Shown: in pieces, positions 1-64,000 of the stretch
Position numbering within the stretch: the first letter of the stretch is position 1
Layout: every line of letters starts with the position of its first letter
Source of the DNA: Nitrosopumilaceae archaeon
GTDB lineage: Archaea > Thermoproteota > Nitrososphaeria > Nitrososphaerales > Nitrosopumilaceae
Direction of reading: 5' to 3'
Length of the DNA: 64,000 bases
Assembly (NCBI GenBank): GCA_965208905.1
Contig: OZ242365.1
Coordinates: 1,184,001-1,248,000 of the forward strand
Made by a program: the position numbers and the translations under genes
The notes under the pieces: model-generated
Databases searched by the model: none
The model's input: the letters and a program-made list of their open reading frames with translations, nothing else
Told to the model about the DNA's origin: nothing

Positions 1-617
1 TACTGTAAATATTAGACCAATAACCATCAAAAAATATAGTCGCATAGTATTGGTAATGTAAACTATCTAAAAATTGTTGGGACTTGCACAATAGGTTATG
101 TGTGAATATTTTGTATTTTGTGTCAGGCACCAAAAAGTAGATTGCATTATGAGTTACGTGTAGTACCGCGTCTTTTGACTTGAATTTTGCCAGTTTAAAG
201 ATATGTGTAGTGCACTCTTCGATTAGATGTGTGTTGATCAAAAAGTATACCTCTTAATGTCTTCTGTTCAGCGGGCCTTGGCGACTATGTGCCTGATATA
301 ATCACACCAGAGATGAGCCGGCGTGGCGCGGTGGTAGGACCACAACCAAAGTCGACAACATACTGATGCATAGTGGTTTATGTTGATACAATGAGTCGCG
401 CTGGCACTAGATTTTGCCCGTCATGTATGAATTTGCTCAAAAAACATACTCAAAATCACACCGTATTTGTGGTCGGACTTTATCAACAAAACTGCTCTTG
501 TAGGATTGTGTGAACCCGTTCCAGCCATCAATCGTGCAATTTAGATCATTATATAATGTTGTATAAAGAAATTTCATCGAACAACGTATAAATTGACAAC
601 ATCATACCTTCTGATGC

Positions 618-1238
618 ATGGTAGAATATACACTTCCAGAGGTGCCATATGCATATGACGCTCTGGAACCACACATTGATGCCCAAACCATGGAGATACA
701 CCACACAAAACATCATCAGGCATATACGAACAACCTAAATGCCGCATTGGGAAAATGCTCTACAGATATTCAGGATATGGATATACTGGATATATTGTCT
801 GACTTGGACAAGGTGCCAGATGCGCAACGAAGAGCTATAAACTTTAACGGTGGCGGATACGACAATCACCGTCTATTCTGGAACAGCATGAGCGGTTCTG
901 GTGGAGGGGAACCCGGCGGTGCTGTTGCTGACGCTATATCAAAATCCTTTGGTGGATTTAGCCAGTTCAAGGAAAAGTTTTCATCTACTACTGCTGTGAT
1001 ACAGGGTAGTGGTTGGGGATGGTTAGTATACAATCCAACCTCAAAACTTGTTGAGTATACGTCGATGCCAAATCAAACCAGTCCTAGAACCGAGGGTCTA
1101 GTACCACTATTGGGTTGTGATGTATGGGAACACGCATACTATCTCAAATATCAAAATCGTCGTCCAGACTATATCTCCTCTTGGTGGAATGTAGTGGATT
1201 GGAACGAAGTTGAAAAGAGACTAGCAGATGCTACTTGA
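618..1238 (+). CDS. sod: Fe/Mn superoxide dismutase
   Basis: HHTKHHQAY and DVWEHAYYLKYQNRR motifs. Confidence 0.97.
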   Translation: MVEYTLPEVPYAYDALEPHIDAQTMEIHHTKHHQAYTNNLNAALGKCSTDIQDMDILDILSDLDKVPDAQRRAINFNGGGYDNHRLFWNSMSGSGGGEPGGAVADAISKSFGGFSQFKEKFSSTTAVIQGSGWGWLVYNPTSKLVEYTSMPNQTSPRTEGLVPLLGCDVWEHAYYLKYQNRRPDYISSWWNVVDWNEVEKRLADAT

Positions 1239-1449
1239 TTACAATATTGTAGTTTTTTATTATGTATGATTTACTCTCTCTGTGTTGCCAAACTGTGCAG
1301 TTTGTGGAAAGTCATGTAGGGATGATATACAGTTTCTGAACCATATGATGGAAAAACACGGATTTAGAAACCCCAATGTGGGAAAACCCGATAGAAATAG
1401 TCGTGGATACTGAATTTTGATTTTTTTTGTACGTATGGTTTTATCTACT

Positions 1450-2901
1450 CTATATGTTGCGCAGGTAATCCAACAGCAATCTGACACCGAATCCCGTGGC
1501 TCCTGGCACATTGTAGGAACGCTTCTTTGATGGAGACTGCATCCATGCTGTACCTGCAATGTCTAAATGTAGCCATGGTGTACTCTTTACTGCACTTTTG
1601 AGAAATGCGGCCGCTACTATGGTCCCAGCAGCTTTTCCTAACCCTAGATTTCTAATGTCCGCAACCTTTGATTTGATCATCTCCATGTAATCTGAATTTA
1701 GGGGTAAACGCCATACATTCTCGGCAGTCCGTATACCAGACTCGTACACATCCGAAGCCAAATCATCATTATCGGACAACATCCCTGCAGTATCACATCC
1801 TAGTGCTATTATGCTTGCACCAGTCAATGTGGCCAAGTCTATTATACATCTGGGAGAGAACTGCTCTTCTGCATATGCTATAGCATCAGCAAGAATTAAC
1901 CTTCCTTCAGCATCAGTGTTTAGTATCTCGGCAGTCTTGCCTCCATACAAGCGTATTATGTCTCCTGGGCGATACGATTGACCTCCAGGCATATTCTCAA
2001 CTGCGGGTATTAATCCTACTACATTAATCGGTAGACCAATCTCCGATATGGCCTTTATAGTTCCAAGCACTGCGCAGCCACCACATTTGTCAAACTTCAT
2101 CTCATCCATCCGTTCGCCGGGCTTTAGTGATATGCCACCAGTATCGAATGTGACTGCCTTGCCTACTAAGGCTACGGGAGGTCCATCTCCACCGTTATAC
2201 TCTAAAACTATGAGGCGTGGAGTGTTGGCACTACCCTGTCCTACCGCACTGATTCCGCCAAAACCCCCCTCTGTCAGATCAGAGCCGGACAGTACGGTGC
2301 ACTTTACATTCTCATTTTGTGATATGGCATCCGCAAATTCAACTAACTTTGCTGGTGGGCACAAATTGGGAGGCTGATTTGCTATGTTTCGAGTAAATAT
2401 TACTCCTTCCGCCGTTAATTTGGCCATTCTTACGGCCTCCTCTACATCTTGTTTACATATTATGGTGAGATCCGGCTTTGGATCAGCTTTTTCGATTTTG
2501 TAGTCATCAAAATCGTACAGTGCAAGCATAACTCCCTCTACAATCTGTGATACTACATTATGATGGCCTTTTGTATCTGGACACACAATGGCAAACTGTT
2601 TTACCTTTAGTTCCCGAGCTCTTTTTGATATAACCCCCGCAATGTCACGTATAGTATCCGGAGTAATGTTGGAACCTGACCCCGCAAACAAAAGTCGAGG
2701 AGTGTCTTCTAGATGAGTTGTGGTGGTTACAACCTTGCCTAATCTTCCGTCCAAATCACCAATGCACTGATCTACAATAGATTTTATGTCATATGTGGCA
2801 GACTTTAACTCCAATGCGTCATTGGACTCTGGGTTTATGATATGACACAGTAGGTCTGTCTTTACATCTAGAGGGTTTGCTACAACCGACGATACATTCA
2901 C
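1450..2901 (-). CDS. pepA: Leucyl aminopeptidase (M17)
   Basis: GKAVTFDTGGISLK, NTDAEGRLILAD and ATLTGA motifs. Confidence 0.95.
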   Translation of the reverse strand: MNVSSVVANPLDVKTDLLCHIINPESNDALELKSATYDIKSIVDQCIGDLDGRLGKVVTTTTHLEDTPRLLFAGSGSNITPDTIRDIAGVISKRARELKVKQFAIVCPDTKGHHNVVSQIVEGVMLALYDFDDYKIEKADPKPDLTIICKQDVEEAVRMAKLTAEGVIFTRNIANQPPNLCPPAKLVEFADAISQNENVKCTVLSGSDLTEGGFGGISAVGQGSANTPRLIVLEYNGGDGPPVALVGKAVTFDTGGISLKPGERMDEMKFDKCGGCAVLGTIKAISEIGLPINVVGLIPAVENMPGGQSYRPGDIIRLYGGKTAEILNTDAEGRLILADAIAYAEEQFSPRCIIDLATLTGASIIALGCDTAGMLSDNDDLASDVYESGIRTAENVWRLPLNSDYMEMIKSKVADIRNLGLGKAAGTIVAAAFLKSAVKSTPWLHLDIAGTAWMQSPSKKRSYNVPGATGFGVRLLLDYLRNI

Positions 2902-3237
2902 AACAATGCGACGTTGCCAGTATATTTAGATGTCACTGATCCTGCTAACTGATTTGTAGAGTCATAAAAGCATGAAAAATATCGGCATGGGACGATATAG
3001 ATAATACCAGGTAGGCCACTGCATATGCAATAATCTGTATTTATGTAGACTTCAGAGTTTATACATAATCAAAATAATTTGATGTCAATGTGTGACGTCC
3101 CACAAATATAGAGAATTTCATAATTTATGCTCCATGGAACAAGTTCTTTATCACATACGTACCTTTATCGCTATACATTGGCCTTAAAATGAGGTGTATC
3201 AGGTCACATATATAATTCAGAATTATATGGAAGACTC

Positions 3238-4152
3238 ATGGAATCAGTAAACTTTTCTCTACTAGCCAATCAAAAAATTGCAAATACACTGGGTAAGAGA
3301 GGTACCCAATCAGATATTACATTATATGATAGAAAGGAGCGTGATACAATACGAACATGGGTGCGCCCCCATGGATTTCCTGACAAGATACAACCCCTTA
3401 TGCAGGCGATAAATTTGGGCGAATATGCTATACTCTGTCTTGATGCTCTGGACAAGTTTGCGGGGGAGCAGATATTGGCCCTGGACCTGTTGAGTGTAAA
3501 AGATGGTATACTGAGTCATACACATGATGTGGACCACAATTCATTACTCCGAGCGATACGCGGTACAGTTCTGGAAAACTATAGGTATGTTGAACCTGAT
3601 GATATACGCCGTGCAACAATGGACTTTGAACCATTACATTCTGCTGGAGATACCAACATTGTTGTGGATCATTGCTTTGATGTGCAGGGAGCGGGGACAA
3701 TAATACTGGGCAAGGTGATGTCTGGAACTGTCTCAAAGTATGATGAACTCACACTGTATCCTGCTGACACTTCGGTGTTGGTCAAGTCTATACAGATGCA
3801 TGATGATCCCGTTGATACCGCATCTTCGCCAGCCCGAGTAGGACTTGCTATAAAAGGTGTAAAGCCAGATGATGTTCGTCGGGGTGATATGCTGTGCAAT
3901 TACAAATGCCCTGTGACATCTACACTAAGCGTTGACTTTACAAAGACTCCATACTATGATGGCGATGTGATACGTGGTCAGATGTGCCTTGTCAATCTGG
4001 GATTGCAGGTGGTATCTGGCAAGTTTGTCTCCACAAATCCAGTGTCAATAAAAACAGATAGACCGGTATCTTATGGTGTATACTCAAACTGTATTATACT
4101 GAAACCAGAATATAAAATTCGTATAATGGGTGGAGGTACAGTATCCAACTAA
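3238..4152 (+). CDS. SelB-like/EF-Tu domain-II protein with degenerate G domain
   Basis: VDHCFDVQGAGTIILGKV and VKSIQMHD...RVGLAIKGV beta-barrel; no intact P-loop visible. Confidence 0.75.
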   Translation: MESVNFSLLANQKIANTLGKRGTQSDITLYDRKERDTIRTWVRPHGFPDKIQPLMQAINLGEYAILCLDALDKFAGEQILALDLLSVKDGILSHTHDVDHNSLLRAIRGTVLENYRYVEPDDIRRATMDFEPLHSAGDTNIVVDHCFDVQGAGTIILGKVMSGTVSKYDELTLYPADTSVLVKSIQMHDDPVDTASSPARVGLAIKGVKPDDVRRGDMLCNYKCPVTSTLSVDFTKTPYYDGDVIRGQMCLVNLGLQVVSGKFVSTNPVSIKTDRPVSYGVYSNCIILKPEYKIRIMGGGTVSN

Positions 4153-4267
4153 TTGTGTCAAAAAACTGTTATAATATTTTTAAACATGTCAAATATTCGA
4201 GCCCATACCAGGTTCCCCAGCCACAAATACCTACAAAATATGAGTGTAATTACAAATTCGACTGATA

Positions 4268-4348
4268 TATAATAAACTTGACTAAAGCCCATACATTGTA
4301 GATGTAATTTCGGCTAAAATTGGTACAAAAATCACTTAAACGTAGTAT
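4268..4348 (+). repeat. Dispersed repeat resembling the end of the IS630 relic at 58130
   Basis: aacttgactaaagcccatac...gtaatttcggctaaaattggtacaaaaatcacttaaacgtagtat aligns with aacttgattatggcccatac...gtaatttcggttaaaatctgtacaaaaatcacataaacatagtat (58137-58207). Confidence 0.65.
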
Positions 4349-4765
4349 ATGATCAATAGAACAACCCTCTGCTTTATACAAAAGTCATTTAAGAAATGAC
4401 TACGTAATATACTACAAGATCAAACAGGTTATGTTATTGTTGTTGTACATATTAATATGTGCAAATGGCGTTGTACGTGTATCGTCGTAGTGTGATGGTG
4501 ATGAAATATCATGCCTGAATAATTTTTCGATTAATAGACTATACGTTTACATCTAATATGCAAGAGGATTTATGATGCTGTAAATATGAGGCTAATCAAA
4601 AACTAATTAGAATAAACAAAACCATGACGTCACTACTGATGATAATTTGGATGTAAGTAGGGATGTCTTGGTCTGGCATAAAACGTCTAGTGGATTATGA
4701 TGATAGTGCTAAACCTGCACCACAGGAATAGCATTTTAACTTGTAGCATTATACATGTATGTGTA

Positions 4766-5140
4766 ATGAAGTTGTTTGGTGGCGGTGACCCACAAAAGAA
4801 AAAAAACGTTCAAAAAATCAAAGAGATAAAAAAATTAATCAAAAAAAAAGATTACGATGAAGCACTAAATGTGGGAATCAAATATTTGCACAATGTACCC
4901 GAGAATCCTGATGTTCTTTTTATAGTAGGTAGCATATATTACATGAAAAATAAACACAAATCAGCAGTGCCATACTTTGAAAAGGCCTTACAGATAGGCC
5001 GCTATGATACTGAGGTGTTGCTACTAAAGGGTAGATGCCACAAGCGTCTAGGCGAGACTAAAAAAGCCAATAACTGTTGGCAAGACATATTGGAGGTAGA
5101 TCCTAAAAACGACGAGGCGAGGCGCGAATTAAACCTCTAA
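4766..5140 (+). CDS. TPR-repeat protein
   Basis: TPR-like helices (AVPYFEKALQI, WQDILEVDPKN); start moved to MKLFGGG. Confidence 0.8.
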   Translation: MKLFGGGDPQKKKNVQKIKEIKKLIKKKDYDEALNVGIKYLHNVPENPDVLFIVGSIYYMKNKHKSAVPYFEKALQIGRYDTEVLLLKGRCHKRLGETKKANNCWQDILEVDPKNDEARRELNL

Positions 5141-5938
5141 ACTCATATCCAGAGATGGCGCCGAATTTGTAATATATCCTAATGATATATAATCTACTCC
5201 TGTTGCACCATATAATGTAATATTTTCAGCAGTAATGCCGCCAGAGGCTTCAAGTTTTACAGAGTTTCGTAGGCCTACTCTTTCTAACTCTAGTATGGCA
5301 TTCTGTATCTGGTCTGGGGTAAAGTTATCTAATAGAATGATGGGGGCTCCTAGCGTGGCGGCCAACATGCAGTCTGATGGTGTGTCCACCTCTACCTCGA
5401 ACTGCCTTTTTTGTAGTTGGGCCTTTTTTATAAGACACTCCAAAGATCCTTCTACAGATATGTGGTTGTCTTTTATCATGATCATCTCGCCTAGATTCAT
5501 ACGGTGACGCATACCTCCACCATCCTCTACTGCCTCCTTATCGAATATTCGTAGTCCCGGAGCAGTCTTGCGTGTAGCCAACAACCGCACGTCTTTTGGT
5601 ATGTTTGATACCAGCTGTTTTGTCAGTGTAGCAATACCACTCATGCGGGACATTAGGTTCAGGGCAGTACGTTCTAGTGACAGTATGTCGGCAGCATTAC
5701 CCTGTATACCCATTATGGTATCTCCACTATGTGCATACTCTCTATCCTGTATGATTACATGGGTCTGACAGTCTCTCATGTCGAATATGGTTGATACATA
5801 CTTCGTCCCAGATATGATGCCATCTTGTCTTGTTATTATGCGTGCCTGAATTGTAGTTTTGTCTAAAAGGGCACTTGTAGAATCCCCATCTACAAGATCC
5901 TCATGTATGAACGACTCTAATATTGCGCGTATGTTCAT
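5129..5938 (-). CDS. nadC: Nicotinate-nucleotide pyrophosphorylase (quinolinate phosphoribosyltransferase)
   Basis: TRKTAPGLR, HR..L...IMIKDNH, EVEVD, ILLDN and EASGGI motifs. Confidence 0.95.
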   Translation of the reverse strand: MNIRAILESFIHEDLVDGDSTSALLDKTTIQARIITRQDGIISGTKYVSTIFDMRDCQTHVIIQDREYAHSGDTIMGIQGNAADILSLERTALNLMSRMSGIATLTKQLVSNIPKDVRLLATRKTAPGLRIFDKEAVEDGGGMRHRMNLGEMIMIKDNHISVEGSLECLIKKAQLQKRQFEVEVDTPSDCMLAATLGAPIILLDNFTPDQIQNAILELERVGLRNSVKLEASGGITAENITLYGATGVDYISLGYITNSAPSLDMSLEV

Positions 5939-6123
5939 GTTACCTTAAGAGCATACTTGCCTTTGCGGCTAACCCCGAGAGTCTGCGCTATCTGGGATAT
6001 TTCGGGTTCTACAACTAGAACTATGCCAGCCCAATCTGGCGTCAAGTCCGATGACTTGCATGCAGGACATACTTTACCAGGAGTTACGAATTTGCATCGA
6101 CGACAAGCCATCTCTCGCACCAA
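5935..6123 (-). CDS. spt4: Transcription elongation factor Spt4 (RpoE'')
   Basis: CRRC..CPAC zinc ribbon, C-terminal GKYALKV; directly downstream of rpo7. Confidence 0.93.
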   Translation of the reverse strand: MVREMACRRCKFVTPGKVCPACKSSDLTPDWAGIVLVVEPEISQIAQTLGVSRKGKYALKVT

Positions 6124-6696
6124 TTATTTTTTCACCTCTGATTGATCAGAAGATTTGTCTATCTCTTCTTTGATCCATTCATCTGTTCCCAAGAATGGCT
6201 GCCTACACGTAATTCCTATCTTACCCATGGCTGCACCCTTGCTTAGTGATACGGCAGTTATACGAGACCTGAGTGTGGATCCTACGCGGAGTGTGCGACC
6301 ACTTTGATTGGCTATTATCATACCTGCTTTAACATCACTCTTTAGGTAGTCATCCATTACTTGAGAGAGGTGTAGTAAGGCATCGGTAGGCCCTATTCTG
6401 ACAAATGCACCAAAGTCGGTAATATCCACTATTTCGCCGTGTACTATTTCGTTTATCTTTGGCAGAAACGTGAGCGCTTCAAACTCTACTTTGTGAAATG
6501 TGCCCGCATCGCCAGATACCATCTTGCCCATTCCGTCTACATTTGCGTCTAATATCATAATGATGTATCCCAACTCCTGTGTTATGACGAACTCGTACTT
6601 GTTCTTGAGCGTGCTTATGGCTGCATTTCGTAGCGCAGATCCAAATAGGTTCGGAGGTATTCTTACCACATCAACCATTGTAGATATCGAAAACAA
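6124..6696 (-). CDS. rpo7: RNA polymerase subunit Rpo7 (E')
   Basis: DVVRIPP and S1 domain (FGAFVRIGPTDALLHLSQV); probable TTG start at 6696. Confidence 0.95.
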   Translation of the reverse strand: MFSISTMVDVVRIPPNLFGSALRNAAISTLKNKYEFVITQELGYIIMILDANVDGMGKMVSGDAGTFHKVEFEALTFLPKINEIVHGEIVDITDFGAFVRIGPTDALLHLSQVMDDYLKSDVKAGMIIANQSGRTLRVGSTLRSRITAVSLSKGAAMGKIGITCRQPFLGTDEWIKEEIDKSSDQSEVKK

Positions 6697-6864
6697 CTGT
6701 GATAGCTTTGTCAAAGTTTTATTTTATGAACCTTTCGGGATGTATGGCCTTGTCCAAAAACCCTAAAAATCACTAGTGATGTTTAATTACCAAATCTGGA
6801 TGTTCGTCAAACAACGGCCAGTCTACCGAAAAGTATTTTGATCTGAGGATCGTAACATCAACAA

Positions 6865-7429
6865 ATGAGCAAAAAATATGTAAAGACAAGGCAGACTAGC
6901 CCCAACCGAACCAGAAGCGAGAACAATCCCAACAGGATAAAAAACGACCCACAGATGGACTGGACCGAGTACAACAAGGGCCGTCATTCGAAAGGTCAAA
7001 GATTCGTCCGGCGGATGTGTCGGATAGCCGACATTACACGTGATATACTGGGTACAGCGCCAGGCACGCGCGATCGGCGCGTGTCAACCATATTGATGTC
7101 CATACTCAAAAGCGAAGAGAATCTCTCCTACTGGAGTCTAATCAAACACTTTGATAGGCACCCCGATGACCGGGGCTGTGCGAGCTGCCGGGCCGTATTA
7201 TACATCATGGTATCAGCTCCGCATATCGGATATAGATCCAGCAGTACTGCAGAAGCTTATCGCCCGGATGGCCGGCGATGCAGTCCACAGTACCCCACTG
7301 GTCGACTCCAGCGGTTTTCAGCATAACCAAATACATGGACTGGCAGAATGCAAAGTACGGCACGCTTAGCATGAAACTGTTCTGCAAACTGCACACCATG
7401 CACACACTGCACGGCATGGCGTGCGCCGT
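6865..7429 (+). pseudogene. IS5-family transposase relic, frameshifted and interrupted by a MITE
   Basis: DWTEYN, VDSSGF and W..AKYG...KLH segments lie in three different frames and are GC-richer than the flanks. Confidence 0.7.
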
Positions 7430-7748
7430 GGTTCTCGGGCAAACACTGTGGATTAGGTAAATTACATACTTCATTCGTATTGTACAATCTGTTTTATTGC
7501 GAAACGGAGTATCTAGGCCAAGGACGCGACCAAATTTGTCGCATCCATGTCGTTCGTAATCGGGGCCGAGAATAGCCACAATTGCGTACCCAAGCCCATA
7601 CTGACCAAGATGGGCAGTTCCAAAAGAGTCAGATACACCATACAAAACGATCAGATTCTGGTCAGCAACACCGATTCGCAATAGAGTAAATCACGCAATA
7701 CGCATAAAGTACGTAATTTACCTGATCCACAGTGTTTGTCCGAGAACC
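7430..7748. mobile_element. MITE (319 bp) with 53-bp terminal inverted repeats
   Basis: 7430-7482 (ggttctcgggcaaacactgtggattaggtaaattacatacttcattcgtattg) matches the reverse complement of 7696-7748 with 5 mismatches; no transposase inside. Confidence 0.85.
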
Positions 7749-7946
7749 GAACTTTGCGGCGTGATGTATCTTACCATGTGTCATCGATACTACCATGGTC
7801 TCTCCTACGCCTCATGTAGTACTGTATAATGTATGACGTTTGAACTACCGCCGTCGGACGAACTACATCACTGTTGTGGTGTATACTTGTGGGACACAGC
7901 CGTGAAAACCTTCAATTATAAATAACGTGATTGTATCTAAAACACC

Positions 7947-9026
7947 ATGGTGGGCGTAGATCAGGTTTTGGAAAAATTAAGTACTGTGATTGATCCCGAC
8001 CTCAAAAAGGATATTGTGTCCATGGGGATGATCAAAGATATGGAATTAGACGCGGGCAACTTACGTTTCACATTGGAGTTGACCACCCCCGCCTGTCCAT
8101 TCAATGTAGAAATTGAAGAAGATGTACGTAAGGCTATAGGCGAGCTAGATGGCATTAACAATTTTGATCTGAGTGTAACGGCAAAGGTAATGGAGGGTAG
8201 ATCTCTAGAGGATGATACAACCATGAAGACAGTCAAAAATATAATCGGAGTGGCTAGTGGAAAGGGAGGCGTGGGAAAGTCCACGGTCTCTCTTAATTTG
8301 GCACTGGCACTACAACAAAGTGGAGCTAAAGTAGGTCTATTGGATGCGGACATTTATGGTCCTAGCATACCTCTAATGCTGGGTATGGCTGATGGCGATT
8401 TGGAGGTTGAAGACAACAAACTGCAGCCTGCTACATCCCACGGACTTCGTGTAATCTCGTTTGGATTCTTCTCTCAACAGTCTCATCAAGCGGCCATATA
8501 TAGAGGACCTATAATATCTGGAGTCCTAAGACAATTTCTTGTGGATACGAACTGGTCCAATCTGGACTATCTGATAGTAGACTTGCCTCCGGGCACAGGC
8601 GATATTCCACTGACATTGGCACAAACGATACCTATTACGGGCATATTGGTAGTCACCACACCTCAGGATGTGGCGAGTAATGTGGCTGTCAAGGCTATTG
8701 GTATGTTTGAAAAACTAAATGTTCCTATTCTGGGGGTTGTGGAAAATATGAGCCAATTTATATGCCCAACCTGTTCTAGCTCGCATTACATATTTGGTCA
8801 GGGCGGTGCTCAAAAAATTGCTGAGCAATTTAGCATACCATTTCTGGGTGAGATTCCACTAAATTCGGGTATAATGTCTGGTTCTGATCTGGGAAAACCT
8901 ATCATGATAACCAGTCCAAAGTCAGAAGGTGCTGCCGCATTTAAAAACGCTGCACAGAACATTGCAGCACAGTGTAGCATTGTCGCAGCCAAATTACGTG
9001 AGGAAGTAGACGCTGAGGCATCTTGA
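7947..9026 (+). CDS. mrp: Mrp/NBP35 (ApbC) Fe-S cluster carrier ATPase
   Basis: N-terminal DUF59-like LTTPACP, SGKGGVGKS, DADIYGPS, DLPPGTGD and ENMS..CPTC. Confidence 0.95.
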   Translation: MVGVDQVLEKLSTVIDPDLKKDIVSMGMIKDMELDAGNLRFTLELTTPACPFNVEIEEDVRKAIGELDGINNFDLSVTAKVMEGRSLEDDTTMKTVKNIIGVASGKGGVGKSTVSLNLALALQQSGAKVGLLDADIYGPSIPLMLGMADGDLEVEDNKLQPATSHGLRVISFGFFSQQSHQAAIYRGPIISGVLRQFLVDTNWSNLDYLIVDLPPGTGDIPLTLAQTIPITGILVVTTPQDVASNVAVKAIGMFEKLNVPILGVVENMSQFICPTCSSSHYIFGQGGAQKIAEQFSIPFLGEIPLNSGIMSGSDLGKPIMITSPKSEGAAAFKNAAQNIAAQCSIVAAKLREEVDAEAS

Positions 9027-9538
9027 TACTGCCCGAGAAGCACAGGCATCTTTTTACAAACCCGATGGGTGAGTTGATTGATGATTCTAAAGTAAGTCGT
9101 GACTACATCATAAAAAAGATTGATAACGCTCCCCATGTAATTACCGTGGGTGACCGAACTACTGAGAGGCTGCTATCGTTTGGTATAATTCCAGACTTGC
9201 AGATAGTGGATGGCCTAGAAAAGAGACGAGCCCGCCCTCTCCCGCAGAGCTCGGCTTATATTGTAACGTGTAAAAATCCCCCATCCCACATCACTGATGA
9301 TGCTATATCTACAATAATCGAAGCATATGCGTCTGAGCGCCCAATCTGTATACGGGTGCACGGTGAGGAAGACTTGTTGTTGATCCCCGCATTAATTCAT
9401 GCACCGGATCACTCTTTGTTGATGTATGGCCAACCAAATCACGGCCTAGTGTTGGTGCGGGCAGATCCGGTAACTAGGAACCGGGCTCAACAATTATTGG
9501 AATTGCTGGAGAGGGATGATGAGACGGTGGCTGTATGA
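9023..9538 (+). CDS. GTP-dependent dephospho-CoA kinase (DUF359)
   Basis: TVGD, NPP, GEEDLL and YGQP motifs. Confidence 0.88.
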   Translation: MILPEKHRHLFTNPMGELIDDSKVSRDYIIKKIDNAPHVITVGDRTTERLLSFGIIPDLQIVDGLEKRRARPLPQSSAYIVTCKNPPSHITDDAISTIIEAYASERPICIRVHGEEDLLLIPALIHAPDHSLLMYGQPNHGLVLVRADPVTRNRAQQLLELLERDDETVAV

Positions 9539-9622
9539 TGCGATGATGAAAAAAGCACAGCGGATCTGACCCTCAGCAATCTGTATGCTATCGGCAAAAC
9601 GATATTTAGCCACGTACCTCCA

Positions 9623-10018
9623 TTGTGTTTACGCATGAAGATTACGCCGAACCTTCGGGCATCTGTATTGGAGATGGTGGAGACGTATGCTACCAGATTT
9701 AGTGTGCCAGCTCCACGCATACTACTTAGTACCCGGGAGGTCTTGAACATGCCAAAACATGTGACTGCTGGTCGAAGGACTACTGCCTACAAGTACTATG
9801 GTGTCGCATATATGCAGTATAACGTAGTGTTTCTCAATATAAGAAAAATTTCAGATATGAAGGTACTGGAGAAGACAATAGTCCATGAGATTGCCCACCT
9901 GAGATTTCCGTATCTGGCACACGGTAAACGATTCAATAATATTGTGAAGAAGGGGTTGAGGGGGTCCACTTTTAGGCCATATGTAAGACGGAGCATAAAA
10001 TATCAATACATCAGATGA
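9623..10018 (+). CDS. Small HExxH zinc-metalloprotease-like protein
   Basis: IVHEIAHL...HGKRF, YgjP/SprT-like spacing. Confidence 0.65.
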   Translation: MCLRMKITPNLRASVLEMVETYATRFSVPAPRILLSTREVLNMPKHVTAGRRTTAYKYYGVAYMQYNVVFLNIRKISDMKVLEKTIVHEIAHLRFPYLAHGKRFNNIVKKGLRGSTFRPYVRRSIKYQYIR

Positions 10019-10136
10019 TAAAATTACAGACTCAGACTTGTCTTACGTGGCGGTCTATGAAAATAAGATCAAACTATGACAACCCATCACTGTATAGTCT
10101 CTAAAACCATTTATTTGGGCGAGGTGGCAAATTGAT

Positions 10137-10589
10137 ATGGAAGGCGAAGATGTTCCTACCTTTGAATGCAAAAGTAATGATGGCAGTGTTATAAGTTCAA
10201 CTGATCTATTAGGCAAAAAACATGTCATATACTTTTACCCGAGAGATTTTACATCTGGTTGTACTACAGAAGCTGATGAATTCACCAAAGCACATGCTGA
10301 ATTTATCGATGCGGGCATACAGATAATTGGCGTCAGTCCCGACACGGTTGAATCCCACGCAAAATTTTGCAGTAAATTGAGTATACCATATCCCTTACTC
10401 GCAGATACTGACAAGACCATGGCAAATGCCTTTGGTGTGTGGGGGCAGAAGAAGTTTATGGGTAGAGAGTATATGGGAGTCCAACGAAGCACATTTTTGG
10501 TAGATGAGTCTGGCAAAATATTCAAAGCATATAAAAACGTAAGACCAAAAGGACATGCGCAAAAAGTCTTGGAAGCATTCATAAAATAA
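10137..10589 (+). CDS. bcp: Peroxiredoxin (BCP/PrxQ type)
   Basis: YFYPRDFTSGCTTEA and RSTFLVD motifs. Confidence 0.93.
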   Translation: MEGEDVPTFECKSNDGSVISSTDLLGKKHVIYFYPRDFTSGCTTEADEFTKAHAEFIDAGIQIIGVSPDTVESHAKFCSKLSIPYPLLADTDKTMANAFGVWGQKKFMGREYMGVQRSTFLVDESGKIFKAYKNVRPKGHAQKVLEAFIK

Positions 10590-10600
10590 AGAAAAATTTA

Positions 10601-11650
10601 TCAAAAGCCCTTTGGAAGTAGACCTGCACTCTTCTTTGGAGGTGCTACCTCCTTCTCCACAACTGGCTGGTCGAACCCTTTTGGAAGTAGACCTGCACTC
10701 TTCTTTGGAGGTGCTACCTCCTTCTCCACAACTGGCTGGTCGAACCCTTTTGGAAGTAGACCTGCCTTTTTTACAGTGGGTGGTGGAGGTGGTGCCTCTT
10801 TGGCTTTGCGTTGTTCTTCAACACGTTTTACATATTCGGCTTCATACTGTTCTAATTCACTCTTACGAGATTTGGTCTCCGGAGAAGTAGTTTGCGGTTT
10901 TGGTGGCTCAACAGATTTTTCTGGTGGAGGTGGTGATCTTGAACTAGTAGTTGCAGCGGCTAGGTTGTATCCGCCAAAGGTTTTGTCTGCAGGATGGTAT
11001 GCCAAACGAGCGCGAGTGGCAAAGTATTGATTTGACGGCTGTGTATATCCGGTTACGTTAACTTTTTGTTCATTCCAGCTAGGTTCTTTAGGAACTCGCC
11101 CTGTAGGGGCAGTTCTACGTACAAAGTATCTGTTTGGAGCAGGCGAATAACCTGTCACCATGGCTCGATAATCGTGAAAGCTAGTCATTGGTGAGTTGTA
11201 GTAAGATTCTTCAAGTGCATCGGCTATATTTGCTGGTGGTGCTGGTTTTTGGGATGGTTTAGGTGCCGAAGTTGTGTCTGGTTTTGGTGCTGGTTTCGGC
11301 TCAGGCTTGTCCATACCCTTTGGTAGCAATCCTGGCTTGGCTGCTGGTGCTGGTTTCGGCTCAGGCTTAGGTTCCGGTTTCGGCTCAGGCTTGTCCATAC
11401 CCTTTGGTAGCAATCCTGGCTTGGCTGCTGGTGCTGGTTTCGGCTCAGGCTTAGGTTCCGGTTTCGGCTCAGGCTTGTCCATACCCTTTGGTAGCAATCC
11501 TGGCTTGGCTGCTGGTGCTGGTTTCGGCTCAGGCTTGGTATCTGTCACAGGTTCTAAAACTGCAGCAAGTTTTGCTAATCTCTCACTTAACTCGTCTATT
11601 CTCTTTTGAACGTCTTCCCTAGTTGGCGTATCGGTTTTTTTAGTTGCCAT
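10601..11650 (-). CDS. Pro/Lys-rich low-complexity repeat protein
   Basis: 349-aa ORF with six GLLPKG motifs and a unique central domain. Confidence 0.8.
   Translation of the reverse strand: MATKKTDTPTREDVQKRIDELSERLAKLAAVLEPVTDTKPEPKPAPAAKPGLLPKGMDKPEPKPEPKPEPKPAPAAKPGLLPKGMDKPEPKPEPKPEPKPAPAAKPGLLPKGMDKPEPKPAPKPDTTSAPKPSQKPAPPANIADALEESYYNSPMTSFHDYRAMVTGYSPAPNRYFVRRTAPTGRVPKEPSWNEQKVNVTGYTQPSNQYFATRARLAYHPADKTFGGYNLAAATTSSRSPPPPEKSVEPPKPQTTSPETKSRKSELEQYEAEYVKRVEEQRKAKEAPPPPPTVKKAGLLPKGFDQPVVEKEVAPPKKSAGLLPKGFDQPVVEKEVAPPKKSAGLLPKGF
10608..10767. repeat. 69-bp intragenic tandem repeat (about 2.3 copies)
   Basis: tttggaagtagacctgc recurs at 10611, 10680 and 10749. Confidence 0.9.
11292..11538. 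repeat. 84-bp intragenic tandem repeat (about 3 copies)
   Basis: ttgtccatacc recurs at 11307, 11391 and 11475; 28-aa unit. Confidence 0.92.
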
Positions 11651-12193
11651 TATACTAATGCAATTTGCTTTTTATTTAAATTTTTGAATTTTAGTGTGTC
11701 TTATCAACTTAGATTACCTCAAAGTTGTATGATGACTGGGGTTATTCTGGCCGATGCCGCCAACATACAGATATACAGAGGCTTACGTTGATACAACGGG
11801 GCTGTAATGGCACCAGATTTCATGCTGTTATCTATGGTCCGACCAGATTTTGCCTAAAAAAGTTACCCAGAATCATACCAGACATGATGTATTAGGGCTG
11901 GACTTTGTCAAAAGCACATCCTAATATGGGCTCAATCCATCCAGTATTGTTACATAATTTCAAGGCATTTAGGTCATCGCCCAACTTTGGAAACGAAACC
12001 GTTCATTGTATGTCTGTGGCTAGCTTCTCGACTGCTGCTTATTGGGGAGTTGAGTATGCATGGCTGTATATCTTCTAATTTTTATAGCGCGTCTGGAATG
12101 TTGGTTATTTGCTAGTGCCTAGATATGTACTTCGGCATTCAGGATGTTATCAAGGAATAAATATCAACTGGTCAGTAATAATATGAGTAGGTT

Positions 12194-13306
12194 TTGAGTC
12201 GAGTCGTGGAACAAGTGTTGACCAGTCAGATTGGAAACATACTTGAAAAATCTCTACAAGGGCATAGGCCCACAAAGAGTGAGTGTGTAGAATTACTCCA
12301 GTCTGATGACATACATGCAATAGGGGAGGCGGCAGGCATACTGGTCCGTCGACGGTTTGGAAAGGCAGCATCATTCGTAAACAACATCATATTAAATTAC
12401 ACAAATGTCTGTGTTACTGATTGTAAGTTTTGCGCATTTTATAGACCTCCAAAACACGATGAAGCGTATACTCTTACCATTCCACAGATACGAGCTAGAG
12501 TAAAATCTGCATGGGAGATGTTTAAAATACGCCAGGTGCTTATACAAGGAGGGCACAACCCAAAATTAAACATAGAGTACTATGAGGAAGCGTTTAATAC
12601 AATCCGCAGCGAGTTTCCCAAAGTTGGCATACATGGACTTTCGGCTTCAGAGGTAGATACTATAGCCAGAGTCGAAAAGACATCCACCAAAGAAGTATTG
12701 TCTAGATTAAAGCAAGCTGGATTGCAGTCAGTACCTGGTGCTGGAGCAGAGATTCTCGTAGATCGAGTCAAGGACATAATTAGTCCTAAAAAGACATCTA
12801 GTAAAGATTGGCTTCGTATCATGGAGGAGGCACACAAAACAGGATTACCTGCATCGGCCACTCTGATGTATGGACACGTAGAATCATATCAGGATATTGC
12901 CGAACACATGTACCGTATAGTCGAACTACAAGAAAAGACAGGTGGATTCATGGCATTTATACCTTGGAATTTTGAGCCAAACAATACACTACTTCAAAAA
13001 CAAGGCACTGTAACACAGGGAAGTGGTGGACTTCGTTTACTAAAAATGATCGCAATATCCCGTCTCTTATACGACAACATCATACCACACATACAATCAT
13101 CGTGGCTTACCAATGGTGTGGGGATGGCACAGATAGCATTATCCTATGGGGCAGATGATTTTGGCGGTACTTTGATAGGAGAAGAGGTTGTATCGTGTAC
13201 GGGAGCTCGTTCCACTGAATTGACCGATGCTAAGATTCGAGGAGCTATACGACAGGCAGGATACACTCCAATTGAGCGGGATAATTTTTACAACCCTATA
13301 TCATAA
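12194..13306 (+). CDS. mqnC: Cyclic dehypoxanthine futalosine synthase (radical SAM)
   Basis: NYTNVCVTDCKFCAFYR, QGGHNP, PGAGAEIL and YGADDFGG motifs. Confidence 0.85.
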   Translation: MSRVVEQVLTSQIGNILEKSLQGHRPTKSECVELLQSDDIHAIGEAAGILVRRRFGKAASFVNNIILNYTNVCVTDCKFCAFYRPPKHDEAYTLTIPQIRARVKSAWEMFKIRQVLIQGGHNPKLNIEYYEEAFNTIRSEFPKVGIHGLSASEVDTIARVEKTSTKEVLSRLKQAGLQSVPGAGAEILVDRVKDIISPKKTSSKDWLRIMEEAHKTGLPASATLMYGHVESYQDIAEHMYRIVELQEKTGGFMAFIPWNFEPNNTLLQKQGTVTQGSGGLRLLKMIAISRLLYDNIIPHIQSSWLTNGVGMAQIALSYGADDFGGTLIGEEVVSCTGARSTELTDAKIRGAIRQAGYTPIERDNFYNPIS

Positions 13307-14743
13307 GTTGTAGTCTCCCCAACGTGAGTCAACCATCTTAACAGTCTCCTCGTCGGGCATAACTTGTTCCTGTACGGGTCTATTGAATCCCTCTAAGTGT
13401 GTCTTTTGGGTGGCATCTATGCCCATCTTTGAGCCCAGATTCACCAAGGGAGATGCAGGATCCAAATTATCTGTAGGTGTATTAGGTATAATCATTGTGT
13501 CTCTAGCAGCATCAGCTCGAGTAGTTATTGCCCAAATTACATCATTGATGTCATGTACGTTGATATCATCGTCCACAACAACAAATATCTTTGTAAGTGA
13601 AAGCTGTCCGGTCCCCCACAACCCCATCATGACTTTTCTAGCTTGACCGGGGTATCGTTTTTTTATTGAAATTATTCCAAATCCCTGAAACCAACCAGAT
13701 GGAGGCATTGCAAAGTCGACTATTTCCGGATGAAACATCTTCATGAGTGGTAAAAATGATCTCTCAATAACCTTGCCAATATATGCATCCTCCAAAACAG
13801 GTTTACCTACTATAGTGGTCAAATATATTGGACTTGTACGACATGTAACACCTGTCAATGTAAAGACCGGATATGGCTCTGGAGGTGTATAATATCCGGT
13901 GTGGTCACCAAACGGACCTTCAGGCCGTACATCTGTAGGGTCTACATGCCCTTCCAATATTATCTCTGCTTGAGCGGGAACATCCAAATCGACTGTCTTA
14001 CATGGAACTGTCTCTATCCCTTTTTTCCTTGTTATTCCAGCAAATAGATACTTGTCAAGCCCCTCTGGCACAGGCGCAATTCCAGCAAAGACCGTAGCCG
14101 GATCCCCCCCAATAATTACAGCAGCGGGTATATTCTCCCCTCTCTCTTCGGCGATATCCCCATAGTGCGCACCACGTTTGTGTTTCTGCCAGTGCATGAG
14201 GGCGTGCGTATCATCAAGTATCTGCATTCTGTACACTCCTAGATTTCGAGTTCCAGTTTCAGGGTGTCGTGTTGCTATCAGACCCAATGTAATAAAACGA
14301 CCAGCATCTTTTGGCCATGTTTTCAGTATAGGTAATTGTGAGAACGATGGCTTACCCATAACTACATCCTGTACAGGACCATCCTTCTTTGACTTTGGAA
14401 ATGATGCAGTCATCTTTTTGAGCTGAGGAATATTCTTTATCTGACCTAAAAGACCAGAAGGCATATCCATCTTTGTCATGGATGCTATGCGTTCTCCAAT
14501 CTCTGTAAAGTCAGACATCTCCAGGCCTAATTCGAGCCTTTTCATGGATCCAAAAGCATTACCCAACACGGGCATATTGGAATCTTTTACATCTTCAAAG
14601 AGTATGGCAGGTCCGCCCTCGTACATTGTACGCCGAAGTATCTCTGCTATCTCCAAATTGGTATCCACTTGAGTGGTAACTCTTTTCAACTCACCGTTCT
14701 CCTCCAAAATTTTGACAAAGTCTTTCAGGTTATCCATGGTCAT
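13301..14743 (-). CDS. ubiD: UbiD-family decarboxylase (menaquinone futalosine pathway)
   Basis: NLGVYRMQ, EGPFGDHTGYY and KMGIDAT motifs. Confidence 0.92.
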   Translation of the reverse strand: MTMDNLKDFVKILEENGELKRVTTQVDTNLEIAEILRRTMYEGGPAILFEDVKDSNMPVLGNAFGSMKRLELGLEMSDFTEIGERIASMTKMDMPSGLLGQIKNIPQLKKMTASFPKSKKDGPVQDVVMGKPSFSQLPILKTWPKDAGRFITLGLIATRHPETGTRNLGVYRMQILDDTHALMHWQKHKRGAHYGDIAEERGENIPAAVIIGGDPATVFAGIAPVPEGLDKYLFAGITRKKGIETVPCKTVDLDVPAQAEIILEGHVDPTDVRPEGPFGDHTGYYTPPEPYPVFTLTGVTCRTSPIYLTTIVGKPVLEDAYIGKVIERSFLPLMKMFHPEIVDFAMPPSGWFQGFGIISIKKRYPGQARKVMMGLWGTGQLSLTKIFVVVDDDINVHDINDVIWAITTRADAARDTMIIPNTPTDNLDPASPLVNLGSKMGIDATQKTHLEGFNRPVQEQVMPDEETVKMVDSRWGDYNL

Positions 14744-14856
14744 TACAGTCTAGCTGTAAAGCACTTGCTATATGTATATTGAAACGTCCGTTAGTATTCT
14801 GATCAAAATACTATAATGCCAAAAAACTCTTTATTTATGATGTAATATTCTCATAT

Positions 14857-15084
14857 ATGACCAATAAATGCCCTATATGTAAGGGAACGGGTGTAATAGT
14901 ACTGCTAAACTCTTCATGTTCGTTCTGCAATGGGACTGGTGAGTACACAAAGTTAGCCGACTTGTACTTTAAAACACACACCTGCCAATGTGTGTTATTG
15001 GATCGTAAAACATGTCCCCTATGCGGTAAAAAATGTCATCATGACACACCAAACAAGCCAAAGATAGAACTAAACCCAATGTGA
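14857..15084 (+). CDS. Small Cys-rich zinc-binding protein
   Basis: CPICKGTG and CSFCNGTG (DnaJ-type zinc-finger repeats), CPLCGKKCHH. Confidence 0.7.
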   Translation: MTNKCPICKGTGVIVLLNSSCSFCNGTGEYTKLADLYFKTHTCQCVLLDRKTCPLCGKKCHHDTPNKPKIELNPM

Positions 15085-15102
15085 CCGTGCTAGACCAACT
15101 TA

Positions 15103-15480
15103 TTATGAGAATGTAGGTGGGAGTTCCGTCTTTTTATCATAACCACCACTGCCAAATTTACAGTAAAAGCACAAATCCGACTGCATATGAGTGAGTTGGA
15201 CTACCTTTATGGCCCCTAGACGTAGTGCTATCTTTGTTAATATACGATATTTTATGGGCATGGATGGGATTACCTCTTCATTGTACACCTTGTAATGGGA
15301 GGGACAAAAGCGCAATGTCACATTTGCCTTTTCACGATTGTTGTTCATCTGTCGGGCGTAGTTGATCTGCTCCCGAATATACTCATGTTTTGGGCAAGGA
15401 CAGTCTTTACCGCCGGGATGCTTATATGCAGGAGTATTCTTCCAGTCGAATCCCGGATACTCTTTTTCAAAATCGTCCAT
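15103..15480 (-). CDS. Hypothetical protein with Cys/His motifs
   Basis: 125-aa ATG ORF with CPCPKH, FCPSH and CFYC; TATA-like element upstream. Confidence 0.7.
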   Translation of the reverse strand: MDDFEKEYPGFDWKNTPAYKHPGGKDCPCPKHEYIREQINYARQMNNNREKANVTLRFCPSHYKVYNEEVIPSMPIKYRILTKIALRLGAIKVVQLTHMQSDLCFYCKFGSGGYDKKTELPPTFS

Positions 15481-15621
15481 AATGTACTATAATGCCAATA
15501 CTATAAAAATGTGCCAAACAATATTGGGCATGAGAAGATGTCTATTGATATACAATAACTAGTTAGTTTATGATTTGTATATGAAACACACTATATATAC
15601 GACCCTACCGTCTATTGTAAA

Positions 15622-17229
15622 TTGACTGATGAATTCACAAGTACTGAACGTAATCAACTAAAAGGACATTTCTCGAACCCAGACAAGGCCGTCTTTGCAA
15701 TAATCACTCCCAGCCAGGTTGATAGGGGGGCTCTCATGTCTAGATATAGCAGAAGTAGCAACAGTATGAGACGCATATTCCTTGATGAATTTCTTACTAA
15801 TCCGAATCGTGGTGAAAGATTCTACGAACGTGTACTCTCCGAATATGGGGATGATTCAGTGGCCGAGCTGGGCCTTGTGCAGATTGGCGTTGAAGGCCTC
15901 TCGAATATTGCCATACAAACCGTAGAAGACCGTCGACTAGGACTATCTTTTTTAGAGAAATCCAGTCGATACGTGTTTTGGGACAAAAAAATAGACGGCC
16001 ACTTTGCATACTATAAAGGCAAGGATGTGATGGAGTCTCGACATGAAAAAGCATACACTAGCTCATGTGAATTGTCGTTTGAAACATACTCAAAACTTAC
16101 AGCTCCGATGCTAAAGTATATGGAGGAGGTTACTCCGATTGAGTCGCATACATTCTTTGACTCCGAGAGTAATACTGAAAAACCATTCTCCCAACTGACA
16201 CAGCGCCAAGATGTACAGGCCGCCCAACGAATTTACAAAGGCACACTTAAGGCTCGGACATCTGATGCACTGCGAAGTCTACTTCCTGCCTCAACACTCA
16301 CCAATGTGGGTATTGCCGGAAATGGAAGGGCATTTGAATATTTAATTAGCGTATTAAAATCATCCCCACTCAACGAAGTACAAAAATTGGGGAGTGATAT
16401 ATACAACGAATTAACGGCTACCGCTCGTGCATTTGTAAAACGTGCTGGTGATAAATATGGATTGGCATTACAAGAATATATGGTAAAATTATCCAAACAG
16501 TCTGATAAAATTAGTCTAAATACTGATGTCCCTCTACAACACTGTACAAAGATGCCGTTTTATACTCCTCCTGAAGATGCATTAAATCTTGTTATATCTG
16601 GACTACTCTATGAAAATTCTCATCGAACATTTGGTTCACTATACGGTATAGTTAAAGATATGCCTAAATCAGAAAAGCGTAAAATAATAAAGTCATTTAC
16701 TAATCTGCGCCAAAATCGGCGACACCGACCTCCTCGGGCATTTGAGTTAGTCTCTTATACATTTGATCTGATAAACAACTATGGAATGTTTAGAGATATG
16801 CATAGACATCGTGTTTTAACAATGCAGCGTCAGCCTCTTAGTACTCGTCACGGCTTTACCATACCTGATGATATAATACAGGCAGGTTTCTCCCAAGACT
16901 TTCATGAATGTATGAATGCATCAAAAGAAGCTTACAACACAATACACACTGACGCGCCCTCTCTATCACAGTATGTTGTAAATTTTGCATATAACTATCC
17001 CTATATGTTAAAGGTCAACTTACGTGAATTGTGTCATATTATTGAGCTGAGAACTTTACCTCAGGGACATTCTGATTACCGGGACGTGACGCAAGAGATG
17101 TACAGGTGCCTTCAAAAAGTTCATCCGGATTTGGTTGAGATTATAAAATTTGTTAACTTAGATAGATATGGTATGGGTCGTATGGGCTCTGAGAAGCGCT
17201 CTGAGATTAAACGTAAAAAACTTGCATAA
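15622..17229 (+). CDS. thyX: FAD-dependent thymidylate synthase (long form)
   Basis: YGDDSVAEL, EKSSRY, RDMHRHR and ELRT.PQGH motifs. Confidence 0.9.
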   Translation: MTDEFTSTERNQLKGHFSNPDKAVFAIITPSQVDRGALMSRYSRSSNSMRRIFLDEFLTNPNRGERFYERVLSEYGDDSVAELGLVQIGVEGLSNIAIQTVEDRRLGLSFLEKSSRYVFWDKKIDGHFAYYKGKDVMESRHEKAYTSSCELSFETYSKLTAPMLKYMEEVTPIESHTFFDSESNTEKPFSQLTQRQDVQAAQRIYKGTLKARTSDALRSLLPASTLTNVGIAGNGRAFEYLISVLKSSPLNEVQKLGSDIYNELTATARAFVKRAGDKYGLALQEYMVKLSKQSDKISLNTDVPLQHCTKMPFYTPPEDALNLVISGLLYENSHRTFGSLYGIVKDMPKSEKRKIIKSFTNLRQNRRHRPPRAFELVSYTFDLINNYGMFRDMHRHRVLTMQRQPLSTRHGFTIPDDIIQAGFSQDFHECMNASKEAYNTIHTDAPSLSQYVVNFAYNYPYMLKVNLRELCHIIELRTLPQGHSDYRDVTQEMYRCLQKVHPDLVEIIKFVNLDRYGMGRMGSEKRSEIKRKKLA

Positions 17230-17269
17230 TTACTGACATTAATAATATTACTACATAACGCTTTAAATT

Positions 17270-18385
17270 GTGCCAAATAATTTGTATATCGTGAAAAACA
17301 CCCTTGATCCATTGGGTGATTTAGCCAGAGATCTGAATAAGACACTGACTGAACTGCCTCATGATGATGTACTCTTACCATCCAAATATCAGAAAGCCTA
17401 CGAATTAAAACCCTCAAACTTTATAGAAGTTTTAACAACAGATACTCCCAACAAAATTGCATTTATTGATGGTGGTAATGGAACAATCGTAAAATCTCCT
17501 AATTTTACAATATCTCTAAACCGCATATATTACTCTGTTTTTCAAGGCAAGAAGAGGGTATACACTATGCCCAACTTTAGGGTGGAGTTTCTTTCGTGTA
17601 TACGACAAAAAATAAAGTCTACCTCAGAACAAAGTCAAATTACCCACGATGTAACACTATTTCCGTCCAAAAACTCCCATAAATCTTACATTCCGGACGT
17701 AAATGATATTGTTGCTGGAATAAGTAATGTAACTGCCGATGATCCGCGCATCTATACATTGCCACGTAGTCTTGGAGAGTGGCGTTTAGCATTGACCGCC
17801 CTGGATGCACTGTCCAGCGGTGATATTATTGTGATGGATGGCTCATTGACCACATTTAATAAAATAGAAGCCAAATATGCCCATTTACTGTTTGAAAAAG
17901 CTCAAATAAAAGATGTGACAGTATGCGCAATATCCAAGACCACTCATCTATTGACCAGGGGTGGCGAACCATTACTCAACAGGGTAAGTGACATCTCGCG
18001 GCAGACTACATATGGCCGATGGCGCATCAATGTGGTCAGTGGCGTCTCGCCACACGATCCTGGTTTTGTTATGGCAATAAAATTGCACCCAAATGCTCAA
18101 TTTCCATTTAGGTTTGAGATACTACAGACACAGCATGAGCAGATGAGCAATACACGAATAAACAGTATATTAGCAAGTCTGGCTGTAAATTCTGAGGATA
18201 TGTCATTTTTAGGATACCCGTACGGTCTAATTGACGCTGATAGGTTTGCGCAAGTGAGAAGAGATGAGATCAAACTCCACGCTGGTCTTTTGGAGTCAAA
18301 AATGCGAATTTTGCACTTGTCTAAAATAATGCAACAGATACGAGGTTTTCAGGCTCATGATCGACTTAACGAGGTGACAAGTTGA
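17270..18385 (+). CDS. nurA: NurA 5'-3' nuclease
   Basis: FIDGG, VMDGSL, ISKT and [10 protein letters not shown] motifs; operon with herA-mre11-rad50. Confidence 0.9.
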
Positions 18386-19941
18386 ACATAGGCCAGGTTG
18401 TTGGTGGATCATTTGGAAACATAATGCTGCGCCAAAAGTCAGGATCCTGTCTAGAGATTGGAGACTTGTTAGTCTCTGAGGAAGATGATCATATCTTAAT
18501 TTTACAGATATTTGACTTAGAGTATGGTTCACAGATGAATGGCAAGGTACAGGAGATGATGTCTGGTGTAATACTTGAAGAACAGCTTGCAAGCTCAGAA
18601 TTTTATGAGCCTGACTTTGTAAATTATATACTGGCTAGAGTCAAAATACTTGCACGAATAAACACCAACGATACGGTTGTACTTCCCAAAGGCATGCCTA
18701 AATTCTTTAATAAACTGCGAATGGTCACCACACAAGATCTAAAATTTCTTCAAAAAGAAGATACAAATAAAATATTTGTTGGTAATATACGCAGTGGCAG
18801 TAAGGTGCTTTATGATGCTGAGGTATGGCTGGACGCATTTGAAATATTTTCACACCATGTACTAATACCTGCCACCACTGGTAGAGGTAAATCTAATCTA
18901 GTAAAGACAATATTGTACTATTTACTATATTCTAATAATGTGGGAGCATTAGTACTTGATGCACATAATGAGTATTATGGACAAAAAGAAATAGGCTTAA
19001 AGGACCACCCGAATTCAAGAAATAATCTCGTATATTACACACCCATGAATCCGCCTCCTGGATCCCCCACTTTCATAATTAATCTAAACGCCATACGGCC
19101 TGATCACTTTGATGGCATTATAGATTTTTCAGAACCGCAAGATCGTAAAATGCGTGAATTTTACTCAAAATACAAGGGAGAGTGGATATCTGAGTTAATG
19201 TTGTACCAATACTCGACACCGGACTCCGACAACCCAGCCGAGGCCAGTAAGAGCGCGGTCACAATCAATGTTTTACAGCAAAAGTTACGCCAAGCATTAG
19301 ACTTGAAAGTAAACTATGATGAAAATATTGTACTGTCGAAACACAATGTATTTGATAAAGATCGTGGCGATAAAACAATTAATCAGATCGTAAACCATAT
19401 TGAATCTGGGAAAGTTGTAGTCCTAGATACGTCCAATCTTAGTGACGATGCTGAATTAATTGTCGGTTCAATAATTGCCTCAAGTATTTTAGATCGATAT
19501 AAATCTGCGCGTGCCGAAGGACGCTTACATGAAAAGCCTGTAGCCACAATAGTGATTGAAGAAGCCCCCCGAGTTATAGGTGATGATATTTTAAAATCTG
19601 GCATCAACAACATATACTCTACAATTGCTAGAGAGGGACGAAAGTTTCAGGTAGGTCTTACTGCTATAACTCAATTAACCAGTGTTATTCCAAAGGTGAT
19701 ACTAGCAAACATGAATACAAAAATAATACTTGGAAATGAGATGAAGTTAGAACGTCAGGCAATAATAGAGTCGGCATCTCAAGATCTGTCGGAAGACGAT
19801 CATAATATTGCTAGCTTAGATTTGGGCGAAGCCATAATTAGTAGTATATATGTTCCATTTGCCTTACCAATTAAAATACCAAATTTTAAAGATGTAATTA
19901 AAAAACCCCCTGACAATAAACCAAAGATGAGGGTATTTTAG
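18382..19941 (+). CDS. herA: HerA helicase/ATPase
   Basis: [17 protein letters not shown] and AREGRKF motifs. Confidence 0.93.
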
Positions 19942-21179
19942 TGAAGTTTGCCCACTTTGCTGATGTTCATTTGGGATATCACAAATCTGACGCACTTAAA
20001 AGATTAGAGAAATATGCCTTTACACATTCCATTGACAGATGCATATCTGACAATGTAGACTTTGTACTAATGTGTGGTGACATATTTCATAATAACATCC
20101 CAGATATGCGTGTACAAAAAATGGCTATGGAGCAGTTCCGCCGTTTATACGATTCTGGTATACCTGTCTATGTTGTATACGGAAGCCATGATTTTTCACC
20201 GATAAGCAACTCTGTTATCGACTTGTTTGTGGCTGCCGGTTACATGATAAAACCTCGGGGAGTTGCACTTGAGTCTGGAAACATTGGCCTGGACTTTATC
20301 ACTGATCCAAAAACCGGCGCAAAAATTGCTGGCTTGGGTGGCCTAAAGGTGGGCCGCGATAGAGACTATTATGAGAATTTAGAACGTACACCCTTGGAGT
20401 CTGAATCTGGTTTTAAGATATTTCTGTTTCATGGTGGAATCACCGAAATGATGGACACTATTGCCGATGATGGTATGCCTGTATCGTTACTACCAAAGGG
20501 GTTCGCCTACTATGCTGGCGGCCATATGCATGAACATCAAAACGAACATTTTTCTGGATATAATCATGTGGTATACCCGGGAACGCTTTTTGCAGGACAT
20601 TCTAGTGATATGGAGAACAGTGCGAAGGGGCAACGTAGGGGATTTGTAATTGTGGAGTTTGATAGTACAGTAAAATCTATAGATTTTATAGATGTGCCCA
20701 CATGTGACTATGTTTTGATAGTTGTAGATGCGGATATGCAAACATCTGATCACGTGCAAGATGAAATTACAACAAAAATCACAAGTATTTCTACTAATGA
20801 TAAAGTTGTAATCCTTAGAATATTTGGAGAATTACTTCGTGGCCGTACAACAGATGTTGATCTAAGAGCGGTACGACAACAACTACTGGATAATGGCGCC
20901 ATTGATGTCATAATACATAGACGCGAGTTTACATCTAAGGAGTATGATATTCGTGGAGAACCTGCTGGTACCATGGAGGAGGTAGAGATTAAAACATTTC
21001 AAGATAATATAAAGCAGATTAGCATGAAACGGGATCATCTAATCGGTGATCGTGGAGTTACACTTGCGCAATCCATACTCTCATCAACCCGTATAAAGCA
21101 ACCCGATAATGAGACATCTGCGGACTATGCGCATAGAATTTCCTCTGATGTAATATCCCGTATGGAACTTGATGTGTAA
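19941..21179 (+). CDS. mre11: Mre11 nuclease
   Basis: ADVHLG, GDIF, GSHD and GHMH phosphoesterase motifs. Confidence 0.95.
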   Translation: MKFAHFADVHLGYHKSDALKRLEKYAFTHSIDRCISDNVDFVLMCGDIFHNNIPDMRVQKMAMEQFRRLYDSGIPVYVVYGSHDFSPISNSVIDLFVAAGYMIKPRGVALESGNIGLDFITDPKTGAKIAGLGGLKVGRDRDYYENLERTPLESESGFKIFLFHGGITEMMDTIADDGMPVSLLPKGFAYYAGGHMHEHQNEHFSGYNHVVYPGTLFAGHSSDMENSAKGQRRGFVIVEFDSTVKSIDFIDVPTCDYVLIVVDADMQTSDHVQDEITTKITSISTNDKVVILRIFGELLRGRTTDVDLRAVRQQLLDNGAIDVIIHRREFTSKEYDIRGEPAGTMEEVEIKTFQDNIKQISMKRDHLIGDRGVTLAQSILSSTRIKQPDNETSADYAHRISSDVISRMELDV

Positions 21180-23596
21180 TGAAGCTGCTATCCTTGGAGC
21201 TGGAGAATATACGAAGTTATCGTAAGCTCAATATATTATTTCCCAGTGGAAGCATACTATTTCGTGGAGATATGGGATCAGGCAAGTCCACGATATTAAT
21301 GGCTGTAGAATTTGCCTTGTTTGGAAACTCTTATTTATTGAAACATTTAGTGTCAAAAAAAGAACAAAAGGGCGAGGTGGTACTGCGCTTTGATGTTGAT
21401 GGCATCACGTACGAGATAGGGCGTGTCATATACATAAAAAACAATAGACCCAGCCAGAGCTCCAAAGAGTCGTATATAATGGTGGATGGAGTAAAAGAAC
21501 CGTTGGCCATCTCAGATTTAAGATCAAGAGTGTTAGAAATTTTGGGATTTAATGAACTTACCAATTCTCGTGCCGACAGCCGGGTCTACCGATATGCTGT
21601 ATATGTTCCTCAAGAAGAGATAAAGTCTATCATAGAAAGCAAGGACCGTGAAGAGATAATTCGACAAGCATTCAGTATGGAGGATTATAATACATCAATA
21701 GATAACATCAAAAAAATTGTAAAAAATATGAAACATACTAACGAAAAAACTGCCATTAGATTTGAAAGGCTAGATGAGTATGTGACCAAAGTACAAGAGA
21801 AGCATACATTACTTGCAGAATTAAACAACGAAATATCTCAGTATGTTAACAGTGAATCAAAGTTAACTGAACAACAAAAATCTATTCAACTAAATATGAA
21901 CAAAAACCGTTCAAAAATGGATGAGATAATAGGACTCCGAAAAGAGAGGGATCAATTAAAGACTACCATATCTGATGACGAAGAAACAAAAATATCATAC
22001 TATGATGATATTAATAAACAGAGATTAGAGTTAGACAAATTAGATGCCACCCTAGTGCAGTATGACGACATAAAACCCCCTACCACCAAGTCCGTGTCCG
22101 ATATTAACACTGAGATGACCCTAGTGCGTAAAAGAGAATCTATTCGCAATACTGCAGTTGAAAAATCTAAGGATATACAACAAAAACTCAAAACAATACG
22201 GGACCAATTAAAAGATCACAGCATGGCAGATATTTCTAATATGATATTAAATTTAGAGTCTAAAATAGACTCAAACAATTTACAATTATCCAACATTAGG
22301 GACACCCGTACTACTATGAATCATGAGTTAGGCGCCCTGAATCAGCAGGCCAGAACACTTACTGAAAGTCTAAGACGTGCATCTACCTTGGGGTCCCGAT
22401 GTGATGTATGTGAGAGTGAGCTTGATCCTGCACGTATACTCACATTAAAGACCACCCGCCAGTCTAAACTCGATGATATTAAAAGCAAGATTGCAGCAGC
22501 AGACAACTCCATTAAAGAGGCGCAATCACAGATATCTGCTATCACCGAACAAATCCAGTACGATACAGAATGTCTATCTAAATACAAAATAATGAAACAG
22601 ACCGCAATAGAGGAGGCACGTCTAGAGAGTGAGCTAAAAACAGTCTCTGCAAATCTAAACCTTATCACTCCTGATGATTATGTTGTGGATGGTTTTTTGG
22701 TAGAGTCTGGCGAGAGCGCCTATGAGTATTTGCATCGACTCTATAATGCCTTACTAAAGTATAATCGTGATATGGACATTCTTGCAGAAAAATACAAGAT
22801 AAAGGCTACATTGGAGACCAACCTTGAAAATACACAAAGATCATACAAAGAGATAACATCAAAGATTAAGTTAAAGCAGAACCGCCTAGACACTGTTATA
22901 TCAAAAATATCCGAGTCTGATATGGTGGAGGAACAGTACAATTCAATGTATCAGCAAAAGTTGGAACTTGACAATAAAATAAAGACAATTGTAGAAAAAA
23001 AATCCGCAACGAATGAGCGTATAATATTAACCACAAACGAGATCAATACACTAGACTCTGACATCATAACAGCCAAAGGATACAAAACTCAGTATGACTT
23101 GTATAACGATAGTATCGAATGGTTGGAGAGATACTACATCCGTTCAGTTATGACTATTGATAGAAAAACCAAACTCTCTCTGCGACATGATTTTGATCAA
23201 TTTTACAGAAAGTGGTACACTATGCTAATCGATGATCCTACTAAATCGTCTATAATAGATGAACAATTTGGCCCCATCATATATCAAGATGACTACGATA
23301 TACCCATAGATGGCCTGAGTGGGGGCGAGAAGACTAGTGTGGCATTAGCGTATCGCTTAGCATTAAACAGTACTATAAGACGACAAACCAACATACTAAA
23401 ATCTAACTTATTGATACTTGATGAGCCTACCGATGGTTTTTCACGTCATCAGATGGAGAATGTCCGTACCATATTCGAATCTCTACGTTGTGAACAGATC
23501 ATAATGGTCTCTCATGAGGCTGAGATGGAAGGCTACGTAGATCATGTCTTTAGGGTGACAAAGACCGAGGGATTGTCTTCCATTCAGCAGATGTGA
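21179..23596 (+). CDS. rad50: Rad50 SMC-like ATPase
   Basis: GDMGSGKST, coiled coils, CDVC zinc hook, LSGGE and LDEPT. Confidence 0.95.
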   Translation: MKLLSLELENIRSYRKLNILFPSGSILFRGDMGSGKSTILMAVEFALFGNSYLLKHLVSKKEQKGEVVLRFDVDGITYEIGRVIYIKNNRPSQSSKESYIMVDGVKEPLAISDLRSRVLEILGFNELTNSRADSRVYRYAVYVPQEEIKSIIESKDREEIIRQAFSMEDYNTSIDNIKKIVKNMKHTNEKTAIRFERLDEYVTKVQEKHTLLAELNNEISQYVNSESKLTEQQKSIQLNMNKNRSKMDEIIGLRKERDQLKTTISDDEETKISYYDDINKQRLELDKLDATLVQYDDIKPPTTKSVSDINTEMTLVRKRESIRNTAVEKSKDIQQKLKTIRDQLKDHSMADISNMILNLESKIDSNNLQLSNIRDTRTTMNHELGALNQQARTLTESLRRASTLGSRCDVCESELDPARILTLKTTRQSKLDDIKSKIAAADNSIKEAQSQISAITEQIQYDTECLSKYKIMKQTAIEEARLESELKTVSANLNLITPDDYVVDGFLVESGESAYEYLHRLYNALLKYNRDMDILAEKYKIKATLETNLENTQRSYKEITSKIKLKQNRLDTVISKISESDMVEEQYNSMYQQKLELDNKIKTIVEKKSATNERIILTTNEINTLDSDIITAKGYKTQYDLYNDSIEWLERYYIRSVMTIDRKTKLSLRHDFDQFYRKWYTMLIDDPTKSSIIDEQFGPIIYQDDYDIPIDGLSGGEKTSVALAYRLALNSTIRRQTNILKSNLLILDEPTDGFSRHQMENVRTIFESLRCEQIIMVSHEAEMEGYVDHVFRVTKTEGLSSIQQM

Positions 23597-23598
23597 TA

Positions 23599-24039
23599 CT
23601 AGTTGACTTGTATGCTGCTGGCCATCCACGGATGTACTATACAAAAGTAGTCATATGTCCCTGACTCTTCAAATGTATACTCAAATGAGGCATCAATCAT
23701 TATTAAACCAGAATCAAACAATCCGTCAGGAACCATGTCTGTTACACTAGTTATGGTATGTGCGGCAGCATCTGGATTATCCCATCGTATTGTATCTCCA
23801 CTGTTTATTGTGAGTGTGTGGGGAATATAGCATGAGTCATCCTCTTCACATCCTACAACACTGGACCCCTCTGCAATTAGTATTGTATGCGTCTGGGGTC
23901 CCATTACAATCTCTACCTCGGGTTCGGCGACTTCGACTATTATGGGTTCGGGCAGATATCCAGGGTCGAGCCCAATCAAGCCTAGTATGCCTGCTACTAA
24001 AACTCCCATTGCTATGATTACTCCTACAGCAAACTTCAT
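23599..24039 (-). CDS. Membrane-anchored blue copper (plastocyanin-like) protein
   Basis: N-terminal hydrophobic helix, HTITS and YFCIVHPWM type-1 Cu ligands. Confidence 0.92.
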   Translation of the reverse strand: MKFAVGVIIAMGVLVAGILGLIGLDPGYLPEPIIVEVAEPEVEIVMGPQTHTILIAEGSSVVGCEEDDSCYIPHTLTINSGDTIRWDNPDAAAHTITSVTDMVPDGLFDSGLIMIDASFEYTFEESGTYDYFCIVHPWMASSIQVN

Positions 24040-24040
24040 T

Positions 24041-24529
24041 TTAACCTCCGGTCAATCTCGCAAACTTTTCATTACGACTTAATCCGTCCATAAATTCGAT
24101 ATTGGCGAGAGCCACTACGGCCGACTCAGATACGGGTTTATCCGGATCATCCAATGCCCGCTGTAAAGTCTCTTTTGCTTGTGATGAGCCAATGACACCC
24201 AACGCAATGGCTGCTTCGTGACGGACAAACATACTGGGGTCGTTTAATGTGGCATCTGCCAGTGGCTCTATCCCTTGCGAGTCACACATCTGACCTAAAG
24301 AGAAGGCTGCCTCGTGCCGTACTAACTCATTATCATCATCCTTTAGAACTCGCGCAATATGCTTAATCTTGTCCTCGCCCCCAAAGTCTACCAGTATACA
24401 GGTGGCTCTGGTGCGCACCACATAATCGGAGTGATTCAATAACTCAACAAAGTAGCCGACATCCATATCTTCATATCTCTTCTCCATCTCGGTGAATATC
24501 TGCATACGATCTTGTATTATATCTTCCAA
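24041..24529 (-). CDS. HEAT/PBS-lyase repeat protein (DOHH-like HE motifs)
   Basis: Repeated VRHEAA motifs. Confidence 0.85.
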   Translation of the reverse strand: MEDIIQDRMQIFTEMEKRYEDMDVGYFVELLNHSDYVVRTRATCILVDFGGEDKIKHIARVLKDDDNELVRHEAAFSLGQMCDSQGIEPLADATLNDPSMFVRHEAAIALGVIGSSQAKETLQRALDDPDKPVSESAVVALANIEFMDGLSRNEKFARLTGG

Positions 24530-24935
24530 TATAACGGCATTTTTTTGTCACCTATATTTAGGTTCATAAAGAAAGTTGTACACTAGCGTAACGCCTGCTT
24601 GGTGGGGAGATGGGCAGACACAAGATTATAGATGTGTTGGAGCCATTCGAACTATCAAAAAAGAAGTCCGACGTGATGTCTGGTATTCTGGCTCTCTACA
24701 TCCGACATATGACTTCAACTGGCCTGCGCGAGGTTCCCGTTGTATGTAGCATCTAAAAACACCATACACGCGTCAAGGATGGGAGTATATGGTGTACGTT
24801 TGCATGAATTTGTACGGTAGCATAATGATGCTGGTCAAAACATTGTGATCCGTGTATATGGATGGTATCTGGCATCCTTGCAGATTGGCTGAATGATGTT
24901 CAATTTACACTAGGTATTATATATCCGAAGATAAT

Positions 24936-26477
24936 TTGCCAATTATGATGGACTCAAATATTGATGAGACACTGTTGAAAGAGTTTGAACAAAAGATGTG
25001 GTCTTCTATGCCACACATGGAGAATGACTCTAGTATAGTAAACGCCACACCATTGGTGAATATTACAGCTGATCTAAGAGAGTGTGCAAGACAGGTATAC
25101 AAAATTAATCTACCTGATGGTATAGATCTATGGGGAAAATTTGACTCTAAACTTCCGACTGGCTCCATAAAGGTCAGACCTGCAGCATATATAATTCGGG
25201 AGGCCATACGGTCTGGAGATCTTAAAGCTGGACAGACAATAATTGAGGCTACCTCTGGAAATTTTGGTATTGCACTGGGCCGAGTCTCTGATATGGACAT
25301 CAATGTGATATCTTTAGTATCACGAAGATTACAGGAAGGAGTCTTTGAGGAGCTAAAAGAAGGAAATGTAAGTACAATAGATCTCGATATGGACATTTGC
25401 CCAGCCCCGGGGATGAAAGATAGTGCCGATACAATAGCCGCTAAAGCCACCGCCATAAACATCAGATCTCAACTGTCGTCTATGGGATTTGATCCAAAAA
25501 TCTTTGATGATGCATATCAAGAGATCGAGTCACTTTTGGTGGAACAAGATATTATAAACTTGGCAAAGTTACTAGGACGCATATATGGTATGTTTTGTAC
25601 TGAACAGTATGACAATCAGCTGAATATAGAGACACACAAAACTATTACGGCACCTGAAATAGATCAACAACTTCATGAACATAACAAATCCCTCGGAGAT
25701 TACAAGGTGTTCTGTACCTTTGGAACAGGCGGTACATCTGGAGGCATCAGTGAATACATACAAGAGAAGTATGGAAAAAAATCAGTACATGTAGTATTTC
25801 CTCCCGCTGGTCAAGATGTTGCAGGCATACGAACTTTGGACAAGGCTGATGGTTTAGGCCTATATGCTCCTCAAGACTATGCTGAGCAGCATGTGGTTGA
25901 CTTTGAGAACGCACGGCATCTTTTAAAGTTCCTTGTTCAAAGAGGTTATGATATTGGTGAGAGTAGTGCTTTGGCATTATACGCGGCACTGGAACTGGCA
26001 GCCTTCAACAAAGGTAAGAAGTTTGTGGTGATAGTTGCTGATGGTATACAGAAATACAAAAAAGCACTAGAGTCTGGCACACAAGACCTACAGGTCTCAT
26101 TAGAAGATGTATCTTCACATTCGGACGACTATGACAAGATAATTTGGGTGCATCCACAATATACGCCACGTGAGCACGGTGTTGATATTATAGCACGATC
26201 CTTGGGAGTTGACAAATCAAAGATATTCATACCAAAAGCAAGTACTGTAGGGGAGATGTTAACGACACAAAATATCCCTGAACATCTTAAGAACGAAATA
26301 CAGACTTCCAATGGAAAGGCATTACTGGTCTGCATGGCAGGAAAGACATCACTTATGGCTTCCAAGGTACTTGCCAAAAACGGCATAGCGACTCAGAGTC
26401 TTAATGGTGGTATAACTGGTCTACCAGAGAGTCAGAGTAAAAGTCCTGCAGAATATATTCGTCCTGCCACAGATTAG
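24936..26477 (+). CDS. PLP-dependent cysteine-synthase-family protein with C-terminal rhodanese-like domain
   Basis: PTGSIKVR (PLP Lys), EATSGNFG and GTGGT; C-terminal LVCMAGKTS...SLNGGI. Confidence 0.82.
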   Translation: MPIMMDSNIDETLLKEFEQKMWSSMPHMENDSSIVNATPLVNITADLRECARQVYKINLPDGIDLWGKFDSKLPTGSIKVRPAAYIIREAIRSGDLKAGQTIIEATSGNFGIALGRVSDMDINVISLVSRRLQEGVFEELKEGNVSTIDLDMDICPAPGMKDSADTIAAKATAINIRSQLSSMGFDPKIFDDAYQEIESLLVEQDIINLAKLLGRIYGMFCTEQYDNQLNIETHKTITAPEIDQQLHEHNKSLGDYKVFCTFGTGGTSGGISEYIQEKYGKKSVHVVFPPAGQDVAGIRTLDKADGLGLYAPQDYAEQHVVDFENARHLLKFLVQRGYDIGESSALALYAALELAAFNKGKKFVVIVADGIQKYKKALESGTQDLQVSLEDVSSHSDDYDKIIWVHPQYTPREHGVDIIARSLGVDKSKIFIPKASTVGEMLTTQNIPEHLKNEIQTSNGKALLVCMAGKTSLMASKVLAKNGIATQSLNGGITGLPESQSKSPAEYIRPATD

Positions 26478-26619
26478 GTAGTTAATATACTGTGGAATGT
26501 TCCACTTTGGCATTTATTGATGTATAAATCGATTATAAATTATTAAATTACAAGGCGTATCCTTAAAAAATACACCATTCGCAAGGTTTTTGAAACCGTA
26601 TTGTAACATGGTATGTAAT

Positions 26620-27846
26620 ATGCCTGATGAGATAATTGAGATGCGAGGCCATCTTATTGATTCAATGACATTGACTCGTGTAATGAACAAGATAATTGCT
26701 CGTGGCGGAAGCTATGAATTTTTACAGTTCGATGTGGGTCTCAAAGATACCGACACAAGCTACTTGAAACTTCAGGTAACTGCAGACACCACGACACTCT
26801 TGGATGAAATATTAGACGACATACATAGTGAAGGTGCAATTGAAGTATCGCCAAAGACTGTTATGATAAAACCCGCCCCCAAAGACATGACACTTCCCAT
26901 GGACTTTTACAGCACTACAAACAACGAGACTAGAGTATTCTACGATGACCACTGGATTACGGCACAGAGACAGATGATGGACAAATGTATAGTTGTTCAA
27001 GATAAGACTGCTGTATGCACAGCCATTCGTGATGTTCGTAAGGGTGATGGAATAGTTTGTGGTGAGAATGGGGTTCGTGTAGTTGTACCACACCGCCCTC
27101 GAAAGACATCTGATACATTTACGTTCATGAATAGTGGCAGCTCTAGCGAACGTCCTACTCTGAATATTGCTCGTCGGGTAGCTCAGGATATATACAATAC
27201 AAAAAAAAGTCATGGCCGTGTTATACTGGTGGGCGGACCGGCAATTGTACATACTGGAGGCTCGCCATCTGTAGCTGGCATGATTCGTAATGGATACATA
27301 AATGGGATTTTGGCAGGAAACGCCTTGGCCGTACATGATATAGAAAGCTCCATTTATGGCACTTCATTGGGTATGCGCATAAAGGATGCTACACCCGCCA
27401 GCAAAGGCCATAGAAACCATATGGATACTGTAAATGAAGTGTTCACATATGGCTCAATATATGATATGGTTGATGCTGGCAGATTAAACAAGGGAATATT
27501 TTATGAGTGTGTTAAACATGACACACCGTTTGTATTAGCCGGCTCCATACGTGATGATGGCCCGCTCCCTGACGTTGTAACTGATGTGGTTGAGGCCCAA
27601 AAAGAGTACAAAAAGATGTTGGATGGCGCTACACTAGTTCTGATGATATCCACAATGCTTCACTCTATTGCTGTTGGCAATATGCTTCCCTCTACGGTAA
27701 AGATAATTGCTGTTGACATAAATCAATCCACTGTAACAAAATTAATTGATCGTGGTACGTGGCAGGCTATGGGTATAGTTACAGATGTCGGGGCATTTTT
27801 ACCATTGGTGGTACAGGAGCTTGAGAATCAAGAGTCTACTGTGTAG
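26620..27846 (+). CDS. LOR/SDH-domain protein (TIGR00300-like; putative ornithine cyclodeaminase)
   Basis: GHLIDS, FYSTTN, SSERP, GNALAVHDIE and GSIRDDGPLP motifs. Confidence 0.85.
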   Translation: MPDEIIEMRGHLIDSMTLTRVMNKIIARGGSYEFLQFDVGLKDTDTSYLKLQVTADTTTLLDEILDDIHSEGAIEVSPKTVMIKPAPKDMTLPMDFYSTTNNETRVFYDDHWITAQRQMMDKCIVVQDKTAVCTAIRDVRKGDGIVCGENGVRVVVPHRPRKTSDTFTFMNSGSSSERPTLNIARRVAQDIYNTKKSHGRVILVGGPAIVHTGGSPSVAGMIRNGYINGILAGNALAVHDIESSIYGTSLGMRIKDATPASKGHRNHMDTVNEVFTYGSIYDMVDAGRLNKGIFYECVKHDTPFVLAGSIRDDGPLPDVVTDVVEAQKEYKKMLDGATLVLMISTMLHSIAVGNMLPSTVKIIAVDINQSTVTKLIDRGTWQAMGIVTDVGAFLPLVVQELENQESTV

Positions 27847-27962
27847 AAAAAAAATGGGAATTATAGTGATGGGTAGGATCATTTAATAATCCCAAACGGT
27901 GTAGTATAGCAAATTCAGATCCAAGGAGGTGAACGGGTAAACAGGATGCAAAAAATGCGGTT

Positions 27963-28112
27963 TCATATGCAAGTGTGCGATTTAATCATCAACCGAGGTG
28001 TCATGAATGTAAAAGGGAATGAAACCAATAGAATACACGATAGACACAGCCCGTGTATTTGAGGACATGCAGAATCAAACAGATGACATCCACACAGCCC
28101 TACAAGTTTCAT
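27963..28112 (-). CDS. Putative 49-aa Cys-rich hydrophobic peptide (IS cargo)
   Basis: MKLVGLCGCHLFDSACPQIHGLCLSCILLVSFPFTFMTPRLMIKSHTCI; preceded by GGAAGGTGAGGTG and a TATA-like ctatata about 25-30 bp upstream. Confidence 0.35.
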   Translation of the reverse strand: MKLVGLCGCHLFDSACPQIHGLCLSCILLVSFPFTFMTPRLMIKSHTCI

Positions 28113-28276
28113 GACACCTCACCTTCCTTTATATTGTATATAGTGGTTTTGATCATTTAGATACCGTAGCATTATATGTCGCGTATCGTATTGTACAATG
28201 CCATGCGGGTTTAGTAGAAACTTTCACTCGTAAATTCATTAACGATATCCGTATCATGGCCTCTGCGGGTATCATA

Positions 28277-28558
28277 TCATGTCTTATAACGCATGTCCAA
28301 AACTCGCACTATACTATGTGTTATGTGCAGCATGGTTATCTTGCGTGGAGGCCGTGACTCAAATAAGGCCCTCTCAGACTCTAAATCTTTGACTTTCTGC
28401 AACAATTCCTTCAAGTATGACATGGTTATATCGTCTGCCCGTAATTGATGTGTGTCTTTTGCCTTGTTGTATGTTGTCCCTCTGAATGATGTTACTGTTT
28501 CTATGTTGTCCCTGGGATATTCTGGCAAATTCTCTAGTATGTCCCGTTCCAATGTCAT
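28277..28558 (-). CDS. Orphan 93-aa protein (IS cargo)
   Basis: ATG ORF with a TTTATA box about 25 bp upstream; no recognisable domain. Confidence 0.55.
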   Translation of the reverse strand: MTLERDILENLPEYPRDNIETVTSFRGTTYNKAKDTHQLRADDITMSYLKELLQKVKDLESERALFESRPPRKITMLHITHSIVRVLDMRYKT

Positions 28559-28907
28559 AATGCGAGTTGTATGACAGTCTGTATAAACTCTATCAATGTT
28601 TATAATACAACCACAAGGGCAATGATATGTCGCACGGGTTCATTAATGCTCGTTAAATCGTTGCTGCCGTCCATATTGCGACCTCTGTGGACGGCAAAAT
28701 CTAAGATATAGCATTACATTTTTGTGATAAAGTTGGTTTACTATGTATTAACTTTGTACAACTAAATGCAAGTAAACATAGAGTTATAACCATAATCTAA
28801 GTATATACAAACAATGGTATAACAGTTCCATGTTACTGCTTCAGATACCATGAGCGGTAACTGTCGCTGCCCCTGTAGATTGTGAGCTAGGGGCAGCATC
28901 ATCCTTT

Positions 28908-28990
28908 GTCGTGGTGGTCTAGTCTGGTAGGGCGGCGGTCTCAAAAATCGCTCATTCACAATGGCGCAGGTTCAAATCCTGTCCACGGCG
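28908..28990 (+). tRNA. Class II tRNA with CAA (Leu) anticodon and tRNA-Ser-like body
   Basis: Acceptor GTCGTGG/CCACGGC + G73; D arm GTCTAGTCTGGTAGGGC; anticodon arm GCGGT-CTCAAAA-ATCGC; variable arm TCATT-CAC-AATGG; T arm GCAGG-TTCAAAT-CCTGT. Confidence 0.9.
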
Positions 28991-29000
28991 CACTAAACAT

Positions 29001-29951
29001 CTAACTTATCAGTTGCTCATATGTCAACCGCTTGCCAATCATGCCCCTTGCCAAACTTATCATCATGTCTTCAGTGTCTAGATTTCGTATGTTTAAACGG
29101 CCAGCAAACTCATTGACATACCTGTGCAGGTGCTTTGCCGACACATGATGGAATGTACCGTAATAGCCACGCTTTAACAAAGCCCAAAAGGATTCTATGC
29201 CGTTAGTGTGCGCCATGCCGTTGACATATTGACTTACCGAATGATTAACCACTTCGTGATTTGGTAAACTCTTGTATGCTCTATGCTCATCCGTATAATG
29301 GGTACTGCCCGACTTGACATTGTCTTTAATAAATTTGCCAAGTCGAGCAGATGTGGTCTCATTTACGGGTTCGGCTCTTATATCACCTGTCTTTCTATCT
29401 TTGATACCTACAACTGCGGTTTTGTTTGCACCGCCTTGACTGTGGGGTTGTTTCTTTGTACTGTGTTTGTTCTTTTCCTTGCCACCGATATAGGTCTCAT
29501 CTATTTCGACTGGACCTTCCAGTTTGTCAATACCTGCCAATGTTTGCCATGATTCACGCAAACGCTGAACCATGAACCATGCTGAACTTTGGGATATGCC
29601 TAAGTCTCTGTGTAGTTTCATTGATGATATACCCTTGACATTAGTCATAAACTGGTATGTTGCGATTGCCCAATGCTGGTATGATATTTTGGATTGTTGC
29701 ATTACAGTGCCGACTTTGACTGAAAAATACGTTTTGCACTTACTACAATAGTATGGCATCTTTGGATGTTTACATTCTATGGTATCATCATGTTTGCAGT
29801 TGGGACATTTACGGCCATCTCTCCATATGTGGCTTTCAAACCACTTCATGGATGTATGATTGTCTGGAAACATCTTTAGTAAATCTATTAGTGTGATTCC
29901 TTCCCTGTGTGATTTGCCTGGTGCTTGTTGCATGTAATACCTTAGATTCAT
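29001..29951 (-). CDS. IS1595-family (ISXO2-like) transposase
   Basis: Zn ribbon CPNC...CSKC, HTH, VEIDETYIGG, YTDE, VNHS, HTNGIESFW and YVNEF motifs. Confidence 0.96.
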   Translation of the reverse strand: MNLRYYMQQAPGKSHREGITLIDLLKMFPDNHTSMKWFESHIWRDGRKCPNCKHDDTIECKHPKMPYYCSKCKTYFSVKVGTVMQQSKISYQHWAIATYQFMTNVKGISSMKLHRDLGISQSSAWFMVQRLRESWQTLAGIDKLEGPVEIDETYIGGKEKNKHSTKKQPHSQGGANKTAVVGIKDRKTGDIRAEPVNETTSARLGKFIKDNVKSGSTHYTDEHRAYKSLPNHEVVNHSVSQYVNGMAHTNGIESFWALLKRGYYGTFHHVSAKHLHRYVNEFAGRLNIRNLDTEDMMISLARGMIGKRLTYEQLIS

Positions 29952-30033
29952 AGGGCATATAAATCCTACCCATCACTATAATTCCCAAAAAAATCCTCAA
30001 CACCAACGATATAATTTGAACATAGATGCAATT

Positions 30034-31425
30034 TTACTCTTTTAATAACTCTCCAAGTATGCGTAAAACCTCCTGTGGGTCGGCAGCACCACGAGTCTCT
30101 CTCATTATGATGCCTACTAAATAATTGATGGCCGGCGGATTTATACGAGCCTCATGCGCAGCCTGAGGCTCCTTCTGTAATGTGTCTGATATTATATCGT
30201 ATAATTTGGAGGTATCATAACTACTCGCGTCAAGTATGTCATCTATGTCTCCACCTTTTTTTGCTATTTTGTATAATACATCCTTGGCTACGGCCCTTGT
30301 AATTTTATTACTCTTTATCAACGTGGCAATCTTTGATAGATGCTCTGCAGTAATCTGTGAGGCGGCACGTTTCTCCCGAGTATCCATAACCCCCATAAAA
30401 TCAGTGGTTAGAATATTGGCTATTATTAAAGCCGTCTCCGGCGTTAGAGCCTCTTCGAATAAGCGACAACAACGTGTATCTGATATGAGCACATTGGCTA
30501 CCTGCGGTTTTATATTATACTGTTTGATGTATCGCTCCCGACGCGCTGTGGTACTCTCGGGCATATTGGCGGATATCTCTTTTATTGTATCATCATCTAA
30601 ATCCACCCAAGGAATATCTGCCTCTAAAAAGTACCTATAGTCAAGCTCTGCCTCCTTTGTACGAGACGATATTGTAATTCGACGGCGCTCGTCCCAATGC
30701 CGTGTCTCTTGTTGTATTGTAATGTTGTTCTCGTATAGACTGCTCTGTCGTGTTAGTTCATAATGTAGGGCTTTTTCCAGATCGTGGAATGAGTTGATGT
30801 TTTTAATCTCTACTTTGTTTCCGTCATGCACTGAAACATTTCCATCGGCGCGCATAGCACCATCCAGATACGGGTCTGCTATGTCTAGATTCTTTATGGT
30901 GTCTGCCAGCATATTCATAAAACTGCGTGCCTGTCGCGGACTGTCAAAGTCCGGCTCAGTTACAATCTCTACTAGTGGAACACCTGCCCTGTTGTAATCC
31001 ACAAGCGTTGTCTGGCGACCATCGTTGCCTCCTTCATATGTGAGCCTACCGGGATCCTCCTCCAACTGTATACGTCTGATGCGAATCTCTGTACCATCAT
31101 CTGTATTTACTGTGCCGTTACCGCCTATACTGGTGTGACCATATGCATCAAACTGTGTTATTTGATAGTTCTTTGGCAGGTCGGGATAAAAGTAGTTCTT
31201 GCGAAAGAAGGCCAGACTCTCTGGTGTAGTGCAGTTTAGTGACATGGCCAGAGCAACTCCATGTCGTACTGCCTCTGAGTTTAGCAAAGGCAGCGTACCG
31301 GGCAGTCCCAAACATATGGGACATGTATTGGAGTTTGGTGCCATACCTCTGTAGTTGGCCTTGCATGGACAGAACAACTTTGACTGTAATCGGGTCAACT
31401 GACAGTGTATCTCTAGTCCTATTAT
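30034..31425 (-). CDS. gatB: Asp/Glu-tRNA amidotransferase subunit B
   Basis: IGLEIHCQL upstream of the track start, RKNYFYPDLPKNYQITQ, DYNRAGVPLVEIVTEPD; start appears to be ATA. Confidence 0.95.
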   Translation of the reverse strand: MIGLEIHCQLTRLQSKLFCPCKANYRGMAPNSNTCPICLGLPGTLPLLNSEAVRHGVALAMSLNCTTPESLAFFRKNYFYPDLPKNYQITQFDAYGHTSIGGNGTVNTDDGTEIRIRRIQLEEDPGRLTYEGGNDGRQTTLVDYNRAGVPLVEIVTEPDFDSPRQARSFMNMLADTIKNLDIADPYLDGAMRADGNVSVHDGNKVEIKNINSFHDLEKALHYELTRQSSLYENNITIQQETRHWDERRRITISSRTKEAELDYRYFLEADIPWVDLDDDTIKEISANMPESTTARRERYIKQYNIKPQVANVLISDTRCCRLFEEALTPETALIIANILTTDFMGVMDTREKRAASQITAEHLSKIATLIKSNKITRAVAKDVLYKIAKKGGDIDDILDASSYDTSKLYDIISDTLQKEPQAAHEARINPPAINYLVGIIMRETRGAADPQEVLRILGELLKE

Positions 31426-32837
31426 TGCGTATCATCCCCTAATATGTGGCTAAACTGTAGCAGCTTGGCATCCTCCATGGAGTTGGCCATTATCTGTATG
31501 CCCACTGGCAGGCCATCGACTACACCATATGGTATTGATATGGCAGGCTTGCCGGTTAAATTAGCGGTAACTGTATTTATATCAACTAAAAACATGGATA
31601 CCGGATCATCGATCTTTTCACCTATGCGAAATGGCAGTATGGGAACTGTAACTGATATCAAATAATCATACTCCTCAAACGTCCTGTTTATCTCACGCGT
31701 TAATCTACTCTTTACCTTTAGAGCCTTTAAAAAGTACCTACCTGCATATCCTGCCGAAGGAACAAAACCACCCGCTATCATACGACGTTTTACTTCAGCA
31801 CCAAATCTTGCTCGTGCTTTTGTTACATATTGATGATACTCGTACCCTGTATAGTCCATGTCGTATCCGTATCGTATGTTGTCGTATCTTGCTAGATTGC
31901 TGGCCACTTCTGTGGATGTTATTGTATAATATGCAGCGACAGAGTAGTCCACCATCTCTAATGAGACCTCATCACACTGACATCCGTGTGACGACAACTC
32001 TTCTATGGCTTTATTCAGTATGTTTTGTATTCTAGTATCTTTGGATGCCATCTGGCGTATTATGCCAATCTTTGGATTCTCTGTTGCATTGTACTGCTCT
32101 GATAATGATACTGGTGTGGAGTTTGCAGTGGTGTTGTCATTTACATCTGGTCCGGACACTATACTCATACATAGTTGAATGTCTGATATACTTCTGGCCA
32201 TGGGTCCTATCTGTTCTATGCTATTCGCGTACGATATCAAGCCATATCGGCTTATCATACCATATGTGGGTTTGAAGCCTACTACTCCGCAGAAGCTGGC
32301 CGGGTTTCTCACAGACCCACCTGTATCTGAACCTAAAGATATGGCTGATGTATGCGTGGCCACTGAGACGGCACTTCCTCCCGATGAACCACCAGGTACA
32401 ACCTCTGTATTATGTGGGTTGAGAGTGGGCCCATACGCACTAAATTCAGTACTTAACCCCATGGCAAATTCGTCCATGTTGGTCTTGCCGATTATTATTG
32501 CATCCTCGTCTAGTATCCGTCTTATTACGGTGGCATCATACGGTGGCATATATCCATCTAGCATATGTGATGCGCACGTTGTGGGATACTGCTTTGTACA
32601 TATGTTGTCTTTGATGGATATGGGTATGCCTGCTAGACGGCCCACCTTCTCTCCTCTTTGTATACGATGATCTATCTCTTTAGCCTGCTGTATGGCATTA
32701 CTGTTCATATGTAGGAATGCATGCAGATGTGATGTATCTTCTATCTGTTTTAAGGTCTGTCCAATTATATATTCGGCAGTTGTTTCACCGCTTGATATCA
32801 TGCGTACCAACTCAGTGGCCGTCTGCGCAGGTATCAA
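31422..32837 (-). CDS. gatA: Amidotransferase subunit A
   Basis: Amidase signature GGSSGGSA...GSDTGGSVRNPA. Confidence 0.96.
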   Translation of the reverse strand: MIPAQTATELVRMISSGETTAEYIIGQTLKQIEDTSHLHAFLHMNSNAIQQAKEIDHRIQRGEKVGRLAGIPISIKDNICTKQYPTTCASHMLDGYMPPYDATVIRRILDEDAIIIGKTNMDEFAMGLSTEFSAYGPTLNPHNTEVVPGGSSGGSAVSVATHTSAISLGSDTGGSVRNPASFCGVVGFKPTYGMISRYGLISYANSIEQIGPMARSISDIQLCMSIVSGPDVNDNTTANSTPVSLSEQYNATENPKIGIIRQMASKDTRIQNILNKAIEELSSHGCQCDEVSLEMVDYSVAAYYTITSTEVASNLARYDNIRYGYDMDYTGYEYHQYVTKARARFGAEVKRRMIAGGFVPSAGYAGRYFLKALKVKSRLTREINRTFEEYDYLISVTVPILPFRIGEKIDDPVSMFLVDINTVTANLTGKPAISIPYGVVDGLPVGIQIMANSMEDAKLLQFSHILGDDTQ

Positions 32838-33098
32838 CTAGCTCAACCTGGGAACTCGTAGGTGCCCCCGTTTATCTTGAGATTTACACTGTATTGTATC
32901 ATGTGGTATATGCTTATCTGCCCTTAACTGGGATATGTTGATGTGTTGTACTAGTATGGCCTCGTCTTGTACCCCTGCTGAATCTAATACATCAAAGTAT
33001 TCTAACATACGCTGGACTTTCTTTGTATAGTCGTCTTTATCCTCTATGTCTAATCGCATCATGGAGGCTACTTGCTTTATATCGTCTTCTGTTATCAT
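32838..33098 (-). CDS. gatC: Amidotransferase subunit C
   Basis: Size, position between aspS and gatA, LRAD...VPR. Confidence 0.85.
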   Translation of the reverse strand: MITEDDIKQVASMMRLDIEDKDDYTKKVQRMLEYFDVLDSAGVQDEAILVQHINISQLRADKHIPHDTIQCKSQDKRGHLRVPRLS

Positions 33099-33107
33099 AG
33101 TGTATCA

Positions 33108-34412
33108 TCACGGTCCTAATCGGTCCACATCCCGGGGATAAAACACGGCATCTCGAATGTTTTCAGTACCTGTTAAGGCCATCATCAGTCTTTCTAGGCC
33201 TATACCACAGCCTGCATGAGGAGGCATTCCATACTCAAAGGCGCTCAGGTGATGCTTAAAGGAGGCGACCTTCATACCCTTCTTTTTCAAATTTGACTCT
33301 AGAATGTTTTTGTCTTGTACCCTTGTACTACCAGATGATAACTCTAAATCATTATACATTAAATCAAATGACTCGGATATCTTGGGGTTTTTTGCACTCG
33401 TCTTTACGTAGAACGGCTTTGGTCCCATGGGCCAATCCTTGATAAAGTACAATCCCTCTAGTTTTATCTTGCGCAACCAAGATGGGTGCAGATCATCCCC
33501 CCACTCCATATTGGAACCGGCATCTTGTATTCTCTCTGACAGCTCCTGATAGGTATATTGAGGTATTTTGTCTGTATTGGGCGGTTCAAACTTGACACCA
33601 TCATTTTGTTTTACGTACTGCCGTACCGCATCTGCAGCAACCCTTACTACTTCGGCAACTTGACTCATTATATCGTTGTAGTCCACAAACGCCTCTTCCA
33701 TGTCTATGGATATGGCCTCGGCTAGGTGCCGGTTGGTTCTAGATGGCTCGGCCCTAAATATGGATGCTATCTCAAACACCTTCTCAAATGACATTGTAAG
33801 CTGTTCCTTGTATAATTGAGGACTCTGGGCTAGAAAAGCCTCCTTGTCGTAGTAGAATATGGAGAAAAGCGATGCTCCACCTTCAGTGGCCGACGCAATT
33901 ATCTTTGGTGTACTTATCTCTGTAAAATCATTCCCCAAAAAGTAGTTGCGAATTGCTGACAGTACAACACTTCGTGCTCGAAATATGTGCTGAAGTGGTT
34001 CCCGTCTTAAATCAATACATCTGGACTCTAGACGCGTATCTATATTTTTAATTGAGATGGCTGCTGGCTCAAAGGGCGGTATCTTTGTTACTGCAGAGAA
34101 TACATGTACATTATGTGGTATGATCTCTATGCCCCCCGGGGCACGTTCAGATTTGGCCACCTTTCCGGATACGGCAACAGATGAATGATATTTTAGTGTC
34201 GATAATGTATTGCGAACCGAATCTGTACATACTTTTCGTTTTGCCACTACCTGTATTGGCCCATGTCGGTCCTGAATTGTGACAAATGTGATACTCCCAT
34301 GAATCCGCACGGCGATGATCCATCCCATAACTGTTACATCCTGGCCTTCCAGTGAAGGATTTAGGATTGATGACAGATGTGTTCTTCGTACGGTACCTAG
34401 CTCATCTACCAT
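33108..34412 (-). CDS. aspS: Aspartyl-tRNA synthetase (probably non-discriminating)
   Basis: OB fold, LAQSPQLYK, FRAE and GMPPHAG.GIGLER; linked to gatCAB. Confidence 0.95.
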   Translation of the reverse strand: MVDELGTVRRTHLSSILNPSLEGQDVTVMGWIIAVRIHGSITFVTIQDRHGPIQVVAKRKVCTDSVRNTLSTLKYHSSVAVSGKVAKSERAPGGIEIIPHNVHVFSAVTKIPPFEPAAISIKNIDTRLESRCIDLRREPLQHIFRARSVVLSAIRNYFLGNDFTEISTPKIIASATEGGASLFSIFYYDKEAFLAQSPQLYKEQLTMSFEKVFEIASIFRAEPSRTNRHLAEAISIDMEEAFVDYNDIMSQVAEVVRVAADAVRQYVKQNDGVKFEPPNTDKIPQYTYQELSERIQDAGSNMEWGDDLHPSWLRKIKLEGLYFIKDWPMGPKPFYVKTSAKNPKISESFDLMYNDLELSSGSTRVQDKNILESNLKKKGMKVASFKHHLSAFEYGMPPHAGCGIGLERLMMALTGTENIRDAVFYPRDVDRLGP

Positions 34413-34589
34413 ATTTTTACTCTGTTGTGAACTGTATTAATTTCATTGCGTTGTTAGGAACTGTAGCATCTAACGCACCATGTACCTAAGATGTTACAGT
34501 GCCCTTGATGCTAGCAGTAAAGATGATGCCCAGACACATACGACCTATCTGGTGTTCTGTACTGACATGAAACAGATTTTAGCATAATT

Positions 34590-34883
34590 TTAGATGTGTG
34601 AAAGCTGCAACAGGACGGTATTACTATGAACTATCTCGGCACCTGATATGTAGTGGGTCCCATCAAAGACATACTGCATATGCGCAGCTAGTTTTTCAGC
34701 TTCTATAGTGTCGTGTAACACTATGCTGTGCGCCGAGCCATCTTTAAGGGATACAATCATCTCATTACGTATTATATTTAGAACAGATATGATGTACGTG
34801 TTTCCTTTTACTAACACCATGCTGCAGAGTTTCTGCGCCTCGTATTTATCGGCGCATCTTATTTTTATATTCGGTTTCATCAA
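34590..34883 (-). CDS. Hypothetical protein
   Basis: 97-aa ORF overlapping the trpS 3' end. Confidence 0.65.
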   Translation of the reverse strand: MMKPNIKIRCADKYEAQKLCSMVLVKGNTYIISVLNIIRNEMIVSLKDGSAHSIVLHDTIEAEKLAAHMQYVFDGTHYISGAEIVHSNTVLLQLSHI

Positions 34884-35976
34884 ACATAAACTCCTTTATA
34901 TTAACAGACTCGCGTCGATTTTGATGTCTCTCCATATATGTGACCATCGCTTCAATCAGTATCTGTTTTAACTCCCCACTCAACATGGAACCGGATTCGT
35001 ACTCTTCTTTAATCTGATTGATTTTAGAGTCGTTCGGCTCAAAGAACATCCATAGATATAAAAATGATACATCAGACTGCGTATCTCCGCCTAATTGGCG
35101 ATGCTTGGCTACACTCTCCTGTCCTCCTGAGTATGCATATTTGTTTATCTTTTGACGTATCTGTTTGGCCGTATCGGTGGTGTATACTGCCGAGTTTTCA
35201 GAAGATGCAGACATCTTACTACTGGAACCTGTTAGGGAAGGGATCATAATATTGTGAATGAGGGCCGGCTTTGGATATCTCAGGACAGGTGCTATATCCC
35301 GGGTCAACCTAAAGTGGGGGTCTTGGTCAACACCCAGAGGTATCAGGACAGGCCTCTTCTCTAAAAAACAAGGCGCCGATTGCAAGGCTGTGTAAAATAT
35401 CATGCCTATATTAGTATCATTTCCAAAACCAAATGATGCCTTTGTGTTGGAGTAGTTTATCTTCTTTGCAGCCTGCGCAGCCAATGGATATAATGTATTG
35501 ATGTGTTGTGAATTAATCAATATGTGAGTCTTGTCAGGATCAAATCCCAAAGCGGCAAAGTCGCGAGCATTCTGCAGAGCCAAATTGTATGTGTCGTCCA
35601 GAGATAACTTTGAATCCCTGTAAAATTTTTCATCATCGGTGAGCTGAAAGTACATAGTAGCACCAAAACGGCTCTGTAGCCACTGCGCAAACATCCATGG
35701 TATCAGATGTCCTATGTGTGTGTTGCCTGAGGGACCTCGCCCCGTATACAAAAAGAAACCAGGACCATTCTGGTACGAGTGTAGTATGACATCCAGATCC
35801 CTGTGGGAAAAAAATATCTTCCGCCGTAACAGAAAATGGTCTTCACCTGCAGCATCTGCCACCTGACGCCTTATGTCATCTGATATTACGTTTAGTCCAA
35901 ATCTCTCAACCAATCTGGTATAGTCTATGTCCCCTTTGGACTCCCATGGTGTCAATATAAAATCACTACTGTTCAT
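34846..35976 (-). CDS. trpS: Tryptophanyl-tRNA synthetase
   Basis: YTGRGPS..HIGH, DQDPHFR and KMSAS motifs. Confidence 0.96.
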   Translation of the reverse strand: MNSSDFILTPWESKGDIDYTRLVERFGLNVISDDIRRQVADAAGEDHFLLRRKIFFSHRDLDVILHSYQNGPGFFLYTGRGPSGNTHIGHLIPWMFAQWLQSRFGATMYFQLTDDEKFYRDSKLSLDDTYNLALQNARDFAALGFDPDKTHILINSQHINTLYPLAAQAAKKINYSNTKASFGFGNDTNIGMIFYTALQSAPCFLEKRPVLIPLGVDQDPHFRLTRDIAPVLRYPKPALIHNIMIPSLTGSSSKMSASSENSAVYTTDTAKQIRQKINKYAYSGGQESVAKHRQLGGDTQSDVSFLYLWMFFEPNDSKINQIKEEYESGSMLSGELKQILIEAMVTYMERHQNRRESVNIKEFMFDETEYKNKMRR

Positions 35977-36020
35977 ATGACAGCATTTTTTTTGATAAGC
36001 TTTAAAAAAGTATTTGAGCC

Positions 36021-37409
36021 TTGCGCATTATGGACATGGTGTATCACCCACTGGAGGATGCCCTAATTCTACACATGAAGTTAAACGTAGAGTATACAGT
36101 ATCGGACATGGCTAAAAATTCCAATATTGAGATAGATCAGGCAAGACGTGCTACTGAGTGGTTACTGCAAAAAGGGGACATACGGCAGAGCAAACCCCCT
36201 CAGAGAATACTCTATCTGGGTCCCGAGGGTAAAAAAGCTAAAGAGAGTGGACTTGCCGAACAACGCCTATTAAGATACATGCTAGACGGTATACCAACTG
36301 ATACCATACGAGACAGACTAAAAACAGATTGGGGTCCTGCCATTGGCATATGTCGTAAAAATGGATGGATACGCATGGATAAGGGACAACCAGTTATAAC
36401 CTCGTATCCTGACGCAATACCCGATGATGTAATGCTGCAGCTAGACTGGGAGAATGGTGTGGCCGCCGACAGGGTCAACAAATCATTCTCAAAGAGACCA
36501 GGCTTTGTTATATCAAAGATGTCGCCGGCTCAATATGTTTTACCATCCGAGGAGACGCTAAAACAGGCCATACAGAGACAGAACCAAGTTATTCCCAAGG
36601 GCATCAATGTGGAGGCTGATACTGCGGTGTCGTATGCGGCTAGAACACATCCACTCCACGATATAATATCTGAGATACGTGAAATATTCGTCACATTGGG
36701 CTTTGAGGAGATTCATGGACGTATTGTACAGCCCAGTTTTTGGAATTTCGATGCTTTGTTTACGCCTCAGGATCACCCTGCCCGGGAGATGCAGGATACA
36801 TTTTATGTAGAGAATGTACGTGTGGATACAAACGCCATAAATGTAGAGGATGTGGCTAAAATACACAACGAATGTTGGAGGTATGCATGGGATTACAATC
36901 GAGCTACTGCGCCTGTCCTGCGCACACATAATACCTGCGTTACGATACAACATCTGGCACTGACCAATCCCAAGGATGCCCGTATGTTCTCCTTGGGCAG
37001 GGTGTTTCGTAATGAAAAACCAAGTTACAAACACTTAGTGGAGTTTCATCAAGTGGAAGGGGTGGTGGTCGGTCAGACTGTATCTCTAAGAGATTTGATG
37101 GGTATACAGCGTGAGTTTTATCGCCGAATTGGCTTGAAAAAGGTGAAATTTTGGCCTACCTTCTTTCCATATACGGAACCCTCACTACAGTCCATGGTGT
37201 ATAATGAGACGTTGGAAAAGTGGGTGGAGCTGTTTGGTATGGGAATATTTCGTCCCGAAGTTACAAGACCACTGGGGATAACAAGACCTGTTCTGGCTTG
37301 GGGTGGCGGTATTGAGAGAATAGCCATGATGCGATATGAGATGGATGATGTTCGTGAATTTTATAGAAATGGACTGGACTGGTTGCGAGGTGTTCCAATA
37401 CGCCGGTAG
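36021..37409 (+). CDS. pheS: Phenylalanyl-tRNA synthetase alpha subunit
   Basis: NFDALFTPQDHPAREMQDTF, EFHQVEG and FFPYTEPS motifs. Confidence 0.96.
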   Translation: MRIMDMVYHPLEDALILHMKLNVEYTVSDMAKNSNIEIDQARRATEWLLQKGDIRQSKPPQRILYLGPEGKKAKESGLAEQRLLRYMLDGIPTDTIRDRLKTDWGPAIGICRKNGWIRMDKGQPVITSYPDAIPDDVMLQLDWENGVAADRVNKSFSKRPGFVISKMSPAQYVLPSEETLKQAIQRQNQVIPKGINVEADTAVSYAARTHPLHDIISEIREIFVTLGFEEIHGRIVQPSFWNFDALFTPQDHPAREMQDTFYVENVRVDTNAINVEDVAKIHNECWRYAWDYNRATAPVLRTHNTCVTIQHLALTNPKDARMFSLGRVFRNEKPSYKHLVEFHQVEGVVVGQTVSLRDLMGIQREFYRRIGLKKVKFWPTFFPYTEPSLQSMVYNETLEKWVELFGMGIFRPEVTRPLGITRPVLAWGGGIERIAMMRYEMDDVREFYRNGLDWLRGVPIRR

Positions 37410-39037
37410 TTACACTATCGTACCAACGACTATCTGCACTGGTGGGGACATCTGTTGATACCATACAAGACAGGTTGCCTTTTCTAGGTTTAGATATCGA
37501 GCATCAGAATGGGGATGACGTAAGTGTAGAGTATAGTCCAAATAGGTTTGACTACTCTACTGAATTTGGGATCGCGCTGGGACTACAAGGCATGCTAAAT
37601 ATACAGACCGGCATGGTCAAGATGCAGATAAATCCTGCCAGATGTAGTTTGAGAGTGGACAATAGTGTATCAAATGTACGTCCTAGCATAACAGGGATAT
37701 TGGCTAAAGGTCGTACATTAGACGATCATACTATACGTCAAATAATATACATGCAGGAGGACTTGCATCAGGGTCCGGGTCGAAGACGCAAAAGAGTGGC
37801 TATAGGCATACATGATGCAGACAAGATAAAATTTCCCATTACATATACTACTATAAATAGGGACTTTGAGTTTGCGCCACTAGGTAGTACCGATGCCATG
37901 CCCGTACACCGTATATTAAGTGATACAGAGCAAGGTGTGCAGTATGGTCACATGGTTCAAAATCATGATAGATTGCCAATAATATTGGACAAAGATGGAG
38001 TGACAGCCTCCATGCCTCCGATAATAAATTCCAGCTATACTGAGGTGACTGAATCTACCAAGAATCTCTTTGTTGATGTAACCGGGATGAACCAGCCAGA
38101 TGTGGAGGGTGTGTTGGCCATAATTGCCGTAACACTACAAACAGCGGGATATGCCTTGGAACATGTGGATATAAGTGGAGGTACAAATAGAACGCCTCCA
38201 CTGACTCATCGCAAGATAACCTTCGATCATATGGTCTCAAACCGTATACTTGGACTAGATCTGGATATTGATCAAACTGCCCAATGTATAAAGCGGGCCC
38301 GATTGGGTGCAGTTATAGACTATAATAAAATCATATGCATAATCCCTCCATACAGGACAGACATATTTGGTATCATGGATATTGTCGAGGAGGTTGCCTT
38401 GGGATACGGCATAGATAAAATAACACCCACACTTCCAGATGTGGGTACAGCGGGAAGCACAAACATTACCACGACTTTGGAGCGTGTAATGATCGGCCTT
38501 GGATATACTCAAGTAATGAACTCGTGTTTGAGTAGTGTGGCCATACTGTCACAGGGGGGCTCCGCACCCAAGATATCCGTTGCCAACCCTAAAAGCCAGT
38601 CACACACTGTGTTGCGGGGGGCCTTGATGCCCGGTCTGCTGGAGAACTTATCACATAACATACATGAGTCTTATCCACATAGATTGTACGAATATGGTGT
38701 GATCTTTGATATGGAGGGTGGTACTATAGCAGAACGTATGCATCTAGCTTGTGTGACGGCGCACAAAAACTCCACATATTCGGAAGCAAAATCCATACTG
38801 TCTGCAATATTACATCATAATATGGAAATTAATTTAACAACACTCCCTTACAATATGTCCCCATACGAGGCAGGCCGGGCCGCCCGCATACTAAATGATA
38901 ACCAACAGCATATGGGCTACATCGGTGAAATATCCAAAGAGTGCCGGCAGGCATTCAAAATTAGAGATGATATTGTAGTATCGGGTTGGGAAGTCGAATT
39001 AATATTTGATGATAAAGACGGTTTAGTAGCCTCATAG
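37400..39037 (+). CDS. pheT: Phenylalanyl-tRNA synthetase beta subunit
   Basis: PNRFD, QEDLH, PPIINS and R.DI...DIVEEVA motifs; N-terminus xPVVTL begins at an ACG codon. Confidence 0.95.
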   Translation, partial: TPVVTLSYQRLSALVGTSVDTIQDRLPFLGLDIEHQNGDDVSVEYSPNRFDYSTEFGIALGLQGMLNIQTGMVKMQINPARCSLRVDNSVSNVRPSITGILAKGRTLDDHTIRQIIYMQEDLHQGPGRRRKRVAIGIHDADKIKFPITYTTINRDFEFAPLGSTDAMPVHRILSDTEQGVQYGHMVQNHDRLPIILDKDGVTASMPPIINSSYTEVTESTKNLFVDVTGMNQPDVEGVLAIIAVTLQTAGYALEHVDISGGTNRTPPLTHRKITFDHMVSNRILGLDLDIDQTAQCIKRARLGAVIDYNKIICIIPPYRTDIFGIMDIVEEVALGYGIDKITPTLPDVGTAGSTNITTTLERVMIGLGYTQVMNSCLSSVAILSQGGSAPKISVANPKSQSHTVLRGALMPGLLENLSHNIHESYPHRLYEYGVIFDMEGGTIAERMHLACVTAHKNSTYSEAKSILSAILHHNMEINLTTLPYNMSPYEAGRAARILNDNQQHMGYIGEISKECRQAFKIRDDIVVSGWEVELIFDDKDGLVAS

Positions 39038-40075
39038 AGCAGGCACGTAGACGGATCGTGATGAGATATGCCGCATGGTTTGCTGTGAGTCATAGGTTCA
39101 CCCAGACGTGCTACACTGAGGCTCCCCGGTTACAGAATCCATGGAGGGCGTGGCTAGTACCTGTGAATTTGGACGAGTCAGAGCCGGGGGACAATATTTG
39201 TGATTGGCACAAATAGACAATTAAATTTCATACTGTAACATATGATCAAATATTATACTATTCAATAATTTTTAGACATTAAATATGAATTTGGCTATAC
39301 TCCAAACACAAATCTCAAAAATAGCCATATATCCGTGTAAAATAACACCCAAAATTGTTAATAGGACGATCTTTTTTTTGATTAATTAATTACATCAATC
39401 TTACCTAGTATAATGATGTTCATATAATTTCATAATGTGTATCACCACAGTAGTGATCACGCAGTGTCGTATATAGACGCCATGTCGATATACTCAAACC
39501 CTAGGTTGTCCCAAAACCTACCGCCACATTCTATATACTTGTGCTGCTGCTTTTTCCACGACTTGTCCGTGTGCCAACCTTCACAAACATTTTTTTGTTG
39601 TGACACTTCTACCTTGTCCCACTGATGGTCTGCCCCTCTACATCATCCTACAGCTAGATTTTCTCTTGAGCATTATTGGTTGTCCCATTACAACAATTCA
39701 TTTGCACCGATGTGGTATGTACACTCGCATATGGGCTTATTACAAATAACACTATGTACTATCTACTCTCAGAATATATGTTCCACCGGTCACTATCCAC
39801 GCTTTTTGTTTATGTGTGCCTGTTATGAATTTCTATATCTTATATCTACTATAAATATTACTAATATTTAAGATCATTAATCCAATTTTATTGACCAACA
39901 CTAAACTTTGGAGATGTTCATTTTTTTGACTCTGTATTTTTCCCACATTCTGTATTTTAGAAACCAAGAACAAACCTCTGCATCTGAGTTATGATACACT
40001 ATATAATTAGTAGTTTAAAGTGTTATACTACATTATGATCTATATTTATGGAAAAATACTGAACTTTATAACCGC

Positions 40076-40516
40076 TTGTTGCATATTGAATTTATGAAGA
40101 TAGATCAGCCCATGGATCCAGACTATGATGCCGTCAGTGTGGGATTTGTAGGGTTTGCAGATCCATACGCGATGGAGGGTATTAGTATTCTAGAGACCGG
40201 TGATGGCCGTGAATTTCATATGAGGGCATTCTCTGGCGAGGTGGCTAAATTCATGTCCATGTATGTTGCAGGGATGCAGACGCCAGTACCATCTGTATAT
40301 AACATGATAAATGACATATGCGAGATGAATGATTTGACACTGGTCAAAGTAAAGATATATGAGTCTGGTCAAGCATTACGTGCTAATCTATACTTTAAAG
40401 GTCGTACCGAGATGGTACTGCGCAACTATAGGGCATCTGATGCACTAGCTTTGGCAACATATTTGGGCGTGCCTATTTTGGTACGTACCACACTACTAAA
40501 GAAGATGGACTCCTAG
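40076..40516 (+). CDS. Bifunctional nuclease (DUF151) family protein
   Basis: RASDALALA...VPILV motif. Confidence 0.8.
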   Translation: MLHIEFMKIDQPMDPDYDAVSVGFVGFADPYAMEGISILETGDGREFHMRAFSGEVAKFMSMYVAGMQTPVPSVYNMINDICEMNDLTLVKVKIYESGQALRANLYFKGRTEMVLRNYRASDALALATYLGVPILVRTTLLKKMDS

Positions 40517-40520
40517 AAAG

Positions 40521-41612
40521 TTATGTGATTATATCTGCCAACCTGTCTTGCTCTATAGCCCAACGCATCTCCATTGCTATGCGCCGGCCAACACCAAACG
40601 TTTCACCATACTGGTACTTGGTGTATGGTGTAGTTGTAGCCAGTATGGGATTTCCAGGAACACGTAGTGATACGTCGTATACGACCATCTCCAAATTCTT
40701 GGTGATTACACTTTGTAATGAAAATGGACCTATTATGCCAGGGGCATGATCTCTTTTTGATGCCTCTACAAATCTATCCCCCATATCAAATATGGCGTTT
40801 AGTAGCGACTCTCGTGCACTTGCTGGCGTGTGACCCACCTCTATATTCTGCAACTCCACATCTATCTGGGCCTGTTGGGCGGCAGGTAACGCATTAAAGT
40901 CCATAATGTTGGTCTGGAGCCTCCTCTCAATACCCATAAAGTCTACTCTGTCTTTGATGGGTGATGCAAAATAATTAAAGTTCATGTAGGTGCCTATGGC
41001 CAGTTCCTCTATACTGGCAAGCTCAAGTCCAGCATGATCAATTATGTCGGCATCTATCATTCGCTGAGATTTTTTCGTGTAATCTGAGGGCGATGATACA
41101 ATAAAGAATGCACGCTCTAATTTTCTGGATTTTTCTTGTACCTTTACTATACATGGACCATCGATATCTTGAGGCTTTTCATATATTCGAGGCAGTCGAA
41201 GGCCTGCTGATTTTAACATAAAGTACTGCCCTCGTTTTTCACTTCTCTCCTCGGCACGAAACAGCCGCCGATTTCCAAATATGGGTAGGGCAAAGTCGTT
41301 TTCTAGAGTATCATATCCTAGGTATACTGCCAAGGACCTGTGGGGAACTACAATATTCTGTTCTGTTCTTATGTGGTGCTGGTGTTCTTTACTGGCCATA
41401 TCTGCGAACCTGTCTAGTATCACAACATTGTCCACAACACGAGAAAATCGTTGATACGGCACATGACGACCTCTTTGACAGTACACTGTAGTGCGAAACC
41501 CTTCGTCTTTGGCACCATCCATTATCTCCAATGCCGAGTGACTACCCAATACTGCAATACCAGGATCTTTGTATTCCGCAACCACATCTGCCATCTCTGA
41601 ACGACTTATCAT
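40521..41612 (-). CDS. purP: PurP-family ATP-grasp enzyme (FAICAR synthetase-like)
   Basis: GSHSALEIMDGAKDEGF, FGNR, IGPFSLQ and GRRIAME motifs. Confidence 0.9.
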   Translation of the reverse strand: MISRSEMADVVAEYKDPGIAVLGSHSALEIMDGAKDEGFRTTVYCQRGRHVPYQRFSRVVDNVVILDRFADMASKEHQHHIRTEQNIVVPHRSLAVYLGYDTLENDFALPIFGNRRLFRAEERSEKRGQYFMLKSAGLRLPRIYEKPQDIDGPCIVKVQEKSRKLERAFFIVSSPSDYTKKSQRMIDADIIDHAGLELASIEELAIGTYMNFNYFASPIKDRVDFMGIERRLQTNIMDFNALPAAQQAQIDVELQNIEVGHTPASARESLLNAIFDMGDRFVEASKRDHAPGIIGPFSLQSVITKNLEMVVYDVSLRVPGNPILATTTPYTKYQYGETFGVGRRIAMEMRWAIEQDRLADIIT

Positions 41613-41695
41613 ACTGATACGGCATGGATGTTATGGTACATATTGATGTATTGTTTGCCGTACACTTTATACTGTGAATGTGAATATAATGTCAT

Positions 41696-41953
41696 ATGAT
41701 AGTAGAGAAGAGACTATTGATTGCAGGTGTGGCTTTGTTGGTGTCTGGCTTTGTTCTGTCTGCTGTAATTGCGCTTAATGCACCAGTAGGTCAGACTGGT
41801 ATGACTGAAGATGAAGTGTTGGATTTGATGGAGATGCAACAACAGAACGATGACATGGGTATATTGGCTGGTATACTGGTGGGAGTGGGTTTTCTACTGG
41901 CGCTAATAAGCTTTGGAGCCAGGCGACGATCTGGTGGAAAGAACACAATGTAG
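41696..41953 (+). CDS. Small two-TM membrane protein
   Basis: Two hydrophobic helices and a basic tail. Confidence 0.75.
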   Translation: MIVEKRLLIAGVALLVSGFVLSAVIALNAPVGQTGMTEDEVLDLMEMQQQNDDMGILAGILVGVGFLLALISFGARRRSGGKNTM

Positions 41954-41985
41954 TTTTTATTTGATTGTACACAAATAATACCGAC

Positions 41986-42309
41986 ATGATGGCAGAAATT
42001 AGTATTACGCCCATTGGTACGAGTCAGACCAGCGTTTCGTTTTATATCGCCCGGGCATTAGAGGCCATATCTGATATGAAAGACATAAGATTCCAGCTGA
42101 ACTCCATGGGAACCATAATGGAGTCCGAAGACGCAGAGAATATATTTTTGGCGACCCAAATAATGATGGATACTATACACAATTTGGGCGTTAATCGTCA
42201 AAGTGTAATTCTCAAGATTGACTCTCGACGTGACAAATCTGCATCCATGTCTGAAAAAATCAAGTCAGTTCAGCAATACATGTCAGAGAGTCCTAACTTT
42301 TTGGAATAA
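41986..42309 (+). CDS. MTH1187/YkoF-like thiamine-binding protein
   Basis: AEISITPIGT, MGT.ME and KIDSRRDK motifs. Confidence 0.85.
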   Translation: MMAEISITPIGTSQTSVSFYIARALEAISDMKDIRFQLNSMGTIMESEDAENIFLATQIMMDTIHNLGVNRQSVILKIDSRRDKSASMSEKIKSVQQYMSESPNFLE

Positions 42310-43374
42310 TGTGTTTCGCTGAATTGGTGTACGCCCTATCTCACGAACTATCGTCGCCAGCTCATCTATGGATGAACCTGTTGGTTTGCCCGCAGCGCGA
42401 TATATCTCCTCAGAGAATGCAGTTCCAACAAGATCATTTCCACCATACGCCAAAGATACCTGAGCTATCTTCTTCCCATACGCTACCCAGTATACGGATA
42501 TGTTGTCCAGAACATTCGCTAACATTATTCTGGATACTGCCAATACTCGTAAATCGTATAGTGATGAACACTCCTCGGTCACCAGATTATTCTTCTCTAG
42601 TTCAGTATTGTCTAGACTAAACTTCAACGGAATAAAAGTGATGAAACCCCCAGTCTCTTTCTGCAGATCTCGTATCTTTATGAGATGATCAATCACATGT
42701 TCAGGCTTCTCTACATGACCATACAACATTGTAACATTACTCCGTATGCCCAACTCATGAGCCTGTCGTATAGTGTCTAACCACTCTTGGCCAGTACACT
42801 TACCTCTTACGATCTTTGTTCGTATATCTGGATGAAATAACTCCGCTCCACCACCAGGCATTGTGTCTAAACCGGCCTCCTTTAATCGCAAGAGTATCTC
42901 CGAAACTGAGTTTTTTGTAAGCTTTGAGAGAAAAAATATTTCTGCTGCCGTAAAGGCCTTTATGTTTAGAGATGGATGCTTCTCTTTTATGATCTTCATC
43001 ATATCTTCATAGTACTCTAGCGGAAGTGTTGGATGAAATCCTCCCACTATGTGCACTTCGGTGGCGCCCATCTGCTTGGCAATTGATACCCTCTGTTCTA
43101 TCTGTGATGGTGTCAGTACGTAGGCGTCCTCTTCATCTCCCTTTCTATAAAAGGCACACATCTGACAACTAGCTGCGCAAACATTGGTATAGTTCATGTA
43201 ATATGATGCGGCAAACGTTACTGCATCGCCCACCTGTCTTCGACGTATGGTGTCAGCCACCGCCCCCAACTCGTGTAGACTTGCAGACATCAATTCTATG
43301 CCGTCATCAAATGAGAGTTCGTCCATTGATATGGCACGTTCCAATGACCTCCTGCTACCTACAATCTGTGACAT
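42283..43374 (-). CDS. mqnE: Aminofutalosine synthase (radical SAM)
   Basis: NYTNVCAASCQMCAF, EVHIVGG, KAFTAAEI and PGGGAELF motifs. Confidence 0.85.
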   Translation of the reverse strand: MSQIVGSRRSLERAISMDELSFDDGIELMSASLHELGAVADTIRRRQVGDAVTFAASYYMNYTNVCAASCQMCAFYRKGDEEDAYVLTPSQIEQRVSIAKQMGATEVHIVGGFHPTLPLEYYEDMMKIIKEKHPSLNIKAFTAAEIFFLSKLTKNSVSEILLRLKEAGLDTMPGGGAELFHPDIRTKIVRGKCTGQEWLDTIRQAHELGIRSNVTMLYGHVEKPEHVIDHLIKIRDLQKETGGFITFIPLKFSLDNTELEKNNLVTEECSSLYDLRVLAVSRIMLANVLDNISVYWVAYGKKIAQVSLAYGGNDLVGTAFSEEIYRAAGKPTGSSIDELATIVREIGRTPIQRNTLFQKVRTL

Positions 43375-43462
43375 GATTTGATACTTTTTGATACTGATAT
43401 ATTCTTTAAGAATCTCATGCATTACAAATGGTATAAAAAGAACCATTATACAACATATGACA

Positions 43463-43624
43463 ATGGTGATGCCTCTGGTAAATGAAAACCTACCAAAATG
43501 CTACATATGTCATCGTATCTTTCCAGATATGGAGAGCCTATGCAAGCATCTGCAAGAAGCTCACCCAAATGTAATATCTGCACACAGGTCGGAACCGGCT
43601 CCTGGTGATGTCACCGTATTTTGA
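43463..43624 (+). CDS. Small C2H2 zinc-finger protein
   Basis: CYIC...F.....L.KH....H pattern. Confidence 0.7.
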   Translation: MVMPLVNENLPKCYICHRIFPDMESLCKHLQEAHPNVISAHRSEPAPGDVTVF

Positions 43625-43894
43625 TATAAACAAGAGCATATCTGAAACTATATCACATGTAACTAGAGATGTATCTTGATATGATTGTAAGGTTTCGGCC
43701 AGTCCGAAAGTCCGTTGTGGCGTGTTACGATCTCGCACCACTCAAGAAGAGCAACCAATCTGAAAGACTATCTCATAGGTGTATTATCGCCCAACTTTGT
43801 GGGACGGCCCTGCATTATATAGCTGGATACATACATTGATGGTACAGCAAAGAATCGTTTAAACCAAATATATGAAAAATACACCCGATATGTA

Positions 43895-44998
43895 ATGGGA
43901 ATACCAGAAAAGATAAAGGCCATACAAGATGAGATGGCTCGTACTCAGATAAACAAAGCCACAGAACACCACATAGGTCTACTAAAAGCCAAGATAGCAA
44001 AACTCAAACGGGAGCAGGAAGAGCAGATTACAAAAAAGTCAGGCACAAAACAAGATGGCTTTGATGTACGTCGCAGTGGTGATGCGACAGTAGTGTTCAT
44101 AGGGTTACCCAGTGTAGGAAAGTCGACACTACTAAACCAACTTACTGGAGCCAAGTCTGCGGTGGGCTCTTTTCAATTTACAACACTTACGGTAGTACCA
44201 GGAATGATGGAATATCAGGGAGCTCGAATACAGATCTTGGACCTACCTGGAATCATCAAAGGAGCTTCAACCGGTAGGGGCCTTGGCAAACGCATACTCT
44301 CGGTAGCCCGAAGCGCCGATCTGGTATTACTCATACTAGACGTATTTCAGCCGTATCATGAGGCAGTACTGGTGGAAGAGCTAGGTAATATGGGCATACG
44401 TCTCAATACATTGCCACCAAATATGATCGTTGAGCGAGCTAACTCGGGTGGCATAGCGGTGGCCCAACAAACAAAGCTTACCCATATAGATGAAAAGCAC
44501 ATTCGGGACATGTTGCATCTGTATGGTGTGATAAATGCTCGTGTGGTAGTGCGTGAGGATATAACCTCAGAACAACTCGCAGATCATATGGCGGGAAATG
44601 TAGTATACGCTAAGGCTCTCACTGTATTAAATAAGATTGATCTCGTTGATGCGGAATTTGTTGCAAGAGTGACTGATTCTATAAAGTCAAACATTGTGCC
44701 AGTCTCGGCTAACTCTGCAGTCAACATTGATTTGCTGCGCAAAACGATATACGGCAGACTCGACTTTATTCGTATATATATGCGGCCCAAAGGTGGACCC
44801 ACCGACTATGATGAGCCATTAATAGTTCGTTCGGGGGATACTGTCGAGGATGTGTGTAATAAATTGCACAGAAATATGCGCAAAGAGTTCCGATATGGGC
44901 TTGTCTGGGGTAGGAGTGTAAGATATGGTGGTCAACGTGTTGGCATTACGCATACACTCTTGGATGAAGATGTTTTAACCATAATAAAGAGAAGATAA
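43895..44998 (+). CDS. DRG/OBG-family GTPase with TGS domain
   Basis: NKATEHHIG, GLPSVGKST, FTT, DLPGII and NKID motifs. Confidence 0.95.
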   Translation: MGIPEKIKAIQDEMARTQINKATEHHIGLLKAKIAKLKREQEEQITKKSGTKQDGFDVRRSGDATVVFIGLPSVGKSTLLNQLTGAKSAVGSFQFTTLTVVPGMMEYQGARIQILDLPGIIKGASTGRGLGKRILSVARSADLVLLILDVFQPYHEAVLVEELGNMGIRLNTLPPNMIVERANSGGIAVAQQTKLTHIDEKHIRDMLHLYGVINARVVVREDITSEQLADHMAGNVVYAKALTVLNKIDLVDAEFVARVTDSIKSNIVPVSANSAVNIDLLRKTIYGRLDFIRIYMRPKGGPTDYDEPLIVRSGDTVEDVCNKLHRNMRKEFRYGLVWGRSVRYGGQRVGITHTLLDEDVLTIIKRR

Positions 44999-45011
44999 TC
45001 ATGCAATATGA

Positions 45012-47118
45012 TCAATACATGCGACTCATGAGTCGTATCTGCTCATCGGTTGTTATGGTACCCTTGGCTACTAGAATCTCCAACAACTCTTTGAGTATGG
45101 TCTGACACTTCTCTAACTCTTCATCACTACCAGCATCACCTATTGGTCCTGCCGGCCCTTTTGGACCCTTCTCACCTGCCGGCCCTGTTGGTCCTGCCGG
45201 CCCTGCCGTACCTTGCTCGCCTTGGGGTCCTGGTGGCCCCGAAGCTCCACGTTCACCTTGTAATCCTTGAACACCTTGTGGTCCACGTATACCTTTCTCG
45301 CCAGGTAGTCCTTGCGGTCCTACGGGTCCTTTGGCGCCCACAGGCCCTGCCGGGCCCCGCACACCAATAGGCCCTTTCTCCCCCTGCTCACCAATGGGAC
45401 CAGGAAGTCCACGCTCGCCCTTCTCACCAGTAGGTCCAGTCGGTCCTTTCTCTCCTACTGGTCCTGACAGACCCTTGTTGCCTAGCGCACCAGTAGGTCC
45501 AGTAGGCCCTTTCTCTCCAAGAGCGCCTTTATCGCCAGTATTACCTTTATCACCAGTCAGGCCTTTTTCGCCTTTATCGCCCACCGGCCCTTGTGGTCCA
45601 CGCTCACCTTTATCGCCCACAGGACCTTTATCACCAGTCAGGCCTTTTTCGCCTTTATCGCCCACCGGCCCTTGTGGTCCACGTTCACCTTTATCGCCCA
45701 CAGGACCCTTCTCACCCTTATCTCCAGTTAGTCCTTGATCGTCCACGCTCACCTTTATCGCCCACAGGACCCTTCTCACCCTTATCTCCAGTTAGTCCTT
45801 GATCGCCTTTTAGACCATCAGGCCCCGGTGGACCCTTTACTCCTTTATCACCTTTATCACCCTTATCCCCAGTGAGTCCCTTATCGCCTTTATCGCCCAC
45901 CGGCCCTTGTGGTCCACGCTCACCTTTATCGCCCACAGGACCTTTATCACCAGTCAGGCCTTTTTCGCCTTTATCGCCCACAGGACCTTGCGAACCCTTT
46001 ACTCCTTTATCACCCTTATCACCCTTATCACCAGTCAGGCCTTTTTCGCCTTTATCGCCCACAGGACCTTGCGAACCCTTTACTCCTTTATCACCCTTAT
46101 CACCCTTATCACCAGTCAGGCCTTTTTCGCCTTTATCGCCCACAGGACCTTGCGAACCCTTTACTCCTTTATCACCCTTATCACCCTTATCACCAGTCAG
46201 GCCTTTTTCGCCTTTATCACCCACCGGCCCTTGTGGTCCACGCTCACCTTTATCGCCCACCGGCCCTTTATCACCAGTCGGCCCTTTCTCTCCTCGATCA
46301 CCTCGTAGACCAACAGATCCACGGTCTCCCATGACCCCACGGTCTCCCGGTAGTCCAGGCGGTCCAGGTGATCCTGCTGGCCCAACAACGCCTTTCTCGC
46401 CCTGCGGCCCAGGAAGCCCCTTCTCGCCACGATCGCCCCGCAGACCTACCGGTCCAGGAGGCCCCGGCGGTCCACGTGAACCCACCGGCCCTTGCGGCCC
46501 CGCAGATCCCGGCGGCCCCGCAGGCCCTTGCGGCCCAGTGGGCCCTACAGACCCTTGCGGACCTACCTTTCCCGCAGGCCCCGGCGGCCCAGCCGGTCCC
46601 GCAATACCAGGCAACCCCGGAATTCCCGGCGGCCCTTGCGGCCCGCGTCTTTCCACAACTTGAGCAGAATCTGTTGAACTTACAGAGTCCGTGTCACTAT
46701 CGTCTGTGTTTGATGGCGGAACTTCAGGCTCAGGAGGCTCATCAGGTGGAATTGGTAACACGTCATTGGATATAATGGATGGCTCATAAGATTTATCGAA
46801 TGTATGTTCCACATATTGATCAGTCGCGATATCTACTATCGAGTAGTTATTCGAAAATATGTCTTTGATCACCACCCACGCGGAACTCTCTACAAATACA
46901 GACTCTGGTAGTGGATTGCTATCATCTCCCAAAGTTATGGTAAATGTACCGCCATCGACTCTTAGGTGAAACTGCCCGTCCCATAGTGACGAAATATCAT
47001 TGGATATAATTGACTCCTTAGTGGGGTTGATTGAGCAAATTGTAACATGTACTTCATACACGCCATTTTTATCAAATGGTGCTTTTCCGGATATCTGAAT
47101 GGATGATGGGTATCGCAT
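45012..47118 (-). pseudogene. Collagen-like (Gly-X-Y) protein split by a frameshift near 45740
   Basis: Two overlapping ORFs (47118-45718 and 45779-45012) continue the same GXY repeat; removing 1 nt gives a 701-aa protein. Confidence 0.8.
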
Positions 47119-47187
47119 AACATCCTTCTCTTATCCATGTTATTTTTACTTTTTTAAATAAAAAACCACATAACCCAAATTTTACAT

Positions 47188-47440
47188 TGTAGTATATGGA
47201 AATTATGCCCGCGAGTAATTTGACTCTACTACCATCTAGTTGAGGCCCTTTGCCTTGGTCTCCTCGGCCGCTTTCCTGGCCGAGAACGCCTTGAGCGGAG
47301 TCTCGTAGTTGGCTATGTCCAGCGAAAAGTGGAGTCACCTCTCGTTGTAATACTCGATATACTCGGGCAGGCTCTCGTAGTGGCCTATCTCTTCCTCGAT
47401 GGTTCTGTGGAACCGCTCAAGATTACTGTTCGTTTGGGGG
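47188..47440 (-). pseudogene. IS481-family transposase 3' relic with probable terminal end
   Basis: PQTNSNLERFHRTIEEE...YIEYYNER*LHFSLD...TP with in-frame stops; TGTAGTATATGGAAA-type end at 47188. Confidence 0.75.
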
Positions 47441-47606
47441 TGTCTGGGGGCTTTTTACAACTAGGCAGTCATGATACATTACAATTAGGACGCAACTATG
47501 GATTTATTGGATCGATTTTTCCAACTATCTAGAGATGATGCAAACTAGGTGAGATTGTTCTGTACCACTGGCAGAAAAATCCAATTCGCGAATAATATTT
47601 AACAGG

Positions 47607-48791
47607 ATGATGTCTTATAATACTATGATGGATTTGACTGATGACACTCAAAAAAAACATACCAAAGATGATACTCAAAACTCACTCAAAAGTAGCCTAA
47701 AAGTGTCCAAGACTGATGTGACACCATTAACAGATGAGGATTACAATCGCAAGAAACTCTTCAAAAAAGGCGTCAATTTAATGGCCGACGAAAAACTTGA
47801 GGATGCATGCGAAGCATTCGAGCAGGCATTACGCATTGATCCCAAGAATATTGAAACATTATTGAAATTAGGATATGCCAGATTTCATATAGGACAGCAT
47901 ACAGAGGCATTGGCTGCCTATGATCAGGTATTGAATATTGACATAACTCACCCCGAAGCCTGGAACTTAAAGTCACTGGTGGACTATGAGAAAGAGAACT
48001 ACTCAAAAGCATTAGATGCTGTACAGAATGCAGTGGACTCGGATCCTAATTTTGGCATGGCATGGTACAACAAGGCGTGTTATCTGTCACTACTAAATCA
48101 AGTTCCTGAGTCGTTGGAGGCACTCAAGAGATCTATCGAAATAGATGTAAAGAACGCTCGTAAGGCCGTTAAAGACCGTGATTTTATCAATGTCCGTATA
48201 GAAGAAGGTTTTAGACGAATAATTGAGGTTGTGGTGTTAGAGTCGATACGACAGGGCTATCATACATTGGGCTCCATAGTCTGGACTACCCTCTTAAAAA
48301 AATCCGATGTGGAGGAAGCCCTGGCAAAACTACTGGAGAAAGGTTTGATCATACAAAATGAAAAACGTGAAGGCTTTCATCGTATACCTATATATGATCT
48401 AGTAAAGCATATCAGCGACAGAGTGACTGTCGAGAAGCGAGGATTTTTGGGTTTGACACGTAAAAAACTGACTGGCCCAATACAGAGTTTCAGAATGCTC
48501 AGCGAGTCTGTCCAGTTAGCAAAGAATACAATAGAAGAGGAAGATGTGGAAGGAACAATAAAAAGTTTGGACGTGTTTGTGAACTCAGACAAGTGCGGAC
48601 CGATCATGATAGAACAGTTCTTTGAAGAGCACAGGGATATTCGCCTGTGGCGTGCCCGGCTTGATCATAGAGGCAGAGACTATCTGATAGAGCACAAAGA
48701 ACGAATGCTAAACGTATTGGAGAATATAGGAGCTAGTGTGACAAAAAAGATGCGTAATGACTCTGACTATTCGTCAGACAAACTCCAATAA
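47607..48791 (+). CDS. TPR-repeat protein with winged-helix-like C-terminal part
   Basis: Multiple TPRs (FEQALRIDP, AWYNKACY). Confidence 0.85.
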   Translation: MMSYNTMMDLTDDTQKKHTKDDTQNSLKSSLKVSKTDVTPLTDEDYNRKKLFKKGVNLMADEKLEDACEAFEQALRIDPKNIETLLKLGYARFHIGQHTEALAAYDQVLNIDITHPEAWNLKSLVDYEKENYSKALDAVQNAVDSDPNFGMAWYNKACYLSLLNQVPESLEALKRSIEIDVKNARKAVKDRDFINVRIEEGFRRIIEVVVLESIRQGYHTLGSIVWTTLLKKSDVEEALAKLLEKGLIIQNEKREGFHRIPIYDLVKHISDRVTVEKRGFLGLTRKKLTGPIQSFRMLSESVQLAKNTIEEEDVEGTIKSLDVFVNSDKCGPIMIEQFFEEHRDIRLWRARLDHRGRDYLIEHKERMLNVLENIGASVTKKMRNDSDYSSDKLQ

Positions 48792-49027
48792 TTGATCATT
48801 ATACGTAATGTATCGCTATGTATGCGGACGTTCTATCAAGAATACTTGTAGTACTATCATACATGCCTGGCCTGTCAGCTCACTGACAACTCCTTAGAGT
48901 TATCCATGCCGGAAACGGCAACAAGGGATTTAGAGTAGTGACATTGCTGATACTCCAGTGTAGATACAACCGAAGATTCTGTGTTGTTACCTGCTGAATA
49001 CTATTTCCATATGTGATATAACTACAG

Positions 49028-50839
49028 TCACGCGGCGCATTCGCCCCGACCGGTCTTTGTGTGATAACTGGCATCACTTCCATAGTCGGCAAAAAAGTCT
49101 GAATCCTCTTCTTTGGTGGGAGGTGTGGTTAGGGGAGCTAGGCGATTACGAATGTCTATAATTTTGATATCATCGGCATCTTGGCATACACGATGTAGCC
49201 AAGACTTTAAGGTGTCTCCTTTTTGAGCATGTTCTTTGAACATAGTAATCAACTGCAAGATTGCGGGAATTACGCGCTTTGCTGGCATGCGCAACAAATT
49301 CTTACCTAGCATTGCCTGACCATCCGCCCGACCTCCTATGGACATCATATATGATGGATACATTTCACGACCTAGTCTGCCACCACCTCCGAAGAATCCA
49401 ACAGTTGCAATTCCGTGCTGGCCACACGAATTGGGGCAACCACTTATTTTGATGGATGACTCTGCTAAAGACTCGTCTTTGTCCAACTCTAGATCTAGAA
49501 ACTTTCTTTGTATCTCTTTTGCCAAACGATGTGAATTGGTTAACGCCAAATTGCATGATGTTGTACCTGAACAGCCTATGGGCGCAGCCATCGTAAGGGC
49601 TCCAGATTTTGCCAAACCGGCCTCAGACATCTTTGTATATATCGACAACAAGTCGTCTTCGTGCACATATCGTATGGCAATATTTTGTACAAAACCCAAG
49701 CGTCCTACGCCCTCTGCTGAGAACTCACGTATCAACTCGGCTACCGTCCTTAGTTGTCCTGATGTGATGTCGCCAGCTTCAAGCATAACAAAGACGGTCC
49801 TATATCCGTCCTGTTTTTGTTTGAACGTGTTTGTAGACAACCATCTTGCATAGCCTGCGGGAACATTGCCATCCTGGTGATTTACCCTTAATGGTATCTT
49901 TATCTCATCGGTATCTAGGTTGACTGGTAGGCTCACCACGACAGACTGTGTGGCTCTTACTAAATCCCTCTCTTTTAGAACCAAGTTCTGGAACTTTGTC
50001 CAACCCATCTGATTAACTAAGTATCTGAGTCTATTACGTGGCATATTTTTACGATCACCTAATCGGTCAAATAATCTGACCACACTGATGGCAGTATACA
50101 GGACGTTCTCTTCTGGTGTGAAATCTTCCAGCTGGTGACCTACATATGACTTGTTTCCTAGACCGCCACCCACAAATACCTTGAAACCACGAACTTGCTT
50201 CCCATCCACCTCGATAATCTTTGGTATGAGACCAACATCGACTATACGTGCCATCCCATGCTCCTCACAACACGAGTAAGTGAATTTGAATTTACGAGGT
50301 AGATTTTGGTTCATTGGATTTCTCAGGAAGAATTTGGCAGTGGCCTGCGCATAAGGGGTTGCATCAAATGACTCATTGGGGCATACACCACACATGGGGC
50401 TACACATCACATTACGTATGGCATTACCACATGCTTCTCGGGATGTCATGCCTGCCTGTCCAAGTTCGCGAAACACTTCTGAGACATCTTCAAGGACTAC
50501 CCAGTGCAATTGTATGCTCTCCCGTGTGGATATGTGCGCACTCCCAATAGAGAATTGCTCGCTTATCTGAGATAATTTGTCCAGTTGGTGTGGATGTATC
50601 TGTCCTGCCGGTATCTTTACCCTTATCATTGCATAGTCGGATGTCATGCGGGTGCCATATGCGCCATGTTGCAGCCTATATCTACGAAACAGGTCTTCGG
50701 GAAACTTTCCTTGGCGGAACAGTTTCACTGTTCTGGCAAAATCTTCTGCTTCCTCCATCCGAGACCAGTCGATTACAGGTACATTCATCTTTTCTCGTAG
50801 ACTAGTCTGACTCATGCGTAGGCATCTTCTCTGCACCAT
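49028..50839 (-). CDS. sir: Ferredoxin sulfite/nitrite reductase (siroheme)
   Basis: CGNAIRN, LPRKFK, CSGTTSC and SGCPNSCGQH motifs. Confidence 0.92.
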   Translation of the reverse strand: MVQRRCLRMSQTSLREKMNVPVIDWSRMEEAEDFARTVKLFRQGKFPEDLFRRYRLQHGAYGTRMTSDYAMIRVKIPAGQIHPHQLDKLSQISEQFSIGSAHISTRESIQLHWVVLEDVSEVFRELGQAGMTSREACGNAIRNVMCSPMCGVCPNESFDATPYAQATAKFFLRNPMNQNLPRKFKFTYSCCEEHGMARIVDVGLIPKIIEVDGKQVRGFKVFVGGGLGNKSYVGHQLEDFTPEENVLYTAISVVRLFDRLGDRKNMPRNRLRYLVNQMGWTKFQNLVLKERDLVRATQSVVVSLPVNLDTDEIKIPLRVNHQDGNVPAGYARWLSTNTFKQKQDGYRTVFVMLEAGDITSGQLRTVAELIREFSAEGVGRLGFVQNIAIRYVHEDDLLSIYTKMSEAGLAKSGALTMAAPIGCSGTTSCNLALTNSHRLAKEIQRKFLDLELDKDESLAESSIKISGCPNSCGQHGIATVGFFGGGGRLGREMYPSYMMSIGGRADGQAMLGKNLLRMPAKRVIPAILQLITMFKEHAQKGDTLKSWLHRVCQDADDIKIIDIRNRLAPLTTPPTKEEDSDFFADYGSDASYHTKTGRGECAA

Positions 50840-51003
50840 TTATAAATTTTTGAACAGCGGAAAGTTTTGGACCAAGTCGATACATGATGTCAAAAATGAC
50901 TGGATTCTTATTTATAAAAAGTCTAGATGAGATGCCTCTGCGCAACCATTTCTATAGATATCTAGACATAAAGCAATATATCAAATCAGGCTGCTTTACA
51001 ATC

Positions 51004-51528
51004 ATGAAGATATACACAAAGGGTGGTGATTCTGGAATGACTGGCCTGCAGGGAGGCAAACGAGTTTCAAAGTCAAGCAGGCGTATAGCTGCATACGGAT
51101 CTCTTGATGAAGCCAACGCCATCATAGGGATGGCTATTGCAACGGGAACATATGAACAGATACAGACCATATTGAATCGCATACAAAACGATCTCTTTAT
51201 TTTGGGCGCCGATATGTCAAACCCTGACCTTACAATAAAGACAAACCGCATTACCACAGAGATGATTACTTCTTTAGAACATAACATAGATGAGATAGAC
51301 AAGACATTGCCGCCTCTGACCAACTTTATACTGCCGGGCGGTACAGTCGCCGGCTCTATATTGCATGTTGCTCGTGCAGTGGTACGTCGTGCTGAAACTC
51401 ATATGGCTCATATGTTGGGCGATATGAACCCGTTATGTCTGGTGTATGTCAACCGCCTATCAGACTTACTCTTTGTATTGGCCCGTGCATCTAATGTGGG
51501 TAAAACCGAGAGTATCTGGAGACCCTAA
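51004..51528 (+). CDS. PduO-type cob(I)alamin adenosyltransferase
   Basis: MKIYTKGGDSG, FILPGG, RRAE and NRLSDLLF motifs. Confidence 0.93.
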   Translation: MKIYTKGGDSGMTGLQGGKRVSKSSRRIAAYGSLDEANAIIGMAIATGTYEQIQTILNRIQNDLFILGADMSNPDLTIKTNRITTEMITSLEHNIDEIDKTLPPLTNFILPGGTVAGSILHVARAVVRRAETHMAHMLGDMNPLCLVYVNRLSDLLFVLARASNVGKTESIWRP

Positions 51529-51714
51529 GATGTACTTTGTAAATTTTGACGTGTCTGTCTTTGAAGTGTAGTAATATGGCCCTGTTACACACACTGCCAA
51601 AGTGTACAATAGTTTAGTCCATACTGATTACAGGAGAGATTAACCGTAATACTGCAAAACCACCTGACAAATATGGAATACTTTATTTTCCCCTGAAATT
51701 TTGATATTATATGT

Positions 51715-51791
51715 GCCAGGGTAGCTCAGCCCGGGAGAGCACTCGGCTGAAGACCGAGCTGTCGCGCGTTCAAATCTCGCCCCTGGCACCA
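51715..51791 (+). tRNA. tRNA-Phe(GAA)
   Basis: GCCAGGG/CCCTGGC acceptor, CTCGG-CTGAAGA-CCGAG anticodon arm, TTCAAAT loop, encoded ACCA. Confidence 0.96.
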
Positions 51792-52291
51792 ATATCTAAA
51801 TCGTATTTATGCCTGCGATCTTTATCTGAGAGTACTTCGTATGCCTCATTTATTTTGACCATGTCTGTATCAGAGTCCTCACCACTGATATCTGGATGTA
51901 GACTCTTTACTAGTTGACGATATCGAGATTTTATCTCTTCGGATGTGGCGTCATGTGATACGCCCAATATCTCATAGTAGTTTGGCAGGTCCTGACGAGT
52001 ATGTTTGCTTGAATTGTATTCTTCGTAGTCATCCTGCCAGCCTGAGTGGTATTTTTCATAATCCCGATTCTTTTTTGATTCAAAGTTACGTTGATCATAA
52101 TCTGTACGAATACGTCGTATGCTATCTCTTGCTAGATATAGAAATAATGCAATGACCGCTACGATAAATATTACAAATACAATCATGACCTCTTGTGGTG
52201 ATATTGTATCACCATCTTGGGCCCATGCAGGTGTAATACTAGATAAAGCAACTAAAAGTACCATTACATAATACTGTCGCATCACAATCAT
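51770..52291 (-). CDS. Membrane-anchored DnaJ-domain protein
   Basis: Signal/TM segments, NYYEILGV, HPD and INEAYEVLSD. Confidence 0.9.
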   Translation of the reverse strand: MIVMRQYYVMVLLVALSSITPAWAQDGDTISPQEVMIVFVIFIVAVIALFLYLARDSIRRIRTDYDQRNFESKKNRDYEKYHSGWQDDYEEYNSSKHTRQDLPNYYEILGVSHDATSEEIKSRYRQLVKSLHPDISGEDSDTDMVKINEAYEVLSDKDRRHKYDLDIGARGEI

Positions 52292-52463
52292 ACTACCTCA
52301 TTATATTATAGAGTTTGTGTGTAATGGCGCAACTTGATAGCATCATGTTGCCTTGACCTGCTCTGAGATCTGTGGGTGGTGTCGCTCATGCATCGCCAAA
52401 CTTAAACATGACTGTATCTGTCGCGTCTACAACGACACTCAAAATAAGAAAAAAGTTAAACGA

Positions 52464-52568
52464 TTACTTTGATCGTTTAGCAGTAATTGCAAGCCAATAT
52501 ACAAGGCCAGGAGCTAAACCGACAATTAATGGTATCCATACTGGCCATCCGTCTATTACATCTGCCAT
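52464..52568 (-). CDS. 34-aa single-TM microprotein (not in ORF track)
   Basis: MADVIDGWPVWIPLIVGLAPGLVYWLAITAKRSK; TTTAATA box about 25 bp upstream. Confidence 0.6.
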   Translation of the reverse strand: MADVIDGWPVWIPLIVGLAPGLVYWLAITAKRSK

Positions 52569-52699
52569 ACGAAATACTGGCCATGCATCATATTAAAATG
52601 TTGTGAAATTGGGTTTTTTCCTCAGATGCATGTGTGAATAAAAACATGAATAAATCCACAACCACCTTTCTGTAATATGGCACTATATGATTCAAAGAA

Positions 52700-53014
52700 G
52701 TGATCAAAAATGACGTATATATGCGAGATGTATACATGGATTACATACTCAATTGTCTTGGGACGCGTGGTAGAAGTTATGATGTTGACTCGTCTATTTA
52801 TCATCCAGCACGTAGTCTCAAAACCCACAACATAATGTTCAATATTATACATGACACAGTGAGGTTTATTGGTGCAGATGTGCCTCAAAGTTGTGCGTAT
52901 GACATCATCATATATCCACACGATGTCGACACTCACTGTATCCGGGTATGTGGTCGCGAGGCTTCGACCAATCTAGAAATATTTCATAGTCCTACATGCC
53001 GTATTGTCTACTGA
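52700..53014 (+). CDS. Hypothetical protein
   Basis: ORF only, no motif. Confidence 0.3.
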   Translation: MIKNDVYMRDVYMDYILNCLGTRGRSYDVDSSIYHPARSLKTHNIMFNIIHDTVRFIGADVPQSCAYDIIIYPHDVDTHCIRVCGREASTNLEIFHSPTCRIVY

Positions 53015-53094
53015 AGTTGACACTGTGACGTTTCATACATTACCTTTGCAGGATGCGCCTATGACACATATTAGATATCCATTTCATATGTGTC

Positions 53095-53928
53095 ATGACT
53101 GGCACATACTACACATTCATGCCTGTACGTAATACCGAAAAATCAATACAGGCTGTTATCGACAGTCTATTGGAACAGACACTGCCTCCTAAAGAGATAA
53201 TAGTTGTTAATGATGGTTCAACTGATAAAACTGGAGACATACTCCGAGAGTATCAAAATAGTGCACCAGTCAAGATTATTACCACTGATAGCAAGACGCG
53301 AGACTATACAAGACTAGTAAGACTTTGGAACATGTGTTTGCAGCGTGACTATGATTATCACATGGTATCTCCTGGTGATACAATATTTCAGAAAGACTAT
53401 GCTGAAATAATTGTAAACGCCATGGATAAAGACTCAAAATTGGTCATTGCATCTGGAAACCTGCAAACAGAGAAGGCGGGGGACCCACGTGGAGCAGGGC
53501 GGTTTGTTCAACAAAATTTTTTCTACAAATTTTACAAAAAATACCCGGAAATAGTTGGATATGAGTCAGAGATCTTATTCAAAGCACAGATTCACGGATA
53601 CAAAGTTTTTGTTTTTGACGCAGCTAGGTTTGAACATGTAGATAAACTTGGACACAAACACAACTTTGTAGATTTTGGCCAAGGAATGAAGGCAATTGGA
53701 TATCATCCACTATTTGTGCTAGGGAGAACCCTGAACGAGATAAAAAAGAATGGCGATATGGGTAGAAAGGGGGCCATCAACATGCTTTGGAATTATATCA
53801 AATATAGACCAGAACGGGAGGGTTATTTCTCACTATTTCCTCAAGACGATAGAGAGCGCGTTCGTAGCATGCAGAAGCGTAGGATGTGGCAATACGTAAA
53901 AGATGCATTTACTAGATTTAAAGAGTAA
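53095..53928 (+). CDS. Glycosyltransferase family 2
   Basis: PVRN and EIIVVNDGSTDKT motifs. Confidence 0.88.
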   Translation: MTGTYYTFMPVRNTEKSIQAVIDSLLEQTLPPKEIIVVNDGSTDKTGDILREYQNSAPVKIITTDSKTRDYTRLVRLWNMCLQRDYDYHMVSPGDTIFQKDYAEIIVNAMDKDSKLVIASGNLQTEKAGDPRGAGRFVQQNFFYKFYKKYPEIVGYESEILFKAQIHGYKVFVFDAARFEHVDKLGHKHNFVDFGQGMKAIGYHPLFVLGRTLNEIKKNGDMGRKGAINMLWNYIKYRPEREGYFSLFPQDDRERVRSMQKRRMWQYVKDAFTRFKE

Positions 53929-54349
53929 ATGTTGTGTGATCTCTCCGCTTACCACAATCTTACGTTCTCCCGCGAAGACCGTGAATAAAATATCATAATG
54001 TCCGCCTGTATGAGAGGCATTATGTGATGGTCTTTTAGATTGGCAGATACTATATTACTTAGTCTAACATCTTTAGTCTAAGTTACATACAGTAGTGGAT
54101 ATCAGTATGATGAGACAAGGGTTATGTGATACATGCCCAAAGTTTACTACAAAATCATTACTTACAGAATAACTTGGTAAATTTTGCCTCTGGAACACTA
54201 TCAGACTATACTGTATACTAGATTTGGAGCATTCTCAGTCTTGGAAGGAGCCATGAACTTCATGTTAACTCTAAGTTTTGTTCACATATGCAGATCCAAA
54301 AACACTAAACACCTTATCAAAATATAAGGAGGCAGTGTGTAGTATAACT

Positions 54350-54637
54350 ATGCCATTAAAACGGGCAAGTAGAGGTCGAACAAAGGGCGGAAAGGGCTCC
54401 AGTGGTGTTGTACAATGCACTAACTGTGGGCAGACCGTGCCAAAAGATAAGGCAAAAAAAGTTACCTCCCGACTAAATCTGGTAGAACATACGCTAGCTA
54501 AAGAGCTTAGGTCTCAGGGTGCATACATTGCAGCACCTACAGTTCTAAAGTGGTACTGCATATCATGTGCCATACACTATAAAATATTAAAAATACGTTC
54601 TGCAGACAATCGCCGCAAACGTGGCCGATTGCGATAA
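54350..54637 (+). CDS. rps26e: 30S ribosomal protein S26e
   Basis: MPLKRASRGR, CTNC..VPKDKA and YCISCAIH. Confidence 0.96.
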   Translation: MPLKRASRGRTKGGKGSSGVVQCTNCGQTVPKDKAKKVTSRLNLVEHTLAKELRSQGAYIAAPTVLKWYCISCAIHYKILKIRSADNRRKRGRLR

Positions 54638-54644
54638 CCCCAAA

Positions 54645-55244
54645 CTATGTATTATCTTTGTAATCTTCTTGCTTGAGCTTCCTGTATATGTGCCGCATTC
54701 TTTGTGCCACAGTTATCGCGGATATGATAATTACTATAAACACCGCCAGTGTCACCATGCCGGGTATCATGCCGATTATGGCAATTACCAATAACCGTTC
54801 TGCTCGCTCGCCTATGCCATAACCCTGAATATTTATCTGCAGTGCATCGGCTTTGGCACGGGCATAACTTACCAGTAGCGACAATCCTATGGCCAACAGT
54901 GCCAAGTCTGGAGAGACTAGCCCGCCGGAGGCTAATCCTGCAAAGATGGCAACTTCGGCTATCTTGTCAAACATAGAGTCCAGAAAAGCACCTGACCGCG
55001 ATGCCTTACCGGTTACACGCGCCACCTGCCCATCTATAACATCAAAGAATCCAGATATCAGCAGCATAATGCCGCCAAATATGTATGCATATTCAGTGAC
55101 GCTACCATACAGTATGGCCGCACCAAAGGCCGTCACCAGACCCATGACCGTCCAAAAATTAGCTGATAGGCCGGTACGCGCAAACGCCCTACCCAAGCTC
55201 TCAGTATATGGCAGTAGCCTATCGCGCAGTCGATTTAGCACCAT
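54645..55244 (-). CDS. CDP-alcohol phosphatidyltransferase (archaetidylinositol-phosphate synthase-like)
   Basis: DVIDGQVAR...GAFLDSMFD motif. Confidence 0.92.
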   Translation of the reverse strand: MVLNRLRDRLLPYTESLGRAFARTGLSANFWTVMGLVTAFGAAILYGSVTEYAYIFGGIMLLISGFFDVIDGQVARVTGKASRSGAFLDSMFDKIAEVAIFAGLASGGLVSPDLALLAIGLSLLVSYARAKADALQINIQGYGIGERAERLLVIAIIGMIPGMVTLAVFIVIIISAITVAQRMRHIYRKLKQEDYKDNT

Positions 55245-56113
55245 TATTTCACTCTGTCCGATACGGTCATGGCGGCCAGAATAGAAATTAATTTGGCGGC
55301 TAGCGTTCCTCCGGCCCCGTTATCAAACAGAGGATTTAACTCTACAATGTCGGCTCCGACAACATTACTTTTATCCAATGAATATATCATGGAGAATAAC
55401 TCTCTGGATGATATGCCACAACTCTCTGGATTACCCACACCTGGACAAAATGCAGGATCTAGCACATCCATATCTATACTAATGTATATGGAATCATGCA
55501 ATTTAACAAACTCTGACAGTTGAGATGGCCCTGTTCCATTTTGTATGTCTTCATCGGTTATCATTTGAATTTTGGATTCCTGAGCGTATGCCGCCTCCTC
55601 GGCAGCATATGCCCGTCCACCCACATGCAGTACACGAGAGCTGTCACGCTTCTCAACAATACGCCGTAGAAACGAGGCATGACTGAGTCTGGCACCAGCA
55701 TACTGATCTCGTAAATCATAATGAGCATCAAATATTACAAGGGCAACGTTATCAGGAAATGCCATGTATGAGCCCAACGTAACTAGATGCTCACCACCCA
55801 GAATTATTGGTATTGTATCACCTTTGCGCATCTCAGATGACACCAACCGAACCATCTTTACCATGTCAGCAGCATCAACAGTCTGTACGAGATTGCCCAA
55901 ATCATTCATGGCCATCTCCTCTAAATCCACGCCAAACCTAGAATGAAATACCTCGATGTTGTTGAACATGCCTCGAATGTAATCTGGCGCAAACCTACAA
56001 CCGGGACGATACGAGTGGGTAGAATCGAATGGAACTCCCAGTATTGTGGCTGCTGGTTTTCCATTGCCAGACAGTAGTACAGATGGATTGGTATAAAATT
56101 GAGTATAACTCAA
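55244..56113 (-). CDS. speB: Agmatinase (ureohydrolase)
   Basis: GGEH, DAHYD and SIDMDVLDP motifs. Confidence 0.9.
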   Translation of the reverse strand: MSYTQFYTNPSVLLSGNGKPAATILGVPFDSTHSYRPGCRFAPDYIRGMFNNIEVFHSRFGVDLEEMAMNDLGNLVQTVDAADMVKMVRLVSSEMRKGDTIPIILGGEHLVTLGSYMAFPDNVALVIFDAHYDLRDQYAGARLSHASFLRRIVEKRDSSRVLHVGGRAYAAEEAAYAQESKIQMITDEDIQNGTGPSQLSEFVKLHDSIYISIDMDVLDPAFCPGVGNPESCGISSRELFSMIYSLDKSNVVGADIVELNPLFDNGAGGTLAAKLISILAAMTVSDRVK

Positions 56114-56120
56114 TTCATCA

Positions 56121-57980
56121 TCATACCATTATTTGAGGTCGTTTAGATAGCAGTCCCGGTTGGTTTAACATGGCCCATGGCTTTCCACGAACCTCCTCTC
56201 TTATATCAGATATGAGCTGCTCTATTGTGATATTAATTATGCTGCCGCCACGTCTATCCCTTACAGATAACTCCCCATCAAGTCCATTGGCCGCTTCTTT
56301 TGAACCCACCACTATGATGTATGGTATCCACTCCTTCTCTGCTTCACGCACCCTCTTGCCGAGACTCTCGTTGCGTTCGTCGATATCTGTCCTTACCATT
56401 CTACGGTTCATATAACTTGCCAACTTTGTTGCAAACGGTATTGTATCATCGTGTACGGGAACTATTCTAACTTGTGTAGGACAAAGCCATAGTGGAAATG
56501 TTGGCTTCTCTCCTTTCTTTAACTTGTGGGAAGCATTCTCTAGTAGGGCATATATGACACGTTCAATAGCCCCGGATGGGGAGTTGTGTAGTATTATGGG
56601 ATTTTGTGGTTTATTGTTGCTATCTACAAATTCTATACCAAAATGATCGCCATTCTCCACATCTATCTGATCCGTGGAGAGGGATGTAGCCCTACCGACA
56701 GAGTCGATATAATTAAACTCCCATTTTAATACAAAGTAAAAGAACCTCTCTTTCCACATCTCCACTAAGATAGGCTTGTTGTGCTGGCGTACAAGATTCA
56801 GTACAACATCTTTATTTTCATTGTAAAAGTCCTCGGTGAGCCGTACGGCCACCTCATATCTGTCTTGTTCTATACCCATCTCGTGTAGTACGTCCTTAGA
56901 CAGATTAAAGCGAACATCCAGTTCTGAAATGGCCTGCGACATGTTGGCGCAGAATGCATGACAATCAGGCATCGTAAAGGCTCGCAAGCGCCGTAGTCCT
57001 GCCAGCTCGCCGGACTGTTCTCGCCGAAAACTGTACCGCGTAAGTTCATACAATTTGTATGGTAAGTTTTTGTATGACATTTGAAAGTCATGTGCAATCA
57101 AAAATTGACCAAAACAGGCGGCAAATCTTAGGAATAGCTGCCTTCCTTCAGAGTCTATGCTGTATTGCCGCGCAGGAAATCTATTAAAATACTTGATCAT
57201 GCTGGGATGATCCGAGTCGTACATTATGGGCGTCTCCACCTCAAACCCACCATACTCCCGCACTGACTTTGTCACGTATCGCTCTATGAGTGATTTTATC
57301 AACCTGCCGTTGGGGTAGAATCTCATGTTGCCTTGATCAGAGGCAGGCTCGTAGTCAGCGATAGCCAGGCGTTTCATAAGTGCCACATGTGGAGGTCTGT
57401 CATCTCCACCACGCTTTTTAGCTGATTCATATCTTGCTAGCACCTCAAGACTCTGATTTTTAGTAAAGTTGTAGTCTTTCAGAGGAGTCATTGTTCCATC
57501 CGGAGTCATTATGTACCAGTACGAAACTATCTTGGACTCGGCACTCAATGCGTCTGACTCGCTACCGTCCTTGCCACCACTGCGTACAATTTTTAGACCT
57601 TCGGCTAGTGGGTGACCCTTTACATGTATGGCGTAAGACTTTGTCCAACCAAATGCTGATCTATATGTTTCGCTATATTTTGACTGTTGTTGCATCGCAG
57701 TGAGTATGTCAAGAGCAATACGCGCAGGTGCAAGATCAGCACTAAGGTGAGCGTACGGGTATAGTAGTAATCGTGTGCAACCTAACCGCTCCATCACATT
57801 TCCAATCTGAAACATGGCTTTTGACGCTACAGTGTCATCATCTCCTTTTTCAACTGCAATAAATGCTGCCAGCACCTCCTCAACACGTACGGTTTCAGGT
57901 GCTATGTCTTCGGCAGCAGGAATCTCCTTTTTTGTAGGTGTGAACTCTACATGGTCACAGTGCAAATGCAAAATACGCAT
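56121..57980 (-). CDS. thrS: Threonyl-tRNA synthetase (archaeal type with editing domain)
   Basis: YPYAHLS, FGW.K, LRFAACFG and RLRAFTMPDCH motifs. Confidence 0.96.
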   Translation of the reverse strand: MRILHLHCDHVEFTPTKKEIPAAEDIAPETVRVEEVLAAFIAVEKGDDDTVASKAMFQIGNVMERLGCTRLLLYPYAHLSADLAPARIALDILTAMQQQSKYSETYRSAFGWTKSYAIHVKGHPLAEGLKIVRSGGKDGSESDALSAESKIVSYWYIMTPDGTMTPLKDYNFTKNQSLEVLARYESAKKRGGDDRPPHVALMKRLAIADYEPASDQGNMRFYPNGRLIKSLIERYVTKSVREYGGFEVETPIMYDSDHPSMIKYFNRFPARQYSIDSEGRQLFLRFAACFGQFLIAHDFQMSYKNLPYKLYELTRYSFRREQSGELAGLRRLRAFTMPDCHAFCANMSQAISELDVRFNLSKDVLHEMGIEQDRYEVAVRLTEDFYNENKDVVLNLVRQHNKPILVEMWKERFFYFVLKWEFNYIDSVGRATSLSTDQIDVENGDHFGIEFVDSNNKPQNPIILHNSPSGAIERVIYALLENASHKLKKGEKPTFPLWLCPTQVRIVPVHDDTIPFATKLASYMNRRMVRTDIDERNESLGKRVREAEKEWIPYIIVVGSKEAANGLDGELSVRDRRGGSIINITIEQLISDIREEVRGKPWAMLNQPGLLSKRPQIMV

Positions 57981-58129
57981 AATAACTCGAACACTATAAC
58001 AAAATTAAACCTTTCATTTTGTCTGGTTTTGTGTATGTGATGTGTTGATACTTTAAATTCAATATGATGTTAAAATTTAAATAAAGACTTGGAATTTGTC
58101 GATACTACTGTATTGTGTAGAGTACTAAA

Positions 58130-59440
58130 TATAGTGAACTTGATTATGGCCCATACGTTATAGTAATTTCGGTTAAAATCTGTACAAAAATCACATAAAC
58201 ATAGTATGGTACTAAGGGGGAATCGTAAACTAGGCTATATAATAATGGTGTCTGCGCAGTTATAGTTACTACACGACAAACAAGATACAAGTGAATTATA
58301 TAGAATTAAGACATGCACAGTCGCCCCATCTGCAACAACTCGTTGCGGTAATACGGCTAGGTACACTCTACATCTCAGATAGTCGTGCATCCTGGCTACC
58401 TTTATCTCTCCTGTACAATACATACGATTTATGAACTCTATAACCGCAGTTGAAAGTGTGTTGTTTTTGTATCTTTCACTGTCTCCAACTGGAGTTAGTC
58501 TCTGAACCGTATGGTGGTAGGTATTCTAGAATGACATCTCTTCTGAACTTTTCTAGGCCTCCTTTACAGAAAGGAATTTGTGATATATGGCATCATCTAG
58601 AAATATCAAAACACTTCCATACTTAGCATGTATCTTGTATAGTCCAAAAAGATCTCCCTATTCACCTTCTCTGCAAATATACAATACTCTTTACTTTCAT
58701 CTAGAACCCCCGATTGTATAGAATCGTTGATTGGACAGTAAAGATGAAACATTGACTTTTACTCCTTTACGAAACCAACCGGTTGCTCCACTGTACCCTA
58801 CTATTGTAGAGCACTCATCTTTGTAGTGTATCTTTTCTGCAGTATTTACGAGCTAGGCGCCCAGCTTTTTTTCTCGTTAATCTCTTCTTTGGTGGGGACA
58901 TTTGGGTGGCGTGGGCGTGCCTTTCTCCATGGCGGCCCATTTTATGCAACAGACATAGCATCTTACTGCTCTTGTATTCGATATTATACTTATTTCGGAC
59001 GTGTGCTATGACCAATGGAGCCATCTAGACTCAAAGCAGCATTTGGTCGAGCCGTCTATTGGATCTTGTCTCAGCTCGTCTTGCTGCATATAGATTAGTT
59101 TGCATTCGGTACTAGGACGTGTAGTAGCCTTCAAGACTCATCTTGTGCATACGCCGTAACCACTCTACCACTGTGCCTAATGATGCGTCTAGAATGCCCC
59201 ATTTCACGTAGAGAGTAATCCTTCTTTTTATGGAGACATACTTGAAGTTTCAAATATACATTGGCACCCTTCTCTTTTTTACGCATTTTACATATCATTA
59301 TGTTGGCATGAAATCGCCATATTTGGGAAGTTATTTGTTGTTTATTAGAAAATTAGTATTTAACACTGGTACTGTACATGGTAATTTTTTATTGGAATTT
59401 AAGTTATAACTTTGTAAAAACTCCAATTATGGTCACTATA
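58130..59440 (-). pseudogene. Degraded IS630-family element
   Basis: Fragments HVRNKYNIEY...LLHKMG (HTH), VLIFLDDAIYH and YLPPYGSETN; imperfect ends TATAGTGA (58130) and TCACTATA (59440). Confidence 0.7.
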
Positions 59441-59881
59441 CAAGTCTCGAATATCTTTTTACACATGATTGATCAGAACAGATAATATCTTGTGTATGAG
59501 GTATATGTATCTACTAAATACAAATTGCCGTACATGCGTCTTGATGTACAACTTTACTATTTTTCCGTATTTTAAAAGTAATTTAAAACAAAAATTATCA
59601 AAAATAACTCCCTTCAGGTAAAACTATGATGATCTAAAATGATTCAAGTCACTTATCAAGTTTTTTAATAATACTTTAGATGCAAAATTTACCAAGAATT
59701 ATTCTGTAGATAAGTTATGATTTTGCAATAAATCTTGAATGTTTGTTATATGACACTTGTATTATTCTAATATCCACTGCCATATAGTTGGCTTGGACTA
59801 TGATGCCAGTCTGAGTAATACAATGTCGGCCAATCTCAAATACCATGATACAGTGACATTCACACAGGTTGATGCTATGTT

Positions 59882-60256
59882 CTATTCGCAGTATTTGCGA
59901 GAGGAATCCTCCATATGCGTGTCCAAGAGTATGCGGGCTCTTAATATGATTGCAGACATACCTAATTGTGACATTGTGAAATCTGCCGTCTTTTGAAGTG
60001 AATCATGTCTACCGTACCCCTCATCATAAGTCATCTGTATGGTATGTCCACCCATCTCCAAATGTACTACTATTACATCATACGGCCTATCCTCTTGTGT
60101 TAGCCTGTATAGGTGTAATTCGATCTTTTTAATTAACATGTCATGCATGTTAAGTGGCTCTTGTAGTATTACGACAACATCATCTGGTAACTTTTGTGTA
60201 ACGGCGTTGGGGATATCATACACATTCATCAAAATTATAATTGTAGTACCATACAT
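59882..60256 (-). CDS. Hypothetical protein
   Basis: ORF only. Confidence 0.4.
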   Translation of the reverse strand: MYGTTIIILMNVYDIPNAVTQKLPDDVVVILQEPLNMHDMLIKKIELHLYRLTQEDRPYDVIVVHLEMGGHTIQMTYDEGYGRHDSLQKTADFTMSQLGMSAIILRARILLDTHMEDSSRKYCE

Positions 60257-60347
60257 AATTGTTAAAAATGTCTAAAAAATCACAATTGCATTATATGTGA
60301 AGTCCATCAAGAATAGTTTATAGAAACCCCCTCATAATCAAGATGTA

Positions 60348-61403
60348 GTGAGCGAATTTACTGGTCATAACATTCCACATATACAACTAGACCCGGACAT
60401 GACGATATCTGATCTGATTGACGTTTATGCATCATCTGGATTTAATGGGAGGAGTTTGGGTGAGGCGGCAAAACTATATCTAAAGATGATTCAAACAGAT
60501 GCGACCATATGTCTGACAGTGTCGGGGGCTCTATCACCGGTGGGCATGGGTGGCATAATACGTTCATTGATAGAGCGGGGATTCGTTGACTGGGTCATTA
60601 CAACAGGAGCCAACGTATACCATGAGGACCACTTTGCGTGGGGCCTTCCTGTGAAACAGGGCTATCACCATGTGGATGATGCTATACTATTTCAGAAAGA
60701 GATTGTGCGGATTCGTGATGTCTACATCAAATTTTATGAAACATTAGAAGCTCAAGATCAGGTAATTCAAAAATATTTTGATGGCGTTATGGACAAACGT
60801 CCGTTTACAACTGCCGAGTTCTGCAACCATATAGGTGAGATGAGCTACAAATATGCTGAATATCCAAACAAAAGTTTTGTAACTGCAGCATACGAGTATG
60901 GTGTTCCCGTATACATATCGACACTGAAAGACTCATCATTAGCTCTGAATTTAGCTATACAGCGACTCAAAGATAAGAGATACTCACTGGACTTTGTACG
61001 CGAGATTCTAGAACAGGCTGCAATAGTGTACAACTCAGAGTCATCCGGAATATTAGAGTTGGGTGGTGGGGTCCCAAAGAATACCGCTCAACAGACCGGA
61101 CCTTTACTGGATCAAATACTGCGCAGAAATGATGGCGGTCAAGATTATATAATACAGATAACTGATGCTAGGCCCGACACTGGAGGCCTATCTGGTGCCA
61201 CACTACAAGAAGGAAAGAGTTGGGGCAAGGTACAGAGTGCGCATAGTGGACTTGTCACTGTATATACGGATGCGACCATAGCATTTCCCATACTCGCACT
61301 ATATGTGATGAGTAACCATGTGCCACGAAAGCCCCGCCGTCTGTATGAAAAACTTGGCACATTTTACGACAAACTTGCCACAGACTACTTTAAAATGACT
61401 TAG
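60348..61403 (+). CDS. dhs: Deoxyhypusine synthase-family protein
   Basis: TTGAN, GGGVPKN and GGLSGATLQEGKSWGK motifs. Confidence 0.9.
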   Translation: MSEFTGHNIPHIQLDPDMTISDLIDVYASSGFNGRSLGEAAKLYLKMIQTDATICLTVSGALSPVGMGGIIRSLIERGFVDWVITTGANVYHEDHFAWGLPVKQGYHHVDDAILFQKEIVRIRDVYIKFYETLEAQDQVIQKYFDGVMDKRPFTTAEFCNHIGEMSYKYAEYPNKSFVTAAYEYGVPVYISTLKDSSLALNLAIQRLKDKRYSLDFVREILEQAAIVYNSESSGILELGGGVPKNTAQQTGPLLDQILRRNDGGQDYIIQITDARPDTGGLSGATLQEGKSWGKVQSAHSGLVTVYTDATIAFPILALYVMSNHVPRKPRRLYEKLGTFYDKLATDYFKMT

Positions 61404-61606
61404 CCCCACCGTGCCCGTTCTAAATCTCTGTCCCCCTTTGACTCTTTTTTGTACTCTCGGTAATGTTCCTTGCACAGCACAGATCTCTTACTCTTGACAC
61501 GTATTCGTAGGCCTGCACTCTCGACCTTTGTGGTGTTCAAAGATCGTGACCCAATATTGTTGCATCCATCCACGCTGCAAGTTGTACCTTTGGACACTAC
61601 TCCCAT
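61400..61606 (-). CDS. Small zinc-binding hypothetical protein
   Basis: CSVDGC...LCKEHY pattern. Confidence 0.7.
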   Translation of the reverse strand: MGVVSKGTTCSVDGCNNIGSRSLNTTKVESAGLRIRVKSKRSVLCKEHYREYKKESKGDRDLERARWG

Positions 61607-61759
61607 AGTAATTATTTTCATTTATCATGATATAAATCCCTTTTACCCCCACGAGTGGGAATTATATCGTTGAATCCATGGCATACTATTGTACTGTCAA
61701 TAGTATCCATGATGTTGATGATGTCTGTGACCGCGACTGGGAAGTTGGTGAGGAATGGT

Positions 61760-62290
61760 AACCTCTGGGAAAAGCGGGGGATGGCGTCGGAACTGGGAAC
61801 AGACTAACCATAGATTACGATGTGTAATATAGAAGGAAGTGGAAACGTTTGAAAACGACGGTTTCACGCTCGTGCTGACAGACAAAAGCCATCAAAACTC
61901 GCGCACCTTTGGTTCGTGTGCGATCTACATGCGCGGCTCCGTCGAACCGGTGCTGATGCCGTCCGGTAATCAGAGGCAGACTGTCTACGGTGGCGCGACC
62001 TTCATAAAACACATCTGCCTATCATTGTCCAAACAAGCAATCGACAGGTCGTTCATCAGGTATCTGGACAAGCTACTGCGCCGCTTCGTCAGCCGGCCGT
62101 CATCATTGACAACTCCGCGTATCGCGACCAGAGACGCGCACGGCGGTACTTGAAAAGGAACAGCGGTTTTGTAAAATTAGTATTTCTACCCCCGCACTCG
62201 TCATTCCTGAACTCGGACAACTGGCTGTGATGCGAGGACAAGGCAAGGATATGTGGGATGTTCAGGTAGCCGACCAAAAGTTACTTTAGG
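61760..62290 (+). pseudogene. IS630-family transposase relic
   Basis: QTVYGG...FIRYLDKL, then frameshifted VIIDNSAY and VKLVFLPPHSSFLN (DDE motifs). Confidence 0.7.
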
Positions 62291-62444
62291 TGGAAAGTGA
62301 TGCTCGTGTACGAGTCACTTGAGATAATATTCAATCCGCGCGACATTTTGTTCAAAAACTTGGACAAGATATTTCCAACATAAAGCGTACGAAGGGAATT
62401 TATGATCCCAACCATGTATGCTGATTGGATATACTCGACACATA

Positions 62445-63224
62445 TTATGCTGCCAGATCTCCGTATGTGGCATTCTGCTGAGTTTCGACGGGCATCTTTT
62501 GGCGCCTCCAATCTGCAAAGGAGGCCAGATAAAGCCGGACTCCATCCACCCCCACATGCTTTAGGGCATAATATGCCAGTGCCGAGAGAGTGCCCGAGTC
62601 GTTATCATACGTTATGACGTTCGATTCCACGCCTATTCCCCTGTTGGCGAAGAGATGAAGCAGCTCGTCCTTTCCTCGCAGCACGGAGCTAGGCGATGAT
62701 AGGGCTCGATATGGTATGCTCACAGCCCCCGGAATGTGCATCGCAAGAAAGTCCAGCCTTCGGCGGCTATCCACCAGAATTGTTGAGCTGTTGGTCAACT
62801 CCACATCCCGTATGGTGGCCACCATGCTTGGGTTTGTCTTGACGGAATATCCGACGTGCATAATGTCAGGCACATCATAATCGTACTCCAATCCCTGCTC
62901 CAGCCAATTCGCATAGGAGCATTCCAACAGCGACACGTTCTGGTACCCGGCATGTTCCAAGCGCCAGGCCACCAGGGCCGCGGCTGTCCCAAAATAGCCG
63001 TCATATATGACCACGAGAGGACCATTGTTGGATATGCCCAAAGAGCCGGCCAGTCTTGCGGCCGTCCCTGCATTCTGTTCAGCCACTATACTGGAGACGG
63101 ACAGATTCAGGGCGGTGGGTATGTGACCTGCCCTGTACTCGTCTGCAGTTCTAGCATCCACCACATGGATGCTTCTGTCGGCTATTCCGGATCTCAGCGC
63201 ATCCGTATTCGTTAGCACTCCCAT
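62445..63224 (-). CDS. Tandem-domain rhodanese/sulfurtransferase-like protein
   Basis: DAR..EY..GHIP.A, HIPGA and LY.ASF.DW motifs; catalytic position reads TYD. Confidence 0.88.
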   Translation of the reverse strand: MGVLTNTDALRSGIADRSIHVVDARTADEYRAGHIPTALNLSVSSIVAEQNAGTAARLAGSLGISNNGPLVVIYDGYFGTAAALVAWRLEHAGYQNVSLLECSYANWLEQGLEYDYDVPDIMHVGYSVKTNPSMVATIRDVELTNSSTILVDSRRRLDFLAMHIPGAVSIPYRALSSPSSVLRGKDELLHLFANRGIGVESNVITYDNDSGTLSALAYYALKHVGVDGVRLYLASFADWRRQKMPVETQQNATYGDLAA

Positions 63225-63227
63225 AGA

Positions 63228-64000
63228 TTATTTAGTACACCCCCGTCCGATGACTATCTTGTATGGAATGTCGGTCCCATAGTCGGTGTAAAAGTCAGGG
63301 TCATCGTCCCGGCTGGGCGGGGAGATCAGCGGGGTCACCATGTCTTGCAGGTCGGCAACGGATGTCTGTTCGGCACCATCGCAGACTCGGCGTATCCACG
63401 ACTCCAGATTGTCCCCGTCCTGTTTCCTCTCTCGGAAGATGTCCAGCAGGTGGAGTATTACTGGAATGACACGTTTTGCGGGAACGTTCGCGAGTTTGTG
63501 GCCCAAGGTGGAGTCGGCGCCAGTCCTGCCTCCTATAAGCATGGTGTATGCAGGATACATATCACGGCCGTTCCTGCCGCTGCCACCGTACAGCCCGACT
63601 GTAGCCACGACGTGCTGACCGCACGAATTAGGGCAGCCGCTAACCTTTATTGATGATCCCCAGAGATCCTTGTCTTCGTCCAGTCCGCGTTTCAGAAACT
63701 GTCGCTGTATCTCCTTGGCCATACGGTGGGAGTTGGTGAGTGCCAAATTACACGAGGACATGCCCACACAACCCAGTGTGGCGGCCATCGTAAGCGCCCC
63801 GGTTCTGGCCAGGTTAGCCTTGAGCAGGCGCGAGTACAGGGATACGAGATCGTCTTGGTGTACGTACCGTAGTACCACATTCTGGATGAGTCCCAGACGC
63901 GCAGTACTCTCACCCGAATATTCCTCTATAATATCAGCCAAGTCAGAGAGCTGCCGAGATGAGATGTCGCCGGCTTCTAGGGTTACAAAGACTGTACGAT
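63228..64000 (-). CDS. Second sulfite/nitrite reductase (5' part outside window)
   Basis: CVGMSSCNLALTNSHR and SGCPNSCGQH; paralogous to the 49028-50839 C-terminal half. Confidence 0.9.
   Translation of the reverse strand, partial: RTVFVTLEAGDISSRQLSDLADIIEEYSGESTARLGLIQNVVLRYVHQDDLVSLYSRLLKANLARTGALTMAATLGCVGMSSCNLALTNSHRMAKEIQRQFLKRGLDEDKDLWGSSIKVSGCPNSCGQHVVATVGLYGGSGRNGRDMYPAYTMLIGGRTGADSTLGHKLANVPAKRVIPVILHLLDIFRERKQDGDNLESWIRRVCDGAEQTSVADLQDMVTPLISPPSRDDDPDFYTDYGTDIPYKIVIGRGCTK

Follow-up and report, generated by a model that had tools for sequence, protein, structure and literature searches.

We report a 2,131-bp element in the genome of a Nitrosopumilaceae archaeon that is very probably a recently active, cargo-carrying transposon of the IS1595 family, a 'transporter IS' in the terms of ISfinder, and whose cargo includes a tRNA gene with a Leu anticodon on a Ser-type body. 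The element occupies positions 27856-29986 of the window (the whole stretch of 64,000 nucleotides analysed, taken from contig OZ242365.1 of assembly GCA_965208905.1), and its ends, target duplication and transposase are all intact (Table 1). The host is a sponge-associated ammonia-oxidising archaeon.

Structure and transposition of the element

An earlier note, made from the sequence alone, had described perfect 24-bp inverted repeats, an 8-bp target duplication, an uninterrupted transposase and about 1.1 kb of passenger DNA, and all of these features stood up to closer analysis. The inverted ends are complementary at 24 of 24 nt. The transposase matches the DDE domain PF12762 over its full length (positions 1-153 of 153, E = 2e-40, 138.6 bits against a cut-off of 27) and the NCBIfam model NF033547 (176.1 bits against a cut-off of 75); the N-terminal zinc ribbon, PF12760, scored 20.1 bits, below the cut-off of 25.4, and the translation shows two CxxC pairs. 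The element thus combines a DDE domain, terminal inverted repeats and an 8-bp duplication (in 2 of 2 genomic copies), features of IS1595 elements. The cargo, 1,145 bp between the transposase stop codon and the distal end, holds ORF93 and the tRNA unit in divergent orientation. As the note had it, a complete cloverleaf, confirmed by ARAGORN and RF00005, converges on the 3′ end of the transposase gene, lying 9-10 nt from its stop codon.

Table 1. Positions of the element's features in the window
Feature	Position	Strand	Description
Target-site duplication, left copy	27848..27855	.	8 bp, AAAAAAAT; single copy kept in empty-site contigs
Distal terminal inverted repeat	27856..27879	+	24 nt, begins GGGAATTATA; first 10 nt also at the ends of relatives
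ORF93, orphan cargo gene	28277..28558	-	93 aa; from the ORF list
Candidate TATA-like box	28802..28807	+	About 25 nt ahead of the leader hairpins; putative promoter of the tRNA unit, from reading the sequence
Two-hairpin 5′ leader	28832..28901	+	Directly ahead of the tRNA; from folding
Class II tRNA	28908..28990	+	Anticodon CAA, G73, Ser-type D-loop and variable arm (RF00005; ARAGORN places the end at 28991)
IS1595-family DDE transposase	29001..29951	-	316 aa, intact ORF
Transposase-proximal terminal inverted repeat	29963..29986	-	24 nt; 1 mismatch here in the other genomic copy
Target-site duplication, right copy	29987..29994	.	8 bp, AAAAAAAT

When the 2.2-Mb genome was searched for the 24-nt end with up to 6 mismatches allowed, ends with at most 1 mismatch occurred only as the four ends of two copies of the element, which excludes pairing of the ends by chance. 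The same search returned a remnant of the end with 3 mismatches at 79828-79851. The search for further copies, which the earlier note had proposed, led to a second full-length copy in the same 2.2-Mb contig, differing from the first at 1 of 2,131 positions and flanked by its own 8-bp duplication, AAAATTAT, as against AAAAAAAT at the window copy. Both copies hold the tRNA inside the inverted ends; its sequence is identical in the two, which are too young for this identity to weigh much. The insertion targets are A/T-rich and intergenic, the window copy occupying an ArgZ-like/gatB site.

The empty site, predicted by the note to carry a single AAAAAAAT, was indeed found joined in that form in contigs of three other sequencing runs. 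In run X5, a contig of 14,879 bp passes directly from 27847 to 29987, and its flanks show 0 differences; a 316-nt contig from X16 has the identical joint, and one of 254 nt from X8 passes from 27846 to 29987. The 8 letters can be assigned to either side. These near-identical strains have neither the element nor the tRNA at the site, so the arrangement that would have spoken against the note, relatives with the tRNA at this locus and no IS, is not what they carry. No contig of X5, X8 or X16 covers the tRNA; contigs cannot show absence, and we do not count this as evidence. Run X1 is the likely source; there, a contig of 15,634 bp spans the right junction and reaches 48 nt into the element, and a second contig, with the 1-nt variant, runs into the other locus, so that the two right junctions are told apart in independent contigs.

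Near-identical copies at different sites, together with sites occupied in one strain and empty in others, bear out the recent transposition of an IS1595 element that the note had proposed. Because the second full copy has a different 8-bp duplication, the unit that transposed was the whole 2,131 bp, tRNA included. We conclude from these comparisons that the DDE transposase evidently moved everything between the 24-bp ends, producing the 8-bp duplications.

The opposite possibility, that the tRNA is not cargo and the IS landed beside a resident tRNA gene, or that the arrangement is a repeat assembly artefact, was considered because tRNAs are the usual integration targets, as set out in a survey of archaeal elements (PMC6563490). 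We give it practically no credence: the tRNA lies within the ends of both copies, whose flanks and duplications differ, the empty site lacks it, and the X1 contigs separate the two right junctions. The second copy and the empty-site contigs refute this reading.

Identity of the cargo tRNA, and ORF93

The tRNA scored 47.9 bits with RF00005 (gathering score 29), within the range of the native tRNA-Leu genes (40.6-53.7 bits). ARAGORN folds it with stems of 7, 4, 5 and 5 bp and a 7-nt anticodon loop, CUCAAAA. The claim that the cargo includes a complete tRNA therefore holds, but a normal tRNA-Leu is excluded by G73, the Ser-type D-loop and the nearest relatives of the gene. Indeed, among the 48 ARAGORN calls in the genome, its closest non-self matches are the four tRNA-Ser genes (74, 73, 73 and 67% identity), whereas tRNA-Leu CAG and TAG, among the best 14 of the 48, reach 63-64%. 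The long variable arm (about 14 nt, stem of 3-4 bp) and G73 are those of a tRNA-Ser; G73 is present in 3 of 3 host tRNA-Ser checked, while 3 of 3 host tRNA-Leu checked have A73, the base expected of archaeal tRNA-Leu. The D-loop lacks the 2-nt insertion that enlarges it in the four host tRNA-Leu aligned (the fifth, UAA, was compared by eye). With host tRNA-Ser(CGA) the cargo tRNA has in common G1, U2, C3, G70, G71, C72, G73 and the anticodon stem. Its anticodon, CAA, is a Leu anticodon and not one of Ser (NGA or GCU), differing from that of tRNA-Ser(CGA) at position 35.

The host's own tRNA-Leu set is complete (CAG, TAG, GAG, CAA with one intron and TAA with two), and UUG can already be read by the native tRNA-Leu(CAA) and (UAA). 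By sequence, then, the cargo tRNA is a Ser-like class II body with a Leu anticodon, surplus to a complete native set. G73 is reported as an antideterminant for Haloferax LeuRS (PMC9976931), and a change of A73 to G73 as turning Leu identity into Ser; such identity rules were derived from other organisms and may not be those of Thaumarchaeota. The genome has one SerRS, which carries the N-terminal arm domain (PF02403). An extra SerRS paralogue was looked for and rejected: each of the 5 genomes examined for it encodes a single SerRS.

The leader ahead of the tRNA folds at -33 kcal/mol (z = -3.65, matched by 1 of 200 shuffled sequences). Most native tRNA genes have an A/T-rich box between -25 and -35, which the cargo tRNA lacks. 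There is no T-run 3′ of the gene, and a scan gave 0 terminator-like sites; the sigma-70 promoter part of that scan is inapplicable to archaea and was disregarded. The sole RNA run examined, X16, derives from an empty-site strain.

ORF93 has one paralogue elsewhere in the genome, with 66% amino-acid identity, and falls among only 3 clusters in 5.8 billion proteins. It had no match in Pfam or NCBIfam; its best score against a protein atlas, 0.84 with fragments of ISL3 transposases, was too low to count as a match, and a single-sequence AF2 model (pLDDT 45.8) was unusable. Of its 11 Leu codons, 6 are TTG, where host usage would predict 1.5. Pfam and NCBIfam searches of the cargo found no partner enzyme for the tRNA.

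Relatives of the tRNA and of the element

The cargo tRNA belongs to a small family of G73 class II tRNAs with Leu or Ile anticodons, patchily distributed (5 of 201 related genomes). All 10 members have G73, a GC-rich hairpin 10-35 nt upstream, and A35 in the anticodon, and the codons read are UUR or AUH; in the alignment of the 10, compensatory changes occur at 14 of 22 consensus pairs. The compensatory changes and the kept hairpin leader argue for selection on the RNA, and the non-random anticodons point to selection on decoding. In two members (G009c and G009d) a TTTATAA box lies about 130 nt ahead of the tRNA.

We rejected the possibility that other family tRNAs also ride on IS1595 elements: no IS1595-type end lies within the loci examined, no ORF93 or transposase homologue adjoins them, and an insertion sequence next to the G009 tRNA(UAA) stops 220 bp short of it. 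No close copy of the cargo tRNA was found in the 200 other genomes of the family (best match 78% over 66 nt), and exact IUPAC patterns for it had 0 matches in metagenome_contigs and viral_contigs; the cargo is thus known only from a single genome. In the search for a donor locus, BLAST with the complete cargo (1,145 bp) gave only weak tRNA matches in 60 relatives, and none of these searches turned up a donor.

For the element itself we examined 161 loci, 63 of which could be delimited by a pair of terminal repeats of at least 15 nt. Sixty-two of these 63 elements are 1.6-4.6 kb long with ends GGGAATTATA, the first 10 nt of the ends being common to the relatives, and 8-bp duplications were confirmed in 6 of 6 relatives inspected. 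The nearest described elements are those of the IS1595 subgroup with ends GGnnATTAT, whose '+' members measure 1.7-4.7 kb. The earlier note stated that IS1595 elements can carry protein passenger genes; in the GGGAATTATA-ended clade, cargo is in fact the rule. In two archaeal relatives it consists of a methylase and an endonuclease of Eco47II or XcyI type.

The check for tRNAs between the ends of homologous elements, also suggested by the note, gave a positive result. A narrower first survey had found no tRNA abutting the transposase stop among 160 relatives; once elements were delimited by their ends, 3 of the 63 proved to hold a tRNA, namely the window element and the elements L043 and L046, where it sits deeper within the cargo. 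A related element in an Acidobacteriota genome carries a class II tRNA with anticodon UAU.

Possible roles of the cargo tRNA and significance

Tentatively, we propose that the cargo tRNA, if expressed, would be charged with Ser and insert it at UUG. Serylation would be expected because, in the systems studied, SerRS is indifferent to the anticodon and LeuRS is blocked by G73. Strong insertion of Ser should harm the host, since UUG is common (16.2 per 1,000 codons). This cost is among the points in favour of a silent or decaying passenger, a duplicated tRNA-Ser-like gene with a mutated anticodon and without a role in translation, as are the missing promoter box and T-run, the 0 terminator-like sites and the restriction of the gene to one genome; the cargo could, indeed, be a neutral hitch-hiker. 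We nevertheless find decay somewhat unlikely, given an intact cloverleaf that scores as well as native tRNA-Leu, stems kept in the family by compensatory changes and a hairpin leader kept across it; the identity of the two young copies adds little. If the cargo gene instead supplied an additional functional tRNA-Leu(CAA), one that takes Leu and boosts the decoding of UUG, for instance in the UUG-rich ORF93, this would account for the anticodon and for the TTG excess of ORF93. Moreover, charging with Leu is reported for class II tRNAs of nematodes that bear non-Leu anticodons (PMC3333845), which implies that class II bodies can override the anticodon toward Leu. Against this, the body is closer to tRNA-Ser than to tRNA-Leu, the D-loop is of Ser length, G73 replaces the A73 of all native tRNA-Leu and is described as an antideterminant for archaeal LeuRS (PMC9976931), and UUG is already covered, so that we regard the extra tRNA-Leu as quite improbable. 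A role outside decoding, as an amino-acid donor, as a decoy for tRNA-cutting toxins or as an antisense RNA to the transposase mRNA, would suit the convergence of the tRNA on the transposase gene, the conflict-type (restriction-modification) cargo of related elements and a conserved structured leader that suggests regulated maturation; it is very improbable in view of the non-random family anticodons and the absence of a partner enzyme from the cargo.

In the widest form of the Ser-insertion reading, which we consider unlikely as a whole, the expressed and serylated cargo tRNA would be a transposon-borne natural mistranslator and a member of a leader-controlled G73 class II family (CAA, UAA, UAU and GAU) in sponge-symbiotic ammonia-oxidising archaea, and such tRNAs would travel together with defence genes, serving as weapons or shields in conflicts between genomes, on IS1595-type cargo transposons that circulate among archaeal and bacterial sponge symbionts.

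A Ser-type class II tRNA that decodes a Leu codon is known from the yeast CTG clade, where tRNA-Ser(CAG) is eukaryotic and chromosomal and the code change for CUG is fixed; here, in contrast, the codon concerned is UUG, and the accessory, mobile gene coexists with a native tRNA-Leu(CAA). The nematode class II tRNAs also bear the anticodon of another amino acid, notably UAU, and their charging, whether predicted or shown, follows the body and not the anticodon; they are nuclear and Leu-charged, whereas the present family is archaeal, with G73, a hairpin leader and one member on a transposon. The bacterial tRNAProA mistranslators (PMC10404621) are likewise a natural, patchily spread family whose identity elements disagree with the anticodon, but they belong to class I, are of Pro type and bear Ala or other anticodons, as opposed to Ser-like class II tRNAs with Leu or Ile anticodons, and the abstract does not describe them as carried by transposons. 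Transfer RNAs are also tied to mobile DNA in phages, plasmids and integrative elements, which, as reviewed in PMC6563490, are large replicons with tRNA arrays or integrase elements that use tRNA attachment sites; here the tRNA lies between the inverted ends of a 2.1-kb DDE transposon.

Like the 'transporter IS' of ISfinder, the element has one DDE transposase, about 300 aa long, that contains the IS1595 domain, ends that begin GGGAATTATA, an 8-bp duplication and cargo 3′ of the transposase gene; unlike them, it includes a tRNA gene in its cargo and resides in a thaumarchaeon. Our literature search found no description of an insertion sequence or simple transposon with tRNA cargo. Krupovic et al. 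(2019; PMC6563490) report passenger-carrying transposons as undetected in archaea, thaumarchaea included, although the supplementary lists of thaumarchaeal insertion sequences might contain some; such transposons do exist in Thaumarchaeota, two relatives carrying restriction-modification cargo.

tRNA genes are not known as cargo of simple DDE transposons. If DDE transposons move tRNAs, the smallest class of mobile elements can copy and spread decoding apparatus, and this one may be spreading a tRNA potentially able to misread the genetic code. Carrier and empty-site strains coexist in public sponge metagenomes, and the disagreement between body and anticodon makes deliberate codon misreading in archaea directly testable.

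Anatomy and recent movement of the element

The terminal repeats, the AAAAAAAT duplication, the intact transposase and the approximately 1.1 kb of cargo with a tRNA, which the earlier note had described, are all present in the sequence (see the table). The cargo comprises 1,121 bp from the transposase stop to the distal end, and the insertion site is the narrow gap that separates two convergent genes, an ArgZ-like/LOR-SDH gene and gatB, at their stop codons. TTG, the codon read by the anticodon of the neighbouring cargo tRNA, makes up 6 of the 11 Leu codons of ORF93 (1.5 expected from host usage). The host is an ammonia-oxidising archaeon; its genome, one contig of 2,214,775 bp (G+C 45.6%) of which the window covers bases 1,184,001-1,248,000, encodes archaeal AmoA (386.7 bits) and has introns in tRNA genes.

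Features of the window element and of two relatives, L043 and L046 (positions within the window or within the locus)
Feature	Position	Strand	Description
Whole element	27856-29986		2,131 bp; perfect 24-nt inverted repeat ends
Target duplication	both sides of element		8 bp, AAAAAAAT
Transposase	29001-29951	minus	316 aa; matches entire Pfam IS1595 DDE domain and NCBIfam IS1595 model
ORF93	28277-28558	minus	sole credible protein gene of the cargo
Cargo tRNA	28908-28990	plus	between transposase stop and distal end
L043 element	3942-6294		2,353 bp; Acidobacteriota genome; duplication AAAAGTAA; single-copy in genome
L043 tRNA	5788-5882	minus	95-nt class II; anticodon UAU; RF00005 55.9 bits
L046 element	3933-6938		3,006 bp; Acidobacteriota genome; duplication TTTTCTTT; single-copy in genome
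L046 tRNA-like gene	5794-5866		6-nt anticodon loop; 41.8 bits

In a whole-genome search the element turned up complete a second time, at 675,271-677,401; this copy differs by 1 base, within the right end, and has its own 8-bp duplication, AAAATTAT, unlike that of the window copy. The second copy bears out the earlier proposal that the tRNA-bearing unit as a whole inserted recently. Its neighbours on the two sides are a P-II-like and an AsnC-type gene, and a TBP-like gene also lies next to it (labels read from translations only). Three shorter, diverged relatives in the host genome match in the transposase part alone (75-86% DNA identity) and are without the tRNA. We also noted that a closer relative of the transposase is present in truncated form (G000:C1:79503-79851 on the host contig; 93% over 103 aa). 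It abuts a sequence of ~30 nt that also flanks the copy at G000:C1:1045431-1046389; the common sequence hints at a further repeat element or a favoured target.

Junctions were analysed by comparing public contigs, not raw reads, with positions 27600-30250, where bridging meant at least 31 letters inside the element. The empty site, expected to hold a single AAAAAAAT between the LOR/SDH gene and gatB, was indeed found: a 14,879-bp contig of sequencing run X5 passes from 27847 to 29987 with 0 differences over 512 flanking bases, and 8 letters at its joint fit both sides. The identical joint is seen in a 316-nt contig from X16, an RNA run, and, shifted by one base, in a 254-nt contig of run X8. 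Contigs identical to the flanks occur in runs labelled sponge metagenome. As for the occupied site, in run X1, the likely source of the host, one contig bridges the right junction from 48 nt within the element out into gatB, whereas on the left contigs reach from the flank only 28 nt into the element, below the minimum. Other X1 contigs span 27854-29841, and a second contig, bearing the one-base variant, leads into the other insertion locus. We conclude that this is a genuine, intact element that was active recently and that it carries a tRNA.

Cargo in the transposon clade

The nearest named transposase relatives (64-67% identity) are in Cenarchaeum sp. and Nitrosopumilaceae genomes; metagenome relatives reach 56% at most. 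Bacterial relatives at 44-57% identity (loci L021-L097) come from Binatia, Acidobacteriota, Dehalococcoidia, Poriferihabitaceae, Thioclava and others, and their occurrence in many bacterial phyla is consistent with transfer of such elements between domains. In a single Thioclava genome the transposase is present in at least 16 copies.

Elements were delimited by their ends with a script at 161 loci (160 relatives and the window element), requiring paired repeats of 15 nt or more. Such a pair was present in 63 loci; 62 of these elements measure 1.6-4.6 kb, and most begin GGGAATTATA. The other 98 loci, assigned no end pair, include many at contig ends or with imperfect ends like those of the host 1.05-kb copies. 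All six elements inspected have 8-bp duplications. In both archaeal relatives the cargo is a type II restriction-modification pair; the mere presence of cargo is nothing unusual in this IS1595 clade. In the Cenarchaeum sp. and Nitrosopumilaceae records these pairs lie between the ends of elements with 8-bp duplications: an N6_N4 methylase with an Eco47II-type endonuclease (L018:3739-6432) and a methylase with an XcyI-type endonuclease (L019:3954-7380). This cargo of thaumarchaeal elements contrasts with a 2019 survey (Krupovic et al., PMC6563490), according to which passenger-carrying transposons were undetected in archaea.

Screening the homologous end-delimited elements for tRNAs, as the earlier note had proposed, gave three of 63 with a tRNA inside the ends: the window element, L043 and L046. 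In the L043 tRNA the variable stem has 9 bp and the discriminator base is U. An ORF of 219 aa adjoins the L046 tRNA-like gene; its match to SLATT_1 is weak and falls below threshold. Among the three, movement together with the tRNA was seen for the archaeal element only. A full-text literature search, covering few subscription journals, returned nothing relevant on tRNA genes carried by insertion sequences or transposons; as far as we found, tRNA as transposon cargo is undescribed.

Identity of the cargo tRNA

ARAGORN predicts a regular cloverleaf in which the anticodon loop reads CUCAAAA and the variable arm forms a stem-loop, and G directly follows the acceptor stem (G73). In the host tRNA-Ser genes base 73 is likewise G and the D-loop has the same shorter form; in the host tRNA-Leu genes base 73 is A and the D-loop is longer by two bases. 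The closest non-self matches among 48 ARAGORN calls in the genome are four tRNA-Ser (74, 73, 73 and 67%); tRNA-Leu CAG and TAG, the only tRNA-Leu among the best 14 of the 48, match at 63-64%. An unusual G-U-C start paired with G-G-C is common to the cargo tRNA and host tRNA-Ser(CGA), and their anticodon stems are nearly identical, with the anticodons differing at position 35. Judged by its sequence, the cargo tRNA is not a normal tRNA-Leu.

According to a 2023 review (PMC9976931), the long variable arm and G73 decide serine identity while the anticodon is ignored, an A73-to-G73 change converts Leu identity to Ser, and G73 blocks Haloferax LeuRS. These rules would place serine on the cargo tRNA and deliver it to UUG, which accounts for 16.2 per 1,000 codons in the host. 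We tentatively regard such a serine-charged UUG reader as possible. A true extra tRNA-Leu, the reading its anticodon offers, is unlikely; the cargo tRNA is dispensable for leucine in the host, because native Leu-type CAG, UAG, GAG (called directly), CAA (1,161,672; one intron) and UAA (near G000:C1:2,088,737-2,088,860; two apparent introns) genes are all present, the introns of the last two having been placed by manual reading. That it is a silent passenger is almost as likely as the serine reading. The cargo tRNA is without a box at -25 to -35, which may reflect its long structured leader (28832-28901; two hairpins, z = -3.65) rather than silence, since a TATA-like box lies ~25 nt before that leader. 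A role outside decoding appears improbable.

The native tRNA-Leu(UAA) was missed by ARAGORN and absent from the RF00005 matches; only BLAST with other tRNA-Leu genes found it. Outside the window, at G000:C1:1664528-1664679, two tRNA-like genes with weak scores (38-39 bits) adjoin each other; their anticodon loops are odd, and ARAGORN assigns the anticodon ACT to one and TCG or CGG to the other.

A family of G73 class II tRNAs

Of the 201 genomes in the host's family, 5 (in 2 of 27 genera) matched a search with the D-arm motif and class II spacing, and BLAST within one positive genome added members. The ten members, the element's tRNA included, have the anticodons CAA (2), UAA (2), UAU (3) and GAU (3, two with an 8-nt anticodon loop), and all have G73. 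RNAalifold recovered the cloverleaf, with compensatory changes at 14 of 22 pairs. Position 37 is G in the three UAU members and in one UAA member, that of the same-genus genome G008; G37 is unusual in tRNAs reading A-starting codons, which bears on the UAU members. At the phylum level (401 genomes) the motif matched six further genomes, in which the matched strings, judged by reading, look like ordinary intron-bearing tRNAs.

At least five members occur in another genome of the host genus (G009:C1, about 787,884; 1,249,532; 1,302,565; 574,585, minus; and 9,997), two of them 95% alike with an 8-nt anticodon loop around GAU. About 155 bp from the odd tRNA(UAA) of G008 lies a 23-nt fragment (L015:307-329, minus) in which 22 of 23 positions agree with the 3′ part of the cargo tRNA, between the T-loop and G73; it may be left over from a tRNA of this lineage, either as a relic or as what remains of an attachment site.

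All ten members have a GC-rich hairpin 10-35 nt upstream, in which four of eight predicted pairs still pair despite changes on both sides. Two G009 members have ~270 nt upstream in common, and this stretch contains two hairpins and a TTTATAA box; the first hairpin differs in sequence between the two members, with pairing retained. Our literature search found no reports of Cenarchaeum tRNA oddities. Most surprising, in our view, are the mismatch in the cargo tRNA's identity and its membership of this small, leader-bearing family with Leu and Ile anticodons.

Follow-up and report, generated by a model that had tools for sequence, protein, structure and literature searches.

We examined a 64,000-nucleotide stretch, hereafter the window, of the genome, assembled as one contig of 2.21 Mb, of a marine, ammonia-oxidising archaeon. 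Within the window, ARAGORN predicts two tRNA genes: a canonical tRNA-Phe at 51715 and a tRNA-Leu(CAA) at 28908-28991. The latter, which we place at 28908-28990 on the forward strand with its anticodon CAA at 28942-28944, is a class-II tRNA gene with a Ser-type body and discriminator G73, as judged from ARAGORN, Rfam, covariance models and folding. The Rfam model RF00005 (gathering score 29) matches 28908-28990 over its full length with 47.9 bits (E 3.7e-07) and flags no non-canonical pair; this score falls in the lower part of the range of the host's tRNAs, which is 37.9-74 bits. The original prediction, made from the sequence, of a complete tRNA with anticodon CAA at this position is thus upheld by both programs.

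The acceptor stem (GUCGUGG/CCACGGC) opens with G1:C72, U2:G71 and C3:G70 and is followed by G73. The D arm reads GUCU-AGUCUGGUA-GGGC, with a D loop (AGUCUGGUA) of 9 nt, and the anticodon arm reads GCGGU-CUCAAAA-AUCGC, with A37. The variable region of 14 nt, U-CAUU-CAC-AAUG-GC, forms a 4-bp stem, and the T arm is GCAGG-UUCAAAU-CCUGU. The features on which the original prediction was built (G73, G1:C72, C3:G70, A37 and the loop CUCAAAA) can all be read directly in the sequence, and its description of a variable arm with no unpaired base before C48 holds if U44 pairs with the G that precedes C48. The gene keeps U8, A14, G18G19, U33 and the GUUCAAAUC T loop. Its stems, 7 bp in the acceptor and 5 bp in the T arm (a 7/5 layout), contain no mismatch and five G-U pairs (2:71, 11:24, 13:22, 30:40 and 49:65), in keeping with the earlier description of stems that all pair, several of them through G-U. 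In isolation, the tRNA is predicted to take the cloverleaf as its structure of lowest energy (-25.6 kcal/mol, z -2.0). No letter variants were found across the tRNA in contigs from four runs of one sample; the agreement of these contigs is not independent, because the sample is probably the source of this genome.

The tRNA lies within an insertion sequence (IS) of the IS1595 family with a passenger region, 2131 bp long at 27856-29986, which was delimited by a perfect inverted repeat, a second copy and an empty site. The terminal inverted repeats at 27856-27879 and 29963-29986 are perfect (24/25 bp), and comparison of the flanks places an 8-bp target-site duplication, AAAAAAAT, on the left at 27848-27855 and on the right at 29987-29994. 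The transposase gene (29001-29951, reverse strand, 316 aa) matches the Pfam model DDE_Tnp_IS1595 with E 2.2e-40 and, more weakly, Zn_ribbon_IS1595 (20.1 bits, under the cut-off of 25.4 for that model); the gene ends 10 nt from the 3' end of the tRNA, tail to tail with it. The marks of an IS1595 element, a DDE_Tnp_IS1595 transposase, terminal repeats and an 8-bp duplication, are therefore all present, and a target duplication of 8 bp is typical of the family. About 1.1 kb of the element is cargo, which includes the tRNA and a passenger ORF, orf93 (28277-28558, reverse strand, 93 aa). This ORF has no Pfam match and a weak match to a PHROG of unknown function; only two other clusters of homologues exist among 5.8 billion proteins, and the Leu positions of orf93 are conserved. 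An Rfam search of the passenger region at a relaxed threshold found no other RNA family.

A second copy of the IS, at G000:C1:675270-677402, differs from the first by 1 nt in 2133 and is flanked by an 8-bp duplication of its own, AAAATTAT. In the sister genome G083, where the flank is 95% identical, the site is uninterrupted and contains a single AAAAAAAT. The IS interior assembles as a contig of its own; in three of the four runs its depth is 2.2-3.1 times that of both flank contigs, whereas in run X1 the depths are about equal. The window tRNA is cargo of a recently active IS1595-family transposon; the mobility that had been proposed for it is borne out by the target duplications, the second copy and the empty site in a relative. 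Related IS copies, which occur elsewhere in this genome and in 8 genomes out of 100 sampled from the family, match in the transposase part alone, and none of them includes a tRNA. A 2019 survey of thaumarchaeal mobile elements describes passenger-carrying transposons as undetected in archaea (PMC6563490). As a separate matter, since the window copy is a complete gene and sits inside the IS, we ruled out that it is an attachment-site duplicate of a host tRNA.

Serine-type body and leucine anticodon

From the canonical tRNAs of this genome and four relatives we built two covariance models, one for Ser (11 sequences) and one for Leu (8 sequences). The window tRNA scores 65.0 bits against the Ser model and 42.1 bits against the Leu model; the models rest on few, closely related sequences, so that absolute bits are rough while the 23-bit margin is clear. 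Five controls, all from outside the training sets, split cleanly between the models: a Ser(GGA) with an intron scores 82.7 bits for Ser and 51.6 for Leu, two foreign archaeal Ser tRNAs score 81.4 and 50.9 (L059) and 80.6 and 55.0 (L060), and two intron-containing Leu(CAA) tRNAs score 39.5 and 76.6 (L081) and 45.5 and 77.6 (L090). These scores show that the body is of the Ser type despite the anticodon. The 9-nt D loop, and the 4-bp variable stem followed by GC, are as in the host's Ser tRNAs and unlike those of its Leu tRNAs. By its sequence, then, the body is that of an archaeal tRNA-Ser; the 23-bit margin, G73 and the Ser-like geometry of the D and variable arms agree with the first description of the gene on this point.

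The assignment is mixed at the level of single features. From a tRNA-Leu the gene has the anticodon, and it lacks A73 and the Leu-type D loop and variable arm; from a tRNA-Ser it lacks the anticodon (NGA or GCU) and the G30:C40 pair, in whose place stands G30-U40. According to a review, G73 is a strong determinant for SerRS and G30:C40 a weaker one, and serine identity is independent of the anticodon (PMC9976931). The G30-U40 pair of the window tRNA would thus tell somewhat against full Ser acceptor activity. A37 is ill-suited to a reader of UUG, the canonical Leu tRNAs here having G37.

The host's own tRNAs are regular. Its Ser tRNAs (CGA, UGA, GGA and GCU) all have G73, and its Leu tRNAs (CAA with an intron, UAG, CAG, GAG and UAA) all have A73; the Leu(UAA) gene, which contains two introns, was overlooked by both tRNA finders. 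Because this canonical Leu set is full, the CAA tRNA of the window is redundant for decoding. It could still be a genuine extra leucine tRNA, charged by LeuRS, that boosts UUG decoding for the genes of the mobile element. Mobile elements and viruses often bring tRNAs for codons that they use, and the anticodon CAA together with a long variable arm is found in tRNA-Leu as well. Moreover, UUG accounts for 6 of the 11 Leu codons of orf93, as against 20% of Leu codons genome-wide, where it is used 16 times per 1000 codons (1.6%). Nevertheless, we consider this explanation highly improbable. Where all five canonical Leu tRNAs of the host have A73, the window tRNA has G73, an antideterminant that blocks archaeal LeuRS in H. 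volcanii (PMC9976931); its 9-nt D loop and the layout of its variable arm fit Ser and not Leu; its 42.1 bits in the Leu model compare with 76.6-110 for true Leu tRNAs; and sister genes with the same body have Ile, Gly, Arg and Phe anticodons.

The anticodon loop had been described as one substitution away from that of tRNA-Ser(CGA). This is correct for the loop, which is CUCGAAA in the host gene, and the anticodon arms agree at 20 of 22 positions; it does not extend to the tRNA as a whole, in which identity is 65% and the D, variable and T arms differ. Outside the anticodon arm, only the first three pairs of the acceptor stem agree with the host gene, and at 65% identity a point mutant of the host tRNA-Ser(CGA) is ruled out. 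An intron-containing tRNA-Ser(UGA) on a metagenome contig is almost identical to the window tRNA in its acceptor stem and T arm.

Related tRNAs and their upstream hairpins

Close copies of the window tRNA are scarce. A BLAST search against 300 genomes of its order retrieved close full-length homologues from its own genome alone, and an exact-pattern scan of metagenome contigs for the 5' half, with position 35 left free, returned no match. There was likewise no match in a plasmid collection, and none in viral contigs except an unrelated Ser(CGA); the sole matches in a phage collection were three short ones (64 nt, 78% identity), to a tRNA-Trp of Mycobacterium phages. Fragments with only the 3' part of the tRNA occur in genome G018 and on one metagenome contig.

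More distant relatives are numerous. We found 24 more class-II tRNA genes with non-Ser anticodons, most of them scoring as Ser, in six to seven related genomes: UAA and GAG in G018; UAU and GAA in G014; ACC, CCU and two UAA in G065; three UAU, one UAA, one AAG and two with an 8-nt loop around GAU in G379; CAA, ACC, two UAA, two GAU, CGG and GAA in G387; and GAU in G370. For statistics we used 21 distinct modules, namely these 24 and the window's own, with near-identical copies merged and G370_GAU left out. Among the 20 distinct relatives (again with G370_GAU left out), the Ser score exceeds the Leu score by 12-26 bits in 11 and by 1-8 bits, an ambiguous lead, in 8. The one remaining gene, G379_AAG, scores higher as Leu and has A73; G379_UAU3 is the other odd tRNA with A73 instead of G73.

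The relative G387_CAA, in another genome, shares the loop CUCAAAA with the window tRNA at an overall identity of 66%, so that CAA has been kept across diverged homologues, in support of the original prediction. A weakly supported tree groups the window tRNA with odd tRNAs that have the hairpin and separates it from canonical Ser and Leu tRNAs; in this tree close sisters have unlike anticodons (G379_UAA and G387_CAA, for example). When six odd tRNAs are aligned, 95.3% of the cells at paired positions hold standard pairs, and both sides have changed in 18 of 25 pairs; such family-wide pairing could be inherited in part from functional Ser ancestors and not kept by selection. In four neighbourhoods that we examined, genes for IS66 and DDE transposases, for a DNA methylase and for DUF4062 are among those nearby. 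The window tRNA is a member of a mobile tRNA-module family in Cenarchaeum-like Nitrosopumilaceae, and the picture of a one-off mistranslator gives way to that of a diversified family with many anticodons. A full census of this family was not possible, because the model built from six odd tRNAs (R3) also scores canonical Ser tRNAs highly, at 79-85 bits versus 85-95 bits for the odd tRNAs, with no separation. Genomes G077, G092 and G093 enter only the R3 tallies and those of the 401-genome motif search given below.

Upstream of the window tRNA, on the same strand, is a GC-rich hairpin at 28866-28897 (fold -19.4 kcal/mol, z -3.7), with a 10-bp stem (28866-28875 and 28888-28897) and a 12-nt loop (28876-28887). 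Inside the loop, the segment ATTGTGA at 28879-28885 is the 7-nt reverse complement of TCACAAT at 28956-28962, in the variable arm of the tRNA. This hairpin was absent from the original prediction. A spacer of 10 nt, ATCATCCTTT (28898-28907), separates it from the tRNA. The spacer contains no TATA-like box, and a box at about -30, as at the host's tRNA genes, is missing upstream of the window tRNA. A candidate BRE/TATA-like element, AGTATATACAAAC, is found at 28800-28812 on the forward strand, about 55 nt upstream of the hairpin. It would be the promoter of a precursor made of leader, hairpin and tRNA, and a similar element stands in the corresponding position in two homologous short-spacer modules.

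Most of the odd tRNAs have a similar GC hairpin upstream, with a loop that is antisense to their own variable arm. Examples of such paired loop and variable-arm segments are ACAGCTATG and CATAGCTGT in G065_ACC, GTGGGACGTA and TACGTCCCAC in G379_UAA, and TTGGATGT and ACATCCAA in G387_CAA. To measure this relation we took, for each module, the longest uninterrupted complement to its own variable region within the 90 nt upstream. Of the 21 distinct modules, 12 have a complement of 8 nt or more and 13 one of 7 nt or more, the window's being 7 nt; of 420 non-cognate pairs, 2 attain 8 nt and 17 attain 7 nt or more, and in 15 canonical Ser and Leu genes the complement is 4-6 nt long. The complement lies inside the loop of a 6-12 bp stem in 12 of 13 tabulated modules, the thirteenth, G065_CCU, having a doubtful 6-nt match. 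Five other modules have a direct copy of the variable arm, 11-15 nt long, upstream instead. The hairpin-loop motif GATTTGACNNNNATGGTC occurs in 6 of 401 family genomes (four real modules and two chance matches that have no hairpin), and its backwards control gives two matches. None of the tested matches to GATTTGACNNNNATGGTC in viral-contig loci adjoins a tRNA, and one has a 5-bp flanking stem.

The window module is homologous to G387_UAA2 and G370_GAU across hairpin, spacer and tRNA, which allows the two complementary segments to be compared in the same register. The variable-arm loops of the three modules are CAC, TCCCT and TAGC, and their hairpins contain GTG, AGGGA and GCTA, respectively; hairpin loop and variable arm co-vary. 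In most related modules the spacer is 26-35 nt long and contains a TATA-like box. The short spacer is shared by the window module, G387_UAA2 and G370_GAU, all of which have a TATA-like element farther upstream, and this arrangement suggests that the precursor in the short-spacer subfamily includes the hairpin in its 5' leader.

Minimum-energy folds of leader and tRNA together contain no pairing between leader and variable arm in 8 of 12 modules, a single cross pair in 2 and many in 2; in the window, hairpin and cloverleaf stay separate. Because these folds keep the two elements apart, pairing between loop and variable arm would need to be a tertiary contact. Alternatively, the co-variation could be maintained at the DNA level, by copying or recombination between the repeats.

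This last possibility leads to an explanation in which translation is not the main role of the tRNA-like module, which would instead be regulated or rearranged as DNA or offer integrating elements an attachment or target site. As a DNA switch, for example, recombination between the inverted (or direct) repeats of the variable arm would flip or delete a segment that includes the promoter and the tRNA's 5' half. The near-identical paralogues G379_xGAU1 and G379_xGAU2 differ at several bases of the variable arm and at the matching bases of the hairpin loop, a pattern expected from copying between repeats; the five modules with a direct copy upstream fit as well, and the 3'-only fragments in G018 and on the metagenome contig are typical of integration scars. 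In most modules, furthermore, the hairpin lies upstream of the TATA-like box, and for that reason it may not be co-transcribed with the tRNA. Against this, the only recombinases near the modules examined are DDE transposases, and no inverted joint appears in the contigs of the four runs, though contigs drop rare forms. Nor does a DNA-level role explain the full cloverleaves, the conserved tertiary bases and the varied but well-formed anticodon loops, or why the repeat has a constant place in the loop of a GC-rich stem. We regard this explanation as unlikely.

We give the same low weight to a silent relic, in which a Ser-family module was captured by the IS and is now unexpressed and decaying; the wrong anticodon would then be harmless because the gene is no longer expressed. 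Consistent with a relic are the missing TATA-like box at the position usual for host tRNA genes, the five G-U pairs with G30-U40 among them, and the closest relative, G083, which lives without the window tRNA. In addition, a codon-avoidance test found no avoidance of UUG in the IS genes, and many bacterial allo-tRNA(UAU) genes were judged inactive by Mukai et al. (PMC5389517). On the other hand, no stem has a mismatch, the conserved tertiary bases are all intact, and the hairpin loop is still complementary to the variable arm. The short-spacer architecture is also common to homologues in two other genomes, which have other anticodons and intact cloverleaf stems; one of them, G370_GAU, is without G18G19 of the D loop. 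Since the two IS copies differ by 1 in 2133 nt, the time available for decay has been short in either case. The original prediction had itself left room for a decaying pseudo-tRNA, which the intact cloverleaf and the compensatory changes across the family make unlikely.

A possible missense module and its known analogues

The reading that we prefer, tentatively and with confidence a little short of even, is that the window tRNA is a controlled Ser-for-Leu missense tRNA on mobile DNA. The host has a single SerRS gene, of bacterial type, at G000:C1:208945. Its product would charge the matured tRNA, since it would read the long variable arm and G73 and ignore the anticodon, while G73 would shut out LeuRS; the Ser-charged tRNA would then insert Ser at UUG. 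With UUG at 1.6% of host codons, such a tRNA would be toxic if abundant, and because of this toxicity the hairpin can be seen as a built-in control of the module. Transcription in the short-spacer subfamily would probably start at the TATA-like box upstream of the hairpin. The hairpin loop would pair with the variable arm, which is the handle for SerRS, and would thereby mask it or delay maturation until a trigger. Such a module would act as a poison-with-antidote cassette that serves the mobile DNA in addiction, conflict or abortive defence. Extended to the whole family, this becomes a mobile two-part system, spread by transposons and used in conflicts among elements, viruses and hosts, in which Ser-charged missense tRNAs with swappable anticodons, able to poison translation at chosen codons, are combined with a cis-encoded hairpin antidote that would hide the SerRS handle in the variable arm until its release. 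We offer this wider scheme as speculation and think it unlikely. Several observations count against the reading that we prefer for the window tRNA: the TATA-like box at about -30 is missing, the tRNA has G30-U40, A37 and a rather low Rfam score, and UUG is not avoided in the genes of the IS, where it provides 5 of the 19 Leu codons of the transposase and, at conserved Leu positions, 6 of the 11 in orf93. In addition, the complement in the window is only 7 nt, the minimum-energy folds keep hairpin and cloverleaf apart, and the co-variation could be maintained at the DNA level.

A few yeasts, nematodes and soil bacteria have natural tRNAs that break the code; we found none reported from archaea, and none on an active transposon together with a matched control hairpin. 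Our full-text searches of the literature, supplements aside, turned up neither Ser-type tRNAs with non-Ser anticodons in archaea, nor a tRNA on an archaeal IS, nor a hairpin antisense to a variable arm; the supplements of PMC5389517 and PMC6563490 could bear on these statements. If these tRNAs are charged with Ser, regulated mistranslation modules would have arisen independently on archaeal mobile DNA, and they would offer a compact Ser chassis with swappable anticodons and a mask for the variable arm, of use in studying and engineering codon-specific recoding.

RNA-antidote toxin-antitoxin systems of types I and III and T-box leaders share a logic in which a cis RNA is complementary to the toxic or sensed RNA. 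In the present module the target is the variable arm of a tRNA and the pairing is only predicted, and we claim no membership in those families. The IS has the transposase domain, terminal repeats and 8-bp duplication of other IS1595 elements, to which it adds the cargo of about 1.1 kb with the tRNA.

In yeasts of the CUG clade, tRNA-Ser(CAG), including the dual decoding of Ascoidea, resembles the window tRNA as a Ser-type tRNA with a Leu anticodon that competes with a Leu tRNA for one Leu codon (PMC6041473); it represents a fixed chromosomal change of a eukaryotic code, neither mobile nor present in multiple copies with many anticodons, and is not known to have an antisense hairpin. The nev-tRNAs of nematodes and the nov-tRNAs of eukaryotes are class-II tRNAs with class-I anticodons, such as Ile(UAU) and Gly(CCC), that are misacylated in vitro (PMC4300185); they differ in being charged with Leu, eukaryotic and not known on transposons.

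The nearest analogue is the bacterial allo-tRNAs, which the sequence of the window tRNA resembles in its Ser identity elements, non-Ser anticodon and linkage to mobile DNA. Allo-tRNAs combine Ser identity elements with Leu (GAG, UAA), Ile (UAU) and other non-Ser anticodons, are linked to transposon-related genes and toxin-antitoxin loci, and in E. coli insert Ser at Leu codons and are toxic (PMC5389517). They are bacterial and have an 8/4 or 9/3 layout of acceptor and T stems, forming a 12-bp branch, whereas the window tRNA is archaeal and has the ordinary 7/5 layout. In the passages of PMC5389517 that we consulted, no upstream hairpin antisense to the variable arm is described for allo-tRNAs, and the window module has one. 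This co-varying hairpin may be new in kind. The co-variation of loop and variable arm stands whatever the function of the module, and it provides a directly testable handle.

Insertion site and passenger gene of the element

The IS1595-family element that carries the Ser-type tRNA with a CAA anticodon (28908-28990, plus strand) lies in an intergenic gap of the window, and its insertion there interrupts no gene. An ArgZ-like/LOR-SDH gene (26590-27846) flanks it on one side and gatB-gatA, which encode an amidotransferase (30034-32837), on the other, the two sides being convergent. In orf93, the 93-aa passenger ORF of the element (28277-28558, minus strand), UUG accounts for 6 of the 11 Leu codons, as compared with 20% genome-wide, and all six UUG positions are conserved hydrophobic residues in both homologues.

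As by-catch of a motif scan, we observed that a stretch starting gattttgctacagatgatgtgactag is present in at least seven identical copies in the host contig (G000:C1:446528, 645665, 843666, 861613, 951287, 1496160 and 1855818). This stretch is probably a further multi-copy insertion sequence.

tRNA fragments and module variants in relatives

At two loci, a tRNA is represented by its 3' part alone: L022 in genome G018 (307-350, minus strand) and L137, a metagenome contig (about 1879-1901). Both fragments are near-identical to the window tRNA, sharing 22 of 23 nt across the acceptor and T arm; the match of the G018 fragment begins at anticodon position 35. These fragments look like integration or recombination scars. 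At L098 in genome G065, we also observed the sequence GTCGTGGTGGTC (5880-5900), which exactly matches the initial 12 nt of the window tRNA. It precedes by approximately 30 nt the hairpin belonging to a module whose odd tRNA has anticodon ACC, and may be left over from a neighbouring module.

A second type of module was found at L267, L268, L270/L271, L274 and L099 (genomes G379, G387 and G014; anticodons AAG, CGG, GAU, UAU and GAA), in which an 11-15 nt direct copy of the 5' part of the variable arm precedes the odd tRNA. By eye, a second copy, of the 5' strand and loop of the anticodon stem, comes after it. The odd tRNAs of these modules cluster in one tree group.

Genome G379 also contains a near-identical pair of odd tRNAs, L280 and L284, with an 8-nt anticodon loop, CAUGAUGA, in which ARAGORN calls a four-base anticodon. 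The two differ chiefly in the variable arm and the matching bases of the hairpin loop.

Other tRNA genes in the host and in G014

In G014, L061 (G014:C4:187580-187661) is a tRNA-Ser(UGA) unlike the canonical Ser tRNAs of the family. It is located on a large, separate contig within this 4.3-Mb assembly, which may represent two organisms.

Outside the window, a BLAST search with another Leu tRNA as query located the canonical tRNA-Leu(UAA) of the host, which has two introns (G000:C1:about 2088736-2088858) and was detected neither by ARAGORN at default settings nor by the Rfam search. Elsewhere on the contig, at G000:C1:1664528-1664679, two odd class-I tRNAs adjoin each other, one called as Ser(ACT) and the other, with a 3-nt insert, as Pro(CGG). 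Their Rfam scores are low (38.7 and 37.9 bits), the pair may sit in a provirus or island, and their T loops are bacterial- or virus-like.
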